Assembly: GCA_047495785.1 (NCBI GenBank)
Contig: JBLDXI010000029.1
Coordinates: 372,001-436,000 of the forward strand
Source: Lepidodermella squamata
Lineage: Eukaryota > Animalia > Gastrotricha
Direction: 5' to 3'
DNA length: 64,000 nt
Shown: positions 1-64,000 of the stretch, one piece after another
How the letters are laid out: every line of letters starts with the position of its first letter
Numbering within the stretch: the first letter of the stretch is position 1
Position numbers and translations under genes: made by a program
The notes under the pieces: model-generated
What the model was told of the DNA's origin: nothing
The model's input: only the letters and a program-made list of their open reading frames with translations
The model's database searches: none

Positions 1-1511
1 AAGTTGAGCTTGAGGCTAATGATGACTTAATTATCGACTGTGATCAATACATTTTTTTGAAAAGTAAAAAAATTTCAACAGGAGCAGGGAAAAAGCAATT
101 AAATTCCAAAAATAACACGAAACATACCAGCCGGGAAGCTAATATTGCCTAAGTCAAGGGTGTTCAAGGTATTCAAAGAATTCATGGAATTCATCCCGGG
201 TGAACAAAAATTCAGCGAAAAGCGCAGAATTACGTCAGAGCGTCTACGTTTTTGGGGGAGTATAATGTTTCATTCGCGGGAAATCATCTTAATTCGCTAT
301 AGCTTGTGGTGGTATCTTATTTGCTCTCTTGAGAAGGAAGGGGGAGGGGCGGGGAATTTCTTCGAAATTCAAAGATGTGTCCAAGAGCAGTATTTTTTTG
401 GCGGGTGGTGAGTAGGGTACTTACCCCAATGAATACATATCTGCTAAGATACAAATATCCCAATCCCAAGTCAACGAAATCTTCACGAACCCCTTTACGA
501 AACCCATGTACCTATCCGCAAGAGATCGCAAGAAAAGCTTTCAAATATTGTATGCGGTTTGTCTGTATAGTGTCCGAACGCGGTGGTCTAACAGACCGTC
601 ACGTAACCGAACGACATTTTATTGCTTTATGTGCGGACAGCCTCAAATGATGTCCAGATTTTAAACAACTTTTTATCATTGAGACCTTCGTAAGACTGAT
701 ATTCTGTGTCTGCTTTGATGAGTAGTTATGAACTAGAAAATATAGACAAATATGGGCAAGAAAGTTTGGACATTTTATTCGGCTCAAACAACCATAATTA
801 GCACACCTACCTTTTAGCGACCTACTAAGCATAAAGTCGTGCAAAATCATTGTTATTTGAAGCCGAATCAAACTAAATAGAGAGCGGCTCCCGATAGTAA
901 GAAGAGACGGGACATCATCAATAAATTTGAAAAGAAATCCACGTCGACTATGGATTTGTGTGTGCGGTCCTTCGACCCTATTTCATTCCATTAAGAGGTG
1001 TCAGAGGTCTCAGGCTTTCCTTTTCAGTTCAATAACATCAGCCATCATGAGGGGTTTACATATCCACAAGATCATTTCAATTTAACCCCAAGAATGTTAA
1101 AATTATTTTAAATCTTAGAGTGATTGGATGTCTGCGGTTTTGTGAAACTGGGCAGCAATGCCTTTCTATTTGATTGAAAAACCCCCATTTTGGACACTAA
1201 CAGTCACACTGAAAAGATAAGAGGATTCACTCGCGTAATTACTCGGACTCCGGCGTTTTTTCGTTTCAAATTATTTTTCAAATCTGTATAAAGCGAAGAA
1301 CGAGAATGTTCTAGCACTGCTTCGAGTGCAAGATAGGCGCACTTGAAGTGGTGGCCAAAGAATAATAGACGGTAAGGCGGCGCCCATGCTAGCTGATGAG
1401 CATGCCAAGCAGCATGATGATGATGATGCGTCAACAAAATGCGTACGCACTTGGGGGCGTCAACACGAATTCGCCTTCAGTGCCTCAAAATCCACTGAGA
1501 TTCACCATTTG

Positions 1512-2689
1512 ATGGCCAGGCACCTAGCATTTCTAGTGCTTGGCGTATTGACGCCGCAAGTCGCCGGCTTCCCGGCGTTGCAAGATCTGATACCCAATGC
1601 GAGAAATGTCCCGAATCCTTGCAACCGAGCTAAGACCGTGCCAGGCCTCGGGCATGCTAACTTGATCGGCGGCGGCACTTTGAATCCATTTGGCATGGAT
1701 TTCTACCGAAATAATTTCACATGGTCTGTGGTATGCCCGATGGACTCTGACGGCGATGGCATGTCAAACGGCCAGGAATTGGGCGATCCATTATGTGTCT
1801 GGAGACCATTTTTCGGCGTAGACCCAACAATTATGGCTCGTAACGCAATCTCTCATCCTGGAGTCTGTGAACCGATTGATGCACCGACTTGTCAAAGAGT
1901 AAAACTTTTTCAAATGTGAAGAAAATATATCAATTTTGAGTATTGCAGGCTAACACCTTTCTTGACATGAATAAGTGTGCTGACCTTCCATTAGATCCGC
2001 CGATGCCTCCACCGAGGAGACCTCCCCCTCCCCCTCCTCCTCCGCCTCCACCGCCGCCACCGCCCCAGCCAGCAGTCCTAATTCTACCGCCCAACTTCAT
2101 GTTCTGCGCTAACAATGACAAGCCCTTCAAAGTCCCAATCACCCTAGCCGATGCTTACCAATGCGACGCAAATAACCCTTGCCCGACTGGTTATGGCTGC
2201 GTGACTGGCCCTACGGATACTCTCGCATTTTCAGTGTGCTGCCCAGTGTCTCGACAACCGCCGCCTCGATGCCCACCCCCGCCGCCGCCACCACCACCTC
2301 CTCCACCGCCCCCTCCTCCGCGGTTGTCTCTTTTGATCCCGATTTTGGTCGCTAAGCCTGCGACCGCTCCCCCTCCTCCTCCACCACCACCACCCCCGGT
2401 TTTCGTCCTACCTCCCAGCCCTGTGCCCCAGCCACCTCCCCCGCCACCACCGCAGCCGCAAGTCGTCAACCAGTCCCCAGTTGAGTGGTGCGTCCGAGAT
2501 GCGGAGACCGGTCCCTGCGGCAGCATGGTAGTCGCGTGGTACTGGAACCAAGCCGCAGCCCGTTGCTGGCCTTTCGCGTACGGCGGCTGTGTGCGGCTGA
2601 CGAGCGGCGTCATCGCCTACCGCGCGCCTTTCCTAACCCGCGACGACTGCGAATCGACGTGCCAAGCCGTAGCACGGTTGGGCAGATGA
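1512..2689 (+). CDS. Secreted temptin-domain / poly-Pro / Lustrin-type Cys-rich / Kunitz protein (2 exons: 1512-1898, 1949-2689)
   Basis: Signal peptide MARHLAFLVLGVLTPQVAG. Temptin motifs IPN..PNPC, GLGH, LNPFGMDF, CPMDSDGDGMSNGQELGDPLCVW, SHPGVC. A 50-nt GT-AG phase-0 intron (1899-1948) joins ORFs 1386 and 1943 in frame. Then poly-Pro tracts, a 6-Cys module ending in CCP, and a Kunitz domain (C..TGPC..WYWN..CWPFAYGGC..F.TRDDCESTC). Confidence 0.85.
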
Positions 2690-2922
2690 ACTCATGCAGG
2701 TGTGAGGCGTTGTTGAGCTAATTGAATTAACGCTTAAGTAAATATTTTGTTTAAACACATTTGTTACGCGTCTTAAGGCACGTGTTATGTTTACCTTAAC
2801 GCGCGAACGCCTTTGCAATTAATTTTGAAATAAAAGCGAAAAAAGTACACTGAACAAACACGCGGTTTATTGTCACCGGCAATGTGTCAAATAACAATAT
2901 TAATTTTTGCTGCCGAAATTTC

Positions 2923-4149
2923 ATGACTTTCATCACACCAGCGATATTTGTGACGCTGCTGCAATCAGCCGCTGCGTTCCAGACTTACTTGAACCGCATT
3001 CCGAATGGGAATAAAGTTCCGAATCCGTGCTTTTTCACCGGCGGATCGCAAGGCAACCTCAACATGGCTACAGCGTCCTGGTACGGGGTTGGCCACAAAA
3101 GCCGGCAAGGACGCGGCGAACTCAACCAGTTCGGTGTCGATTTCCGTTCCAGTTCTCATGTAAATTTCATCATTTTCTTTGAGGAGAAAATGCAATTAGT
3201 CGTAAATTTCCCACGCTGATATAGTTGTAAATCGGAAATCTTTCTAGCTTTTCCTGGTCTCCTCACAGCAAATTTTTGAAAAATGTTTGTTCTTCAATTA
3301 AAGGTGTGGACTACAACCCTTTGTCGTAAAGATAGTGATGGCGATGGTTTGACGAATGGAGAAGAATTAGGGGATCCAGACTGCGTATGGGTTCCCGGAG
3401 CCCGTCCGGCCTACAACCGGGTGACGCACCCAGGTGTTTGCGACCCCGTCGGATCCGCAAAATGCGCGGCCTACAACTCATTCCTACCATGCGTGGCCAC
3501 ACCGGAACCACCAGCCGGGGTCGAAACATCCGGCAATAGCCTGTCGTCCGGTCGTTACTATGAACGATTGATGCGGAACGACGTTGGTGTCGACTCGGCG
3601 TCTTGCCCAATGCTAGTCGGGCAAAATCAGCCAATCGTGACGATGGAGCTAGTTCGGTGTAGGGAAGATAGCGAATGCAGGGATGGCTACGGCTGTGTCC
3701 CGGTTGGTGACCCGAAATTTTTTGGTGTGTCTATCTGCTGTCCGTCGACGATACCTGGCCAACGAAGCGTGACGCAACGACCCAATACGTACTACGACAC
3801 TTTTAATCAATTCAGCAGCGGTTTTTGGAGTTATAACAATTTAGTCGAGGCGAATCGACGGCCCCAGCGCATTCAGCCGTCGAGATCTAGTTTCCGGCGT
3901 TGTTTCACCGATGCGCCTATGATGAAAGCGGGCAACAGGCCGTGCCAACCGCTGACGGTGCTTTGGTGGTACCAGCAGAGTGCGGCGGTTTGCCAGCCTT
4001 TCTACGCGAATGGCGAGCAATGCTCGAGTGGAACTGATTCGTATTTCGCATCGAGGCAGGAATGCCAAGCCGTGTGTGACGCTCGCGAAGTTTCGAACTC
4101 TATCATTTACTCTCGTGACACTAATAATGCGATAAATCGTTTGAAATAA
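2923..4149 (+). CDS. Secreted temptin-domain / Lustrin-type Cys-rich / Kunitz-like protein, tandem paralog (2 exons: 2923-3159, 3304-4149)
   Basis: Signal peptide MTFITPAIFVTLLQSAAA. Motifs RIPNG..PNPC, WYGVGH, LNQFGVDF, CRKDSDGDGLTNGEELGDPDCVW, THPGVC. In-frame phase-0 intron 3160-3303. GYGC..CCP module and C-terminal Kunitz-like domain (WWYQQSAAVCQPFY..F.SRQECQAVC). Confidence 0.85.
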
Positions 4150-4644
4150 ATTTTCAAGAAAATGTGATGTTCATCCCTATTTTTACAAATTCTCGATTTT
4201 ATACATTGTTTTTCATTTCGAAACAAATGAAGTTTGAATGAATTTTAAACCGCCGCCGTTAAAGTCCCCAAACACCCTCGACGTATGCAACCCAGCAAAC
4301 AAAACACAAATTTAAACTGGCTAATTTCCGGTGCACAGAGTCTATTTCACGCATTTCATTAATACAAGCGTATATGGATACTGCCAGTTTATTTATTTTT
4401 TTCGAATGTTGTTGAATGTTGTTGGCGAACAAAAAACGTACCGAATAACCCCGCCGGTTCACGCTACGTAAGTTCGGCAGCTCCACGCAAACACCTGCGC
4501 CCTAAATATAACCTCGAACGTTTTAGCTTTCTGGTCCAACGCATCGATAAGCTACTGTTTCAATTAAAAGCGATTCTAATCGCCATTTCACCTGGAACGT
4601 GCAGCAATTTGGTTAATTGCGTGAAATTCGGAGCAGTCTCGGCC

Positions 4645-7600
4645 ATGAGCAACAAAGCATTGAGGGCGTGCTTCCTTGTGGCACTCATAATTTGCCAGAT
4701 TATTGTGGCGGCAATGGCAAATAAAATCGAATCGGAACAAAATCCCATTCTTGGTGAGCTGCTATTAATAATGAAATAATTGGCCTACAATGTTTTGTGA
4801 TAAATTCTCAACCTCGATTCGAACACTTGCATTTTCCTTAAAATTTAAAACACAATTATTAAATCATTCAATACAAGTTAGTGAACCGGATTATTTGGCC
4901 ATGAGAATTTTCTGTTTTATTTTCAATTTTATGGAAAATACGCCGCCGAAAAATGGCTCAAATGCAAATTCAAAGAAAATAGGAAAATGACCCTAATAAC
5001 TATCATTTTGCCTCTCATCTCGCTTCATCCTGTCCAACCAATTTTTTAGATGAGGGATTCCGCGCTATGAAGGAGTACGTCTACGACTACGAGACGACGA
5101 CTGCCGTACAGCTGGACGGCGCCTCGGCCGCTGACCAGCAGTCGCTGCTGCGCGTGCGCTGCCGGGCCCGCCTCGCCCTGCTCGAGAACGACGCCGCCGT
5201 GCTGCGCCTCGAACAGCCGCTGTCGCTGCAGGCCTCGCAGCTGCCGTCGACCGACGCCGAGACGCCGCGCTTCGGCCCGATCGCCGCCGAGTCGCGCCTC
5301 GCCGAACAGCTGCTCAAGCCGGTCGCGTTCCGCTTCGCCGACCATGCCCAGGTCGCCTCGCTGCGCGCCGACGCCTCGGAGCCGGCGTGGTCGCTCAACC
5401 TCAAGAAGGGCCTGCTGCAGCTGCTGCAGCTGCAGCTGACCGGCCACAAGCAGGCCAAGGACGCCGTGTTCACTGTTGCGGAACCTTCGCCCATCGGCAC
5501 CTGCGACACGCTGTACACCGTCTCCGAGCCTGTGTCGGTCGCCGGCAACTCGCTGCCTCGCTTCGAAGTGCGCAAGTCCCGCAAGGACTCGCAGTGCAAG
5601 GACACGCCTCGCCTCGCCCTTTCGACCATGCCGTCCGGCGCCAAGACCGCCGACGCCCTGCGCCAGTCGACCGTCGTCGAGCTGACGCTGGCGGGCAGCC
5701 GCCGCGACTACGTCATCGCCTCGGCCAGCCTCGAGAGCCGCGTTGTCGTCCCGCTGCCAGCCAAGCGTGACGTCGTCGTCGCCTCGACGTCTCACCTGCG
5801 CCTCGCTGCCGTCGAGCCCATCGCCGACGCCAGCCACGTCCAACGCCTGCTGCCGGCCTCTGTGCGCACCCTGCGCCAACCGCTGCGCCTCGAGTCGCCT
5901 GAATTCGACCGATCTGAGGAACAGACCAAGGATCGCCAAGATCTCCAGGTTGAGGACGAGAAGGTCGCCATCGAGCGTCTGATGGCCATCAGCACCGAGT
6001 TCTGCGCCCGCCGTCGCGAGGCTAAGCACGCCCAGGCCGCCGCGTCTCTGCTCGAAATCGCGCGCACCCTGCGCCACATTCGCCCCGAACAACTGCGTCA
6101 AATCGTCGCCGAGTCGCCGTGCGCTGAGCTGCGTCTGCCGTAAGTTTCGTTCGGATATTTTAAAGAGCTCTTCTCTCGGCTTCTTACTAAAATTAAAAGT
6201 CATGGGGATTTTTCAGTTTTTTGTCGAATTCAAATATCGAAATAATTTTTTGTATATTGTCTCGATTTTTGGGAGAATTATCCGTTGAAATTGAATAACG
6301 TTTTAGTTCGTTGCATGGGAGTTTAATGCAAATTTTTGAAATATTCGAAATATTTCTGTGATACCTAATCCCTATTTCTCTTTTTAGGCTGCTGGAGGCT
6401 GTTGTTGCTGAAAACCAGCCTGGCGTGGTTGCGCTCATTTCCGACCTGGCTCAAGCGAACAAATTACCCGCTAGTGAAGCCAAGTCCATTCTCGGCTCAA
6501 TCGCTCTAGTCACCCTTCCCCGCTCGAGCGACATCGATAGATTGAACAAACTGTGCGAACAGGTAAGCTATAATATTAGCAAAATTCCAAATTCCAAATT
6601 TCGGGAAATGGTGAATTTCTCAAATTTTTTGCCATTCAAAATTAATTAAATAAATAAATTATTTTTACATTATTATCAATTTATTATGCGATAATCGTTA
6701 AAGTGAATTTGACGTGCCTAATTTTAGATTAACTCAGGCCAAGTCATGAGCAACGCCAGCCAACCTGAACGCGAGTCTCTGCACCAGCGATGCGTTCTCG
6801 CCTACAGCAGCGTAGTCGGAGCTGCTTGCTCGCCCATCAGCAGCACCCAGCAGCAGTGCCAGGGTGAACAATACGCCGAACCCATCCGCAGGCTGCTCCG
6901 CTCAGCCGTGACGCATCGCGACGAACTCGTTGCCCTGGCCGCTGTTGGAAACGCCGGTCTTCCCGCGTTGCTACCTGAGATCACCCGGGTGCTGGGTGAC
7001 CGCACCCAGTTGCGCAACCCTGAACCCATTTACGCTCTGAGACGCCTCGCAACACGGCCTGAACTAAAATCTCAAATTCGATCTATGCTATTACCAATTT
7101 TATTCGACACCAAACTGTCAGATGACGTGAGAATCGCAGCTTACGTTGCAGTCACCCTAACGCGCCCAGAATCACCCGAAATCACCCTGATTGCGAAATC
7201 TGTCGTATCGAAAAGTGAGCCTAGCTCAAATGTGGCCTCATTCGTCCGCTCTCATTTAGCCACGATGGGCAATAACTCAAGTTTCAATGGCCTCATCGAT
7301 CGCCCACTCAATTTGGTCACCCTGTCGAAAATCGCGAAATTGAGCCTTTTCGACGAGAAATTGAGCGTAGAAGCTACGATTTTGTCTCGAAGCGATGTCC
7401 CAGGACCCGATAGCCTCTACTCCCGTTTTAATTTCGAAATATTTGGCCATCGATTTTCGCCTCTTGAATTAAGCGCCTCACTTCGGCCTGTGCACCAACA
7501 TGATTTTAAGGAGGGTGATCTGAAACCGACCGATGAGCAGGAACGTGAGGAGGCTATGGTTAGGCGAATTTTACAAGGCGTTGGAATCGAAAAATTGGTG

Positions 7601-10600
7601 GATGTGATTTCGGCGAAAAAATTGCCCGGCTCCGAGGCAAATAGCCAAAGTACCGACCCGATTATTGGATATCGAGCTAATTACTACGTCAAGCTTTTCG
7701 ATCGAATTCTTGCACTGCAGACAATGGGTAAATTCTGTTAAAATTATCACAAATTTCATAAATCCTACAGAGATGGAGGCTTGAAATTCTCGAAAAGATG
7801 TTATTTTGATAAAATATTCAAAAAAAATATGTTGAAACGATAATTTGAGGGGTTTTTTCGATGAAAAGTACTACGGAATATTCGGTAATAATATGAATTA
7901 GTGCGGGTATTTCTTCACATCATCTCGGATTATTTCATATTTTTTCAATTTTTCCAGATTTCAATGAGATTAAATCAATGCTGAACAAGCTTATTCTGGG
8001 CGCGATGCGATCGAGTGGCAAATCCGACGTCGCGAATACCTATTCGAACCTGATAACTAGATCAGAAATTGTCGTGCCAACAGAAACGGGTCTGTTCGCC
8101 TCGTTTTCGGCCTCGCTCGCCTCGGTCGTTACGCTTCGCCGCCGTTTTGAAATGACCGCGAATCCTCGCCAAATCAGCGCGTCGTTCCACCCGATTATCG
8201 GTCTGGCCGGTGAAAGCCGTGCCAACATTGAGCTGCCCTTCCTACGACAAGGCCTGGCAATAACTGGGGACCTTAGATTCGAACTGCCTCTCAACGCAAA
8301 GGGCGAAGTCGAGCAGTTGAAATCGGGTGATAAATCGCTGAAAATCACGATCGAACCGCATGATAGGGACCTTGAAATTTTTAAATCTTCAATTTCTACA
8401 GTGGTTTTCGAGGAATCACTCAAGCGTGACCTCGTTCTGCCGCAATCAGTGCAGCGCGACGATAATTCAACCTTCGACAAATTATTGCGTGACGATTTCA
8501 AGAAACCAGAACGAATTCGCGCGATCGGAAATCGATTCGAAAAATCGATTTGTTCATCGCCGTCTCGCTGTTCAATGAAGCGTATCGAAGCTGGGCTGAC
8601 AATGCCATTCTTAGGCTGTAGAATGATATCTGAAGTTATTTACAACGAAAGATCGCCGCCTGTTTTCAGCGGTCCGATGAAATTCCGTTTGGTTCAGAAA
8701 AAATCCGCGGCCGAGCCATTGATTGTCCGAATCCAGGCCAAAACGCTGGAGGACATTACCGCTCAAGATGTCATGACCCGACTGGAGAAAATGACTGGGG
8801 TTAAATTGGGCGACAAATCATTTATGGATTCATTATTGCCGCGAAAAGATCGCTTCACTGCCGACTCGGAATTCGACCAGCCGGAGGACAGTGAGGAGGA
8901 AAATGCCGAAAAACCCGAAAAAACCCGAAACCAGGAAAAAACCGAAAATTCTGAAGAAAAGCCGGAAGAAAGTGAAGCGCCAAAGGCTTCTCATCGCGCC
9001 CTCTCGAAAGAGGCTGAGCAAAGTGAAAATTCAGAAAAAACCGAAAATTCCGATAAACCCGAAAAAACCGATGATTCATCATCCAGCGAGGAGGACAATT
9101 CCGAAAACGAGCAAATTCAACGCGAACGCGACTTCGTTGTTAAAGATGCTCGCGATTTCGATATGAATGAGCTTCGATCGCGTTACATGGGCGATTCTAA
9201 GGTGCGCATGCAGGTCCTCCAGTTGGATGCGAAAGTTGGAAATCGGACGGCGAAATGGGCGCTAAGTGTCACGCGCGGGCCTCGCGTTTTTATTACGCGC
9301 AATTACTTTGAGGTGACACCTTTCACGCAAGTCTACAAGGCACTTTGGGAGACTCTTCTTCCTAGTAAGTTCAATTTTTGTTAGCTTGCTTCACTCTAAA
9401 AATGGACTGTATCATAAAATCTTAAATTAATTAAAGAATAAATTAAACAAAATAGTTTATCTTGGGAATTTTATAAAGTTTAAAATAAATTGAATGTTTG
9501 GATTAAATTTCAAATTTCAAATTTCAAATTCCAAATTTTCAAATTTTAATTTTTAATTTTAGACAAATTTATTAAATGTCCTTTTCCTCTTAGTTGAGAA
9601 AGATATTGGCCACGTGATCCGAACAATCACTCCAGACGACCTGAACTCAGTCACCGACCTGCCTTCGTACCAACTATGGCGCTATGGCAAAAATTTGGAG
9701 AAGCGCATTTCAATCCAACTGAGGGCTCAACCTCGCCGTAAGCAAATCCAGCCAAGCGAATCCAAGGCGGCAGATGACAGTTTCTTCTACCGTATGATGG
9801 ACGAAAACAAACGCGATGATTTGAATGAAATAACGCGCGAAACAATCGCGACTTACAGATCTGCGCTTCAAGCTGTCCCAGAACTTATCCAGAGCTTCGA
9901 ACGCTGCATTTCGCAGGGGAAATTCGGGTTCGATAGTTGCACGGAGACTAAGACTGAATATGTTTATTCATGCTTGGCTGAGCATGTCGGCGAGATTGCG
10001 GCTGAAATGGGCCAGCGAGAGCGTGAACAACTCAGACAAGAGCAAATTGTCAAGGTCGATCGGTGCATTGAGCGAAAATTCACTGATAAGCTGTATTTAC
10101 GCGATATTTCTATCTACATTGCTTATGACCGGGTAAGATTGTTGTCAACTTAGGAATCAAAAATTTAATTTGAAATAAAAAATTAGAAAGCCCCAATTAA
10201 TTAACAGTAATAATTGTGAAATTTTCCAAAATTTTGACTTTGAAAAAATTAAAAATTTACATTTCAAATTTTTTAAATGTCCCAACATCTATTTTAATTA
10301 AATTTGTTCAATTTCAAGAATCCGGTGAATATAATGATGCATGAGATATTAAATTAGAAGAATTCCTTAGAAACACTATTCGAAAAAATCTCAAACAGGG
10401 TAAGCTAGGAATTGTTTTTGTGTTCACGCCCCCACTGATGGGGGTGAGCCGAATCCCGGAGGCACTGCAATACCGGGCCGACTCTTGGGCAGGGTCCAGC
10501 AAGCTGGTGTCACCTGCCCGGCTAGCCAAAAATCGGGCTAATATCGTAGGCCCCACATGGAGGCCGTTGTAGATATTAAACTACAAAGAACAGATACTAC

Positions 10601-13295
10601 ACTTTGATCATAGCCAAAAAGGCCGAGAAGCGATAAAGAAAGGGAGTAGGCCGGAATATTCCGGACCGTGTCTCGGGCTGAGTACACTCTCAACTGGTCA
10701 GTTCTTATGCATATGCTAGCTAATCAAAAAAATTAAAAAATTAAAAATAAATATGTGTCGTATCGCAATGAGCAATTCTTCCAATTGCCGATAGAGATAT
10801 CTCTAACCCCGATCTGCCCAAGATAGCTGCATAGCCTAAAGAGATATCTCTATGGCAATAAATAGTGGTTCATAGAGATATCTCATTGAGCAATAATTTT
10901 ACTACGACACGTGCCGTTTAGGAGACAAGCGTTTAAGCTTTTATAAGTTTTTAATACAAAAAATTTAGAAAACATTTATCAAAGTAGTTTAAATCAGAGA
11001 CCCATATTATAATGCCTAAAGCTTTATTGCCCAAAGATTTAGCGGAGAAGGAGCTGTTCATTAAAGCCTGTAGTGAAAGTGGAAAGGTTGATGGTGTTAC
11101 AGCCGATTGCAAGCACAACCTGAGGCATTTGTTTTGCGTTGTTGGCGGTAAACTGAAGTACCGAGAAGCCGAACAAAAACAAGCCGAAAATTGGCATGTC
11201 CTGGTGATGGACACCTTCTTGGAACGTGCAAAGAAGTACCACACCGAGAATAGCCACGCTGGATATAGCGCCGTAGTAGCCTTTTTTAAGCTTTTTAAGG
11301 AGGACGAAGCTGAAGGGTGCCGTTGCAAGTCTGGGTGCAAGTCAACAACAAAACGTTGCGCATGTCGTAACTGGAAAGTTGGCAAGGTCCTGCAGCCTAT
11401 GAAATGTGGTCCTTCCTGTTTATGCTCAAAAACTAATTTTTGCGAAAACAAGTAGTTGATGTGTTTTTCGACATCTATCGATGAGTTTGAGTAATGAAAA
11501 TGAAGAAGATGTGAATAGAATGATTTATTTTTAATATTTCGTTAATAAACGTCGATATTATGTGTTATTGCTCTAAGAGATATCTCAATCGGCAATAATT
11601 TATTGACAATTTATTAATTTGCTCAAAGGAGGCCCCCTTTAAGCAATTGCTAATAGAGATATCTCTATCGTCAATTGGAGGAAATTGCTCATTGCGATAC
11701 GACATATGCATAACTCAAAAATGTGCGTCAGCCGGGAGTCGAACCCGGATCGGCTGCTTGGAAGGCAACCATGCTGACCGTTACACCACTGACGCCGGAT
11801 GATATCGCGTGCGTTTAATTAGCACTAGCTTCAGACACGCAAAGCCGATAGCAAACCTAGGTTTTTCATTATTAAGGGTCTCTTGCGCAGGCTAAATTGT
11901 GGATTTTATTTATATTATTTGTATTTATATTTATATTAATTTAATTTATTGAGATTCAGTTGAATGAAGTTCTTTATAATTTAGGTTCCCCAGCCGTTGA
12001 ACGATGCTTTTTCAGCCATTTTAAACACCTTCAACGTCCTTCGCCAGGGTCAATTCGAGCCCGCGAATTACCGCCCGGGTCGTTTGGTCGCTAAAGTTTT
12101 GTACTCGGACGACAATCGCCACTTCGACTACATCCTCTACCGCCACAAATACGTCTACAAAGCCTTCAATGTACCATCTTTCATCCCACCACCCAACCGC
12201 GTTTATGGTGTCATGCCGTTATCGGCCTCGTTTCAAGATTTGATCGCTAATGAATACCCGACTATTCAACGCCCGTTTTGCAAATTGTCAATACCTGAAA
12301 TTGCGAAATCAGGCCGGGAAGTGTTTGATAAGGCGTCGTTAAGGACCTTCGATGGCGCCGATTTTGAGGTCGCCCTACCGCAAAAACACCTAGCTATCCT
12401 CGCATCAACTTGCGATCGAAAAATTGATCAAATTATGAAACCCCAGAGCGATCAAACTCCAGTTAATTTTGTAGCGATGGAGCGTGACGGTAATCATGAT
12501 AGGAAGGCAGTTGTGCGTGTCGGAAATGTGTTATATCGAATCGACAATCGCTGCCAGGTCGAAATTTCGAACTTGACTGCGACTGATCTTAATCGTCACA
12601 GTGTTCCGTCCACTTCTGATCAAAGTTTGATCACCCTGCGCAAATTTGAGGACGGCGATTGCCACATCTATGAAAAATCCACCGGTATCGAGGTTTATTT
12701 TGACGGCCATGATATCAAGGTTATAACTGGCCGATTGAGACTTCGTTCCGCCTCACTGAACTGTGGATTATGTTCGGATTTGAACGCCGATTTAAAGGCA
12801 AGAAATGAGGTGAATGATCCGGTCATTCGTCGTAGCAGGGTGGATCAATCGGTTTCGCGATATTGCCCGGCTCTAAATAATGAGAATGGCTACACTCAGC
12901 GAGAAGATGATGATGACTTCGAACAGACGGCTGAGAAACAGGGATGGAAATCCGATGACTGTAATTTGATCTTCAAAACTAATGTTGAGATCAAATCGGA
13001 ATCAAAGCGAATCTGCTTTTCGAGCAACGCTATTCCGGCTTGTCCGAGCAAGGTAATATATGTGTAAATATTCAAAACAATCCGTAAATTCTTAAAATTT
13101 CAGTGCCGCCCGATCAAAACTCGACTGGAAAGCGTTGACATGACCTGCTTGGACGATACGGCGGAAGCTCGCGAACTGGCTCGCCGCATTGCGCTGTCAG
13201 ATAACGGTCTGAATTTCGGCCTTTTACGCATCTATGCTCACCCGAGCATGGTCACCGGGCCTTATCAGGTGCCAATTGGTTGCGAACGAATTTAA
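4645..13295 (+). CDS. Vtg: Vitellogenin / large lipid transfer protein, ~1859 aa (exons 4645-4753, 5050-6139, 6388-6562, 6728-7727, 7958-9364, 9594-10132, 11985-13052, 13104-13295)
   Basis: Signal-peptide exon MSNKALRACFLVALIICQIIVAAMA. LPD_N motifs KEYVYDYET, WSLNLKKGLLQLLQL, E.SPIGTCDTLY, ALAAVGNAG, VRIAAY, E.SSNVASFVRSHL. VWD motifs LRTFDG and CGLCSD. Vtg-type C-terminus ICFS..IPAC..C..MTC..VPIGC. All seven introns are GT-AG with consistent phases. Confidence 0.9.
10441..10634 (-). ncRNA. RNU2: U2 spliceosomal snRNA gene (antisense, in vitellogenin intron 6)
   Basis: Minus strand reads ATCGCTTCTCGGCCTTTTTGGCTATGATCAAAGTGTAGTATCTGTTCTT..., with branch-site recognition sequence GTAGTA, Sm site GATTTTTGG and stem-loop IV loop ATTGCAGT. 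About 194 nt; 3' end approximate. Confidence 0.95.
10756..11704 (+). mobile_element. Non-autonomous Ginger2-like DNA transposon (949 bp)
   Basis: ~50-bp TIRs TGTCGTATCGCAATGAGCAATT...AGAGATATCTCTA. TGT..ACA termini, 4-bp TSD TATG (10752-10755 / 11705-11708), and repeated subterminal palindrome AGAGATATCTC. Confidence 0.85.
11012..11455 (+). CDS. Internally deleted transposase remnant: partial integrase Zn-finger (H-x4-H-x-G) fused to a CXC Cys cluster; no DDE core
   Basis: YHTENSHAG followed shortly by GCRCKSGCKSTTKRCACR...CGPSCLC...CENK; lies entirely between the TIRs. Confidence 0.7.
   Translation: MPKALLPKDLAEKELFIKACSESGKVDGVTADCKHNLRHLFCVVGGKLKYREAEQKQAENWHVLVMDTFLERAKKYHTENSHAGYSAVVAFFKLFKEDEAEGCRCKSGCKSTTKRCACRNWKVGKVLQPMKCGPSCLCSKTNFCENK
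11724..11795 (-). tRNA. tRNA-Gly-TCC: tRNA-Gly (TCC)
   Basis: GCGTCAGTGGTGTAACGGTCAGCATGGTTGCCTTCCAAGCAGCCGATCCGGGTTCGACTCCCGGCTGACGCA. Perfect 7-bp acceptor stem, anticodon loop CTTCCAA, GTTCGA T-loop, and a T5 terminator just downstream. Confidence 0.96.
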
Positions 13296-13656
13296 ATATG
13301 CCAGCAAATCAACCGAAACAAGAACCATTTTAAAACCAGACTGATAATCAAAACATTGTCAAGCGATATTTTATTTCAATGGGAATTGAATTTGATGAGA
13401 ATTATAAAATAATATTTTTGGCAGAACAAATTAGTGATCACGTGTTAATCATGAGATCAATATTGGATCAAATAGATCCGAATTTGACATTTCATAAAAG
13501 TCAGTTAAATATTGGAATTGATCAGGATTTCGGTTCAAAACCAATGATCAATGCACATTTGATCAAAATTTGACATCACAATAACGTGAGAAATGACAAG
13601 GCACAAAATCACGCGTATAAAACTTAAGTGTCTCTGTGAATTCTTCCATACAATAT

Positions 13657-16600
13657 TCAAGTTTGAGCATTCGAGCGTGAAGTGTTAGGTTCCAATTGGA
13701 AGAGATTCACTCGTGAAGATGAGTCACCCTGCTGCTGGTTAGTACGACTCGTCGAGATCGGAGTTGTACTAGCTGCTATTGGGCTCAAGGCTCGATTCGC
13801 TTCGTTGCTATTGTTATTATTAATCATATTATTATCGCCAGTCGAGCTGTTGGCCGCCGGTTGTTTTCGCGTTTTAAACACCTTGCGACGCTGATCTTCA
13901 GTTGCTGTTACGTAATTAGCCGGGAAATAGCCGCGTTCTTCGGCACCCGAAGTTACATTCTCGCCCAGCCACCAGCGTTCAGACTCGCGGCATAGCAGGA
14001 CTACTAAATCGCCTTTTCTTAGGGCAAGTTCATCGGCACGCTGAGGTTCGTAATCGTATAATACAAGGTATTTCTGCCGCTTTTTCGTCGGGGCAGATTG
14101 AGGTGGAGCCTGAAAAACGAATAAATTCAAAAGTTTTGAATGCAAAACTCTACATTTTTTAGGTAAGTATCAACATTTTTCTTCCTTGCAATTTTTTAAC
14201 TTGAATTCAAAATGACTCGAAAATTGACAAATCTAAAGCTTAAGTTTAAGGTAAGAGGGAATTAGATTAGATTAATAGAGTAAATATCAAATATTCAAAA
14301 ATTTGTGAAAATTTTACCGTAATTTCCGTTTCGACCTTATCGCCTTCGGCAGAAATATTGAAATTGATGACAGGTTGAGCCTTGAACTGCGTCGAGGTCA
14401 GCATCATCGGGTTAGTCATGGTTCCGGTACCCGGTTGATTGGTCGTAACGGATCCAGCTCCGCCAAATAACAGCGAATCGACAACATTTTGCTTGAACGC
14501 ACTGTTTGGCATCTAAAAACATCATATGTTCAGTAAATCCTGAGTCAGAATTACAAACTACTTACCGTTGCAACAGCACTCAGCGCTCTGTTAACCTTGT
14601 CGACTCGTTTTGTAAAATTTCTCGCAATATGATCGTTAATCGCTTCAATTTCGCGATCCATGTCCATACGATCCGGCTCGAGCAGTTTCAACTTCTGCTC
14701 CGAAATGGTCTCACCCCGCTCGACTCGCTTCAAATACTCGGCTTCAAGCCGCGCCATAGCCTCGTCGAACGTGTACACGTAAACCGGCTGCGAATCGCCG
14801 TAAGAACAAAACGCAACCATGTGGTCATACGGGTGGAATTGAACGTCAGAAACACCTGAGCTGAACGATAATTTATCGTAGATTGTTACCACATCGCCAG
14901 TAACAGCGTTCCAAACAAAACATGTGCCGACTTCAGTCGCGGCTAGGACAAAAGTTCCGCACGGCGTGATGCAAGATCCGATGAAATTTCTCGCATTGAT
15001 ATGGCCCGTGTACAACTGAGTGCAGGCCTCACTCGACAAATCGTACATTCTAAGAGCAGAATCTCGCGTATGAATCAGCAGACGAGTCGTTTGGCTCGGG
15101 CGAATTATTCGATTGATTGGAATTCCGTCGATTTCTTTCGCTCGAACCTTTCGTTCTAAGGTCCAATCTCGGGTGAAACCGCATTTCGGATGATTCGGTT
15201 GAGCTGTTACGTTGCAGTTCCAACTAGCAATTTGGCCTTTCCCGGTCCCGGAGAACAGTAAATGACCAGCTGGGTCGAATTCTAGGCAATTTACCAGCCC
15301 GCCTTGAGCATCAATTTCTTGAAGCAGGAAGCCAGCCCATTTTCGCGTTGTAACCGGCACTCCAAGGCCGTAAATTCGAACTTTACCATCGTGGCATCCT
15401 GTTGCTAGGAGAGACGCGACTTTCGGGTGGAAACGAGCTGCGTAAACAAAAGAAGGATGTGCGAGATTGACATGTTCGGTTGAATTTTCGGTCAGAATCC
15501 AAACTCTAGCTGTTGCGTCTGACGACGCTGATACGAGTTTTGAATCGTCACTCGACCAGTTTAGGTCGTATACCACGTTCATATGCCCGTATAACGATTG
15601 ATTTGCAGTCAGTCGCTTGATATCGTAAATCGCAATTGGATAGTCGCATGACGGTGGGTCGACGCCAGCAGCAGCTAGCTTGAGCCCAGAATTGCTGAAG
15701 CAAAGTCGCGTACAGCCCATTTGGCCGACGAAAACGGTGGAAAGCTGGCGATTAGGTAGTCTGCAAACTTGGCCCGGTAAACGGTTCCAAGCTATCATGT
15801 CTTGGTCGATATTTGCCAGGGCATTTCCCCCAGTCGCAGATTTCAGCAAAGGCTGGCCTGTAACGGATGAAATAAGGCCGAGAGTTTTTGTGAAATTATC
15901 ATTAGAATGAGCTCCGATTTCGCCCTGAGTTGCAATCATCGATCTTGAGGTTGGCAACAGCTGGCTTGGTAATTGAAGTGATTTCAGCGTTACGTATATG
16001 GTTGATGGATATTTAACCCGAGGTGTTGCATTCAACCAAGTTGCAGCTTCACACTGCGTGCCAGCATTTATTACTCGGGGCATTCGATACAGCTGAAGTC
16101 GACATCTTCTTCCAGTATTTAATTGGCCATTTTTCCCAACAATTTTCAGGAAGCCCCAGGCAATTTTTATCCAACCAGCTTCTCTACCATATTGTCGAAT
16201 ATTTTCCGAAATTTCATTCGGAGCCACGTAGTCAATAACTTCGAAAACGACATGCGTCGAAACTGAAGCATCGGAAAAATAGTAAAAATTCTCGTTGAAC
16301 ACAATAGTCTCCTCCCATTTCGGTATGAGGGAGCGATGCTGAGAAAACGAGAACGGCTGAGTTAAAATGGGTAGTACAAAGTCACTTCTAGAATGCTGCG
16401 TTTCGTAAAAAGATGAAACAGGTCGATTTTTATCTAGTTTAGCCAGGTAGTTGTTGATTTTTTGATCGATGATATGAACGCGAACCATGGGGTGACGAAT
16501 ATGGTAGTCAACTTCCAACGGGTCTGTTTGGTGAATCGTAATGCCCAAAACGTGGCCATCATCTTGTCTAACATTGGGTCTCGGCGTCAATTCAGATGTT

Positions 16601-17177
16601 GCGGCTACGGGAAGATTGAGTGGAGGAACGTCACTTCTTTCCTTAGCTTCGGCAGAAACTTCTTGGCCGTGGTCCTTCAGATTTTCAGTGAATTCGTTCG
16701 ATACTTGCAATTCATCAGCCCTCTTCTCCATTTCATCATCGCCTTGAAATGAGAGGTTGACAACTGCAATGCAAAAATCAGGTTATTTTGTAGGCAGTTC
16801 ATGAACTGAGCAATTCACCTGGCCCGCCATCTTTCGCCATTTTTGGTTTGCTATGAAGAATAGATTTCAAAGGAGTTTGAGATATTGAGCTGGGCTCAGA
16901 TGAAGCGACATGTGTCTGAGGTCGGTCATTCATCTCAATTACCTATAATATAGGAGACAGTAAGCTGACAGTAATTCAATCAGATGGCTGATTACTTACT
17001 TCGTCATTTGTTTCCTTGAGCATGCCATCTTTAGCATCGTCTTCTTTCCGCTTTTGTATCCTCTGCATAAGCCGTGTAGCCGCTGACTGAGGCTTTGACG
17101 ATGAGCCTGACGTAATTAGAACAATGATGTACACACCGCATTTGAGGAACACGCCTTTTACCTGAGCCAGTCGCCAT
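13657..17177 (-). CDS. AHI1: Jouberin (C2-like + WD40 + SH3), about 6 exons
   Basis: Motifs HPMVRVHIID, PILTQPF, PKWEETIVFNE, KIAWGFLK, RLQLY, KYPSTIYVTL and WNRLPGQVCRLPN; WD40 repeats (GHMNVVYDLNWS, HPSFVYAARFHP, FHPYDHMVAF); C-terminal SH3 (LYDYEPQRADELAL..WWLG..GYFPANYV). The small 5' exons (17162-17177, ~16999-17107, ~16820-16942) are less certain. Confidence 0.9.
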
Positions 17178-17904
17178 GATCTAATAGATTGTATTTCGAT
17201 GGAATCGATCAGGTTCAGCTAAAAGTATTAGGACGCGTTAGGTGCAGCCGATGAACCCTAATTTGCAGAATGGCAGGCTTATACAACAATTATAATCGAG
17301 GCAGTCTTATTCAGGGTATCATTAAGTAATTTGAGACATGCGGATCGATTGAATGAAGTATCTAGATGCGATTCACGATGAGTAACTGAGGACGCTTTTC
17401 TTAATCGTCCTTGAAGTATAAATATGCTAAATATCAGAAAATAATGATTTTTACAACATTATTCTATAACTTTTTGGTCAACATAAATTTTGTTAACTAT
17501 TCAACAAAATAATGGTTGTCAAATAACCTAGTTTAGGGGAACTTTCTCATCTGTTTCGACCTTTTGGTGCCTTCTCGAAACCCTTTCGTGGAGCCCAGCC
17601 CCCAATCCCTGATCCCTGACTTCTTGCCTTTCTGCCTACCTCAAGTTTGACAAGTTCTACACGTTAGGCATATGATGGAAAGCAATCATGATCTATCTCG
17701 CACGAAAGATCTACTTGCCGCTTAACCATTACCCCCTTCCTCCTATTCGAGTATCGAGTACATACATTTACATCTAATGGGCATTTACTTGAGAATTCGC
17801 TTGCTTATTCAAAAATTCAAACCACATTATGAGTAATATTGCTACCGTTTCCCTTTCTAGATTGTATCCCAAATGACTAGCCTGTAAATGATTTGCTCTT
17901 TTTC

Positions 17905-19020
17905 ATGAAGAAAATAGTGACAGCAAACCAAATGCGAGATGGTTTGTATCGATTAATTACTTCGACACCTAATTGATTAGCTCATTTTGTTTCAGTTAAT
18001 GGCGAATCTTCAGTTATTCAAACAAATCCTCAGAAAGGCCCAGGTTTAATACAAGGAATGCCTGGAAACGTAGGCCCCGGTGGTACCCTGGTTGACGACG
18101 CTGAAAAGCAGTGTCGTGAACTTTTAGCTAGACGTCCCTCTTACCGCAAACTGCTCAAGGAGCTTTCAAGCAGTGATCCCGATATCAAGTCACGGCTCGT
18201 TCGTGACAACGATGAACATCATCACATGGCTGCCGCGCAAGCCGCCGCCAACCATCATCAAGATATCATAAACACTATCCACAATATGAGCCAACAGCAA
18301 CCACAGCAACAACGTCCGGTTCAAGAACAAAGCAGAGGTAGCGATGACTCAAATGGATCTGACTCGGGCTCAGACGAAGACAGCGACAGCCGCGATCAAA
18401 GGAGGATAGATGATGATGGTGATCAGGTTGGTTCGTCTTCCTCTTCCGGGCATGATCGATTACAGGTTATTCGCGGCCTCCCACAGGTTCCTTTCGGTTT
18501 TCCAGGCATGCAAATGGCTGGTCTAGACGACGGGGAACGCTATCAACGTGCTCTTGCCATGAATAACGCACAATCCGGTTCAAATCTTCAGGTATAGTTA
18601 TTTTGTAAATGTCGAGTACATGTTTTATGCTGTTGTTACTCGTAGCATCGCCAAGACATGGGCCACGGAGGTCCAGGACAGCATTTAGCAGCACTTTTGC
18701 CTCAATCGGCAGGGTACCAGCTTGCCCCCGGTGTTATAATGTCGAGCTCGAATCCGAACTCGATTAGCGCAGCTATGGCAGTAATGGGCCAGAACTCATC
18801 TCCACCCGTAGGCGAGGAAGTAGCTCGTAAACGCGAGATGCGCCTACTAAAGAACCGCGAAGCAGCTCGTGAATGTCGGCGGAAAAAGAAAGAGTACGTT
18901 AAATGCCTCGAAAACCGCGTTGCCGTGCTGGAAGCGCAGAACAAGGCGCTCATTGACGAGTTGAAATCGTTGAAAGAGCTCTACTGCCAGTCGAGCATCC
19001 TACCTGGGCCCAAAGATTGA
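17905..19020 (+). CDS. CREB: CREB/CREM/ATF1-family bZIP transcription factor (exons ~17905-17941, 17996-18591, 18646-19020)
   Basis: SVIQ motif, KID domain RELLARRPSYRKLLKELSS, bZIP RKREMRLLKNREAARECRRKKKEYVKCLENRVAVLE..LKELYC. First coding exon inferred from phase-compatible splice sites. Confidence 0.92.
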
Positions 19021-19949
19021 TGAATTTCCGAACGCCGGCTCATTCTTACTTCTGGAATTTTAGATGAATAAACGAAGACCATTTTTTCAATTAAAACTAC
19101 TATTTTTCTTGTTGCTACACGTGACACAAGCCCGCACACCAAATTTTAAATGTTGAAAAAATCCTGGTAATTTGTCTGTATATCTTGTTTTTTTCTGTTC
19201 TTTTCTAATAAGTGCTTCTATTGCAAGGTACTTGAAACGCCCGGAGACAAAAATAATTTATTTTCATTACATACATCTGTGTATACTTCATGTGCACCCG
19301 GCCTAATTAGACAGACACGTGTGTATAGTGTTGTAAACAATTTTCTATATTTCGAAGGGTTGTTTCTTACGTAACTCCGCATACGCGTGCTACTTTTTCA
19401 ACTCTGAATTTCTCTCGCGGAAAAATATCAATAATAATATCGATGTGACCAGTGGCGAAACTTGAAAACTGCTTAAAAACTGACCCGAATATTTCTACTT
19501 TTGTTTCTCTCTCTCTCTTTGGAAAATTTCTTGAAATGCGCGATCTCATTTTCCCTTCCTCCATTTCTTCTTTTCTTGTTCACTTCAATCGTAGTAGTTG
19601 ATAGCTTATGACGAGGCCACGGTGCACTGTGTTTTTTGTTGAAATAGCCTTACGTGTAGTGATGGACCATTAAAAAAACTTCGTTTCTCTATCTCGATAT
19701 TTGAAGGCTATATTGTGAAAATTATCGCGCTGATATATAATAATAGTAATATAACAAATATATTGTTGAAATGACTGCATATATAAATATATATATTTAC
19801 TATGGAGAAAAATGCGTATATATTTAGACCGTGACAGGTTGTTTAAATTTTTGAATAAAAATTGTTGGCGTTAATGTTGATTTTTCTGGATGGATCAAAA
19901 TTTTAACTGTGATTTTTTCTATTTTCTTTTAGATTTTTTTTATCGCTTG

Positions 19950-20201
19950 ATGGCAAAACGTGGTTTGATCTATCGATTGGTTAATTTGCGATTCCGATCG
20001 CAGATCGCGGCTCGAATTTTCGTTCTATGCGGCTCGCTTGCTGTAACGGGTCTTTTATTCGGCGGACTCTTCGCTCCGTACATGCTCGGCTATAAGGAGT
20101 ACGCAAAACGGCCACAAATCACGTACCCGCTGTGGTATATCGAAGAGCAGGAAAAGAAACGCCAAAAACAGCTGGAATTAAGCGGAAATAGCCAGAAATA
20201 G
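19950..20201 (+). CDS. 83-aa single-pass membrane microprotein (basic N-terminus, one TM, charged tail; possibly mitochondrial)
   Basis: MAKRGLIYRLVNLRFRSQIAAR followed by hydrophobic IFVLCGSLAVTGLLFGGLFAPYMLG. Coding-like GC island between AT-rich flanks; splice acceptor TTTTCTTTTAG ends at 19932. Confidence 0.7.
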   Translation: MAKRGLIYRLVNLRFRSQIAARIFVLCGSLAVTGLLFGGLFAPYMLGYKEYAKRPQITYPLWYIEEQEKKRQKQLELSGNSQK

Positions 20202-20333
20202 CCCTGATAAATTTATCGATTTTTGTTCGTTGCCGGTCTTATCGTTAATTATTTCTACCTTGTTCAATATAGGGTGACTGATACATACAGTTACATATAA
20301 TTTTGATAGGCGATTTTGTTGTGAGAGATAACA

Positions 20334-22124
20334 ATGGGCCAGCAAACATCTGCGTACTTGTTTGGCGGCCCGTTGCCGAATGACCTGGAACCGCCCAAGT
20401 ACGACGCGATGATCGGCTTCGAGCACGGGCGTGAAAAGCGCGAGTCTCGCTTGACTGAGGACCAAATGTCGAATGCGAAAATTCCGGCGCGGTTTCGCGA
20501 CTACTGCGCGGCCGAATTCGCCGAGTACAAGAAGTGTAAATACTACGAATTTCCGTTTCTCGGCCGGTGCAAGCCCTACCTCCACGTGTGGGAGGAGTGC
20601 CAGTTTCAAGAGTGAGTTCAACTTTTTCTACAATTGAAGAATTTGCGCAAACAGTTGCTAAGTGAGAGGGAGAGATACCGATTTATTAGTTATTTGTGTT
20701 TTACAAAAATGGTAGCAACATAGCGTGTAAGACACAGAGATACCTATGAATCAAGTAATTTCAGCTCAAGTTTGAATTTACTATTACAAAGTTATCGGGC
20801 TGTAAATTTGTTTAATAAAAAGTAAGATTTATTGTAAAGTCCTATTCACTGCTGAGTAATATTCATATTTGGACTCTAACCAATGATTTTTCGAATCTCA
20901 ATTCGCCAAGAAAATTAAAAATTTAGAAACTGGTTTTTATCAATTCAATTATCAAATACATAATATCGAATTTTTAAATTGGAAACGAAAATCTTGGAAA
21001 TTCGGTAAAACTGGAATTTCATCAAATTTCATTCATTCAAACATCTTGTTTTCCTGAAGCTTCGAAAACCGAAGAGAATTCAAGGAAAAGAGATCCAATA
21101 TTAGAAGCAGCCTTTTCATTCCTTGATGCAACTAACCAACGCGCTGAAAAAAATTGGTTAAATTAGTTGAAATACTGCGATTTTTATGAATACAGATTTT
21201 TCCGAGCCTCCTGAATTTGAACAAGGCTGAATTTAAATATCAACATCTGGAACTTCAGTCTTTTATTAAAATCCCTTAACATTTTGAAATGATCGAAAAT
21301 TCCTTGTTATTTTTGATATTCAATCTTCCACTTTTAACCTTTGTAACACGATTGAGTGGTTGGCCACCGTCATTGATAAATCACGAGCGACCCGGGTGGG
21401 GATTGAACTCGCGCCCGTCTATGTTGACCCTCCATGCACAGCAGACAACAGCTATCCACTGAACTGCTATGTGCCCCTGATTTTGAAATTTAATGTTCAG
21501 AATTTTCCGATATCACTTACGTTTTTCTATTTTTGGACTGGCGCCTAATAATTTGAGGTTGATTGGGAAATTTTACTGAAGCTCGGCGGGAATTTCCCAA
21601 GGGAAACATAATTTATAGAGTGCGGTTACCCGTGCATACACATGAGTAGTACGTGATTTTGAATATTTGTACATATTATTTGATGCCAGGAATAGGCACT
21701 ATGTATTGCAGAATTTAGTCATTTTTGATGTTTTAATAAAAAATTTAATCTGTCAGAATAATTAACATTTTAACCGCGATTATATCATAATTAGTGGTTT
21801 TCTTGCCATAAAAAATCGCATTTTACACTGGGGTTTTATCGTTCAGGATCAATTATATTCTTCCGATTCGTAGCGAACATGAATTTTCTGTTGATTTACC
21901 TAGTTTGATAATATGAATCATGTAGGCGAGGGATGGGTGAGCTTATCGTAATTCATTTCGATTTTCGAGCGATTGATGAGTTTTAATTGTATTATTATTA
22001 TTATTTGTTTTTTGTTATTTACAGCCACGTCCTGCGCATGAAAGAGTACGAGCGCGAGCGCCGGTTGATGGCGCGCGAAGCCCGGAAAGCCGAATTAGAA
22101 GCCATGGCTGCTGCCGGCCACTGA
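20334..22124 (+). CDS. NDUFB7: NADH:ubiquinone oxidoreductase subunit B18 (exons 20334-20611, 22025-22124)
   Basis: MG N-terminus, GFEHGREKRE, RDYCA twin CX9C motif, spliced CQFQD-HVLRMKEYERERRL. Confidence 0.93.
21388..21476 (-). repeat. Degenerate tRNA-derived SINE head / tRNA pseudogene in NDUFB7 intron
   Basis: A-box-like TAGCAGTTCAGTGG and B-box-like GAGTTCAATCCC on the minus strand; no clean cloverleaf. Confidence 0.4.
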
Positions 22125-23039
22125 TATAACCAACCAGCCGCCTGTCTCATATTCGACTATCCGTATTCTGCAAAGCTATTTAGACTACCCGCATCGTTTA
22201 TTACACCACCTGCCCACGAGCCAGTCTCTGCTCTCCTTTCAAAGAAAAAATACTTGTTCGTGTAGTCTTCTTCATTGATGATAATGATTTCGACAGAAAA
22301 AATGAATCGATTAAAGTAATGATGAAGTTCACGCGATGGTTACCACGCGAGTCCTGGTTTTTTCTTCTTTCACAGATCACGGGCGATGATAGGCCGAAAT
22401 CGTTGTTTTTACAATAAAAAATTACAATAAATGATGAGTAATAAAGCGAAATTGTCCGCAGCCATCGTGATGCCCTGGCGAGTTTTGCGGCTGCGACTTC
22501 AGCCGGGTGGAAAATCGATTGCCGGCGAATGGGAGATTAAATAATGAATTGAGGTCGAAATCAGCCGAGCGGAAAGCGCGATTAGCGATCGCGCCCGCTG
22601 CCGATTTTTTGATCTTGTTCCACGTGCCAAGACTCGGAAAAATTCTGTTATAGCCTAATGAGTGTCCCACTGGATAACCGCAAAATGGAAATTTATCCGG
22701 GAGGTAAATTTTACCGCTTGGCAGAAAATGAGCATAATATATTCGAATTTGTTGTGAACAATGGGAATTCGAGTTGACACAATCAATACTGTCAAATGGG
22801 GTGACTTCGGCAGACAAAAATCATCCTAAAATTTGTGGGTTCACTACATGCTTCTGCACTCTTAGTGTCGGACGTTGCTCGGATTGCTTATTAGGTCCGA
22901 AACAGGCATATGCAAACTTCTAATAAGTTCCTCGTCAGTTCTTTTCTTTGCCTTTTACGGCTGTTCAAAATTGTAACCAGCTAGCAGAAACTGTTCTTTG
23001 GGAGTACTTCAGTATATGACACAGTAGGACACTAATAAA

Positions 23040-23242
23040 CCAAGAAATTTTTACATTTCATGACGTCAAGACCCAGAATAGATCGACGCGCTCTGCATCG
23101 GGCAGGCTTCGAGCTGGCTTATTACGCCAACCCTGACAGGGTGACTGGAAAACCTGAGCGTAGGAAATGCACTATACCCGCCTCTCTTTCGCCGCGTCAT
23201 CAGAGCGACCCAGTTCACAAAATCATACTGTCAAAGAAATAG
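23040..23242 (+). pseudogene. Inverted fragment of the SOCS-box family gene
   Basis: KKFLHFMTS..RAGFELAYYANPDRVTGKPERRKC matches EKFVDFATS..RAGHELACYANPDNVSRNPERMKC of ORF 25674-26885, but on the opposite strand and then frameshifted. Confidence 0.75.
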
Positions 23243-23703
23243 TTATATTCTGGAAATTTTTTTTTTTTATTTTCGACTTTTCAATTTTATTCACTTCACT
23301 CAGCAGTTGCAACAACCAGAAAAAATAAAATTGTGTAGTCGTTGTATGATCTAGATTCATAGGCGGACGATAAAAATAGTTCGGTCAGTTACAACAGAAT
23401 TTTTTTTACCCCATGGATAATATATTTATATATTTTTCAATGGAAGAAAACAACGTCTCCGCAATTGTGCCGGCTCTATCTGACTGCACAGGCGTGTCCG
23501 GCAGGGTCCAATTGACCACCTGAATTATTAAGAAAAATTGACGAAGCGGTAGCCTAGCTAACGAATTCCATGAATTCAATTGGTATTCGAATGAAACTTT
23601 CAGTGAAATCAGAAACTGATAGGAAGTATGCGTGTGAGGGCCAATTTTCCGACTCGCTCCTTAATGTGCTAGAATATTTAAAAATTGGACTTCTTTGTTG
23701 GGC

Positions 23704-24276
23704 TTACAAAATATTCTGCCATGGAAGGGTCAATGCGGATTTGCAAGGATTTCGGAATTTGCATCCGCATCCGCATACGATAACCTTACCGAAATTTTCG
23801 GCTAAAATCAGATGAGTTTGTTTTCCCATGCTTTTGTTTAACAGGCGGACGAGGAAGCACAGCGGAGTGGCATCCTTGACCACAGCAATCATTTTGAGAA
23901 GTTCATCAGTCAGTTCGTACTGCGAGCAGAAGCTGAGAAAAATGAAGCTATAAGCATCGAATCGAGTCGTCAACTTTTGAGCCATGAATTTGCCGATTTG
24001 TTCCACAAACGAAATCGAGTAGATATCGGAACGGAAGCTTATCTCAAGATCCATGTTCTTCACGTCAACAGTTACTGTCGCCTGAGCCATCGCGCGACGG
24101 TTGGAAGTTGCCGATATAAAGCCGATATAAAAAGGCTCATTTAAAACAGCGGAAATATCTTCTGCCAAAGCGTCCAAGGCGGCTGAAATCGCGTTAAATG
24201 GCAATGTCCTTTCGCATGCACAGCCAGCAGAGTATCGAGAATCGTTCATGATATTTTTGAAAATAGACGCTTCCAA
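23704..24276 (-). pseudogene. Truncated paralog of the SOCS-box family gene (N-terminal half)
   Basis: Clear similarity (F.AISAA..ALAEDIS..LNEPF..GFISATS.RRA..NMDLEISFR..FDA..FIFL.FC.QYEL.DEL); diverges after ENFGK and has no SOCS box. Confidence 0.7.
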
Positions 24277-25673
24277 AATGAATAAAATATCTAGCTTGCA
24301 GCGACTATTGCTTTTTCGGTAAAACGGTTCATCTTTCTCCGCACAACAATGTTAGTGCAGTAGCAGTAGCTAAAGAGAATTTGAAATATTCGAGACCTTT
24401 TACTTTTTATTGATAGCATCATTCGCCATGCAACATATATTTTCGCTTATATCGTCAATTAAATTTGGTGGGGGTATGACGTCGAAGAAGCTATGAGGAA
24501 GAACAGCGAATGCGAAAAAGCTGTTATATTTTTATCACAATGCAGTGTATATTTTGCTATTGGGCAGTCGCTGTAATGTCGCAATTATCGCTTTTCGCTG
24601 TTTTGTCACGTTCTTTGTTTGGGTAGTTGCTGTTTGTGGTTGTCTGCCATGCGGTGACTATATAAAGGTATATAGAGGTGGAGTTTCTACTCCTGACAAA
24701 AAGCCACAGGCCCCAGGTGTTGAGACGAATCAGCATCGAGTGGTTGAGAAAAGAAACAAGTTAAGTGAGCTTTCAATTCCTGATTTCTCATGTTTGGTAA
24801 TTAGTAATTAGCGTATCAGAAATTTCGGCGGCACCAGATGGTACCTTGGGATGGCGCAAACGATTTGTTCATCGTTTCATGAGCTATTAGGAATTGGCGG
24901 GCATTATTGATTGATGTGTTTCAGCCTACAGGAGAAACAGGCGATCGAAAAAATGACCAAATGAATCAGTTTTATTTTTCGTCCTCCGTAGGCATGTGAT
25001 GTTAATGTTAGAGAGTAGAAAAAAGGCTTTACCCGTGAGGGTTTAGGGGACGGCTGACGACAGGCGATCGGCTTCAGGGGCCGACAGATCGGTCGCGAAC
25101 AACCTGCTTTTGCCCAAAAATTCATAATTTTCGATGCTATTACACACTAATTGCCATTCATCCCGATCTCTGGCATTTATTTCCGCTAATTCTAGATCCG
25201 CAATTTTGTGAATTTCAGTGCGTCGCATTAACAGGGTCGATCGAAAAATAACTTGATAATTTATTTTCTTTTCAAGAATTTCCTTCAGCCAGTCACCGAA
25301 AATATCAATTTTCAAGAATTTCCTATCAATGGCGTATTAACTGTGGCGATTTTGGGCGAAGTCGCCGAAATATCACTCGAATTTCCAAGTTGATGAAGCA
25401 CTGAGAAATAGTCCTTAGAATGACGCGAAGCTTTTGGTAATTCGTCTGATCGAATCTGATGGGAATCTCGCGTGTCTGGGATTCAAACTTGAAAATTAAA
25501 GTTTTCTTGGCAAATGCTGTTGACGTCGTTGACGAGGCCTGCTTTAATGAGTACGGGATTCCTTACTAAGGATTCAACCTTTAGGCGAAATTTCTCTGCG
25601 TCAAGGAGTGAATATTCTAAATATAACAAGACTGATATTGTTAGGTATAATATATTATTTTTGCAATCATTAT

Positions 25674-26885
25674 TTATTCATTAAACAAATCTGAAAACTC
25701 AAGGTAGCCCTTCAATACTTTTGGAAAGTCAAGTTTTTGTATGGCATCTCGTCTCTTGCGGTACCCAATCGGCAATAGGCGGAGGATCGCAGTTCGTGCC
25801 AGCATCTGAAGGTTCCCATTTTTGAGCCGAAAGCGGCGAACATTCTGCTCAGAAATCATATGGCAATGTGACAGTATTTCATAAAATATGCTCAGTTTCC
25901 TCCTTCCATCTTGCGAATGACAATGATCGAATTGGAATGATTCAACATCGCACTGGAAATTTGTTGTAAACTGGTTCGCTCTTATGCCGCTGCGAAGGAG
26001 GAGCGCGATGCATTTCATTCGCTCAGGGTTTCTGGATACGTTGTCAGGATTAGCATAACAAGCCAGCTCGTGTCCAGCACGTCCCATACTGCTTTGGCAA
26101 AGGCTGGATGTCGCAAAATCTACAAATTTCTCGCGCACTTCCACAGAACAACGTCGTTGTAATATTAGATAGGTCATTTTAACTAGGTACATTTCCGACC
26201 AGTCGTGAGGGCGAGAAATGTATTGGTCAATCACCAAGCTAAAGTTGGCTTCAGCCTGAGCAACTTTGGCGGCGTCTGAGCGGCGAAGAGCGTTGAGGCT
26301 CCTCCTGATATGGAAGCGTATCTCGAAGATTGCTGGTAACATTTCACCGAAATTCAGGATCAAAAGTGGAAAAATGCGTGAGCTATTTTCGATGCTCTTC
26401 TTGATGAGATGCTCGAGGAAGCACATCGGAAGCACATTCTTGACAACACCAATAACTCGTGCCAACTCATCGTCCAGTTCGTATTGCAAGCAGAAATTGA
26501 GAAATATACAGGTGTTAGCGTCGAATTGGGGTTTCACTCGTTGAGCCATGATACCACAGACTTTCTTTGAGAACGTGACTGAGTCGAATTCTTGGCGAAA
26601 GCGTATTGAGATATCCATGTTAGCCTCGTGAACTGTCACTATCATGTCGGATGCCGCAGAGCTCGATGGCTCGATGGCTCGACGGGTCGAAGTAGCTGAT
26701 ATGAAGCCTGTTCGAAACGGCTCGTTGATGGTAGACGAAATATCTTCAGATAACGCGGCAAAGGCCGCAGATATTGCATGAAAAGTTATAACCGATCCGC
26801 ATGAGCAATTTCCGATTTCGCTCATGGTATAATTAGATTCACAAGTACTCAGTTGTAAATTCTTGGGCCATGGCAAACTTGGCAC
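25674..26885 (-). CDS. Intronless protein with uncharacterised N-terminal region and C-terminal SOCS box (putative Elongin BC-cullin adaptor)
   Basis: 403-aa ORF ending NLQMLARTAILRLL...DAIQKLDFPKVLKGYL (BC-box plus cullin-box pattern); three paralogous fragments nearby. The true start may be the internal Met (MSEIGNC). Confidence 0.75.
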   Translation of the reverse strand: MPSLPWPKNLQLSTCESNYTMSEIGNCSCGSVITFHAISAAFAALSEDISSTINEPFRTGFISATSTRRAIEPSSSAASDMIVTVHEANMDISIRFRQEFDSVTFSKKVCGIMAQRVKPQFDANTCIFLNFCLQYELDDELARVIGVVKNVLPMCFLEHLIKKSIENSSRIFPLLILNFGEMLPAIFEIRFHIRRSLNALRRSDAAKVAQAEANFSLVIDQYISRPHDWSEMYLVKMTYLILQRRCSVEVREKFVDFATSSLCQSSMGRAGHELACYANPDNVSRNPERMKCIALLLRSGIRANQFTTNFQCDVESFQFDHCHSQDGRRKLSIFYEILSHCHMISEQNVRRFRLKNGNLQMLARTAILRLLPIGYRKRRDAIQKLDFPKVLKGYLEFSDLFNE

Positions 26886-27154
26886 ATTATATAAGCATCG
26901 CTTCTAAAATAATAAGTGTCAGAAGAGGTAAACATTAACATATCTAATAAGAGCTGAAAGTTGAGCATGTTATAAAGCGTTCGATAGCTGAAACAACTAT
27001 TTCCATGTAGAAAATTATAATCATGCAGCAAAGGAAAGTAAGCAATAACAGCAAAAACAAACAGCAATTCAGGCAGCTAAAACGGTCGAGATTCACTTAA
27101 TTGGAAACAGAAAAAAATCAAGTCGCGTGCCACTTTTCCCCTGATTTATCGTTA

Positions 27155-27270
27155 ATAATTGCTCTTGTGAGCGATTGCTCTTAAATCGGTTGCTCTCTTT
27201 TTGGTTTCTCTTAATGCATTGCTCTTTAATTGTTGCTCTTAGATCGCGTGATCTTTAGTCAGAGAACCTT
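27155..27270. repeat. Single arm of a TTGCTC-subrepeat foldback element
   Basis: Spaced TTGCTC(T) units ending in AGAACC, like the right arm of the element at 40172-40450. Confidence 0.5.
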
Positions 27271-27964
27271 ATAAGGTCTGCAAATGACGCAGCCTCTTGA
27301 ACTTCCTTTCTCATTTCGCATTTTGTTATGCTTCGAATTAGTAGTTGCTTATTTAAGAAAACATCGGATAATTCGGATAATCTTTTGATTCATTCAGGAT
27401 CCAGTTTCCAAATAGCATCCCGTCTGCCGTGGTCAGTTTTTGGGATTTGATTGATTTGATTGATTTTGGGGTCATATTTGCGTGATTTGATTTTGAAAGA
27501 TTCAATTTTGGTTACAGACGATTCGATTTACAACCCAACATCGATATTAGATTGATCTGTGACGTTTTGGAATTAAGTAAAATAATTGAAAAGCATCGTT
27601 TGAAATATTTCGGTGCCATAATTCGCTATGGGACAAGAAATTAGAGTTAAGGTTTGGGTAAACTTGTCCATTTTTTTATTTTCGGTAGAACTTTTCCGTC
27701 GCTGCTCAGGCGAATCCGACTCGTATAAATAATCAAAAGCATATGCCATTTTCAGAGAACCCATCTTTCAGGCTATCCAACGGTACCTTTACCAATCCAC
27801 CTTCGATTTTTGATATGCTAAAGTCGCCCCATTTTGGTGGGAATGCTAATGTCACCCCACTGTGCAAAGTCACCCCAATTTACGCTACCTAAAAGTATCA
27901 AGTATCGGTTTATTAATCGTTTATTGCTGTTTACAATGCGTTACCAGCCGCTATATGTCTGGTC

Positions 27965-28432
27965 TCACCGCAATTTTTCGGATAAAATCTGATGAATTTG
28001 TTTTCCCATGCTCTTGTTTAACAGATGGTTGAGAAAGCACAGCGGAATGGCCGCATCATCTACCATTTTGAGCAGTTCATCGGTCAGTTCGTATTGCAAG
28101 CAGAAGCTGAGAAAAATGAAGCTATGGGCGTCGAATCGAGACGTCAATTTTTTAGCCATAATTTCGCTGACTCGTTTCGCGAACGAAATCGAGTAGATAT
28201 CGGAACGGAAGCTTATCTCAAGATCCATGTTCTTCACGTCAACTGTTACGGCCATGTCGTACGCCGCATGCGCCATCGCGCGATGGCTCGAAGTTGCCGA
28301 TATGAAGCCTACTGTGAAGGACTTGTTTAAAATGGTAGAAATGTCTTCCGCTAAAGAGTTGAAGGCGGCCGAAATTGCTTCAAACGGCAATGCCCTTTCG
28401 CATTCGCAATCGTCGCTGCGAGAATCATTCAT
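27965..28432 (-). pseudogene. Truncated paralog of the SOCS-box family gene
   Basis: Highly similar to 23704-24276 (MNDSR..CER.LPF.AISAA..NMDLEISFRSDIYSISF..LLNKSMGKQ); ends abruptly at about the same point. Confidence 0.7.
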
Positions 28433-28888
28433 TCTTATAAAATGGACAACTATGAAAAAATAAAAAATAAATAAATAGGTTCCTATAAGAAATATTTCAC
28501 CTAATGCAATCCTAAATTGTTATAGCCCACTCGATCGGCACAGTGTAACCTGTTTCATGTGCGGCTTTCCTTTGCACAAAATCCAAGCTTCATCAGCTTA
28601 ATACTGTGTTTCAGAAAAAAATGCTCAGCTATAATCGTAAACAATTCTTTCAGGCCTTTCTTATCGGGCAGCAGCGAAACGCCAGATAAGCGAACTCAAG
28701 GAACAAATAATTCGGTGCTGGATAATGGGACTAGGCATTATTTGGCGCCAGATGCTCGGGCTATTCGTCAACCGCTTGAAGCCGGCCTAGTCATCGGGGT
28801 CAAGACCATTCACTATGCGAATATTATTCTCATTTTTAAAGGCTTGACATGCCGTAGATTGGATTGGGATACCTAAAGATTAGCAATT

Positions 28889-30478
28889 GGGTCCAAGTAT
28901 CTTCGCCAATTAAAATGAGGTTCCAGCACTGAATTTAAGCGTCCTGGCGCTTAATTTTTCAGATTCTCTGCGATTTCGGCGTTATCGGTTTCCGATGCCC
29001 TCCCTGATCCTAGGATTTCAAATTTTAGCTATATTGCGCCCTAAAATACGAAGAAAAATTATTGATTTCGAGTTCCAAGACGGCTAATATCGAGAAATCA
29101 CTGATTTGTAAAATCGATACTTGAATCGATATCGGCTCTGTAGGATGAAGTATATCCGTAAACTGACCACTCGTAGCGCAAAATACGCGTAATATGAAGT
29201 CTATCGTTTAGGCATAATTATAATATATTGCCTTAGTTGTAATTTTAGTCAGCGGGCGGATTTTTGGTCGGAGGCCGCCAGGCCGGAGACCAAAATCCGC
29301 CAGCTGACTAAAATTGCAAATAAGGCAATATACTTATTATCACCCATCTGCGACTTGTCCTAGTAGTAATCCGCGTCACGACGGAAAAGAGACTGATTTT
29401 TTTCCTTTGGACTAAGACACATGGACTTCGTAAACATTAGTCGGGCTTCATTTTTCCGAATTTTGATTTGAAAGCTACTAGCATGTTTTAAGCTGAGTTT
29501 TGGAGGTTTGAATAGATTCTTTTTAACCGAAAGTGGCAAGAACGGCTCAATTATTTTCAGTAATTATTGAGGTTTCAGGTGATGTAGATTTTCAGACCTA
29601 GCTCTATATTATCTACTGTAAATACAATTCCGTTTTTTGTTTAAATACAGTTTTTAGACGATAAATTTCAGTTGCCATCAAACTGCTCTTAAATTTATAT
29701 AGGGATCTAACCCTATTACTCTTTCCGGCCTGCAATTCAATATTCATGGCATTGCTATTGATTTCAAATTAAAGTACCAGCTGATCAAAAATTGTCAATT
29801 GGCAAATCCAAAAATTTTGATTACTGATGACAACGTTGAACAAATTAATCTAAAATGAATGAGAACGGTATCTTTTCCTCAAACCTGTTCTAATCTCTTG
29901 AATTCTGGAATTATTCTGAATCTCAGCGTAGAAAACGGGGTGAAGGTGAATTTTATAAGTCAAATTAGAACGAATTTTTGTCTCCATTCAATATTGATTT
30001 ATTGCTAATGGAATATTCATTTCATTAGCCAGGCCATTTTAGTTAATTTTTTGCTATTTTCAACGTGACCTTTTACCTTTACCTAAGCCAGGAATATGTT
30101 GGAGCATGCTCTATTTTCGCCATTTTCTCCTTAACCTATTTTTTGTCCTGTCTCTTTGTGGTTGTCTTAATTTTTGCTCTGCCATCTGACGGCAACTGAG
30201 TTGACCTTCGTTCGAGTTAAGACAAATCAGACCGGCGGCTCGCTCATAAAATCCGCCGGTCTGATTTTAATCCGAACAATGGTCAACACAGTGGCCGACT
30301 GATTTTAGGACCAAGGCATAAATAATTTCAGAGGGGTGATAATAAAAATTCGTTTAGACTCCAGTGAAGTTTAGAACTTCGAAAATCCATATTTTGGGGA
30401 AATATAGTGCAGGATGCAGGAGTCTCAAATTTAGTGATGGAACCCTAAATTTGAGGTGCGCACTTAGCACACCCATTA
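28889..30478. mobile_element. Interspersed repeat (MITE-like) copy 1, split by a nested insertion
   Basis: 28889-29218 plus 30341-30478 align colinearly with 41935-42388. Confidence 0.8.
29219..30345. mobile_element. Non-autonomous hairpin-ended element (Crypton-like architecture)
   Basis: ~45-bp-arm hairpin at 29224-29332; 17-bp inverted repeat 29334-29350 / 30329-30345; second hairpin at ~30195-30297. Absent from the sister repeat copy at 42 kb. Confidence 0.7.
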
Positions 30479-32845
30479 GAAATTATCCTGACAACCACAT
30501 ACCGTAAAATGGTTTTTGAGTTTGGCCGTGTTTTCCCACGGTAAAGCATCGCAAATCCATCATTATTTCTGCTGAATAGGTATCACTTCGATTTCTTCGT
30601 TCCCTTGCAAAAAAATCAGTTGTATACAAACTGGTTTTATCAAGTCGATTTCCATGTCTTTATTCTTCTAAATCGTAATAACGTTCATAGAAAATTCAGG
30701 TAAAATGTTTCAGCCATGGGTAAATACTTATTAAAAAATCGCCATTATAATCCAGCATTCGAATAATAACATCAGGTCAGTATCACAATCGGTCATAATT
30801 AGATATCTTCGATAGAAAATAGGTCGATAATTTACGAGGTAAAAACGTCGGCGGTTCATATGCGTTGCTTTACGAATTAGGTACGTATCACCCCGATAAT
30901 TATCCTGACTTGAGCTTGTAGACTTGATCTCGCCTTCCCTTCTGTTTAAGCACCGCTAAAATTAAACCTTTGAAAATAAAAATTATAGTAAGTACCCCAT
31001 ATTACCTGTGATAAGAATAATTATAAATTAAAATTAAACCTTACCATATTGCTCGGATATCAGCTATATTTACATAACCTAAATAAGGTTAATTCAATCT
31101 GTCCTTCTCGAAAAATTAATTAAAATAATTAGGAATAAGACTAATCATTACATTTTAATTTTATTTATTTATCGTTATCGGTACCATTAATTATCATTAA
31201 CGAGTGGAACTTTATTCAGAATAGCAGGTAAATTAAATTATGTAATTAATTAAATATATAACTCTGCTAGGCGCGAAAAACAATGCAAGGAAAACACGTA
31301 GGAATAGTTTCATTTTTCCGAGAATTCGAGTCTAAATCGAGTCCCTTCTTCGATCATGTGCAGTAGTAGTTTCTCGCTCTTTCTAGGGCTGAAATTGTAC
31401 ATCGCACAGGTACGTAAAACACTCACACAGCTTAACGGTTGTTTTTTTTCAAAAGACTTGACTAAGCAAAACAAACAAAAAAATAGGTGCGATCGATAGA
31501 AAAAAGCCTAACTTTCGGCGGCTCTCGTTCATCATGTCGTTTAAAAAACGAAGAGGAGAAAAACGAAAAACACAATTTTTCAAGCCATGAAGTATGAATA
31601 ATAAGCAGAAAGCCGGGGAATTATTATTTCATCATCATCAGTTAAACAACATCGTATCATCATAGAAAAAGGTGTGAGCATATTTTTAGACGGATTAATA
31701 ATTATATAACTTAATCGACCCAAGCCCGCGATTGAAAGTCCCTCGGTAATTACATAGTACACACACAATTGTTGTAACACATTTTCAACAGGTGTTTTTC
31801 GAAGAGATTGCGACGCGACGACGGGGAAAAGTGTGTTGACGATAGACATACAAAAAACTCGAGCTGCTTATATACTGCCCATTTTGTTTTGTTTAAAACT
31901 AAAAATAACCGTGTGTCGTGTCTCTGCTGGAGTTGCTGATGTTGTTTTCTGCTACACGGTAGTTACATGCACATTTATTTCCGTTTTTAGGCATCATAAT
32001 TGAAGTTATAATAACATTTAATTGCGTGTTTAGTATCAAAAGAAACGAAAGAAAACGAAACGAAAAACCAGATACACACATTATTTATAGGCGAAAGTAG
32101 TTAGTAGTAGTTAATAACGGTTAAGAAGATGAAGGTAAGAGAAAGTTTTCCAATAATTATATACGTGATTTTATTTGTTGTTATCAATGAAAGCCCCCCG
32201 TTATTTTGTAGTCGTAGTTGTTGAACTTCCGAGCAATTTTAGCTAGATTTACCACCCGGTCTTAATTAAATTATAGACGGTATAAAATATCATCAGCGAG
32301 ATTTAATCATGGCGACACATAAATACTGCCGAATAGCCTGCCCAAGGAAAAAAGTGACTCCCTCCCATCATCAGTCTCATGGAACAGACACAACCCAGAG
32401 CACCCAAAATATGAATTATTTCAGCTAACGCGAACCACCCAACAATAGAAAAAAGCTAACGATAAAATAAGCAACGATTCTTCAGGCCGACCCGCTTAGA
32501 AGGTACACTTTCTAGGCTCAGCGTGCATATATAGGTACTTTCGTATAATATTAGCGAAATAGGAGCAATTTAACCATAGAGGATGAGTGTGCACATTTTA
32601 TCGCTTATAAAATATTCGATTTTATATTTAATAAAAAACGCCATGTCGGAAAAATATATATATTTTTGCAAAAATTCTAAATTTTTCAGTGAATTTTTCA
32701 ACATGGCATTTTGTATTAATATTAATAATAATATATTCATCAATAATAAAACTCGGCCTATAGATGTTAGTTTTTATGGCTAGTTAATATAACGATTATT
32801 ATATGATATTTACGTTCCACTCATATAATAACACTCGTAGTATCC

Positions 32846-35800
32846 TCAGCCTAGGCCGTAGAGCAGGGCGAGGCGTTCGCGCAGCGGCGGCGGAAACTGC
32901 GCCTGGCACCGCGACCAGTTCTCGTCGCCCATCTTCGACTTGAAGCCGTACAAGATGCGCGTGAACAGGTCGCGCAGGTCCTCGCGGGGCGACGCCCACG
33001 AGGCGATCGCGTCGCACAGGTGGATGAAGTCGGCGATGTCGCGGCACGCCGCCTCCGGGTTCTTGATCACCAGCACGCAGATGCCGCGGAACGCAGAGTC
33101 CTTCTCGTCGTTGTCGCGGATGTTGCGCAGCGAGGCGCACCAGTTGCGCAGGAAAGACGCCAGGTAGGGCGCCACGATGTCGGGGCACACCAGGCCGAGT
33201 CGACCAATAGTGATAGCTGGACAAAGGAAAATATACAAAAAATTAAGATAATTCGTCGAAATGTGGAAAAAAGTATATAAAATAGAAAATTCTTATCTTG
33301 AGGATGAAACGATTTTTTCGAATATTTAAAAAATTATCCTCGAGAAATTTTGATCAGAAATTGGAACGTTTGATATCACAGATTATCATAGTGAGCTGAG
33401 TGTGTCATCATTGGAATTTTTTTAATAAAATAACGATCAACTACACTTTCTATTTACCTGTATTTTCGAGAAGAGTTTTCGGAGTAGTTGGCCGGTTGAT
33501 TATTTCGATGAGAGGCGGCAACAACGCGGGAATATAATCGGCCATTCCGCTATCTGAAACCATTGAAAAATCAATTTATAGCCCAATTTCTCAAAAAATT
33601 AATGTGGATAAAAATAAAATAAAAATCTCAGACAGTACGAATACAATAAAATCATAGGCCTTCATAGTGAGCTGAGTAGTAGCATCATAGAAAATCCTAA
33701 AATCTCCAACTACGACAAGGAAGCAACTCACTCATTTTGACGGCAATTTCGCCGATGGCCCACGTCGCATTGTTGCACACTGAGATGTTGACCGGGTCGA
33801 GGTTGATGGCGAGTTTCTGTAGGAAGTCGTGCAGGCATGGCCGGACTCGCTCGAAACACGCTTTCGTTAGATCGCCCAACAACGCAAATGCACTTTGCCG
33901 CACCTCAGCCGTCGGATCCTTTCAATTCAAAATAGTCACAAATTTAATCATCTGATTTGAAACTGGAGAAACCCCAAAAATAAAAGAGTGAAATTGACAA
34001 AATCAGACAGTACGAATACGATAAAATCAGAGATCTTCATAGTGAGCTGAGTAAACATCATTTTTACGAGCCCCGACGTCAAATAAATCAGAGCAGAAAA
34101 TTCATAAATAAAATTGGATTTCTTTGACTTCGAGTTGGCCCTTGTCAATCTTAATTCAGATAAAATCCCTTTAATAACTTACATGCATGCAGTGAAAGAG
34201 CAGGGTTAAAATTTCTGATTGTTCCACCAACTGCTGAATATTCGAACCGAGACCCTCAGCCAGGCCAGATAGCAGATCCAACGCCACGATAATAAAGTCC
34301 TTATCCGGCTGTTCGTACTTGTCCGGATTCGCCATATGCGCCACTCCCTGGTGCTGCGTTTGTTCGATTAGCGAAATGCACCGCTGATAAACGGGCGGGG
34401 CGTAGGGCAGGAAGCCTTCTTTCAACGCCGTAGCTACACTGGATAGGCATTCGAGGAGAGGGAAAAGCGCTTTGTCGTCGTCCTTCAGTTCGTTCCATTT
34501 CTTGATTAATGGCGGCATCATCAACTGAATGAAATCCTGAAACGAAAAATCACGAGAAAATAAGTAAAAATTTGAAAAATTCAAACAAAAAATTGAATAA
34601 GATTCAAAATCAGGAGATCATACTGTCATCAAAAGATCAGGAAGAGAGAGTTGCGATCATCACATATGAAAGCGAAGAACGAGCTTCTATTTCCAGACCA
34701 AATTAGGTATCGATTACTTAATACCGAATAAATACCGTAAATTCAAGGAAAAGACCAAGATTTGGGCCAGGAAATCATATCTTCCAGCCTATTCTTTCTC
34801 CGGGAATAAAATTCATTAAAATTTGGGGTGACAATTTTGCGAATCTTGTCTCGTTCTCAAATTGAACTCTCTCGATGAATTTAGTCTAGAATTGAAACTC
34901 TTCCTTAGCCAAATAAAGATAACGATAAATTTCAAGAAATTCCTTACCTCTCGATTTAGAGCCGGGCCAACGGCATCGGCCAGCGTTCCGACTGCATCGT
35001 ACAAAATCAGTAAATTCTTCTGCTGGTACTTCTCAAAAGCAGCAACAAGCGTCTGTAAGATATCGCCCAGATACGGCACCAAATGCCCGGCTGCCTCTTC
35101 CTCGAGGGTCGCAAAGGCAGAACACGCCGCCTCCTGAACCCGCTTATTCGGGTCCAAAATCCGCCTCAACAGCTCTTGGACCAACGGATTCAGGTACACA
35201 TCGTGCGGCTGCTGGACTATCCAGTGAGCGTAGCGGGATAGAGTCCAGCAGGTTATCGATCGGACCAGAGGCTTCGCGTCGGAGAGGCATTGGATCAAAA
35301 ACGGGACCAGTTGCGGCAGGTGGGGGATCATGCCGCCCACACAACCCTCGGCTATCGCTCCGATAACCAAAATCGCAGACTCGCGGACCTCCCACTTCGG
35401 CGACTCGAGCATTTCGTTGAGGACTGGCAGGATTGTCGGGAGAATCGCCTCGCGGAACACCCCGGATAGCACGTCCAACGCAGCGGCTGAGCATTTTCGA
35501 AGATTCCAGTCTGATAGCGACGATTCGTCGAATTCCTCCTCGCACTCCTCGTCCAGCAGGCCCAACTCGTCGTTCTCGTCGTTTTCCTCCAGATTTTCGA
35601 CGTTAGAATCGAGGGAAGCAGCTGTTTGGCCAATGTTATGAACCTTCGCCCGATGGTACCGGGGTCTGATGTCATTCGGGTTGTCCGCCTGCTTCGAATC
35701 GTCCTCGTCAGAATTGCCATGCAGTAGGATGATGTCAATCTCTGAATAACGCATGTTTTTCACCAATATCGGGATTAGCCGGCCGATGTAAGGGTGAAGG

Positions 35801-37091
35801 ATCGAGCCGCATAGCGGCAGCTGCTCGGCTAGGGCAAGCCAGAACTCGCAGGCCTCGAGGGAGACTGACTCGTCTGAATCACCGGTTCGCTGCATCATGT
35901 ACTCGATAACGCCGTCGATGTGTTGCATCAAGATGTCGGGCTTGATTTCGAGCAACATCACGAAAGAGTGGCACACGTTCTTGCGAACATCTGAATCTTC
36001 ATCGTTCGCAAGGTAGAAAATGTTCTCTAGAAACTGCTCCAAATGCGGCATCAGTGTCTGCGACCGGCTCAACATGAACTGATTCACACAGGCCAGAGCA
36101 TGAGTCCTGTAAAAATAAACACCACAATCAGAGCCGGAATAAATAAATAAAACCCAAACGATCTATTCAAAAGAACGATTCAGAAAAAAATTGGCATCAA
36201 TTTTCGAGAAATCAGTGAGAGAGTTCATAATTCATCACTAAAAAGCTTAGTCAAGATCTGAAATATTTCATCAACTTACTTTATCTTAGCACTCTGATGT
36301 CTGAAGAAGAGGAAAAACTTCGGTAGCAGTATGTTGAGAGGTTTATCTTCCGCAGTCGAGTCGTCTGCGTCGAGTTGAGATGCGCAGTCTTCGCAGATTT
36401 TTCGAAGAGCGCCGAACGCGCCTTCGCAGACGTGGTAATCTGGTGATTCGAGGCATTGGCAAATGAAAGGCAGTAGTTCAGGCCAGTTTCGAAGGTCTCC
36501 ACGCATGACGATAGTTGATATTAAGATGCCGACTGTGGCTCGTATTAGAGGCGACGCGTCTCCAATGCAGTTCAGACATTCTTGCTTGATGTATGAGACA
36601 ACTTCTTGCGGTAAGTGTTCGAAGTGCATTCGAACATTATTTTTTAGTATCAAACCACTGAGCGATCGAGTAGGTTCATCTGCAATAAAATTCAGGATTA
36701 GAAAAGGAATGAATAACACTTTGTAAACCATTTAGTGGCTACCAAATTCAGCAAAGAAATCAGAATCATAAGGATCATAGAGAGAGTTCAAAAACTCATC
36801 ACAAATACGTATAAACTAGAAATCAGTAACAAGATGTGATTAAATACCTTCTGTTTTTAGCCGTGCGAGCACGAACATGAGATAATTGCTAAAATCAGGA
36901 AACCGGTTGAACTCTTCCAATTTCTAATAGCAAAAGCAAAACAGTGAGCAATTTTCAACTCCAGGGCAATGGATAAAAATTACCTGCTGTACACGCCGCT
37001 GAGTCTCGGTGTTTGGAGACTGACTTTCCTTGAGCAACTGGATGATTTGGCCGAGGGCCGCTTGATCTGGCTGCCATTCCATCATCCTCAT
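32846..37091 (-). CDS. TNPO1: Transportin (karyopherin beta-2), 8 coding exons
   Basis: [30 protein letters not shown], acidic loop then [74 protein letters not shown]1 versus TNPO2 cannot be distinguished in an invertebrate. Confidence 0.97.
33350..33416 (-). ncRNA. Box C/D snoRNA: D' guide for 28S (SNORD29/snR71-equivalent site) and D guide complementary to U6 snRNA
   Basis: ATGATGA-CACACTCAGCTCACT-ATGA...TCAAACGTTCCAATTT-CTGA in the last transportin intron. Confidence 0.85.
33624..33693 (-). ncRNA. Box C/D snoRNA, double guide (28S SNORD29- and SNORD41-equivalent sites)
   Basis: ATGATGC-TACTACTCAGCTCACT-ATGA..ATGATT..GTATTCGTACTGT-CTGA; D box ~75 nt from the 3' splice site. Confidence 0.88.
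33998..34066 (-). ncRNA. Box C/D snoRNA, double guide (paralog of 33624-33693)
   Basis: ATGATGT-TTACTCAGCTCACT-ATGA..CTGATT..GTATTCGTACTGT-CTGA, with an AAAA/TTTT terminal stem; ~85 nt from the 3' splice site. Confidence 0.88.
34605..34668 (-). ncRNA. Box C/D snoRNA, SNORD26-like register
   Basis: GTGATGA-TCGCAACTCTCTCTTC-CTGA..TGATGA-CAGTATGATCTC-CTGA; the D' guide pairs with 28S GAAGAGAGAGUU. Confidence 0.88.
36176..36243 (-). ncRNA. Box C/D snoRNA, SNORD81-like register
   Basis: GTGATGA-ATTATGAACTCTCTCA-CTGA..TTGATG..CTGA; ~73 nt from the 3' splice site. Confidence 0.88.
36744..36807 (-). ncRNA. Box C/D snoRNA, SNORD81-like register (paralog)
   Basis: GTGATGA-GTTTTTGAACTCTCTCT-ATGA..ATGATT..CTGA; ~67 nt from the 3' splice site. 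Confidence 0.82.
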
Positions 37092-37844
37092 CGCTTCGCA
37101 TCAACAGCCCCTCTATTTGATGTGTTAGAGGTATATAAGATTTAGATACGAGTAGTAGATAGCGTCTTAGTCTCCGATTATTAGGTTATAGCCTATTACT
37201 TTCGTATTTAGACTATATCTGAGTAAGTAATCTGTCTAATATAATCGAGCTAGAATAAGCATAATAGAAAATTAAAGTAAGGTAAATTATGATAACTTGA
37301 CCGAGTTAAAGTACAACATATCCAGTAACATAAGCGAAGACGACTTCGCAGACGACAATCAAGTATTTCGTTAAGATAAGTTAGCCTTGACTTGCTGTAT
37401 CGATAGCTAAGACCACGACCTGCTTTTAGAATAAGCCTGCCTGCATCTTAACCTCCATCCGCTTCTCCCCAACGAAGTATTATCGAAGATAACACTAAAA
37501 TCAAAACTGACCGCGATGTGACGATCGATCGGCGTCCACAGTGGCTGCTGGTGCGTGTCAGACGTTGAGCAGAAAAGAAAACTATTTGAATCGCTTTCGG
37601 CTCCTGCACGTTGAACACGGCATGTTCTCAACTGACACAATTCGAAGCTCGCTTTTCCTCACCGTTGAAGATGATGCCCCTCGCTTTCTCATCGCAACGC
37701 TAACACAACGCGACTTTCTTCACCCTTGTTTTCTATAAATACGTTAATTTGTCATTATTTGTATTTTATAATTGAAAACAATAATTTATAAACAAAATAT
37801 AAAAAATTTGGCGGTATTTTTTTCAAAAAATCACTCAGAAATCA

Positions 37845-37945
37845 ACTTGGAAGTGCGATCAACTGGCATCGCTCCATCTTGGATGCTTCTACCTTGAGGT
37901 TTTTGATTGATTTGGTGAGACTTCCGATTTCGAGCTTCCGAGACG
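37845..37945 (-). promoter_or_regulatory. Probable transportin upstream promoter motifs (ETS CGGAAG x2, YY1-like AAGATGG)
   Basis: CTCGGAAGCTCGAAATCGGAAGT and CAAGATGGAG on the minus strand upstream of the gene; motif-only evidence. Confidence 0.35.
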
Positions 37946-38772
37946 GATACGCCCGGAGCCATCGCTTAAGGGCGTAGACGTGGGTGCAGTGTAGAAGATG
38001 GGAATTTTACCGGAAGGGGGATATAGACAAGGGCCCCTCCTTACATCGCTCAAGCTTCCGCAGGGGTCAGGAAAGAAAACATAAGGGTCCCCCCTGTGGT
38101 TATGCTTCGAGCCCCGAGCCCCGAGCCCCGAGGGCTCGAAGTAAGGACAGTGTGGACCTTGTGGTCATGTCTTTGAGCCTTTCGCGGCGCCTGGCGTGAC
38201 TTGTCAGTACCCTACCTACAACGAAAACTTCACAGATTTTGATCACGATGGCTGTGATCAAAGCATATTTTACTGTTAGCTATCTTTCAATCGCACCCAT
38301 GTAAGTGATTTCAGGCTTGTAAACAAACAACAAACAACAAATAGCGAGCTGCAAGTAGTCATTAGTAATCTCAAAAACGCCATTTAAATGACTCCTTAAA
38401 GTAACGCTTGTTGTTTATTTGGCAAACGTCTTTCAGTGTTTTAACGTCTTCTGTGTCTCGGTTAGGCTTTGTTTAACGGCCTCTAAAATGCTCTCTGATG
38501 GCGGGAGCAGCTGAGAATATCTATGAGCTCGACGTTGCTCTTGTCGACAGCGCGTTGAAATTCCCCTCGTGTTTTTTGTCTTTGGACGACTTGTTATTTC
38601 ACCTTTCGTCGAGTCTCTAGCAGCTCGACAGTGCAACAACCGTAGAAATAAGATTTTCGTTCTCTTTGAAGGCTGGGTCATTGCTATGGAGGTGCCGGTT
38701 CTAAACGCCTCGTCCATTGGTCTTTGGAGACAAATGACTGCCATTCACTTGAGGCCATCATCCGCTCAAAAA

Positions 38773-38966
38773 GGTACGGCGATAAAACAGCATATTCACA
38801 GAACAGTGAATGCGACAAAACAGCAAATTTTTTTATTTTGCTGCAAAACAGCGAAAACTTAAAATTTAAAACTGGCATCGAGTTTCTGCTGTAATGTCGT
38901 AAGTTGAGAAATTTGCTGTTTTGTCGCGTATGCTGTTTTGGATATTTGCTGTTATGACGGTCTGCC
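38773..38966. mobile_element. 194-bp MITE with 8-bp TSD and GG..CC termini (Merlin-like)
   Basis: TSD CTCAAAAA at 38765-38772 and 38967-38974; imperfect TIRs built from AAAACAGCA subrepeats. Confidence 0.8.
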
Positions 38967-39355
38967 CTCAAAAACGGTACATACCAATCGTAGTAGTAAT
39001 ACCAATGAGAAATACGGCTAAATCGAAATGGAGGCGTAAATCTAATCTCCTGATCATCAACAGTCGGAAGGTTCAATACTATTTATTTTTAGATTTTATG
39101 TTTTAAATGGGTGTGTTAGCGTTTTTTGGATGTTCGCTGTACAATATTCTTCTATTTCTCGGCGTTGAGGCCATCGTATTTGTTGTAATTCTCCAGGTAT
39201 GTTGCAACATCTTTTGTCATTTGATGATAATCAGTCAGCTGAACAAACAAAATGCGCATGATTTCCAAGCAAATGTTCCGGCTATCACCAAATGTTATCA
39301 ATTCTTTGTTTTAACACAGGTTACTAAAGTTCGGCAAGTATTCGCACACAATTTC

Positions 39356-40016
39356 ATGGCCATCAGATCTTTGCTTATCACCGCCGTCATTGTACAGTGC
39401 ATTGTACTGGTTTACGCATATTGTGTTGGAAGCAGCGATAGCCAGGCTCAAAAGCCTGTCACAGCTCAAGCTCGTCTGTGGCCTAAAGGTCAGCCGTCTT
39501 TCGCTGGCGAGACTCCGGTTGGAGTCATCGACTTCGAAGAAGTAACAAACAGCGATGGAAGTGTATACACTCTGGTAATTATTTATTAATTTCGAATTTA
39601 TTAATTTCAATTTAATTTTGTTTTCTCAGGTTCGAGGTCGAATTACTGGAATTGCGCCAACTGATGCGCTTCATGGTTTTCACGTTCACGACTCATTGAA
39701 TTTTACGAACGGCTGCGACTCGACCGGCGGGCATTACAACCCAACGAAGCGTGACCACGGCGATATCGGAAATGCGCACGATGCGCGGCATGTCGGCGAT
39801 TTGGGCAACGTGCTCGCCGATTCTCACGGCGTGGTCAATGTCAACCTGAAGGACACTGTCATCCGCCTGAGTGGACCGACTGTCAACAACATTCTTTATC
39901 GCGCCTTGGTTATCCACGCTGATAAGGACGATTTGGGCCTCGGCGAGTCGGCGGCGAGTAAATTGAACGGAAATGCGGGCAAACGCCTCGCGTGTGGCGC
40001 AATCATGAAAAACTGA
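39356..40016 (+). CDS. SOD3: Secreted Cu/Zn superoxide dismutase, copy 1 (exons 39356-39574, 39630-40016)
   Basis: Signal peptide; HGFHVH, GCDSTGGHYNP, HG, RHVGDLGN, LVIHADKDDLG and GNAGKRLACG, so all Cu/Zn ligands and the catalytic Arg are present. Confidence 0.93.
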
Positions 40017-40171
40017 ATTTTGCGATTTTTGATGCTTTCATTTTGTTGTTTTCTTTGATTGTTTTATCACCGGTTTTATGCAATAAAAATAATGATCGAT
40101 TTCTCCCTTTTTCTGTACCGTGTCCCATTAAATAAAACAAAATATCCGGAAAAGCAATCCGAGAGTCTAAA

Positions 40172-40450
40172 GGTTCTATGTCAATTGAGCAAACGAAAAT
40201 TGAGCAACGAAAATAGAGCAAGGGCTTTTGAGCAAAACGAGATTAGAGCAAAACGACACGAGAGCAAATTTAATAATTAATTGCAGCTGTTGTTTATTTT
40301 AAATAAAATTTGCTCTCGTGTCGTTTTGCTCTAATCTCGTTTTGCTCAAAAGTCGTTTTGCTCTAATTTCGTTTGCTCTAATATCGTTGCTCAAAAGCCC
40401 TTGCTCTATTTTCGTTGCTCAATTTTCGTTTGCTCAATTGACATAGAACC
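40172..40450. mobile_element. 279-bp foldback MITE, 8-bp TSD, GG termini (Merlin-like)
   Basis: Long perfect TIRs GGTTCTATGTCAATTGAGCAAACG...; GAGCAA tandem subrepeats; TSD AGTCTAAA at 40164-40171 and 40451-40458. Confidence 0.92.
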
Positions 40451-40813
40451 AGTCTAAAATGAGAGGCGATGTCACATCTCATAGAAAAATGTATGAAAAA
40501 TGTCAAATGCTATGAGACTGGTAATCAGGAATTTCACCTGTCGATGGCATTAAAAATCCGAGAAAATTCAAGTCTAACCGAAGTAAAATGACCTTTTCGT
40601 TTTTTTTGTGGTTTTTATCTATTTTCTCGGGAAAATCGCATAAGGACGAGAGATTCTTCCGGCACTGGTTTAATTCGAAAAATAGTTCAATTTTCCGCAA
40701 AAAGTTGCAACATTATTGGATGGTTGCGCAACTTATGGGACATGCTAAATTGCGCAACACGTGGGAAATCCTCCTTAAATTTCCTGAAATTCGGTGATTT
40801 TTCGTTAAATGAA

Positions 40814-41493
40814 ATGGCGATTTTTTACGTAGTTCTCTCGATTTTTATCGGGCTGATTTCAGCTCAGCAAACGTCGAAGCCTGTTCGAGCCATCGCTCAT
40901 CTATGGCCCAAGGGTGAGGTGAGTGGCGAAGGCAAGCCCCTCGGCATAATCGAGCTGGTTGAAATAAAGAACCCGGACAATTCTTACTCAGTCATGGTAA
41001 CACAATTTCGCCGAATTTTCATGATTTTTCCGAATGATTTTGTTTTGCAGGTTCAAGGCTACATCGAAAAAGTTTTCCCGGCTGAATCGAAGCACGGTTT
41101 CCACGTTCATCAGGCGGCTAATTACTCAAATGGCTGCGAATCGGCTGGTCCGCATTACAACCCTGATGGGACGAAGCATGGAGATATCAAAGCGGCGAAA
41201 ATTCATCGACATATTGGGGATTTAGGTTAACCGTTTTTTTATTTCAAATTGTTTAATTTTTTTAATTTTCGATTTTCTAAGGAAATGTTGAATCTGATAA
41301 CGCTGGGCGTGTAAATGTTCAAATTCTGGATTCGTTGATTCGGTTGAGCGGGGACAGCAAGTTCAATGTCATCGGGCGACCGCTGGTCGTTCACACGAAA
41401 GAGGACGATTTGGGGCAAGGCCACAACTTGGAGAGCGAGAAAAGCGGCAACGCAGGCGGCCGCATCGCTTGCGGAACTATCATACTGCTGTGA
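40814..41493 (+). CDS. SOD3: Secreted Cu/Zn superoxide dismutase, copy 2 (exons 40814-40996, 41051-41225, 41282-41493)
   Basis: Signal peptide [17 protein letters not shown]; [24 protein letters not shown]|[22 protein letters not shown]. Confidence 0.93.
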
Positions 41494-41934
41494 AATATTA
41501 CACTTTTTCCATTGATCAAAAATAAAACTACCACGTGGATGCTTGAATATGTGTAGACAAATTTAGGAAAATTCACCCCTTTGAGATATTGCACTTCAAA
41601 ATAAAAACTGCTATTTTATCGAGTCAATGAAGTTCTCCGTTAGAGATGTCGTTCCTCACTCGGTGAAGTAACAAAAAGAGGCCTATTAACTATTACCTAC
41701 CTAATTTCAACCTTATAATCGAAATTGTATATACTAATTAATTTCTTGGATTATCAATAACTTTTTGGATCAACGGCTAACAAGTAGCAGGTCGCAGCGG
41801 ATTCAAAGTTTTGAGGTACCAAAATCATGTGGTGCATGCTTGTGATAGGCAGAAGAGTAACAAACAGCTGAAAAGGCTATTTTTCACTGCGCATTTTTAT
41901 ATGTAAATTATTAGGTTTTTTGTTATTATTCAAC

Positions 41935-42388
41935 GGGTCCAAATATTTACACCACTAAAAATGAGGTTCTAGCACTAAATTTTCCAGATTCTTCGCGATT
42001 TGGACGTTTTCGGTTTTGAACGATACTGATGCCCACCCTGATCCTAGGATTTTTATTTTAGCTAAATGGTGCCCTGTGCCCTGTGCTATGTAGAAAAACG
42101 TTCGATGTTGGGTTCCAAGACGGCTGATATCGGGAAAATCACTGATTTGTGAAATCGATACTTGGAATCGATATCGGCTATATAAGATGAAGTATAATTC
42201 GTAAATTGACCGCTTATAGCGCGAAATACGCAAAATATGAAGGTCTATCGGTTAGGCATGATAACAAAAAATTGAGATTCTAGCGAAGACTAGAAATTCA
42301 AAAAACCAGATTTAGGGGAAATCTAGTGCTGGAGTCTCAAATAAAATGCTGGAACCCTAAATTTGGGGTGCGCACTTGGCACACCCTT
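41935..42388. mobile_element. Interspersed repeat (MITE-like) copy 2, uninterrupted
   Basis: Colinear with 28889-29218 plus 30341-30478; degenerate inverted ends (GGTTC.AGCA.T..ATTT). Confidence 0.8.
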
Positions 42389-43153
42389 ATTTAACTACAC
42401 AAGCTTATACGTAATTTTGGACAAAACCATGTTTTTTGAAGATTAAAAATCAGCCCCAATTCAGGAATGGATGATTTTCGGTGTGTAAGGAGAGCGCCAA
42501 TTTATCGGTAAAATTTAGCGATTTTACGATTTTCACCATATTTTTTGCAATCGAAAACAGTTTTGGCTAATTGGAGCGGGCAATTTTGGACACGCTCATT
42601 TGCATATGCAATGGCATTGTGTATTTTCAGTTTTTCCTGAGCTTTGGGTAAAATTTGAAAAAAATGATGAACAGATGGCAGATCATCCGTTTTTTAGAAG
42701 TTAAATAAAAATGCGGTTTTGCGCAGCCGCATATATTTATACCGTCTAAATTGTCCAAAATTTCCCCGTTTTTCACCTGTTTTTCAGGTAAATGCCCTGC
42801 TAAAACGCCTCGTCAAATGAACGCATGCCAAACGCGTCGCACCATGGCTGAATTCCGATACCTATTTTCTTTTTCTATTTCAGGGTTTGTAATTTAGGAT
42901 TAAGACGTGTCACATTAGGTTGATTCAGTCATGCCTACCTCTCTCTCTCCTCTCTCTCTCATCTCTCTCAACGCCCCAAACTCCCCAAAAGCAATTTGTT
43001 TTAAAAACGAAGTCGCAATTAGCTCGGTAAATTTCACTTAAATCAATTGGATATATGCATATAGGCATGTTCTATTAGCTTATTAGCGTAGGCATATCAT
43101 GTGCGTGATGTGAGGTGTTTATTACTCGATCTGGGTATGCACCAGGTCTACAT

Positions 43154-43261
43154 ATTTCATCTCCTCGCGGAAAAATTGATATTTCATTGTGAAATTCCAT
43201 TTTATTCAATTTAAAATGGAATTCCACAATTGAAAATGATTTTTCAGTGGGCGGATGAAAT
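43154..43261. repeat. Imperfect ~108-bp hairpin, probable transposon relic
   Basis: ATTTCATC..GAAAAAT..ATTGTGAAATTCCATTTTA / TAAAATGGAATTCCACAAT..ATTTTTC..GATGAAAT. Confidence 0.6.
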
Positions 43262-43996
43262 ACACCCCAGGAAAAAAGGCATCAATTCAGGCTTTTTTAA
43301 CAATAGCGAGTCGACAAGCGATCCTTGTTTCTTATGCCCAATGCGTATCCTTCTTCATGCCTTTTTTGTAAAAGCATGAAATACAAGGAGTTTTTTTTAC
43401 AACCTTGACAATTATTTATGGTTTCTGATTATTTTCGAATGTGTGCATATTTAAATTAGGGGAAAAATAAATAAGAGAAGAATGACTCATTGGCGGGGAA
43501 TCGTACTGTGGTCTCTCGAGGTACAGGCGAGGATTTTTTCAGTTGCACTTTCTGCCCGGAAAAACTAGCATGCTTGAGTCGACGTGCCGCAGCTTTTTTT
43601 AGGACCAGAATGCTAAATTGCAATCTGAATTTCAAATTTCTGATTAATTTACTGTGTCCAATAAACGATATTCGATCAAATTTTGATCATTATAAAAAAT
43701 GGTCGCCTTGATTTTACTGTAAGAGGTATTGAACCTAATCGAAATTGATTGAATGTCTCGTTTGTATACACTTATTTGAGTCCAAAAAATTCAGCAATTT
43801 AAGAATATTATATCCAGTGTGTTCTTCTAATCGTTATTTAACGCGCAACGAAAGGCATGAAAATCAAGCCCATGATTTACAAGCTTTATTAAAAAAAAAT
43901 TATGAATTAGGGTCGCAAAATCGCAAAATATGTGGGGGCGCTAGACCAAAATTCATGCCTTTCATGCCTGTATGGTTGTCTTAAAGTTGAATTCTA

Positions 43997-46542
43997 ATGA
44001 AAAAAATGATTTTTGCATTGATTGCCGCATTCATCACGCTCATTGCTGGTGAGCGCTTCCGCATGTCGACGTCAAACGGGACTAGAGGGCAGCAGCTCAC
44101 ATTTTCGATGGTCATCAACGCTGGAGGGTCAATTTTACCTATTGGTCCAGAAATTTGCGCTGAAAGTATACGAACGGCTCTAGCTGCAGCCGAGCGTAGC
44201 CAGATATTGCCAGGCTACCAAATAGCCGTTGACTTTTACGATGATGAAGTGAGCTCATCTTTTCGCTCATATTTATTGGCCTACAAAAAAATTGTTATTT
44301 TTGATAGTGCGACGATGGGGTCCCAATTCGCCACGTTTCAAATATCATGCGAGACGCGTTGAGCAACCCCAATAACCTTGTACCACTGATTGCCGGTCCC
44401 ATATGCACGGACAACAAGTGGACGGGCTCGTTCATCAAGCACCAACATTTTGTCGCTATTTCTGAATTCGCGGCTATTGAAGAGGTGTTTTCTAATCGTG
44501 ATCAGTACAACAGTCAGTTCTCGATCCTTCCATCATTCTCCGTATTCTACCAGGCTATACCAGCGTTTGTCAAATATTTCAATTGGACAACGGTTTTCTT
44601 GTTAACTGAGGACTATGAAGGAATATCCGGATATTGGCAGCCTGTAAGTTCCCTTATTTTCAGGTCAAGAAATTCATCATTAATCATTAATCATTAATCA
44701 TTTCAGTTTGAAGACGTCATGTTCAAAGGCCTTGAAGAGTTGAACATCACATTGGGAGGGACTTCCAAGGTAAAACTTGCAAACGGCCAACCTACAGCTG
44801 CAGCGCTTGAACTTGCAATGCAAAGCCTTGTCGCATTTGATCCGAAAATAATTGTCGTAAATTCCAATGCTGGAACGATTCTTGCATGCTGGATGCATAG
44901 GTACAAAATCTATGGACCTGGATATGTCATAATTTTCACGGGACAAGCCGCTTTTCTACCGAATTCTCCTGGCAAGGACGAAAACTGCACCGAAAGGATG
45001 ATTTCCCAAGTTTTAAAATCTGTCATATTTTTCACGTATGGCAAACCGTCAGATTTAGAGCCTGATAAAATAGATGCGCTTGGCGTTAGTGGTAGAGAAC
45101 TAGATCGAATCTTGATGAATTCAACAGAAAGACCTGATTTGACTGATAACTGGTTCTTCTGGCGTCCGATGTGCTACAGTCAAGCTGTCGGAGCTCTTAT
45201 GGCACTTGATCAAGTCGAGAAAGAACTGCGGCGAAATAATGACTCCCTGCTAAATTGGACGACCAATACGCCTAATTTTAAAGTCACTGGATCTTTCATC
45301 CATTCAGTCATGGTGCGAAATTTGAACAATCTTCACTATCAAGGGCTATCCCTAGACCCTAATCTCAGCTTTAACGGGAGAACAGGTATGACAGGGTTCT
45401 ACCAGGTCCGGATAAATGAAAGTAACGGCTATGTTAATTTCGTCCCAGTCGCTTCTTACGATTCAACTGTGAAAAGTCAGTTACAAAGTGTTTACGGCAA
45501 TAAGATTCACATGGGCCCTGTTGACATTGATTGGCAAACGCGAGACAACAAAATACCCTCAGATACCATCAAAATTAACATAATCAACGTTCCGATTTTG
45601 GACTACAAGCGGGCCGTTGCTTTGAATGTAGTTGCGGCTGTCATTCTGGCGATGGGATTCATTTTCTGGTTTATTGTATTAATGAAAAGTGTGAAAAGGT
45701 CCCTGTTTCTGCTAAATGGCTCAATGATGCTCGGCACTGAATTTTTAGCCATCTTTGTCCTGATATTGGCTAACAACAACTCATTCATAGGAGTTTCAGC
45801 TTCCATTTTGATTGGAGTTACGGGAGTGACTGTGGTAACGGGTTCAATTTTAGCAAAGCTGGCCTTAGCTATCAGATACTCAGCAAGTGGCGCGGAATCT
45901 ATGATTGAGGAAAATTCGACAGTTAGGCCATCAAGGACCAATAAAAGATCGCAAACGACACGTTCGAACCGTTCAAGGGATGGCGTTACTATTTGGGATC
46001 AAGTTGAAATGCTAAAACTAGGGGTTTTGCCCTACTTCTTGCTTTCGTTAAGTGTAGCTATCGTTTGGGTGGCTTCATCTCCAATGCAGCAAGCAACTTT
46101 CACTCGATCGACAACTCCGTCCAAGATTGACATTGGAATTTTAGATGTTGTAAAGTACCAAAGCTTTATTTTGAACCAGGACGTTGATCCTAGGATTTCG
46201 ATTGGGTGTCTTTCGACCCTCGCTCTAATGTTTAGTCTAGCCTTCCTGGCAACGCTACGCTACACGTTCAAGTTGAAAAATGCGAAGATGCATTCCATAA
46301 TTAGCGACCTGCATTCTGTTCGAGCAGCTGCGTACTGCTTCGGTTTTATTCTCATCACCGGTGGCGTTGTTGTTTGGCTGTTTTTCAGCAACGGCGATCA
46401 CGCTAGTCTGTACATATCGGTGTGCTCTTTGAGCTTGCTTCTGTCGTTGTCAGTTTTGGTCATTGTTTTATTGCCAGGTTTTAAGGAGAATAGCCGACAA
46501 CTCGCACTACCACAAAGCAACTCGAGCCGGTTTAGCTCGTGA
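43997..46542 (+). CDS. Divergent class C (GABA-B-like) GPCR: signal peptide, Venus-flytrap domain, 7TM (exons 43997-44248, 44308-44643, 44707-46542)
   Basis: ILPGYQIAVDFYDDEC, IAGPIC, NRDQYNSQF, VKYFNWTTV, YKIYGPGYVII and IDW...PSD; seven hydrophobic helices with ILAK in TM3 and LLP in TM7; no cysteine-rich domain. Confidence 0.85.
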
Positions 46543-47931
46543 AGAAGCCGCGCGCCCTCGCAGCAGTAACCTTGTATTGGCATTCAGTGTGATGTTATGG
46601 GATTGAGAAATTTTGTTGAATGTATTTTTCTACTTACTGTGTTGTTTTGACTATTGTTTTGATTATACTTTGTTTTTGTCCTTATTACTCTCTGTTACGG
46701 CTAAAATGAATCCGGTCCATTACTTTGTTGTCTTCTCCTACTACACCTTTCCTGTCCTAACTGAATCTGTCCTACATGTTGTCCTATATGTTGTTTTCCC
46801 TAAAATTGTTGAGCTGCCCTCTCTTGGGTGTAACAGCTTTAAAATAAATAAATAAATAAATCTGGAAAACGTGCTACGTTTAAGCCAATTTAATTTTGTT
46901 TTCATTATCATTGTTGTGATTTGTCGTAAGTAATGTTACTCTTGTTTTTGTTGTAGTCTAAAGGTGGTACCGGCGAGTACCAAAACGTTACGAATTAAAA
47001 CGCGATCTAGTTAGAAATCGCTGTTTAATAATTTACCCGACGTGAGTTCTTATTACGATGTTTCCCTAACGCATGGTAATTGTGGGCGGGTTGAACGTCA
47101 GATTTTCTCATGCCTAAGATTCCCTTTCCGAGGAAGAACGTGGTTTAAAGAGCTTTTGAAACACTGGAATAAAATCACTTAATGCTGACGCTCTTTGAAC
47201 TCGTTGACTTTCGAATCCTTGAGCAGACCAACACGGCTTAACCTCTTATAAGCCGACTGGATTAACTTGATTGCATAATCTAGGGTTAACTGCATTTCGG
47301 CAGGCCATAAATTTCAACTCCTAATCAGTATTCCCCGTCGTTTCCCATGTTCACATTTTGAGCTAAAACACAAGAGCTACACAAGCACGTTGTTTTACTG
47401 CGAAAATGATGTTGCAGGTGATAATGACGACGAATCAAAATCATAAGTACGAAAAATTTGTGGCCAGAGACAGACACAGAGGACGCTTATTCACAAACAG
47501 CTAATTTGCGACTCAAATCTGATTCATACACAAGCACGTCGATTAATCATGCTCGACTCAGACGATCTAATCGAAGAGAGAGAGAGAGAAAAGAGAAACA
47601 AAACACAAAATTGTTTGGCATGGCAACAAAAAGCTAAGATATTCATTCGGATTCGTCTCCATCGCCAGATACAAAAAATCAGGCCGGAATTTGAGCGGTT
47701 TCTTTTACACACTTAGACACGTTTTTAGCCGAAACGTGCGTAAAATTCAGTACAAATAAGAATGGCGAAGAAGAATTAGTACCGGTACTAGCTAAACAAA
47801 GCTATATTTAAGTAAAAAAAGACCGTTATTTTCGTTGTTCCAACGTTTAGTCAGTATCCGGTAGCAGTAGACAAGAAGAAGAGAGAAATGTACATACAAC
47901 CACGTTCTATGATTAGAGAGCACAAAATTGT

Positions 47932-49450
47932 TCACGGAGCTGCGGCCACTAGCTGTTTCACGGTCTCCTTGATCCACGGCTTTCGATTGGAGAGATCCAT
48001 CGACGGGAATTTGGCGAAGACATGCGCGATAACGTTCTTCATGGTTACAGTCTCCAAATCAGCTCCACTTACGAAATCAGAAATGATCGAATGCAACTCG
48101 TCATCCTGGAATAATCAATATCAATAGCTGAAAAGTTCTTTTTATCAAAGTTTACCGTTGGCTCGCCAGAATTCGAGGAGGCCTTTGCGGGAGATTTCGC
48201 AGCCTTAGCAGCTGGTTTCTTCGCGGGAGATTTTGCAGGAGACTTTTTGGCAGCTGCTGGCTTCGCCTTTTTCGCTGGACTAGGACTGGCACTGCTGGAA
48301 CCCTTTGACACCGCCGAAGTCGCTGAGGAGTCGCTTTCATTGCCATCGGAAGAATCTGAATCGCTGTCCGAATCGCTCTTCTCGGATTCTGAATCGTCGG
48401 AGGCTGGCGCAGGTCGCTTCTTGCCCTTACCCTCGCCGTCGGCCTTTTTCGTGGGAGATTTCTTCGCTGATTTCTTCTCAGCAGCGGCCTTTTTCTTCTC
48501 GGTCTTCGCCTTCTTCTTTTCCGCGGCTGCTTTCTTCTTCTCGCTATTTTTGCTCTTCTTCTCCTTTGCTTCTTTCGCGGCTTCTTTCAAGCTCTTCTTA
48601 CCAGATGGCTGAGGATTCATCAAGAAATCCATTAACCGTTGCTCAAGCTCCTCCCGCTCGCCCTTGGTTTCGAGATCGAGAAGCTGAAGTACGAATTTCA
48701 TGCCCTTAACAGTGAATCTATCAAAAACATGAATCATTGTTTATGCTTCAAATCTAAAAGATAAAATAATCCTAATCTCACCTCTTGATTGCTTCCATCT
48801 TCTTCTCATACTCTTTTGAAGTCTTGTCGAAGTCAAATCCTGAGAAAGCGCGGAGATTTTTACGAACCATTGTGTTTTTACCGACTGTTCCGTAAAGAAT
48901 ACGATGGAGAGGCTTAAGATCTTCGGGGTCTGTCCGACTGACGCGGAAGTCGACTGTAAAAACTTGGGCGATTAGAGCAGAAAATAATCAAATATAAATG
49001 CTAACCGTTATCGAGCTCGCCTAATTTAACTCCCTGGCCCTTGGGAATTGCGAATTCCTTCGTGCGATCTTCTGACTGGGGCATTGTTGGCAAGAACCGC
49101 TCAACTTGCTTACGCTGGCGCTGCTTAACACTCGCTGCCAACTCGGAAATAGATTCATCTAAGAGAGGCAAACTAGATTGAAAGCAAAAACAGTACAGCC
49201 GCAAACTCACTGTGCTTTCCTTCATTGCCGTTCGCCGCGTGGTCTTCCTCATGATGACCATTTCCGTTTCCATTGGTGGCTCCATTGGTGCCATTTGCTT
49301 CTTTGGTTTCTTCTTTGCTAGGCTTTGTCTCTTCATGAGTCACGCCGTTTTCTGGCTATCAGAAAAAACATTGGTTAAGCACCAAAATTGGTTAAAAAAT
49401 AGCCATACCTGAGCCTGAGCTGGTTGCTCTTCCTTAACTTCGCTTGTCAT
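47932..49450 (-). CDS. DEK: Chromatin protein DEK (about 6 exons)
   Basis: RQRKQVERF, IPKGQGVKLGEL, LKPLHRILY, RKNLRAFSGF, SAP-like LLDLETKGEREEL..RLMDFL, K/S/D-rich linker, and DEK_C (ADLETVTMK..DLSNRKPWIKETVK). Confidence 0.93.
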
Positions 49451-50134
49451 TCCAGAAAATATGAAACAATAAGATAAAAATCTATGCAACAACGCGGCAC
49501 GGTAAAAGTGAGGATAGCTGCGAAATTATGACCGTAGCTACAGGGCGGGAAAGAGAATGCAACATGTTGAGGGACCGCCATGACACTATTTACAAAGCGT
49601 CAGAAAGAGGAATCATCGCGAACAACGGCGTCAGGTCGGAAGCTTGACCAGCAACATCGAAGCCGCACCACGTTTCCAAGAAGATTCGGCCAAAGCTCGC
49701 TTGAAAAAAATTGCCGCGAATTTTTTAATCTTTGACATTAATAACACTTTCTTATCTAACTACGTATAAAATTACAATTTAATTACAGAATTAACAATCA
49801 TTAAAATAATGCGCGGTAAAAATTCAAAATGTTGTAATGCCTCCCGAATCGAGCATGCCAGCTCTTAGCTTTAGCTGTGAAGGATTACTTCCTTTTCTGT
49901 GCATCTTGTCCACGTGAACTTTCTCTAATCGGACTCTGGTTTAGCATTTTTCTCACGTGTGCGAATTTACCTTTACCCCGCACATTGTGAGCGTTCATCG
50001 CATGGGGTGGACTGTGTTCCATTTAGTCAAATGTTGCCTGTTTAGATGTCTCCTCAATAACGATTTCTCTCTCGCTCTCGTGCCTGTTATCACGTTGCTG
50101 GTCTGCTAGATCATCAACTAACACGGCATAAGAG

Positions 50135-50932
50135 ATGGCATGGCTCAGCCCGTTTACTTATATCCTTATTATATATGTATGGCAAATGGCAGCCTTATTG
50201 GCTCTGATCCGCAAGTTGGTCGAACATTTGGGTCACACTTACAGTCATTATTTTCGCGTAAGTAGTTTTGGAATCATTTTTTTTGTTTGCCGATACCAGT
50301 TGATTGGTATTGATGGCATACAGGTGGCTTAGCTATAATTTTACCATCAGTTACTAAATAATTAAGCTATCAATTCGAATTGAATTAACACTATAATTTA
50401 CCCTAAAACCATTTTCAAGTACCTTACGCACGTTATTCCCTTTCGTATATAGGTGTTACCGTTAATGATGGGGAATTATGCATCACTTGCTGATAGTGAA
50501 CTCGAGACCGCGCGCAGCGATCTCGCCGAGATGAAATTGAAGTTCGAACAAGCTGTACAAAGAGAAGAAGACCTTCTCCAAATTGCCTCGGCTATTCAAG
50601 AGGAGCTCACTCAGCGTTCAGAATTAGACGAAGCCCTGTTGAAAATGCACAAAAAGCAGGGCGAGATTTTAGCCGATATGGTAGTCTCTCTGGAAGAGAA
50701 GTCGGAAGAAATTGCGAAACAAACTTGCCAGCTCTCCGAGCGAACGAACGAAATAACGAAGCAGCGAAAACACATCGAGCAACTGTACGCGAAAGTTGCT
50801 TCGTTGGAAAAGCAAAACATCGAATTGCGGAAGCAAGTCATAACTATGAAAGCAGCTTCTCGCCTCGAAAAGCCTCTGATTTGTACGACCCGTTTGAATC
50901 CTGATAAATCGATTGGAGCCAGCGGCAATTAA
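50135..50932 (+). CDS. Unknown protein: N-terminal hydrophobic segment plus coiled coil (exons 50135-50257, 50453-50932)
   Basis: GTAAGT donor at 50258 and TAG acceptor at 50452 join the two ORFs in phase 0; exon 2 is heptad-rich in E/K/L/Q. Confidence 0.65.
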
Positions 50933-52155
50933 CGCACTGTTTTATATAACTTTTTCAATTTGTTGCGCCATCGACCAAATTGTTGTGAGCTTTACCTCGA
51001 ATTATTTCTTATTATTTGCACTTGTCCGAGTTCTTTTTATTGTCTTTCTCGTTGAAACCGCTCAATTTTTTTGGTCAGAAATAAAACACATTTTTGTTGA
51101 ACGATAAGTTTTGTTTTATTTCTTTCCAGTGAAGCGCATTGCACCTTTCGGCACTGAACTGTTGCGTCTTTATAATAATCATAATAATTGATAGCTGATT
51201 CGGCCTGGTTCCACCATCATCATCATCAAAAAAGACGACGCAAGTTTTTGCAGATTTTGCATCCTCTTCTAACAAATAATAATCCGAAAGCTACTATGTA
51301 ACCAAAGACACACACTTCATAAATATTCCAAAAAGTAGCTATTTTTCATCAATAAACATGATCACTGCAACTAATACTCTAGTTTACAAAGATTTCATTC
51401 ACAAAAACAGATTACACCTCCCACATCGCTACAAAGATAACTTTTTTGTAATAATATAGACGTAAGACAGGCTATAAAGCTTCAAACTCTTCCAGTTATA
51501 ATTAGCTGCATAACTTTAATAATCATCATCACTTATACTCTTGTAAAGTACAAAAATTAGATACAAATTAAGGAAATATTTATAGGCATCCTGCTCCACG
51601 TACAACACATAATTTCTCTTTATACAAATTGCAAACTATTTTTCATGATTTTAATAAAGATGATAATAAGTCATCGAGACGAGCACAACGAACTGCTGCA
51701 TAAAGACACATCTCATAAAACATTGGGATGATGAATTTTCTCCGAAAGATGATAAAACTGACAGTTATTTCTCTAATGCATAACCATGGTCCGGACCATT
51801 TTATTTTCGAAATGAAGGCTCCAGTGTTTCATAATAATAATAATATATAACATCGACTTCGGTAGAAATAATGCATTTCAAGTAAGGCAACCAGATGATT
51901 TGTTTATCGGTTACAAAAAACACAACATCGAGATTTCGGCTTTGAGATTCTCCTACTAATATTATGATTGCGGTTGCACCTGAGTAAAACCTTTGATCTG
52001 TGAGCCAAACATGGGTATAAGTACTATTATTTATATAAACGACATCATGCTCATAAGTTTTTGTTGCAACAAATCCGCAGTGTCATCGTGAAAGAACTGC
52101 TCAAGGCCTTTTCGGGTCAAGTTTCAAGGCAATAGTGTCTGGTTTTTTCTTCGAA

Positions 52156-55100
52156 TCACACCTGCAACTGGCCGTAGAGCAGCATTTGCTGCTGCTGCTG
52201 TTGCTGGGCAGCGGGCGAGGGTGGCGCCGACGAGCCGCTCGGCGTCGACGTCGCCCGGCCGTTGGCGACCAGGGCGCTGCCGAGCACGTTCGCCGTCATT
52301 TGCTGCGCATTCGCCGCGCCGCCGGCCTGCGCCTTGCTGAACGACACGCGCAGGTGATGCGACTCGTTCAGCGGGTGGTTGTGCAGTTCGACGAGGGCTG
52401 TCACGCTCTCGTCGACCGTCGCCAGTTGCGCGAGCGCCATTTTCTGGTCGCGCGGGAAAAACCGGAACGAGGCGAGTGTCAAATTGCGGTCGGAGAACAA
52501 CTGGCGAAGAAATTCCTCCGTGATGCCCGGCGGAATGTTCGACAAGTGCAGCACAGGTGATGGCGGGAAAATGTTGTTAAAGTTCTTTGATCCTGAAAGA
52601 AAAAGTCGAATTATAAGCAGCTGAATTTAAACATTTCGAAGATTATTTCTTGGGAGATTTTAACAACATTTTGAAAAATTATTGGAAATATAGTATTGAA
52701 TTTTCATCAAGAAAAGTACATTTTTTGAAATGATTTGAAATCGAACTTTTGAATGAAAAATCTCAAAAAATGTTACCTGGCTTCTTGTATCGGTGAAGAG
52801 GCGAATCGGTGTAGTCGCGCGTAAGGCCGGCATCGGGTTGGCCTTCCTTCGGTAATTGCACGTTGAGGTTCTTCGACAGCACGATGTGCATCGGCCGGCC
52901 GTAGACGCTCACCCCATTCAGATAGTTGATCGCTGAATTACAGACGATTGAAAAATGGCCAAAATTTACAATTTTTTGGACATACCTAACTGGGCAGCTT
53001 GCGCGTCAGAATACTGGACTAGAGCGGTATCGCGCTTGTTGAACAAAATTTTCACGCGAATGACATTGCCATAGACACCTGAGCGCAACCAAATTTCGAA
53101 AATGAAACAAAATTAGCAAACAACTAAAATAAACTTCAAATCTATCGCTAAGCAAATCTAGCCACGTCAAATGAATTCAATAAAAACAGAGATTAACAGT
53201 CGTTTAAAAATTAATTAGATTTCTGTCTGTTTTTGTATTACAGTGAAACATACCGAAGAGAGTGAATAGAGCATCCGGAGTGACTTTCTAGAAGACGAGC
53301 GGCAGCGCGAGTGATCAGCACCGATAGCAGGCAGTAGTAGAGTAGTAGTAGTAGTAGTAGTAGTTGGAAAGGAATGATTTTATACGATTTTATACGAATT
53401 GGAGATGATTTAAATTTGGAAGGTTTATGTTGTAGATCATAGAACAGCGCAGGCAGGCAGGTAGGCAGGCAGAAAATGAGGTTGAATATGTAAAAAATAA
53501 AAAGTGCACATATTAAGTTTCAAGTCACCTTTGAAATAAATCATCATTATTTTCACTAGTAATCACGCTATTTTTTTTCGAGAAAATTCCGAAACCAGAG
53601 GAAAAAAATTCTAAATTTGTCCGAAATTTTGCCAACTATAGCCAAGTTCACGAAAATAAAAAATAAATATCGCTAAATTCTACAACATTTTGTTATAATA
53701 ATAATAATCGAAAGGTGGTTATGTATGAAAGGTGATTTGTTATCGGTAGACGTTTGCCTAGAAAAAGAACTGACCTCTTCGTTGAGATTAGACACGTGCA
53801 CAACCGAATTGAGAGCAGCGAGGGCTGCGAGTTGCAAGGGCAGGGCGACAGCAGACGGGTTGTTTCCGAAAGCAGCAGCGAGGGCGGCCGATTGCGCCTG
53901 GTTCATGGCCTGGTTCAGCACGGCATGGTTCATGGCGTTCATGCTGAGCGAGTTCATTTGCACAGGACTGAGTGCTGACAGAGGAATGGCTGCAAAGGAA
54001 CAATACATTTTAATGAAAAATTCAAAATTGAAGCCATAAAAAATGTATTTTTTCGAGGGAAATATTAGCAATGAGAATAAATGCTGCAGTAAAGTATCAC
54101 ACGCCTTAAGACTTCGATTTTTACAATTTTCACAGCCTACTTCGAAAAAATTTAATTTAATTTTTTAACCACGATTTTTCGAAATAAGCTGTGAAATTGT
54201 TGTTAAGCTTTTTGTTATGTTATATCGTTAAAATTGTTATGTGTTAGCGAAATAGGCAAACGCAGGGCGAAACATACCAACGAGTTCGGTTAGTAGGGAG
54301 CCTGAGAAAACGAGGGCAGTAAAAATTGAGTGTTCAAACAGGGATGAAAAATCAACGTGCATCCGTGAGTGCCCAAAGCAATAACAATGCAAACAGGGTT
54401 CAGTCAGTTTCTCTCTCAATTTTTCAAATCTCACAGGCAAAAGCGGGTGGGTGGATGGCATTAAATGTGGCGGTTTGTGCTCACCTGCATTGGACGCGTT
54501 CGGATTGGATACACTAATGGTTTGTTGCGTGTTGTGCATGTATTGAGCGGCCGCCGACGATGTTAGTGAGGCGCCAGTCAGCGAAATCGGCGCGCCCGTC
54601 GCGAAGAAAGACGCTGGTAGCGAGGCGAGAGTAGCATTGCCAGCTTGATTGACAGCTATCGAATTTGTGAAAACAAAGCAGGAAATTAATATCAACAATG
54701 CAAACAAGCGATCAAGCGACCAAGCTCATAGGCTGTGTGCAATTATATTTTAGCATGAGAATATTTAAAAAAAGCAAGTGAGACAATTTTTCCCAAGAAA
54801 ATTATCGCCAAAAATGGCCGAAAAACATTCATAAATTTCGAAAATTTCGATAATTTTTGGAAATCAGAATATCAATTATTCAATTAAATTATAATTTTAA
54901 TCGGTGGTGAATATTCCTCAAAATAAAAAAAACTTGATAAAAAGTTGAATCACCCAAACCAAGTATTTTCCGATCCCAGGATTTTTTCGGAATTTTTCCC
55001 GATTAAAATCTTGTAAAAATGTCTCAGTTAACGGCTTTTCATTTATAGAAGCGTTGTAAATTCAAGCTGTGCTTACTTAGATGAGTCGGAGTAGTCGCAG

Positions 55101-58100
55101 CAGCCACGTTGAGCGCGTACTGTTCGACCGAACCGGTGGCGCCCGCCGCCGAGGCAGCCGTAGAGGCCGGCGATGTGGCCTGGTCGCCGCTGGGCAGCGC
55201 CGGGTTCGTGTAGTCCATCGACTTCTCGTTGTTGAAGCGGATGTTGAGCGCCTGCAGCTTCGAGAAGTCGATGCGCAGCGTGTCACAGCCGCTGAACACG
55301 TTCTGGCCGTCGAGGAACATCTTAGCCGTTAGCGCAGATATCGGATCGCCCATTTGAATCAACGCTTGGAAAGTGTCTGAAAAAAATAATACGAAAAATT
55401 ATTTATTACGATAAACATTAATTGGAACATCGAAATAATCGACGAGAAAATTCGGTAAAAAACTGAAGAACGGTAAAATTAAGCTCAAATTTAACAATTC
55501 AGCGGCCAAATTCTCTCAGATCTGATATTGAAAACTGAGAATCGCGAAATTAAAGAGAAAATTTGATAAACAAAATCGAAATTGAGAAGGCTGAAATTTG
55601 CTGAAGCGTTTGAAAATTTGAATTTGAATTTTTCAAATAATTCGACATTTAAATTTTTTAGAATTTTGCGAATTTCGCTGCGAGACTAGAAAATGTGAAA
55701 TTTCGAAATTAAAAAAACTCACTGTTTTTGGTGAAGATGACGATTTTGAGGACAGGGCCGTATTTCGAGAAAATGGACCGTAGAATTTCAATCGAAACCG
55801 GATACACGTAGTTCTCGATGATGACTCGGAGAACGCACTTGACCGAGTCCTCGGACGGGCCGCTCTTGATGGCCTGCGTCGCCCGCAGCGCCGCCTGCCC
55901 GGCCGGGTTGTTGTCGGTGCGCAACTCGCGGTGGTTCGAAAACTGGATGAACACCGGCTGGCCGCGAATCAGCGCCTGTTTCGGGTTCGACGCGTAGTAG
56001 TCGACGCAGCGCCGCGCCGCCTCCTCGTCCGGCATCTCGAGGAACGCCTGGTGGCCCTTCTTGTTGAGCAGCACGTTGCTGGGCACGCCGAACGGCAGGC
56101 CGAGGTAGATGACTTCGGACTCGCTCGCCTCGGATGGCACGTTGCGGAAGTGCAGCACCTTCGACGGCGTGTTCGACGTGGCGGCGGAGATGGGCGAGGG
56201 CGACACGGAGCCGTCGAGGCGCACCTTCTTCGCGTCCGAGTCGCCGTTCGTCTGCTGCGTGGGCGAGCACGACGCCATGCTGCTGTTCGTCGACGAGCCG
56301 TTGTTTGCGGCTATCATGACGCTGGAATCGGCCTGTTTCAGGTACAGTTGCTGCTGCTGCTGCTGCTGTTGCAGGGCGAGGGCGAGGTAAGGATTGTCCG
56401 ACAACTGTAACACAGCTGCTTGGCCACTGTTCGGCTGCTGCTGCTGCTGCTGTAGGGTAGAGGGTGGCGAACAGATTTCTCTATAAGGTCGCTGCAAGGA
56501 ATAAACAGAAAAAATCAACAGATGAGCAAATAAATTTCATTAGAATAAGAGCGGTAATAACGCGCAAGATTTACTCAGCTGATTTACTGCGAAAAGCGTA
56601 ATTTCACGAAATTTCGAAATATGGGGATTTTTTAGACGCCGGATATTGCGAATGCCCACACGAAATAATAACCAAGGCTTATTGATGTGATTGGAATTTA
56701 TCCAATAGTTGAGGAAGGCATCGAGTTCACCTGAAATTTACAATTTTTCTACTATATTTAGGAATGTTCATATGATGCAGGAACGAAGAGATTCATAATT
56801 TAAAGAGTGGAATGGAAAATTTGAAGCTATGAATGCAGGATGAATTTACAGAATCAATCTGCAAATATTCAATTCCATTTCGATTTCCAAAATGTCAAGC
56901 TCCATCAATTTGGATTAATTGGATTAATCGGATTAATCCCCACGAATCGGCTTAGCTGTAGCTGCAGATTGTCCAATGAATATAATGAAAAAATACAAAA
57001 TTATCAATGGATACTGCCCGAACTCTTGTCAGCTAAATAATATACAGATTTACGGAAAATTAAGGAGGATTTCCTCTTAAATTTTCTGTTATATCCAGAT
57101 TTAGATCCTAGGAAGGGTTCAGAGGATATTGAGCTTCTGGGTAGTTTAGCGCATTAATTCTTCGCTGGCAGAAGCTGCAGAGCGAGGGAGATGTAAGAAA
57201 AGTCGAGAAAAAGCTCTAGAATAGGTGTAGCAAGTGAGTAAGTTAAAGGGCAGGTTCAGGCGCGTAAGCTCACTCGCACAGTGTAAGGTGGCGATGAGAT
57301 TAGACTCGCGCGCGCGCTCGCGCTCGCGGTAGTAAAAATTTTCACCGCCGCTGGTGCTGCCGAAGCAAATATTGAGCAGCCGCAGCAGCAGCAGCAGCAG
57401 CCGGCGATGGCGCTTAGTTAGAACACGCGCGCGCGCTGAGAGGGGTGAATCGATGATGAGTCAACAGTGTCACTTTGCCGACACTGACAACGACGGAAAA
57501 CAAGCCAATTATACCAAGTGGTGGTAGGTATAGTACTTCGTGTGCTGTGTGGTGGTGGTGGTACCTTCTATACCTACCTACCACCACATTTTTCGACGAG
57601 TAAACTGCGACGGCGACGAGTTAGAAACGCGGCGCGACACGGGAAGATTGCGGCGAGGAGCATCGCCCGGCGTTTCCTGCCTCCACTCGCAAGTGTTGCG
57701 AAAGGGCAGGTTACGTTTGCTCAGCGCCAAGAGTGCGAAGATACGGCAGATGATTCAAACACTGAGCACATAAAGGCGCGGCGGCTGAGGGGAAGTGTCT
57801 CTCGGTGTCAAGAGACAACAAAGCCCGTAAACACGCTACATACGAGAGGCAGAAGGCGCCTAAGCCGTGCAAACAACGACGCGCGTGGCCTACCTTGACC
57901 AGTCCGGACGGCGCGTTGCTAGTCGCGAAACAATCCCGCCGTTGCTGTTCCAACGCCAGGTTGACTTGCAGTCGAAGCGAGGCGCGAGGAGATGTGTGTG
58001 TATACGTGTGTGTGGGCAAAAAACTACGTCTGATGCGCTACGTCGACCGAAAAATCGCAGGTGCCAGCGGTAATTGCGTGACTGCGCGTCGCAAATTATG

Positions 58101-61100
58101 CGCGCCGATTTTTTGTTGTCGCGAAAATTTGTTATTTTTTTCGGCCAGCTAGATTCTAGCTAAACCGCGCGCGCGATAGTCTGATGATACCATCGTGTAG
58201 TATACCAGGAAATCTCAGCTCATGCATCTTGCGCGCATTAATAAATGACAATGTTTTTGCTGCGTCTTCGCCATCTATCAATCGCAAGGTGCAAGCGAGC
58301 CGCGGGATCAATTATTTAAAAACACAAACGCGCGCAAATAACCGAAGAAGCCAACCGCAAATTTCGGCATATATAAATAAATACGCTTCTCTGCCTGCCT
58401 GCCTGGTCGCGCGCGTCATTTCGCAGCACGAGGTGGCAGAAATAATCAACGGCAAATAATAAAATAGCTGAGGGAGAAACCGAGCCACCACGCCAATTTC
58501 GAGTAATAATTACGACTAACGACTACCTCGCAGTTCTGCAAGCGTCTGGTTTCCAAGTTTAATGACTTATAGGGAACACCAGTCCATCAAGAAGAACCGG
58601 CATTTTCCCAATATCTACCGAAAAATTGGACCGAATAATGGGGAAAATCCGAAAAATTAATAGATTTTCCGGTAAGATAGTGAAACATAGAAATTTCAGA
58701 AAACGTAAGCTTCTCTCATTTTCAAGGTAAAATTTTCGAAAATTCGAAATTCGGCGTTCGCATAGTTTCAATATTTACAAATTGAACAGATTTTTAGAAA
58801 AGCTGGATTTAACAGAAAATTGGCGAAAAATACAGTACAGAGTGTGATGATGAACAAGTGAAACCGAGCGGTTTCTTTTTACTGTAGCCATAGCAGTTTG
58901 GTAGATTGGTGCACATGAGCAGAAAACGGAGTTTTGTAGCAAGGCTAATTTATTGCTGAACAAATACGTAGCTTAGTCGCAATTCAGTTTGTTTGCATGT
59001 GTGCAAACTCGCAAAAGAGCCGTCGCAAACGCTGTTTGCTGTAGCAGCCGATGCACAAAAAAAGCGACGACGCGCGTGCACGAAACTGCAACAAAAGCTG
59101 GTATATATATATATATACTTACATCAGACTGGTCGGAATTGTTACAGAGAGTGACAAAGAAAAAGGCAAATACAGTGTACACATTTTGTTTCAACTGCAG
59201 CAGTGAGCAGTGAGAGAGTGAGTGTAACGAGTAAGTTTCAAACACAGCCAAGTAAGTGCTCGGCGAAAGCAGCTCGTGAAATAAATGAACAGTGTGTCCA
59301 GTTTGAAGAGATGATGCACGGCCAAACAAGTTTTGCGAACGCTTCAACCGCGTGACCGATTCAACAGGTGTAAGACGTTTCAGTTGATAAGGCCACAGCG
59401 AGAGATAGAAAAAAAGAAACTCGAAAAGTGGTGCTAGTTGAGGCCGACCCGCCTCACGCAAAAATAATCCTCATATGCCCATTTCGCTAATTTGTGTATT
59501 TCTCAACGCATGACAGGGCGCAAAACCGTTGTTTTAGTGCCAACCAAAGCCTTTAACAAATTTGTTGAATAAGTAATTCCTCGAGTTTTGAAATGTAGCC
59601 GAATTGAATAAAACCAACTTTTTATACGAATTTTTTGAAATGTAAAATTCTTCCTAGGAGTTTATAATTGAACAAAATTGAAATAGCCTCTCGAAAGCCT
59701 CTAATACCCCAAAAATAATATATGCTTGTTTTTATCAATTTATAAGAGCCCAATAATCGATCTAGCATTTTGGCAGCTAACAAAAAGGTTCAATTTGAAA
59801 GCAAATTTCGAAACAGCGGAAAAATTATGAAAAAATGTGCACTGAACAACATCAAAACAACCGGAATTTTGGAGTTGATGATACTTCAAAAAATATTAGA
59901 AAAAAATTGTAGTGAAAAATGCTGGAGTTTTCAGTGGAAAGAACAGTAGTGTGGGCGGTGATTTTCCAGTCCCAGCACCGGCTCATGACCGGTTTGTGGC
60001 AGGTGTTCAAATAATGAGGAGGCGAGCAATTTTTTTCTCGACAAAATCAGCGGTGGCTAACCAAACTTGTCAAGATTCTATCTCTCGTTTTTTTCGGCGA
60101 AATGATGGCGTGTAAAAGCTTTCGTTGGCACGTGTTCTTTGTTGACATGATGAGAAGAGATAAGATGAGATGAGAGCGAGAGAGAGATAGAGAGAGATGA
60201 AAATCAAAAGGCAAGCAGGTGTTGTATCAAGTCGGCTTACGTTGATGCTTCAACAGGTGAGGCTATTACGGCAACAACAATAACATCATAATATAACTAC
60301 GACGATGATAATGATGATGATGACGACGATGACGAAGAATGAAAAATATTAACTAATTTTCAAAGACTTAATTGACCCTCGTGAGTGCTAATACATGATA
60401 CAAGTACTGTTTTTGCCGACTAAAACAAGCGGCGGCGAGTAGAGCCATCGTATCTCTCTCTCATCACCGGCGGTTTGACGCAGGTGAACGGGCAAAAATT
60501 AGCAGTCCCGTGGTTGTGGCAGTGCCGAGGGTGAAATTATTGCGTATATAGCACCACGCCACGGCATCGTTGCATTATTTTTACATTTTTCGCCGTACGA
60601 CGACGCGTGCTAGCGACGCATGACAAAAGTACGGTGTCTAGGCCTGTCTGCGAGCTGGAAAAATTATGATTATATTCCTCGACGGCTGCGTTATACTACC
60701 GCTCGTAGGCCACAGGTGACACTTTGAGCCGCTTTTTGCCGCCGGGCAGCTGCAAAATAACGCCGGCGCGATGATGCCTCCCGGCACTCAGTTGCAAAGC
60801 GCGACAAAAAATCTCGCCTGCGAGCTGAGAAACGACGTAAAATGCCGATAAACCAGGCCATTTAACGTTTGTATATAGAAAAGCCCGCCTTACTAAGTTC
60901 AAAATTGAATGCGCTTTCGCCAAGAACCAAATGGTTCGTTATATAATACGTTGAAAATAAATATTCTCGAGAAATACATATTTTAAGGGAATTTCAAATA
61001 ATTTCGGATTGACCTAACATTGAGCCAATGACTTCAAAATTCGAGAAAAAATTAGACCATCAAGTGCATGTTTTGCTATTTTTGCCATTACTGGCAGATT

Positions 61101-61848
61101 CAATTTTTGATATCCTACTAAAAATATATCATTTTTAAGCGATTTTATAGAACTTCAAAAATGGAGTTTTTCAATTTTACAGGAATTTCTGAAATTTTGT
61201 TAAAAATCCCCAAAAAATAATAAAAGTTCATATTACAGCGCCCTAATTATTTGAGAGTTATCCCCCGACCTAGAAGTAAAACTAAAATGTCTAGCAAAAA
61301 CTCAAATAAAACAGGGGCGCAAATGTTATATTTGGGACGGCTTACGATTTTCGACATTTTACAGTTTACCATCGTGACAAGGTCATAACCAATCTTAGCG
61401 ACAGAAATAGTACAGCGATTATTTATGGTGATTACGATATTAACTAGGGTGTTTAGTATGCAAACAAAATTTCAAAGCAAAGTGTACGCACCTTGACGCC
61501 GGCGATCGTGCTCGGGCAAGTCACGACTTGCGGCGCGCCGTACATGTTGTTCTGCAGTTGCTGCAGCAATTGCTGGTGCTGCTGCGACACGACTGGCTGC
61601 TGCGATTGCTGTTGCTGTTGCAGCAGTTGACTTAGATTCGCCGCTCCGATAGGCACGCCGTTCAGCAAAAACTGCCCGCCGACTTGCTGCTGCAACTGCG
61701 CGAGGTCGGCGGCGTTTATCAAGGTGGGCTGTTGCTGCGGCTGCTGCTGCTGTTGTTGTAGCTGCTGAAGTTGGGCTGGCGTGATGCCGGTCGCCGTTTG
61801 TTGCTGTTGCATTCCGCCGAGGAAGCGCAGCAAACTTAGGGTCTCCAT
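52156..61848 (-). CDS. PTBP1: Polypyrimidine tract-binding protein (4 RRMs) with poly-Q N-terminus; about 9 exons, including 61492-61848, 55722-56492 and 53254-53287
   Basis: GVK|R and DSDAKKVR bipartite [46 protein letters not shown]|[11 protein letters not shown]|[53 protein letters not shown]. Confidence 0.96.
53290..53528 (-). promoter_or_regulatory. AG-exclusion zone / splicing-regulatory tract upstream of the 34-nt PTBP exon
   Basis: No AG dinucleotide on the transcript strand for 239 nt; contains (CCTG)n and (CTA)n tracts; branch-point-like CTTAAT near 53512-53517. Confidence 0.75.
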
Positions 61849-64000
61849 TTTGCGTAGCGAGGTCGAAGAGCAGGAGTCACGATCGAATTTTTCTAATTTA
61901 CCAAACTCCTGCCTCCGATATTTTTCCACAAATATATAATACTGAGACAACAAAAATCTATCAAAAATTTAATAACGAATCAAAACGTGTTCAAAATCGA
62001 CAAAATGGGATTAATAGAGCGAAAAAATTCCGTTGAAGGGCTCAAAACGAAGAAGAAACGATTGCCCGGAATAAAGATATTCGAATTTGAATTAAATACA
62101 AAATTCAACCTTCAAAGCTTTAAACGCCTAATTTGAAAAATCCATGGGAAAACTTTCGCGATTATCCCTTAGAATGAGATGAGTAAGAATTTTTCAAGGA
62201 TTATGATGACAGTCACGATCCAAAAGGCTCTAAAAGGCAAAATTGATTCCCATGGTTTCTGAGAACGGAATGAGTTCATCAACAATTTTCAAATTCGAAA
62301 TTCATTTTTCAAGAATCTGAAAAGCGAAACCTAAAAAGCAATTATTATCAAATTTATCGTTAATTACAATCAAATTAATACAATTACCATTAGCTATGAA
62401 ATGAGGGAGAATATTATTCGAAATCAATTTGAGGCAAGGTCTTGAAATATTATATTTTCCCTTGGGTAACATGGGTTAAGGCGGATATAAATAGGGAAAT
62501 AACAATAAAAAGTAATTAGGACGAAACGAACTGAAACAAAAGACACCAGTGATTATTTACTCGAGTGACTTGAGGCCGGAAACAGGTAGAGAAAAAACGC
62601 CTGAAAATAGCTAATTAGAAAACAATTCCGATGATTAGCAACAATAGCGGGCGGTTTTTGAGGCAGCGGAAAAAATGAAGGCATGCGACTCAAGTGAGGC
62701 TTGTTGGCGGTATTTCAACAATTTTTTTGCGTTGTAATTAATACATACAAGCAAACCAGCTGCCATTATACGCAGCTAGCACTTGTAGTCAGCCGATTAA
62801 GACCACTGCAAGGCGGATCATATAAGGCAAACATACGCGTCGAGTACAATAGAAAAACGTCCCTGCGTGTGTAAAAAGACATAGGATCGGCTTTCCTGTC
62901 ATCATCATCATCATCATCGTCGTCAACCGACTGTTATATAGCAGTAATTAGCGCACTAATTTCGTAGTAGTAGTGGTATAGTAGTGGTGGTAGTTATGGC
63001 ATAAATAAAGGCGGCGGCGGGTGATCTTGCGCCTCTCACAAAACAACGCCCCTCGATTTATAAACGGGAATTAACGCGGCGAAAAGCCACCAACAACAAA
63101 GACAGCCGTGTCCCATCGAGACCGATTATAGACCGCGTACGACTACGGCAGTCGAAGTAGTATAGCAGTGACTCATCGCACCGGTTTTTGTTAGCGCGAG
63201 GCAAACACGGGTTAAGTAACACTCGCCTGGGTGTTTACGGAGCGCACACGGGGTGATAGGTCAGATTGCACGCGATTACCAGGCGAAGGGCTGGGTTAAT
63301 CTACTACTGCTGCATTCCACAACTCGAGCCGGGCCTATCTGCAGCTATCAACGCTGCTGTTGTTGATGTTGTTGATGTTTCTATTACCACTACTACTGCT
63401 ACGAGAGTGCGCTCTATTTATCATCTGATAATTAACTCTTCAGGTGCCGACGACCGGCTTCGCTGGTACGCGCCCGGGTGTCGGGTAACACTGATAACAG
63501 CCATTATGCGCCGCATTATGAACCCGCCAAAATTGTCTATTCGCGATCAAATAACGCGGTGTAATTGTATGCTAATGTAATTCGGAACGAAAATCGGCAA
63601 AAAAGGCATGGAATAAGGTCATTAAGCAATTTATTCAAAATTTGCATAAATTTGCATATTAATTTTCAAGCTTTTATAATGAATTAGCTAGATTAATTAA
63701 AATTATATCTTCGAAAAATGAAAAAATGAGAACTCGCGTCTCATTAAAAAGAACATGCGATGAATAGGTCGATAATGAAAATTATCTCAATAGGCTAAGC
63801 TAAAATTGACTCGTTAAATGGGGTTAATCATGAGCCAGTGAGCCAGTGATGTAAAATGAAAAATATTATCAAATTCAAGTGAATCAGAAAATAATTGAAA
63901 AGTAAGTTTGAAGGTGTTTACATTGTTAACAACAAAAACGCGGCGGCAGCTAACAAAAATTGTCTGAAAAGCACTTGAAATTTCTCCGAATGAATTTTAC

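Follow-up and report, generated by a model that had tools for sequence, protein, structure and literature searches.

Host gene and intronic units

The locus lies within a 64 000-nt stretch of DNA (the window) and holds a transportin gene on the minus strand, with six candidate box C/D snoRNA units, A to F, in introns 2 to 7 and a short inverted relic in intron 4:

32846-37091, minus strand: transportin gene (TNPO1/2 orthologue), eight exons, 916 aa, single stop, at the end
37091-36984, 36923-36848, 36679-36280 and 36106-34948, minus strand: transportin exons 1-4
34536-34183, 33918-33732, 33553-33458 and 33216-32846, minus strand: transportin exons 5-8
36744-36807, minus strand: candidate unit A, intron 2, SNORD81 register; C box GUGAUGA 36802-36796; D' guide 36795-36779; D' AUGA 36778-36775; weak C' AUGAUUC 36769-36763; D box CUGA 36751-36748 (alternative 36763-36760)
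36176-36243, minus strand: candidate unit B, intron 3, SNORD81 register; C box GUGAUGA 36238-36232; D' guide 36231-36216; D' CUGA 36215-36212; C' UUGAUGC 36200-36194; D box 36183-36180
34606-34668, minus strand: candidate unit C, intron 4, SNORD26 register; C box GUGAUGA 34663-34657; D' guide 34656-34641; D' CUGA 34640-34637; C' UUGAUGA 34632-34626; D box 34613-34610
33999-34066, minus strand: candidate unit D, intron 5, dual guide; C box AUGAUGU 34061-34055; D' guide 34054-34041 (SNORD29 type); D' AUGA 34040-34037; C' CUGAUUU 34030-34024; D guide 34023-34007 (SNORD41 type); D box 34006-34003
33624-33693, minus strand: candidate unit E, intron 6, dual guide; C box AUGAUGC 33688-33682; D' guide 33681-33666; D' AUGA 33665-33662; C' AUGAUUU 33655-33649; D guide 33648-33632; D box 33631-33628
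33350-33416, minus strand: candidate unit F, intron 7; C box AUGAUGA 33411-33405; D' guide 33404-33390 (SNORD29 type); D' AUGA 33389-33386; C' GUGAUAU 33379-33373; D guide 33372-33358; D box 33357-33354
34862-34878, plus strand: inverted relic, intron 4; 17-nt antisense-strand copy of the unit A guide and D' (TTGAACTCTCTCGATGA)

The product of the host gene has HEAT_EZ/HEAT domains, as found by domain search, and its best named protein matches are 'Transportin-1'. All seven introns of the gene model are bordered by GT..AG. Two sequence runs were found to contain the locus, both as contigs, one of spliced RNA and one of DNA. Spliced contigs of the RNA run, X1, skip exactly 60, 168, 173, 264 and 178 nt, and this confirmed five of the seven splice junctions exactly (introns 1, 2, 3, 5 and 6); the spliced RNA contigs of the locus are without units C and D. 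A run search with an 80-nt snoRNA sequence gave no match. Named protein matches for the organism are at best only 40–60 % identical, a jouberin-like protein likewise had no near match among named proteins, and in a transportin tree the host protein was placed on a long, poorly placed branch outside the arthropods.

A motif scan of the sense strand found exactly one RUGAUGN C box, with a CUGA D box downstream, in each of introns 2–7, and no C box in intron 1 (60 nt), which bears out an earlier sequence-only reading that every intron of the coding region except the first carries one sense-strand C/D unit. The distance from the start of the C box to the end of the D box was 54–61 nt in all six units. 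From the D box to the 3' splice site the distances for introns 2–7 were, in order, 68, 73, 73, 84, 74 and 137 nt; that of intron 2 becomes 80 nt if the first CUGA is taken instead of the second. Five units thus fall at 68–84 nt, a position typical of splicing-dependent assembly and in agreement with the 67–85 nt previously read for five of them, and unit F is the outlier. The arrangement is that of intron-encoded snoRNAs, with sense orientation, location in spliced introns (five confirmed) and, in five units, a D box within the approximately 60–90 nt upstream of the 3' splice site that is usual for this class. Terminal stems beside the boxes were weak or absent, as RNAduplex pairing of the 12-nt flanks was no better than that of shuffled flanks. 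Such stems are visible only as A-U runs, for example AAAA/UUUU in unit D.

As C-box-like and CUGA motifs are short, we considered whether the six units are chance matches in AT-rich introns that encode nothing functional. The same regular expression matched at only eight further places in the window (128 kb, counting both strands), and none of these eight showed rRNA complementarity, whereas all six intronic units point to known sites. Dinucleotide shuffles of each intron produced a C..D pair of such spacing in 0.2–1.9 % of trials, compared to six of six introns filled in the gene, and none of 2000 shuffle trials had more than two of the six introns occupied. In addition, Rfam E-values reached as low as 1.9e-5. 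Taken together, the shuffles, the pairing with rDNA and the target-less control matches rule out a chance origin, the probability of which we consider negligible.

Predicted rRNA targets

At gathering thresholds, an Rfam scan of the whole window returned only U2 and a tRNA, and no snoRNA; the family matches described here come from an E-value scan and all fall below those thresholds, although their guide and D'/D segments are nearly identical to the family consensus in the alignments. Guide pairing was tested on eukaryotic rDNA from metagenomes, and not on the species' own 28S. Both 3' targets were present in 120 metagenomic eukaryotic rDNA loci, with a spacing of exactly 217 nt in most, and 18 of these loci also contained GAAGAGAGAGTTCAA approximately 2650 nt upstream. 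The eight guides that were assigned form 11–16 bp with this rDNA, each at a known Nm site. Their best matches fell at the assigned sites in all reference rDNAs, with the expected A or U at the fifth position. Taken singly, the matches of 11–12 bp are marginally above those of shuffled guides (reached by 2–32 of 200). For the four remaining D guides (A, B, C and F), complementarity to metagenomic rRNA genes did not exceed that of shuffled guides. Target assignments are based upon the Rfam alignments and rDNA pairing together with the published human targets, namely Am4493 for SNORD29 and Am389 for SNORD26 (PMC13507652), and Um4276 for SNORD41B, the host gene of which is TNPO2 (PMC1636440).

GAAGAGAGAGUUCAA is complementary to the D' guides of introns 2 and 3, which lie in the SNORD81 register, and to that of intron 4, which pairs 2 nt further upstream, in the SNORD26 register. 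The predicted target of units A and B is the second A of GAAGAGA*GAGUUCAA (the equivalent of human Am391, SNORD81), and that of unit C is the A two nucleotides upstream (Am389, SNORD26); on rDNA locus L061 the fifth positions fall at index 5369 for A/B and 5367 for C, 2 nt apart. The unit A guide formed 16 contiguous pairs with rDNA AGAGAGAGTTCAAGAG, equalled by none of 200 shuffles, that of unit B 11 bp with GAGAGAGTTCA of the metagenomic rDNA, and that of unit C 12 bp with GAAGAGAGAGTT (equalled by 2 of 200 shuffles). The guide and D' of unit B (AUGAACUCUCUCACUGA) are in a register identical to the Rfam SNORD81 consensus UUGAACUCUCUCACUGA. Unit C matched SNORD81 at 29.6 bits (E = 0.012, with a 9-nt gap), short of the gathering score of 50; units A and B had no Rfam match in the E-value scan, and SNORD26 was matched by none of the units. 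Unit A is the least regular of the three, as its D' is off consensus (AUGA), its C' is weak and its D box has two candidates.

The D' guides of introns 5–7 pair with GUGAGCUGGGU, the SNORD29/snR71 site, over 11 bp each, one G-U pair included, so that the predicted target of units D, E and F is GUGA*GCUGGGU in helix 93 (Am4493, SNORD29; yeast snR71). The D guides of introns 5 and 6 are the SNORD41 guide and would direct modification at CAGU*ACGAAUAC, 217 nt upstream of the helix 93 site (Um4276, SNORD41). Unit D paired over 11 bp at GTGA*GCTGGGT and 12 bp at CAGT*ACGAATAC, and unit E over 11 and 14 bp at its two sites. Against Rfam, unit D scored 37.4 bits for SNORD41 (E = 8e-5) and 23 bits for SNORD29; unit E scored 39.2 bits for SNORD29 (E = 1.9e-5) and 21.8 bits for SNORD41, the latter a partial match over the D guide; unit F scored 26.5 bits for SNORD29 (E = 0.041). 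The 11 bp of the unit F D' guide were equalled by 6 of 200 shuffles. Its D guide, for which the best rRNA match was equalled by 122 of 200 shuffles, has 11 contiguous Watson–Crick pairs with AAATTGGAACG of U6 snRNA.

The placement by the sequence-only reading of two units in the SNORD81 register and one in the SNORD26 register was reproduced, with the 2-nt shift, on real (metagenomic) eukaryotic rDNA, and its three units at the SNORD29/snR71 site were upheld by Rfam alignments and rDNA pairing for introns 5–7. All three of its sites held; the SNORD41 D guide had been missed, and since the units of introns 5 and 6 are dual guides, the cluster covers four sites and not three.

Comparison with other species and snoRNA systems

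A related species, L001, has 85 % transportin protein identity and carries only single-guide SNORD41-like units in this gene, two in number, with D boxes approximately 70 and 83 nt from the 3' splice sites. No A/B/C-type unit was found in the L001 transportin gene, and no target was found for the D' of its SNORD41-like copies; polymorphisms between L001 and L002 are confined to the target-less D' spacer of the unit. Among intronic sequence, only the SNORD41 guide/D-box segment (unit E) is conserved with L001. A bird TNPO2 locus contains two SNORD41-type units, one scoring 37.4 bits as unit D does. No SNORD41-, SNORD29- or SNORD81-like guide was found in or near transportin in three arthropod-like contigs, a tick, a spider, a sponge and a rotifer (the rotifer 3' end is missing), and no transportin snoRNA host was found in the Drosophila papers searched.

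The D guide GUAUUCGUACUG of units D and E, taken together with its CUGA, shows no difference from the SNORD41 (U41; RF00588) family consensus, and both the predicted target (the Um4276 equivalent) and the host gene family are common to vertebrate TNPO2 and this gene. Units D (37.4 bits) and E (21.8, partial) are nevertheless under the gathering score of 41, as is the bird TNPO2 copy, and the host introns differ, the SNORD41-type units lying after approximately aa 699 and 761 here and at approximately aa 323–399 and 523 in bird TNPO2. Units D and E also differ in what appears from sequence to be an added functional D' guide; to our knowledge, vertebrate SNORD41 has a D guide only. The guide listed for it is the D guide, 14 nt at the 3' side (PMC1636440).

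The resemblance of units D–F to SNORD29 (U29; RF00070) and yeast snR71 lies in the D' guide AGCUCACU and the unusual AUGA that forms its D' box (consensus GCUCACUaUGA), and in the target, the A of GUGA*GCUGGG (Am4493, PMC13507652). None of the three scores (39.2, 26.5 and 23 bits) reaches the gathering score, 48; the host codes for a protein, transportin, unlike the non-coding SNHG1; and in two copies the guide is joined to a SNORD41-type D guide. SNORD81 is located in GAS5. As for SNORD81 (RF00136) and SNORD26, GAAGAGAGAGUUCAA is paired in two registers 2 nt apart, comparable to human Am391/Am389, and the guide and D' of unit B equal the SNORD81 consensus; here, however, one protein-coding host carries all three units, compared to GAS5 and, for SNORD26, SNHG1 (PMC13507652). 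The wider arrangement recalls Drosophila Uhg and vertebrate SNHG1/GAS5, with a single sense unit in each intron, set approximately 70 nt before the 3' splice site, and paralogues in tandem from intron to intron, but differs in its conserved protein-coding host, in six consecutive introns being filled and in the mixing of two target groups.

Discussion

Our analysis indicates that introns 2–7 very probably encode one box C/D snoRNA each, which would be freed once the intron is spliced out and is predicted to direct 2'-O-methylation of 28S by fibrillarin. From the sequence, we infer that the small RNAs accumulate and that the methylations take place; the six-unit arrangement in transportin is real but ordinary. 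In the proposed mechanism, transportin pre-mRNA would be transcribed and Snu13, Nop56, Nop58 and fibrillarin would assemble on the C/D kink-turn while the spliceosome holds the intron, a step expected to be favoured with the D box approximately 70 nt short of the 3' splice site. The spliced-out lariat would then be debranched and exonucleases would trim it down to a protected RNA of approximately 60–70 nt, the guide upstream of D' or D of which would pair with pre-rRNA, so that the nucleotide facing the fifth guide position is methylated.

It is also conceivable, and in our view unlikely, that the units are decaying pseudo-snoRNA copies derived from intragenic duplication, of which none or only a minority still give stable, functional RNPs. 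The weak terminal stems, the degenerate D'/C' and ambiguous D box of unit A, and the distance of unit F from its 3' splice site, together with its loss of the SNORD41 guide, would fit such decay. The boxless relic of intron 4 shows that copies do decay here, two of the sites are served by redundant copies, and many annotated Drosophila snoRNA copies have been argued to be unexpressed (10.1101/2023.05.25.542231). However, the C and D boxes are intact in all six units, the guides are aligned precisely on known methylation sites, and the SNORD41 guide has been kept across species when the surrounding intron has not. Polymorphisms also avoid unit B, as the second DNA source showed no differences within the unit and four in the 36 nt upstream (P = 0.011), and the SNORD26 register is served in this gene by unit C alone.

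The suggestion that the guides form two paralogue groups stood in part. There are two target groups, units D and E, 86 % identical over 63 nt, are clear recent duplicates, and F has their 5' half in common; A, B and C have few features in common other than those dictated by their shared target. The accompanying proposal, that intron-to-intron duplication with a shift of guide register gave rise to the adjacent specificities, was not established, given how barely alike A, B and C are and that L001 is without such units. The specificities equivalent to Am389 and Am391 may instead represent two ancient, distinct snoRNA families that came to share one host, with no register shift here, and we consider the evidence for and against this to be evenly balanced. 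Vertebrates have each register as a separate family in a different host gene, so that the shift may far predate this gene arrangement; units A and B have little in common with C apart from the target-imposed CUCUCUC core and the GUGAUGA C box; and the L001 transportin gene has none of the three. Conversely, units B and C share CUGAU...UUGAUG D'/C' features, GUGAUGA is found in all of units A–C compared to AUGAUG in D–F, and intragenic copying is demonstrably active here, as seen in the likeness of D to E and in the unit A relic.

The recurrence of SNORD41 in the transportin of vertebrates and of this lineage bears on possible ancient snoRNA–host associations. SNORD41 could have resided in transportin since before the split between this lineage and vertebrates, hopping between introns as these were gained and lost, with the SNORD29 guide gained here and unit F re-aimed at U6, a scenario that we put forward tentatively and regard as rather doubtful. 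If true, functions that are separate in vertebrates and yeast, those of SNORD29 and SNORD41, were merged here, and this would be a rare documented deep snoRNA–host association in which guide swapping can be seen under way. As the host introns are not the same and the unit is missing from several other animals, the association may or may not be ancient; a published survey across eukaryote supergroups identified no intronic snoRNA with a conserved position (PMC3511168).

Our study adds an annotation for six snoRNA genes that had none, together with four predicted rRNA methylation sites, in an invertebrate lineage that has been little sampled. The cluster is also a compact natural series for guide evolution, comprising the recent duplicates D and E, unit F with its D guide replaced, the register-shifted guides of A/B and C, a boxless relic and single-guide counterparts in a related species. 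The relic itself is 94 % complementary to 36775-36791 (inverted repeat I1; second repeat I2), with no C or D box around it, and as read on the pre-mRNA it is a mimic of the 28S target.

Box C/D units in the transportin gene

Our study identified six units (A to F, in introns 2 to 7 respectively) in a minus-strand transportin gene, which on sequence grounds are predicted to be genuine members, described here for the first time, of known snoRNA families, arranged in a well-known intronic layout. There are two modest extras: two of the units are predicted to be dual guides (SNORD29/SNORD41), and SNORD41 recurs in a gene for transportin. The eight exons of the gene model, bounded by GT..AG, join into a single open frame of 916 aa, and the closest named proteins to the exon 4 product were Transportin-1.

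Exons of the transportin gene model
37091-36984, minus strand, exon 1
36923-36848, minus strand, exon 2
36679-36280, minus strand, exon 3
36106-34948, minus strand, exon 4, with HEAT_EZ/HEAT repeats
34536-34183, minus strand, exon 5
33918-33732, minus strand, exon 6
33553-33458, minus strand, exon 7
33216-32846, minus strand, exon 8 (last)

Contigs of run X1, which match this locus, behave as spliced RNA: they lack introns 1, 2, 3, 5 and 6 exactly as predicted (60, 168, 173, 264 and 178 nt, respectively), the skipped segments being bounded by CT..AC on the plus strand. Introns 4 and 7 were bridged by none of the X1 contigs listed. The last exon has a G+C content of 66 %; the other seven have 41-56 % and the introns 27-35 %.

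Introns 2 to 7 each contain exactly one sense-strand RUGAUGN, with a CUGA ending 54-61 nt from the start of the C box, and the sense-strand motif search found no such pair in intron 1 (60 nt), in agreement with the sequence-only reading, which had described one unit in every intron but the first. The intron sequence 3' of the D box measures 68, 73, 73, 84, 74 and 137 nt in introns 2 to 7; the first five values (68-84 nt) lie within the 67-85 nt previously claimed for five introns. Intron 2 has two CUGA motifs, the first of which would place the D box 80 nt from the intron end; the second was taken as the D box of unit A because the first leaves an RNA of only ~50 nt. When the introns were dinucleotide-shuffled, a C..D pair arose by chance at a rate of 0.2-1.9 % per intron, and three or more introns were occupied in 0 of 2000 trials. 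The same expression gave eight further matches over 128 kb (both strands), none of which had rRNA complementarity. Taken together, this indicates that the six-intron observation is real and far above chance. The terminal stems of the units were no better than random.

Family assignment and predicted targets

An Rfam E-value scan, in which every score fell under the gathering score, matched SNORD29 to unit E (39.2 bits, E=1.9e-5), unit F (26.5 bits) and unit D (23 bits), SNORD41 to unit D (37.4 bits, E=8e-5) and the 3' half of unit E (21.8 bits), and SNORD81 to unit C (29.6 bits). The alignments were nearly identical precisely across guide-plus-box segments: the SNORD29 guide, in which the D' box is the unusual AUGA (AGCUCACUAUGA), the SNORD41 guide with its D box (GUAUUCGUACUG.CUGA) and the CUCUCU..CUGA segment of SNORD81. 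Units D and E are therefore predicted dual guides of SNORD29/SNORD41 type. The three SNORD29-type guides reported earlier were borne out by both Rfam and pairing, but the SNORD41 element of units D and E had been overlooked.

Targets were tested on metagenomic eukaryotic rDNA, not the species' own rRNA. A search of metagenome contigs for both 3' targets, at the distance expected between them, gave at least 120 eukaryotic rDNA loci, in at least 79 of which the two predicted modified nucleotides were exactly 217 nt apart. At least 18 loci carrying both 3' targets had GAAGAGAGAGTTCAA ~2650 nt upstream; the rDNA of other lineages had variants (GAAAAGAGAGTT) instead. Guides were then anchored at the D' or D box and scanned against nine complete metagenomic rDNA units, alongside 200 shuffled guides. 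The D' guide of unit A formed 16 contiguous pairs (matched by 0 of 200 shuffled guides), that of unit C 12 as its best match (equalled by 2 of 200) and that of unit B 11 as its best match. Those of units D, E and F formed 11 pairs (one G-U) at GTGA*GCTGGGT (the asterisk follows the predicted methylated nucleotide), which upholds the assignment of three guides to the SNORD29/snR71 site. The D guides of units D and E paired at CAGT*ACGAATAC over 12 and 14 pairs, respectively. Single matches of 11-12 bp are only modestly above shuffled guides; the weight of the assignment lies in eight guides all falling at established methylation sites and in the correct register.

Guide position five of unit C is opposite the A in GAAGA*, and that of units A and B opposite an A two nucleotides downstream, an offset that agrees with Am391 as the human site of SNORD81. 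One guide in the SNORD26 register and two in the shifted SNORD81 register, as first read, were thus recovered on metagenomic rDNA. In human 28S, SNORD26 directs Am389 and SNORD29 Am4493 (PMC13507652), and SNORD41B directs Um4276 (PMC1636440).

In the nine rDNA units, no match over background was seen for the D guide of unit A, B, C or F. The D guide of unit F (33358-33372, minus strand) forms 11 contiguous Watson-Crick pairs, from the D box, with U6 AAATTGGAACG, the paired segment being AAAUUGGAACG of a U6 that is not this species'. To our knowledge, this predicted site is not among the known U6 methylations.

Duplication within the gene

Units D and E match each other at 86 % over 63 nt, and unit F has its 5' half in common with them; units A and B are 85 % identical across the 20-nt guide region. 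What unit C shares is chiefly the CUCUCUC core, together with a GUGAUGA C box and a UUGAUG C' box. Intron 4 holds a further copy:

34862-34878, plus strand, inverted, boxless 17-nt copy of the unit A guide and D' box

This copy, probably a relic of inverted duplication, reads UCAUCGAGAGAGUUCAA on the pre-mRNA and mimics the 28S target of units A to C; a decoy role would be pure speculation. The resemblances between units and the inverted copy indicate that intragenic copying has been active in this gene. The intron-to-intron duplication proposed earlier therefore stands as to copying (units D and E, inverted relic), but its register shift in situ was not established: the 2-nt shift between units A/B and C may have arisen in this gene, or may have been inherited from ancient separate families.

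Comparison with other transportin genes

The transportin gene of a related species on metagenomic contig L001 (9060-12320, plus strand; exon 4 identity 85 %) has four introns only, those equivalent to 1, 4 and 6 having been lost. In the counterparts of introns 5 and 7 there is a C/D unit whose D guide is again that of SNORD41, at a distance from the 3' splice site of ~83 and ~70 nt, respectively. These two are the long introns of the gene (~173-187 nt); the counterparts of introns 2 and 3 measure only ~50 nt and contain no snoRNA. The SNORD41 guide/D-box segments were the sole intronic stretches that aligned with L001. The SNORD41 guide is absent from unit F, whereas the L001 unit at the orthologous position retains it. 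No D' target was found for the L001 units, and no unit of A/B/C type in the L001 gene. In an L001-like haplotype pair, in-unit substitutions fell within the target-less spacer, with none in the boxes or D guide. A second DNA source of the species studied here showed 4 differences in the 36 nt of intron preceding unit B and 0 in the 72 nt made up of the unit and its 3' flank (P=0.011).

The TNPO2 locus of a bird (Aegithalos caudatus, L129) contains a SNORD41-type unit at 4551-4617 (plus strand; 37.4 bits, the score of unit D and under the Rfam gathering score) and a second at ~2270-2340 (plus strand) in a different intron, adjoining an assembly gap. This accords with the literature listing of human SNORD41B in host TNPO2 (PMC1636440). 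The bird snoRNA introns, however, interrupt the region that is the uninterrupted exon 4 here, and the bird intron that corresponds in position to intron 5 contains no unit; the host is therefore common to both, but the intron is different. No such unit was found in the transportin of three arthropod-like contigs, a tick, a spider and a sponge, or in what remained of the gene on a rotifer contig missing its 3' part. Ancient residence of SNORD41 in transportin, with intragenic hopping and many losses, is possible, as is independent capture by transportin genes; the transportin of this organism forms a long, unresolved branch in the transportin tree. A survey reported no positionally conserved snoRNA across eukaryote supergroups (PMC3511168).

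Other genes in the window

A 726-aa open frame (14554-16731, minus strand) encodes a jouberin/AHI1-like WD40 protein, whose top named relatives (vertebrates, amphioxus, priapulid and molluscs) are only 40-43 % identical, which suggests that the protein collection includes no closely related annotated organism. A full-length U2 snRNA gene (10439-10634, minus strand; 160.8 bits) lies ~1.1 kb from a tRNA gene on the same strand (11724-11795; 62.6 bits).

Follow-up and report, generated by a model that had tools for sequence, protein, structure and literature searches.

A predicted U6 guide in one of three paralogous box C/D snoRNAs from consecutive introns of a transportin gene

We have analyzed a set of box C/D snoRNAs that lie in the introns of a transportin gene, within a 64-kb stretch of DNA that is called the window below. 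One of these snoRNAs, copy A, appears to combine a D' guide of the SNORD29 type, directed at large-subunit (LSU) rRNA, with a D guide complementary to the spliceosomal U6 snRNA. Judged from its sequence, copy A is on balance probably a functional intronic snoRNA with both guides, the U6 guide having arisen after a triplication. The best-supported reading of its D guide is that it is aimed at U6, and comparative evidence makes this reading reasonably probable.

In the scheme that we favour, a duplication that led to three paralogs in neighbouring introns would have given rise to copy A, and the snoRNA would be expressed by release from the transportin pre-mRNA, in whose last intron it lies. Assembled with fibrillarin and the other core proteins, it would direct, through its D' guide, the 2'-O-methylation of an LSU rRNA adenosine, which we take to be the one served by human SNORD29 and yeast snR71. 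Its D guide would pair with U6 5' of the ACAGAGA box, through 11 base pairs that abut box D, if the U6 of this species has the conserved sequence. The predicted result is 2'-O-methylation of the second U of AAUUGG, the nucleotide that corresponds to Um27 of Arabidopsis. We propose that redundancy left the D slot of copy A free for a U6 specificity, since the 28S guide is present in triplicate and the SNORD41-type guide in duplicate.

Three snoRNA paralogs in the transportin introns

The host gene (32846..37091, minus strand) was recognized as a transportin of the TNPO1/2 type from its ORFs, from homologs named transportin-1/2 and from spliced RNA contigs; its product is about 60% identical to arthropod and vertebrate transportins. 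A search for the exact product of one ORF of the window had no match. Three public sequencing runs were used, all as contigs, and one of them, X2, is RNA-like and contains apparently spliced mRNA contigs. The last transportin intron, which hosts copy A (33217..33457, minus strand), has GT..AG ends and is skipped in a spliced X2 contig. The intron of paralog B (33554-33731) and that of paralog C (33918-34181), both on the minus strand, are likewise removed in X2 contigs, as are three further introns upstream. Because these contigs are spliced exactly at the GT..AG borders, the host gene is expressed and its introns are real. Copies A, B and C lie in consecutive introns on the strand of the host, and copy A conforms to the arrangement of one sense-strand snoRNA per intron of an expressed host gene. 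Other introns upstream in the same gene contain a SNORD81-like snoRNA found by Rfam match (34603-34671) and two SNORD81-like guides that were read from the sequence (at about 36195-36260 and about 36760-36815). At gathering thresholds, an Rfam scan of the window returned U2 and tRNA alone; the snoRNAs are seen at relaxed E-values only.

Copy A is about 68 nt in length (33349..33416, minus strand), and its boxes and guides could be read directly. In 5' to 3' order on the minus strand these are the C box AUGAUGA (33405..33411), the D' guide (33390..33404, with the core CUCAGCUCAC at 33391-33400), a degenerate D' box AUGA (33386..33389), the C' box UGUGAUA (33374..33380), the D guide AAACGUUCCAAUUU (33358..33371) and the D box CUGA (33354..33357). 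The order and spacing of the boxes are canonical: C is near the 5' end, D is near the 3' end, D' and C' boxes lie between them, and D' and D are each preceded by a guide within the usual length of 10-20 nt. The D' element comprises 15 nt and ends in CUCAGCUCACU, followed by AUGA, so that a single U separates the core of the guide from the D' box. The D guide, of 14-16 nt, is unstructured in the predicted fold. A terminal stem of 5 A-U pairs, the external AAAUU/AAUUU, can be recognized by eye, and the minimum free energy fold is without it. The 15-mer CGTTCCAATTTCTGA is present only once in the window, at 33354-33368 of the minus strand.

Paralog B (33623..33693, minus strand; SNORD29, 39.2 bits, E 2e-5) and paralog C (33998..34067, minus strand; SNORD41, 37.4 bits, E 9e-5) each combine a SNORD29-like D' guide with a SNORD41-like D guide. 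Against the SNORD29 model (RF00070), paralog C scores 23 bits and copy A 26.5 bits (E 0.046), and all three copies fall below the gathering threshold of 48 bits. They have in common a 16-nt block, ACTCAGCTCACTATGA, which consists of the SNORD29-type guide and the D' box. The boxes and the D' guide are under selection, since the D' guide is identical in all three paralogs although their spacers and flanks have diverged. Immediately before CTGA, paralogs B and C have GTATTCGTACTGT, that is, the SNORD41-type guide GUAUUCGUACUGU, where copy A has a new element instead. The comparison of the three copies, together with the Rfam alignments, bears out the original prediction of a paralog that has kept its 28S (SNORD29-type) D' guide while its D guide has changed.

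The D' guide of copy A, CUCAGCUCACU with AUGA, matches the consensus guide of SNORD29 (U29) and yeast snR71, and in the alignment the SNORD29 consensus has a similarly degenerate D' box; the target of this guide is presumably the conserved LSU rRNA segment GUGAGCUGGG, as in SNORD29 and snR71. The remainder of copy A does not match SNORD29, its score being well short of the threshold and its D slot being occupied by a U6 complement; we know of no target for the D-guide slot of human SNORD29. Copy A is thus SNORD29-like on its D' side, without membership of the family. From SNORD41 (U41) it differs in having lost exactly the D guide, GUAUUCGUACUG, that is found in paralogs B and C and in both snoRNAs of a relative of the window species (L001, see below).

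Complementarity to U6 and the predicted target nucleotide

The sequence directly before box D of copy A, CGUUCCAAUUU (33358-33368), is a perfect 11-nt complement of U6. It had been predicted to match the segment just 5' of ACAGAGA, and this was borne out on the published U6 sequences of a termite (PMC10256727) and of Arabidopsis (U6-26, supplement of PMC8053127): in both, AAAUUGGAACG lies directly 5' of AUACAGAGA, and both contain AAAAUUGGAACGAUACAGAGA. Since AAAUUGGAACG stands beside ACAGAGA in the termite as well as in Arabidopsis, the complement is real. On either U6, guide positions 1-11 form 11 contiguous Watson-Crick pairs next to box D, and the predicted energy of the duplex is -13.9 kcal/mol. 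The complementarity stops at 11 bp, and the AAA that lies 5' of the U6 guide has no pairing to U6.

The nucleotide at D+5 (33362) is opposite the second U of AAUUGG, numbered U27 in the Arabidopsis U6 reference. We take this to be U32 in human U6 numbering; pseudouridine 31 of human U6 adjoins it. A match of 11 nt at a fixed place would arise by chance, over about 95 U6 registers, with a probability of about 2-4e-5 per guide. This value is small for a single guide, but as it is not negligible over a scan of many genomes, the comparative evidence carries more weight than the estimate of chance.

The same guide in other genomes and the alternative readings

When the last exon and a 423-aa exon served as queries for protein word searches, with a length filter that passes over full-length transportins, only one close relative of the transportin gene was found, on ENA metagenome scaffolds (L001-L003) with 82-87% amino-acid identity. 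This relative has snoRNAs in two equivalent introns, one of them the equivalent of the copy A intron, and both snoRNAs have a SNORD41-like D guide together with other D' elements. Neither the U6 guide nor a SNORD29-like guide was found anywhere in 20 kb of these scaffolds. Furthermore, the pair of exons that flanks copy B in the window is a single exon in the relative. Since the divergence of the two species, therefore, there has been turnover of guides and even of an intron that carries a snoRNA.

A broader scan was made of JGI metagenome contigs, using the pattern TGATGA, a gap of 30-60 nt and then CGTTCCAATTTCTGA, and this yielded 27 loci. About half of these are single or clonal matches that show no snoRNA features, in prokaryote-like DNA that is either GC-rich or coding, and by a rough estimate they are about as many as chance would give. 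On the basis of their prokaryote-like composition and lack of snoRNA architecture, L004/11/15/16, L005, L006/18/28, L009/29, L012, L014 and L019 were set aside as chance matches; the one in L005 lies inside a 344-aa ORF. The remaining loci form four groups with full box C/D architecture, of which three are plant-like and one is from an animal. None of these metagenomic snoRNAs with the U6 guide matched an Rfam family at E<=1. The plant-like snoRNAs are single-guide RNAs of about 60 nt that are independently transcribed. The largest group (L008, 11 contigs) has a 60-nt snoRNA with a perfect terminal stem, preceded by a plant-type promoter that comprises site II motifs, telo-box motifs and a TATA box; the second (L025) consists of one contig, and on the contig of the third (L030) the plant family MIR5269 was matched below threshold. 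In all three, pairing with U6 continues beyond the 11 nt enforced by the scan, to 13-14 pairs, and the extension fits U6 and not the 18S site considered below. Their features suggest that these are, most simply, plant SnoR167-like genes.

The animal snoRNA (L024) lies in an intron with GT..AG borders, flanked by two exons of a PPM1D-like PP2C phosphatase gene. It resembles copy A in being intronic in an animal host and in its D guide and box D, AAACGUUCCAAUUUCUGA, which are identical to those of copy A over 18 nt, including the three A's that are unpaired with U6. It differs from copy A in its host gene and in the rest of the RNA, which cannot be aligned with copy A, and its D' guide aims at the 3' part of U6 whereas that of copy A aims at 28S. 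The sequence of this D' guide is UUCACGAUUUUGC, with U and CUGA after it; over 13 nt it is complementary to GCAAAAUCGUGAA, which belongs to the insect-type 3' part of U6 as represented by the termite. Both guides of the PPM1D-intron snoRNA therefore fit U6. Relatives were identified by protein search from the upstream exon, and an ortholog occupies the same intron in L031-L034, contigs of a species that is 94% identical in that exon; the sources are ENA marine metagenomes, one of them from Tara Oceans, and one Logan assembly. Between L024 and these orthologs the C box and C' box are identical, and the D' guide with D' box and the D guide with D box each agree at 19/19 positions, while the spacer, the intron flanks and the stretch that follows the C box can hardly be aligned. 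Guides that are kept within a diverged intron form the pattern that would be expected of working guides. In a PPM1D-like relative of 81% identity (L035) the intron is present and has no snoRNA, and the same guide was not found in the contigs L036-L039, some of which are too short to judge. No repeat resembling L024 was found in the 64-kb window. Other invertebrates and plants had been named from the outset as places to look for the guide, and it has now been found both in animals from marine metagenomes and in plant-like contigs.

As a rival reading, copy A may have an orphan or decaying D guide, which drifted after the triplication and fits U6 by chance, so that only the 28S D' guide works. 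With three copies of the 28S guide and two of the SNORD41-type guide, the D guide of copy A would not be needed; the relative L001-L003 is without a U6 guide; and 11-mer matches between guides and snRNAs are, by estimate, expected now and then across very many windows. A guide that had merely drifted is nevertheless hard to reconcile with the occurrence of the same 18 nt, unpaired A's included, in a different snoRNA of other animals, where the guide is kept against a diverged intron and stands beside a second U6 guide. The predicted target, moreover, is a mapped Nm in Arabidopsis (PMC8053127), and the C' and D boxes that flank the guide are intact in copy A. We consider the orphan reading unlikely.

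It is more doubtful still that copy A, in spite of its intact appearance, is a pseudo-copy that is silent or poorly processed and forms no stable snoRNP. No contig of the RNA-like run X2 lies over copy A, and run X1 only touches its bin; however, a 68-nt snoRNA would not be expected among contigs that appear to be spliced mRNA. The distance to the 3' splice site is about 130 nt in copy A and 69 and 80 nt in the paralogs. Copy A also has only about 5 A-U pairs in its terminal stem and scores lowest in Rfam among the three copies, but its four boxes and the 16-nt D' guide block have remained intact although spacers and flanks have diverged.

Least probable of all, and in our judgement very improbable, is that the D guide targets UAAUUGGAAUGAG in 18S rRNA and methylates the second U of AAUUGG there instead of in U6: this conserved segment does exist, as it is contained in 18S rDNA primers (PMC10574230), guide positions 2-11 form 10 bp with it, one of them a G.U, the duplex energy of -11.4 kcal/mol is in the range of guides that work, and copy A is otherwise an rRNA snoRNA, but U6 is the better partner of copy A as well as of all five related guides, the extra pairs of the plant-like guides fit U6 only, and the other guide of the PPM1D-intron snoRNA also complements U6. 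The original prediction had recognized a better rRNA target as a threat to it; with -11.4 kcal/mol for 18S against -13.9 kcal/mol for U6, U6 is the best target found. To our knowledge, no Nm has been reported at this 18S uridine in yeast or human, which we count as a further point against 18S as the target.

Relation to known U6 methylations and dual-target guides

For a D guide directed at U6, the closest precedent comes from plants. Wu et al. (2021) mapped eight Nm in Arabidopsis U6 by RiboMeth-seq, of which the first is Um27, assigned to SnoR167 (PMC8053127, Table 3). Counted on the U6 reference of that work, U27 is the second U of AAAAUUGG and is the same nucleotide as that predicted for copy A. 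A 'snoR167' also appears in PMC5122169, where it is the name of a monocot cluster and nothing is said of U6. Among animals, the Drosophila U6 methylation guides that have been named are mgU6-47 and mgU6-68 (PMC3884663), and the literature that we covered, which is incomplete, held no animal report of Nm at the second U of AAUUGG in U6. The original prediction had suggested a U6 mark possibly undescribed in animals; no animal report was found to contradict this, but the mark itself is described in plants. It had also proposed a guide swap that links the modification of ribosome and spliceosome. The swap is seen in the comparison of the paralogs; the link is not new, as dual guides for rRNA and U6 have been known since 1998 in mammals (mgU6-77) and occur in Arabidopsis (U27 and SnoR53Y).

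What may be new is more limited. The guides in two unrelated snoRNA genes may be the first indication that this U6 mark occurs in animals, and the exchange of guides among intronic paralogs, which is clear here, may also be new. We suggest, tentatively and with slightly less than even confidence, that animals have Nm at the second U of AAUUGG in U6 and that two or more unrelated snoRNA genes serve this site in some marine invertebrates, one a dedicated double U6 guide and the other an rRNA snoRNA that captured a U6 guide after an intronic triplication. If this is correct, the mark is either an ancient eukaryotic modification of U6 that was lost in vertebrates and yeast, or one that was gained independently in plants and animals. 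U6 is at the catalytic core of the spliceosome, and its map of modifications is drawn largely from mammals, yeasts and now Arabidopsis. The locus also presents guide turnover at close range, with three paralogs in neighbouring introns, one of which has exchanged a guide, and with a relative of about 85% identity that has different D' guides in the same introns. It illustrates how the redundancy of duplicated intronic snoRNAs could let specificities shift between rRNA and snRNA targets.

With Arabidopsis SnoR167, the D guide of copy A shares its predicted site: both belong to box C/D RNAs assigned to the same U6 nucleotide, just 5' of ACAGAGA. SnoR167 is a plant RNA, and it is likened to copy A by target site and not by sequence. 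In contrast to the plant-like metagenome snoRNAs, copy A lies in an intron, forms 11 bp with U6 and has a 28S guide in addition. In serving both U6 and rRNA with a single box C/D RNA, copy A would resemble three known snoRNAs. These are mammalian mgU6-77, which guides U6 and 28S (Tycowski et al. 1998, as cited in PMC6298559 and PMC3884663), and, in Arabidopsis, U27, which guides 18S A28 and U6 A43, and SnoR53Y, which guides 18S A801 and U6 A48 (both PMC8053127). The sites are different, however: the three known RNAs act on U6 C77, A43 and A48 (the last two in Arabidopsis numbering) and on other rRNA positions, while copy A would join the LSU adenosine of the SNORD29 type to the second U of AAUUGG in U6.

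Intron and guide turnover in the transportin gene

The intron that carries paralog B, one of the SNORD29/SNORD41-like snoRNAs of the transportin gene (intron at window 33554-33731), is missing from L001, a metagenome scaffold of a relative, where a single exon corresponds to the two flanking ones (L001:9402-9683). A snoRNA-bearing intron has therefore been gained or lost between species that are ~85% identical in protein. The relative has two snoRNAs (L001:9258-9319 and 9726-9792), both of which retain the SNORD41-like D guide; their D' elements differ from the SNORD29-type guide of the window, and thus D' guides too have been exchanged between the two lineages. On the minus strand, three further transportin introns of the window each contain one SNORD81-like box C/D snoRNA with the guide GAACUCUCUC, at 34603-34671, at about 36195-36260 and at about 36760-36815, so that this gene hosts two triplicated snoRNA families.

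Sequence variation and other genes of the window

In the sequencing run X1, two contigs were found for the same intronic stretch of this gene (window 36066-36201 and 36653-36782); one matches the window exactly and the other is ~9% different. In exons the difference is about 1.5%. Such divergence suggests that the X1 sample is either very highly heterozygous or a mixture of close lineages.

The window also contains a full-length U2 snRNA gene (10439-10634, minus strand, 160.8 bits) and, about 1.1 kb away on the same strand, a tRNA gene (11724-11795). An ORF at 39618-40016 (plus strand) covers most of a Cu/Zn superoxide dismutase, with Sod_Cu-type look-alikes in the ESM Atlas.

Other snoRNAs complementary to U6

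An intronic box C/D snoRNA of a PPM1D-like phosphatase gene, present in two related animals from marine metagenomes (L024:1640-1715, L031:3445-3525 and also L032-L034), has U6 complementarity in both guides. One guide is complementary over 13 nt to the U6 3' part GCAAAAUCGUGAA, placing D+5 at the second A, and the other to the AAUUGG site. Boxes and guides are identical between the two species, while the host intron has diverged; an Rfam search (E<=1) matched no family.

AT-rich, plant-like metagenome contigs carry short snoRNAs that can pair with U6 over 13-14 bp in the region of AAUUGG: L008:5470-5550 (the same element is in L007, L010, L013, L017, L020-L023, L026 and L027), L025:884-937 and L030:4320-4373. 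The L008 copy is preceded by a TATA box as well as by telo-box and site II (TGGGCC/GGCCCA) motifs. These snoRNAs are probably similar to SnoR167, the Arabidopsis guide assigned to U6 Um27.
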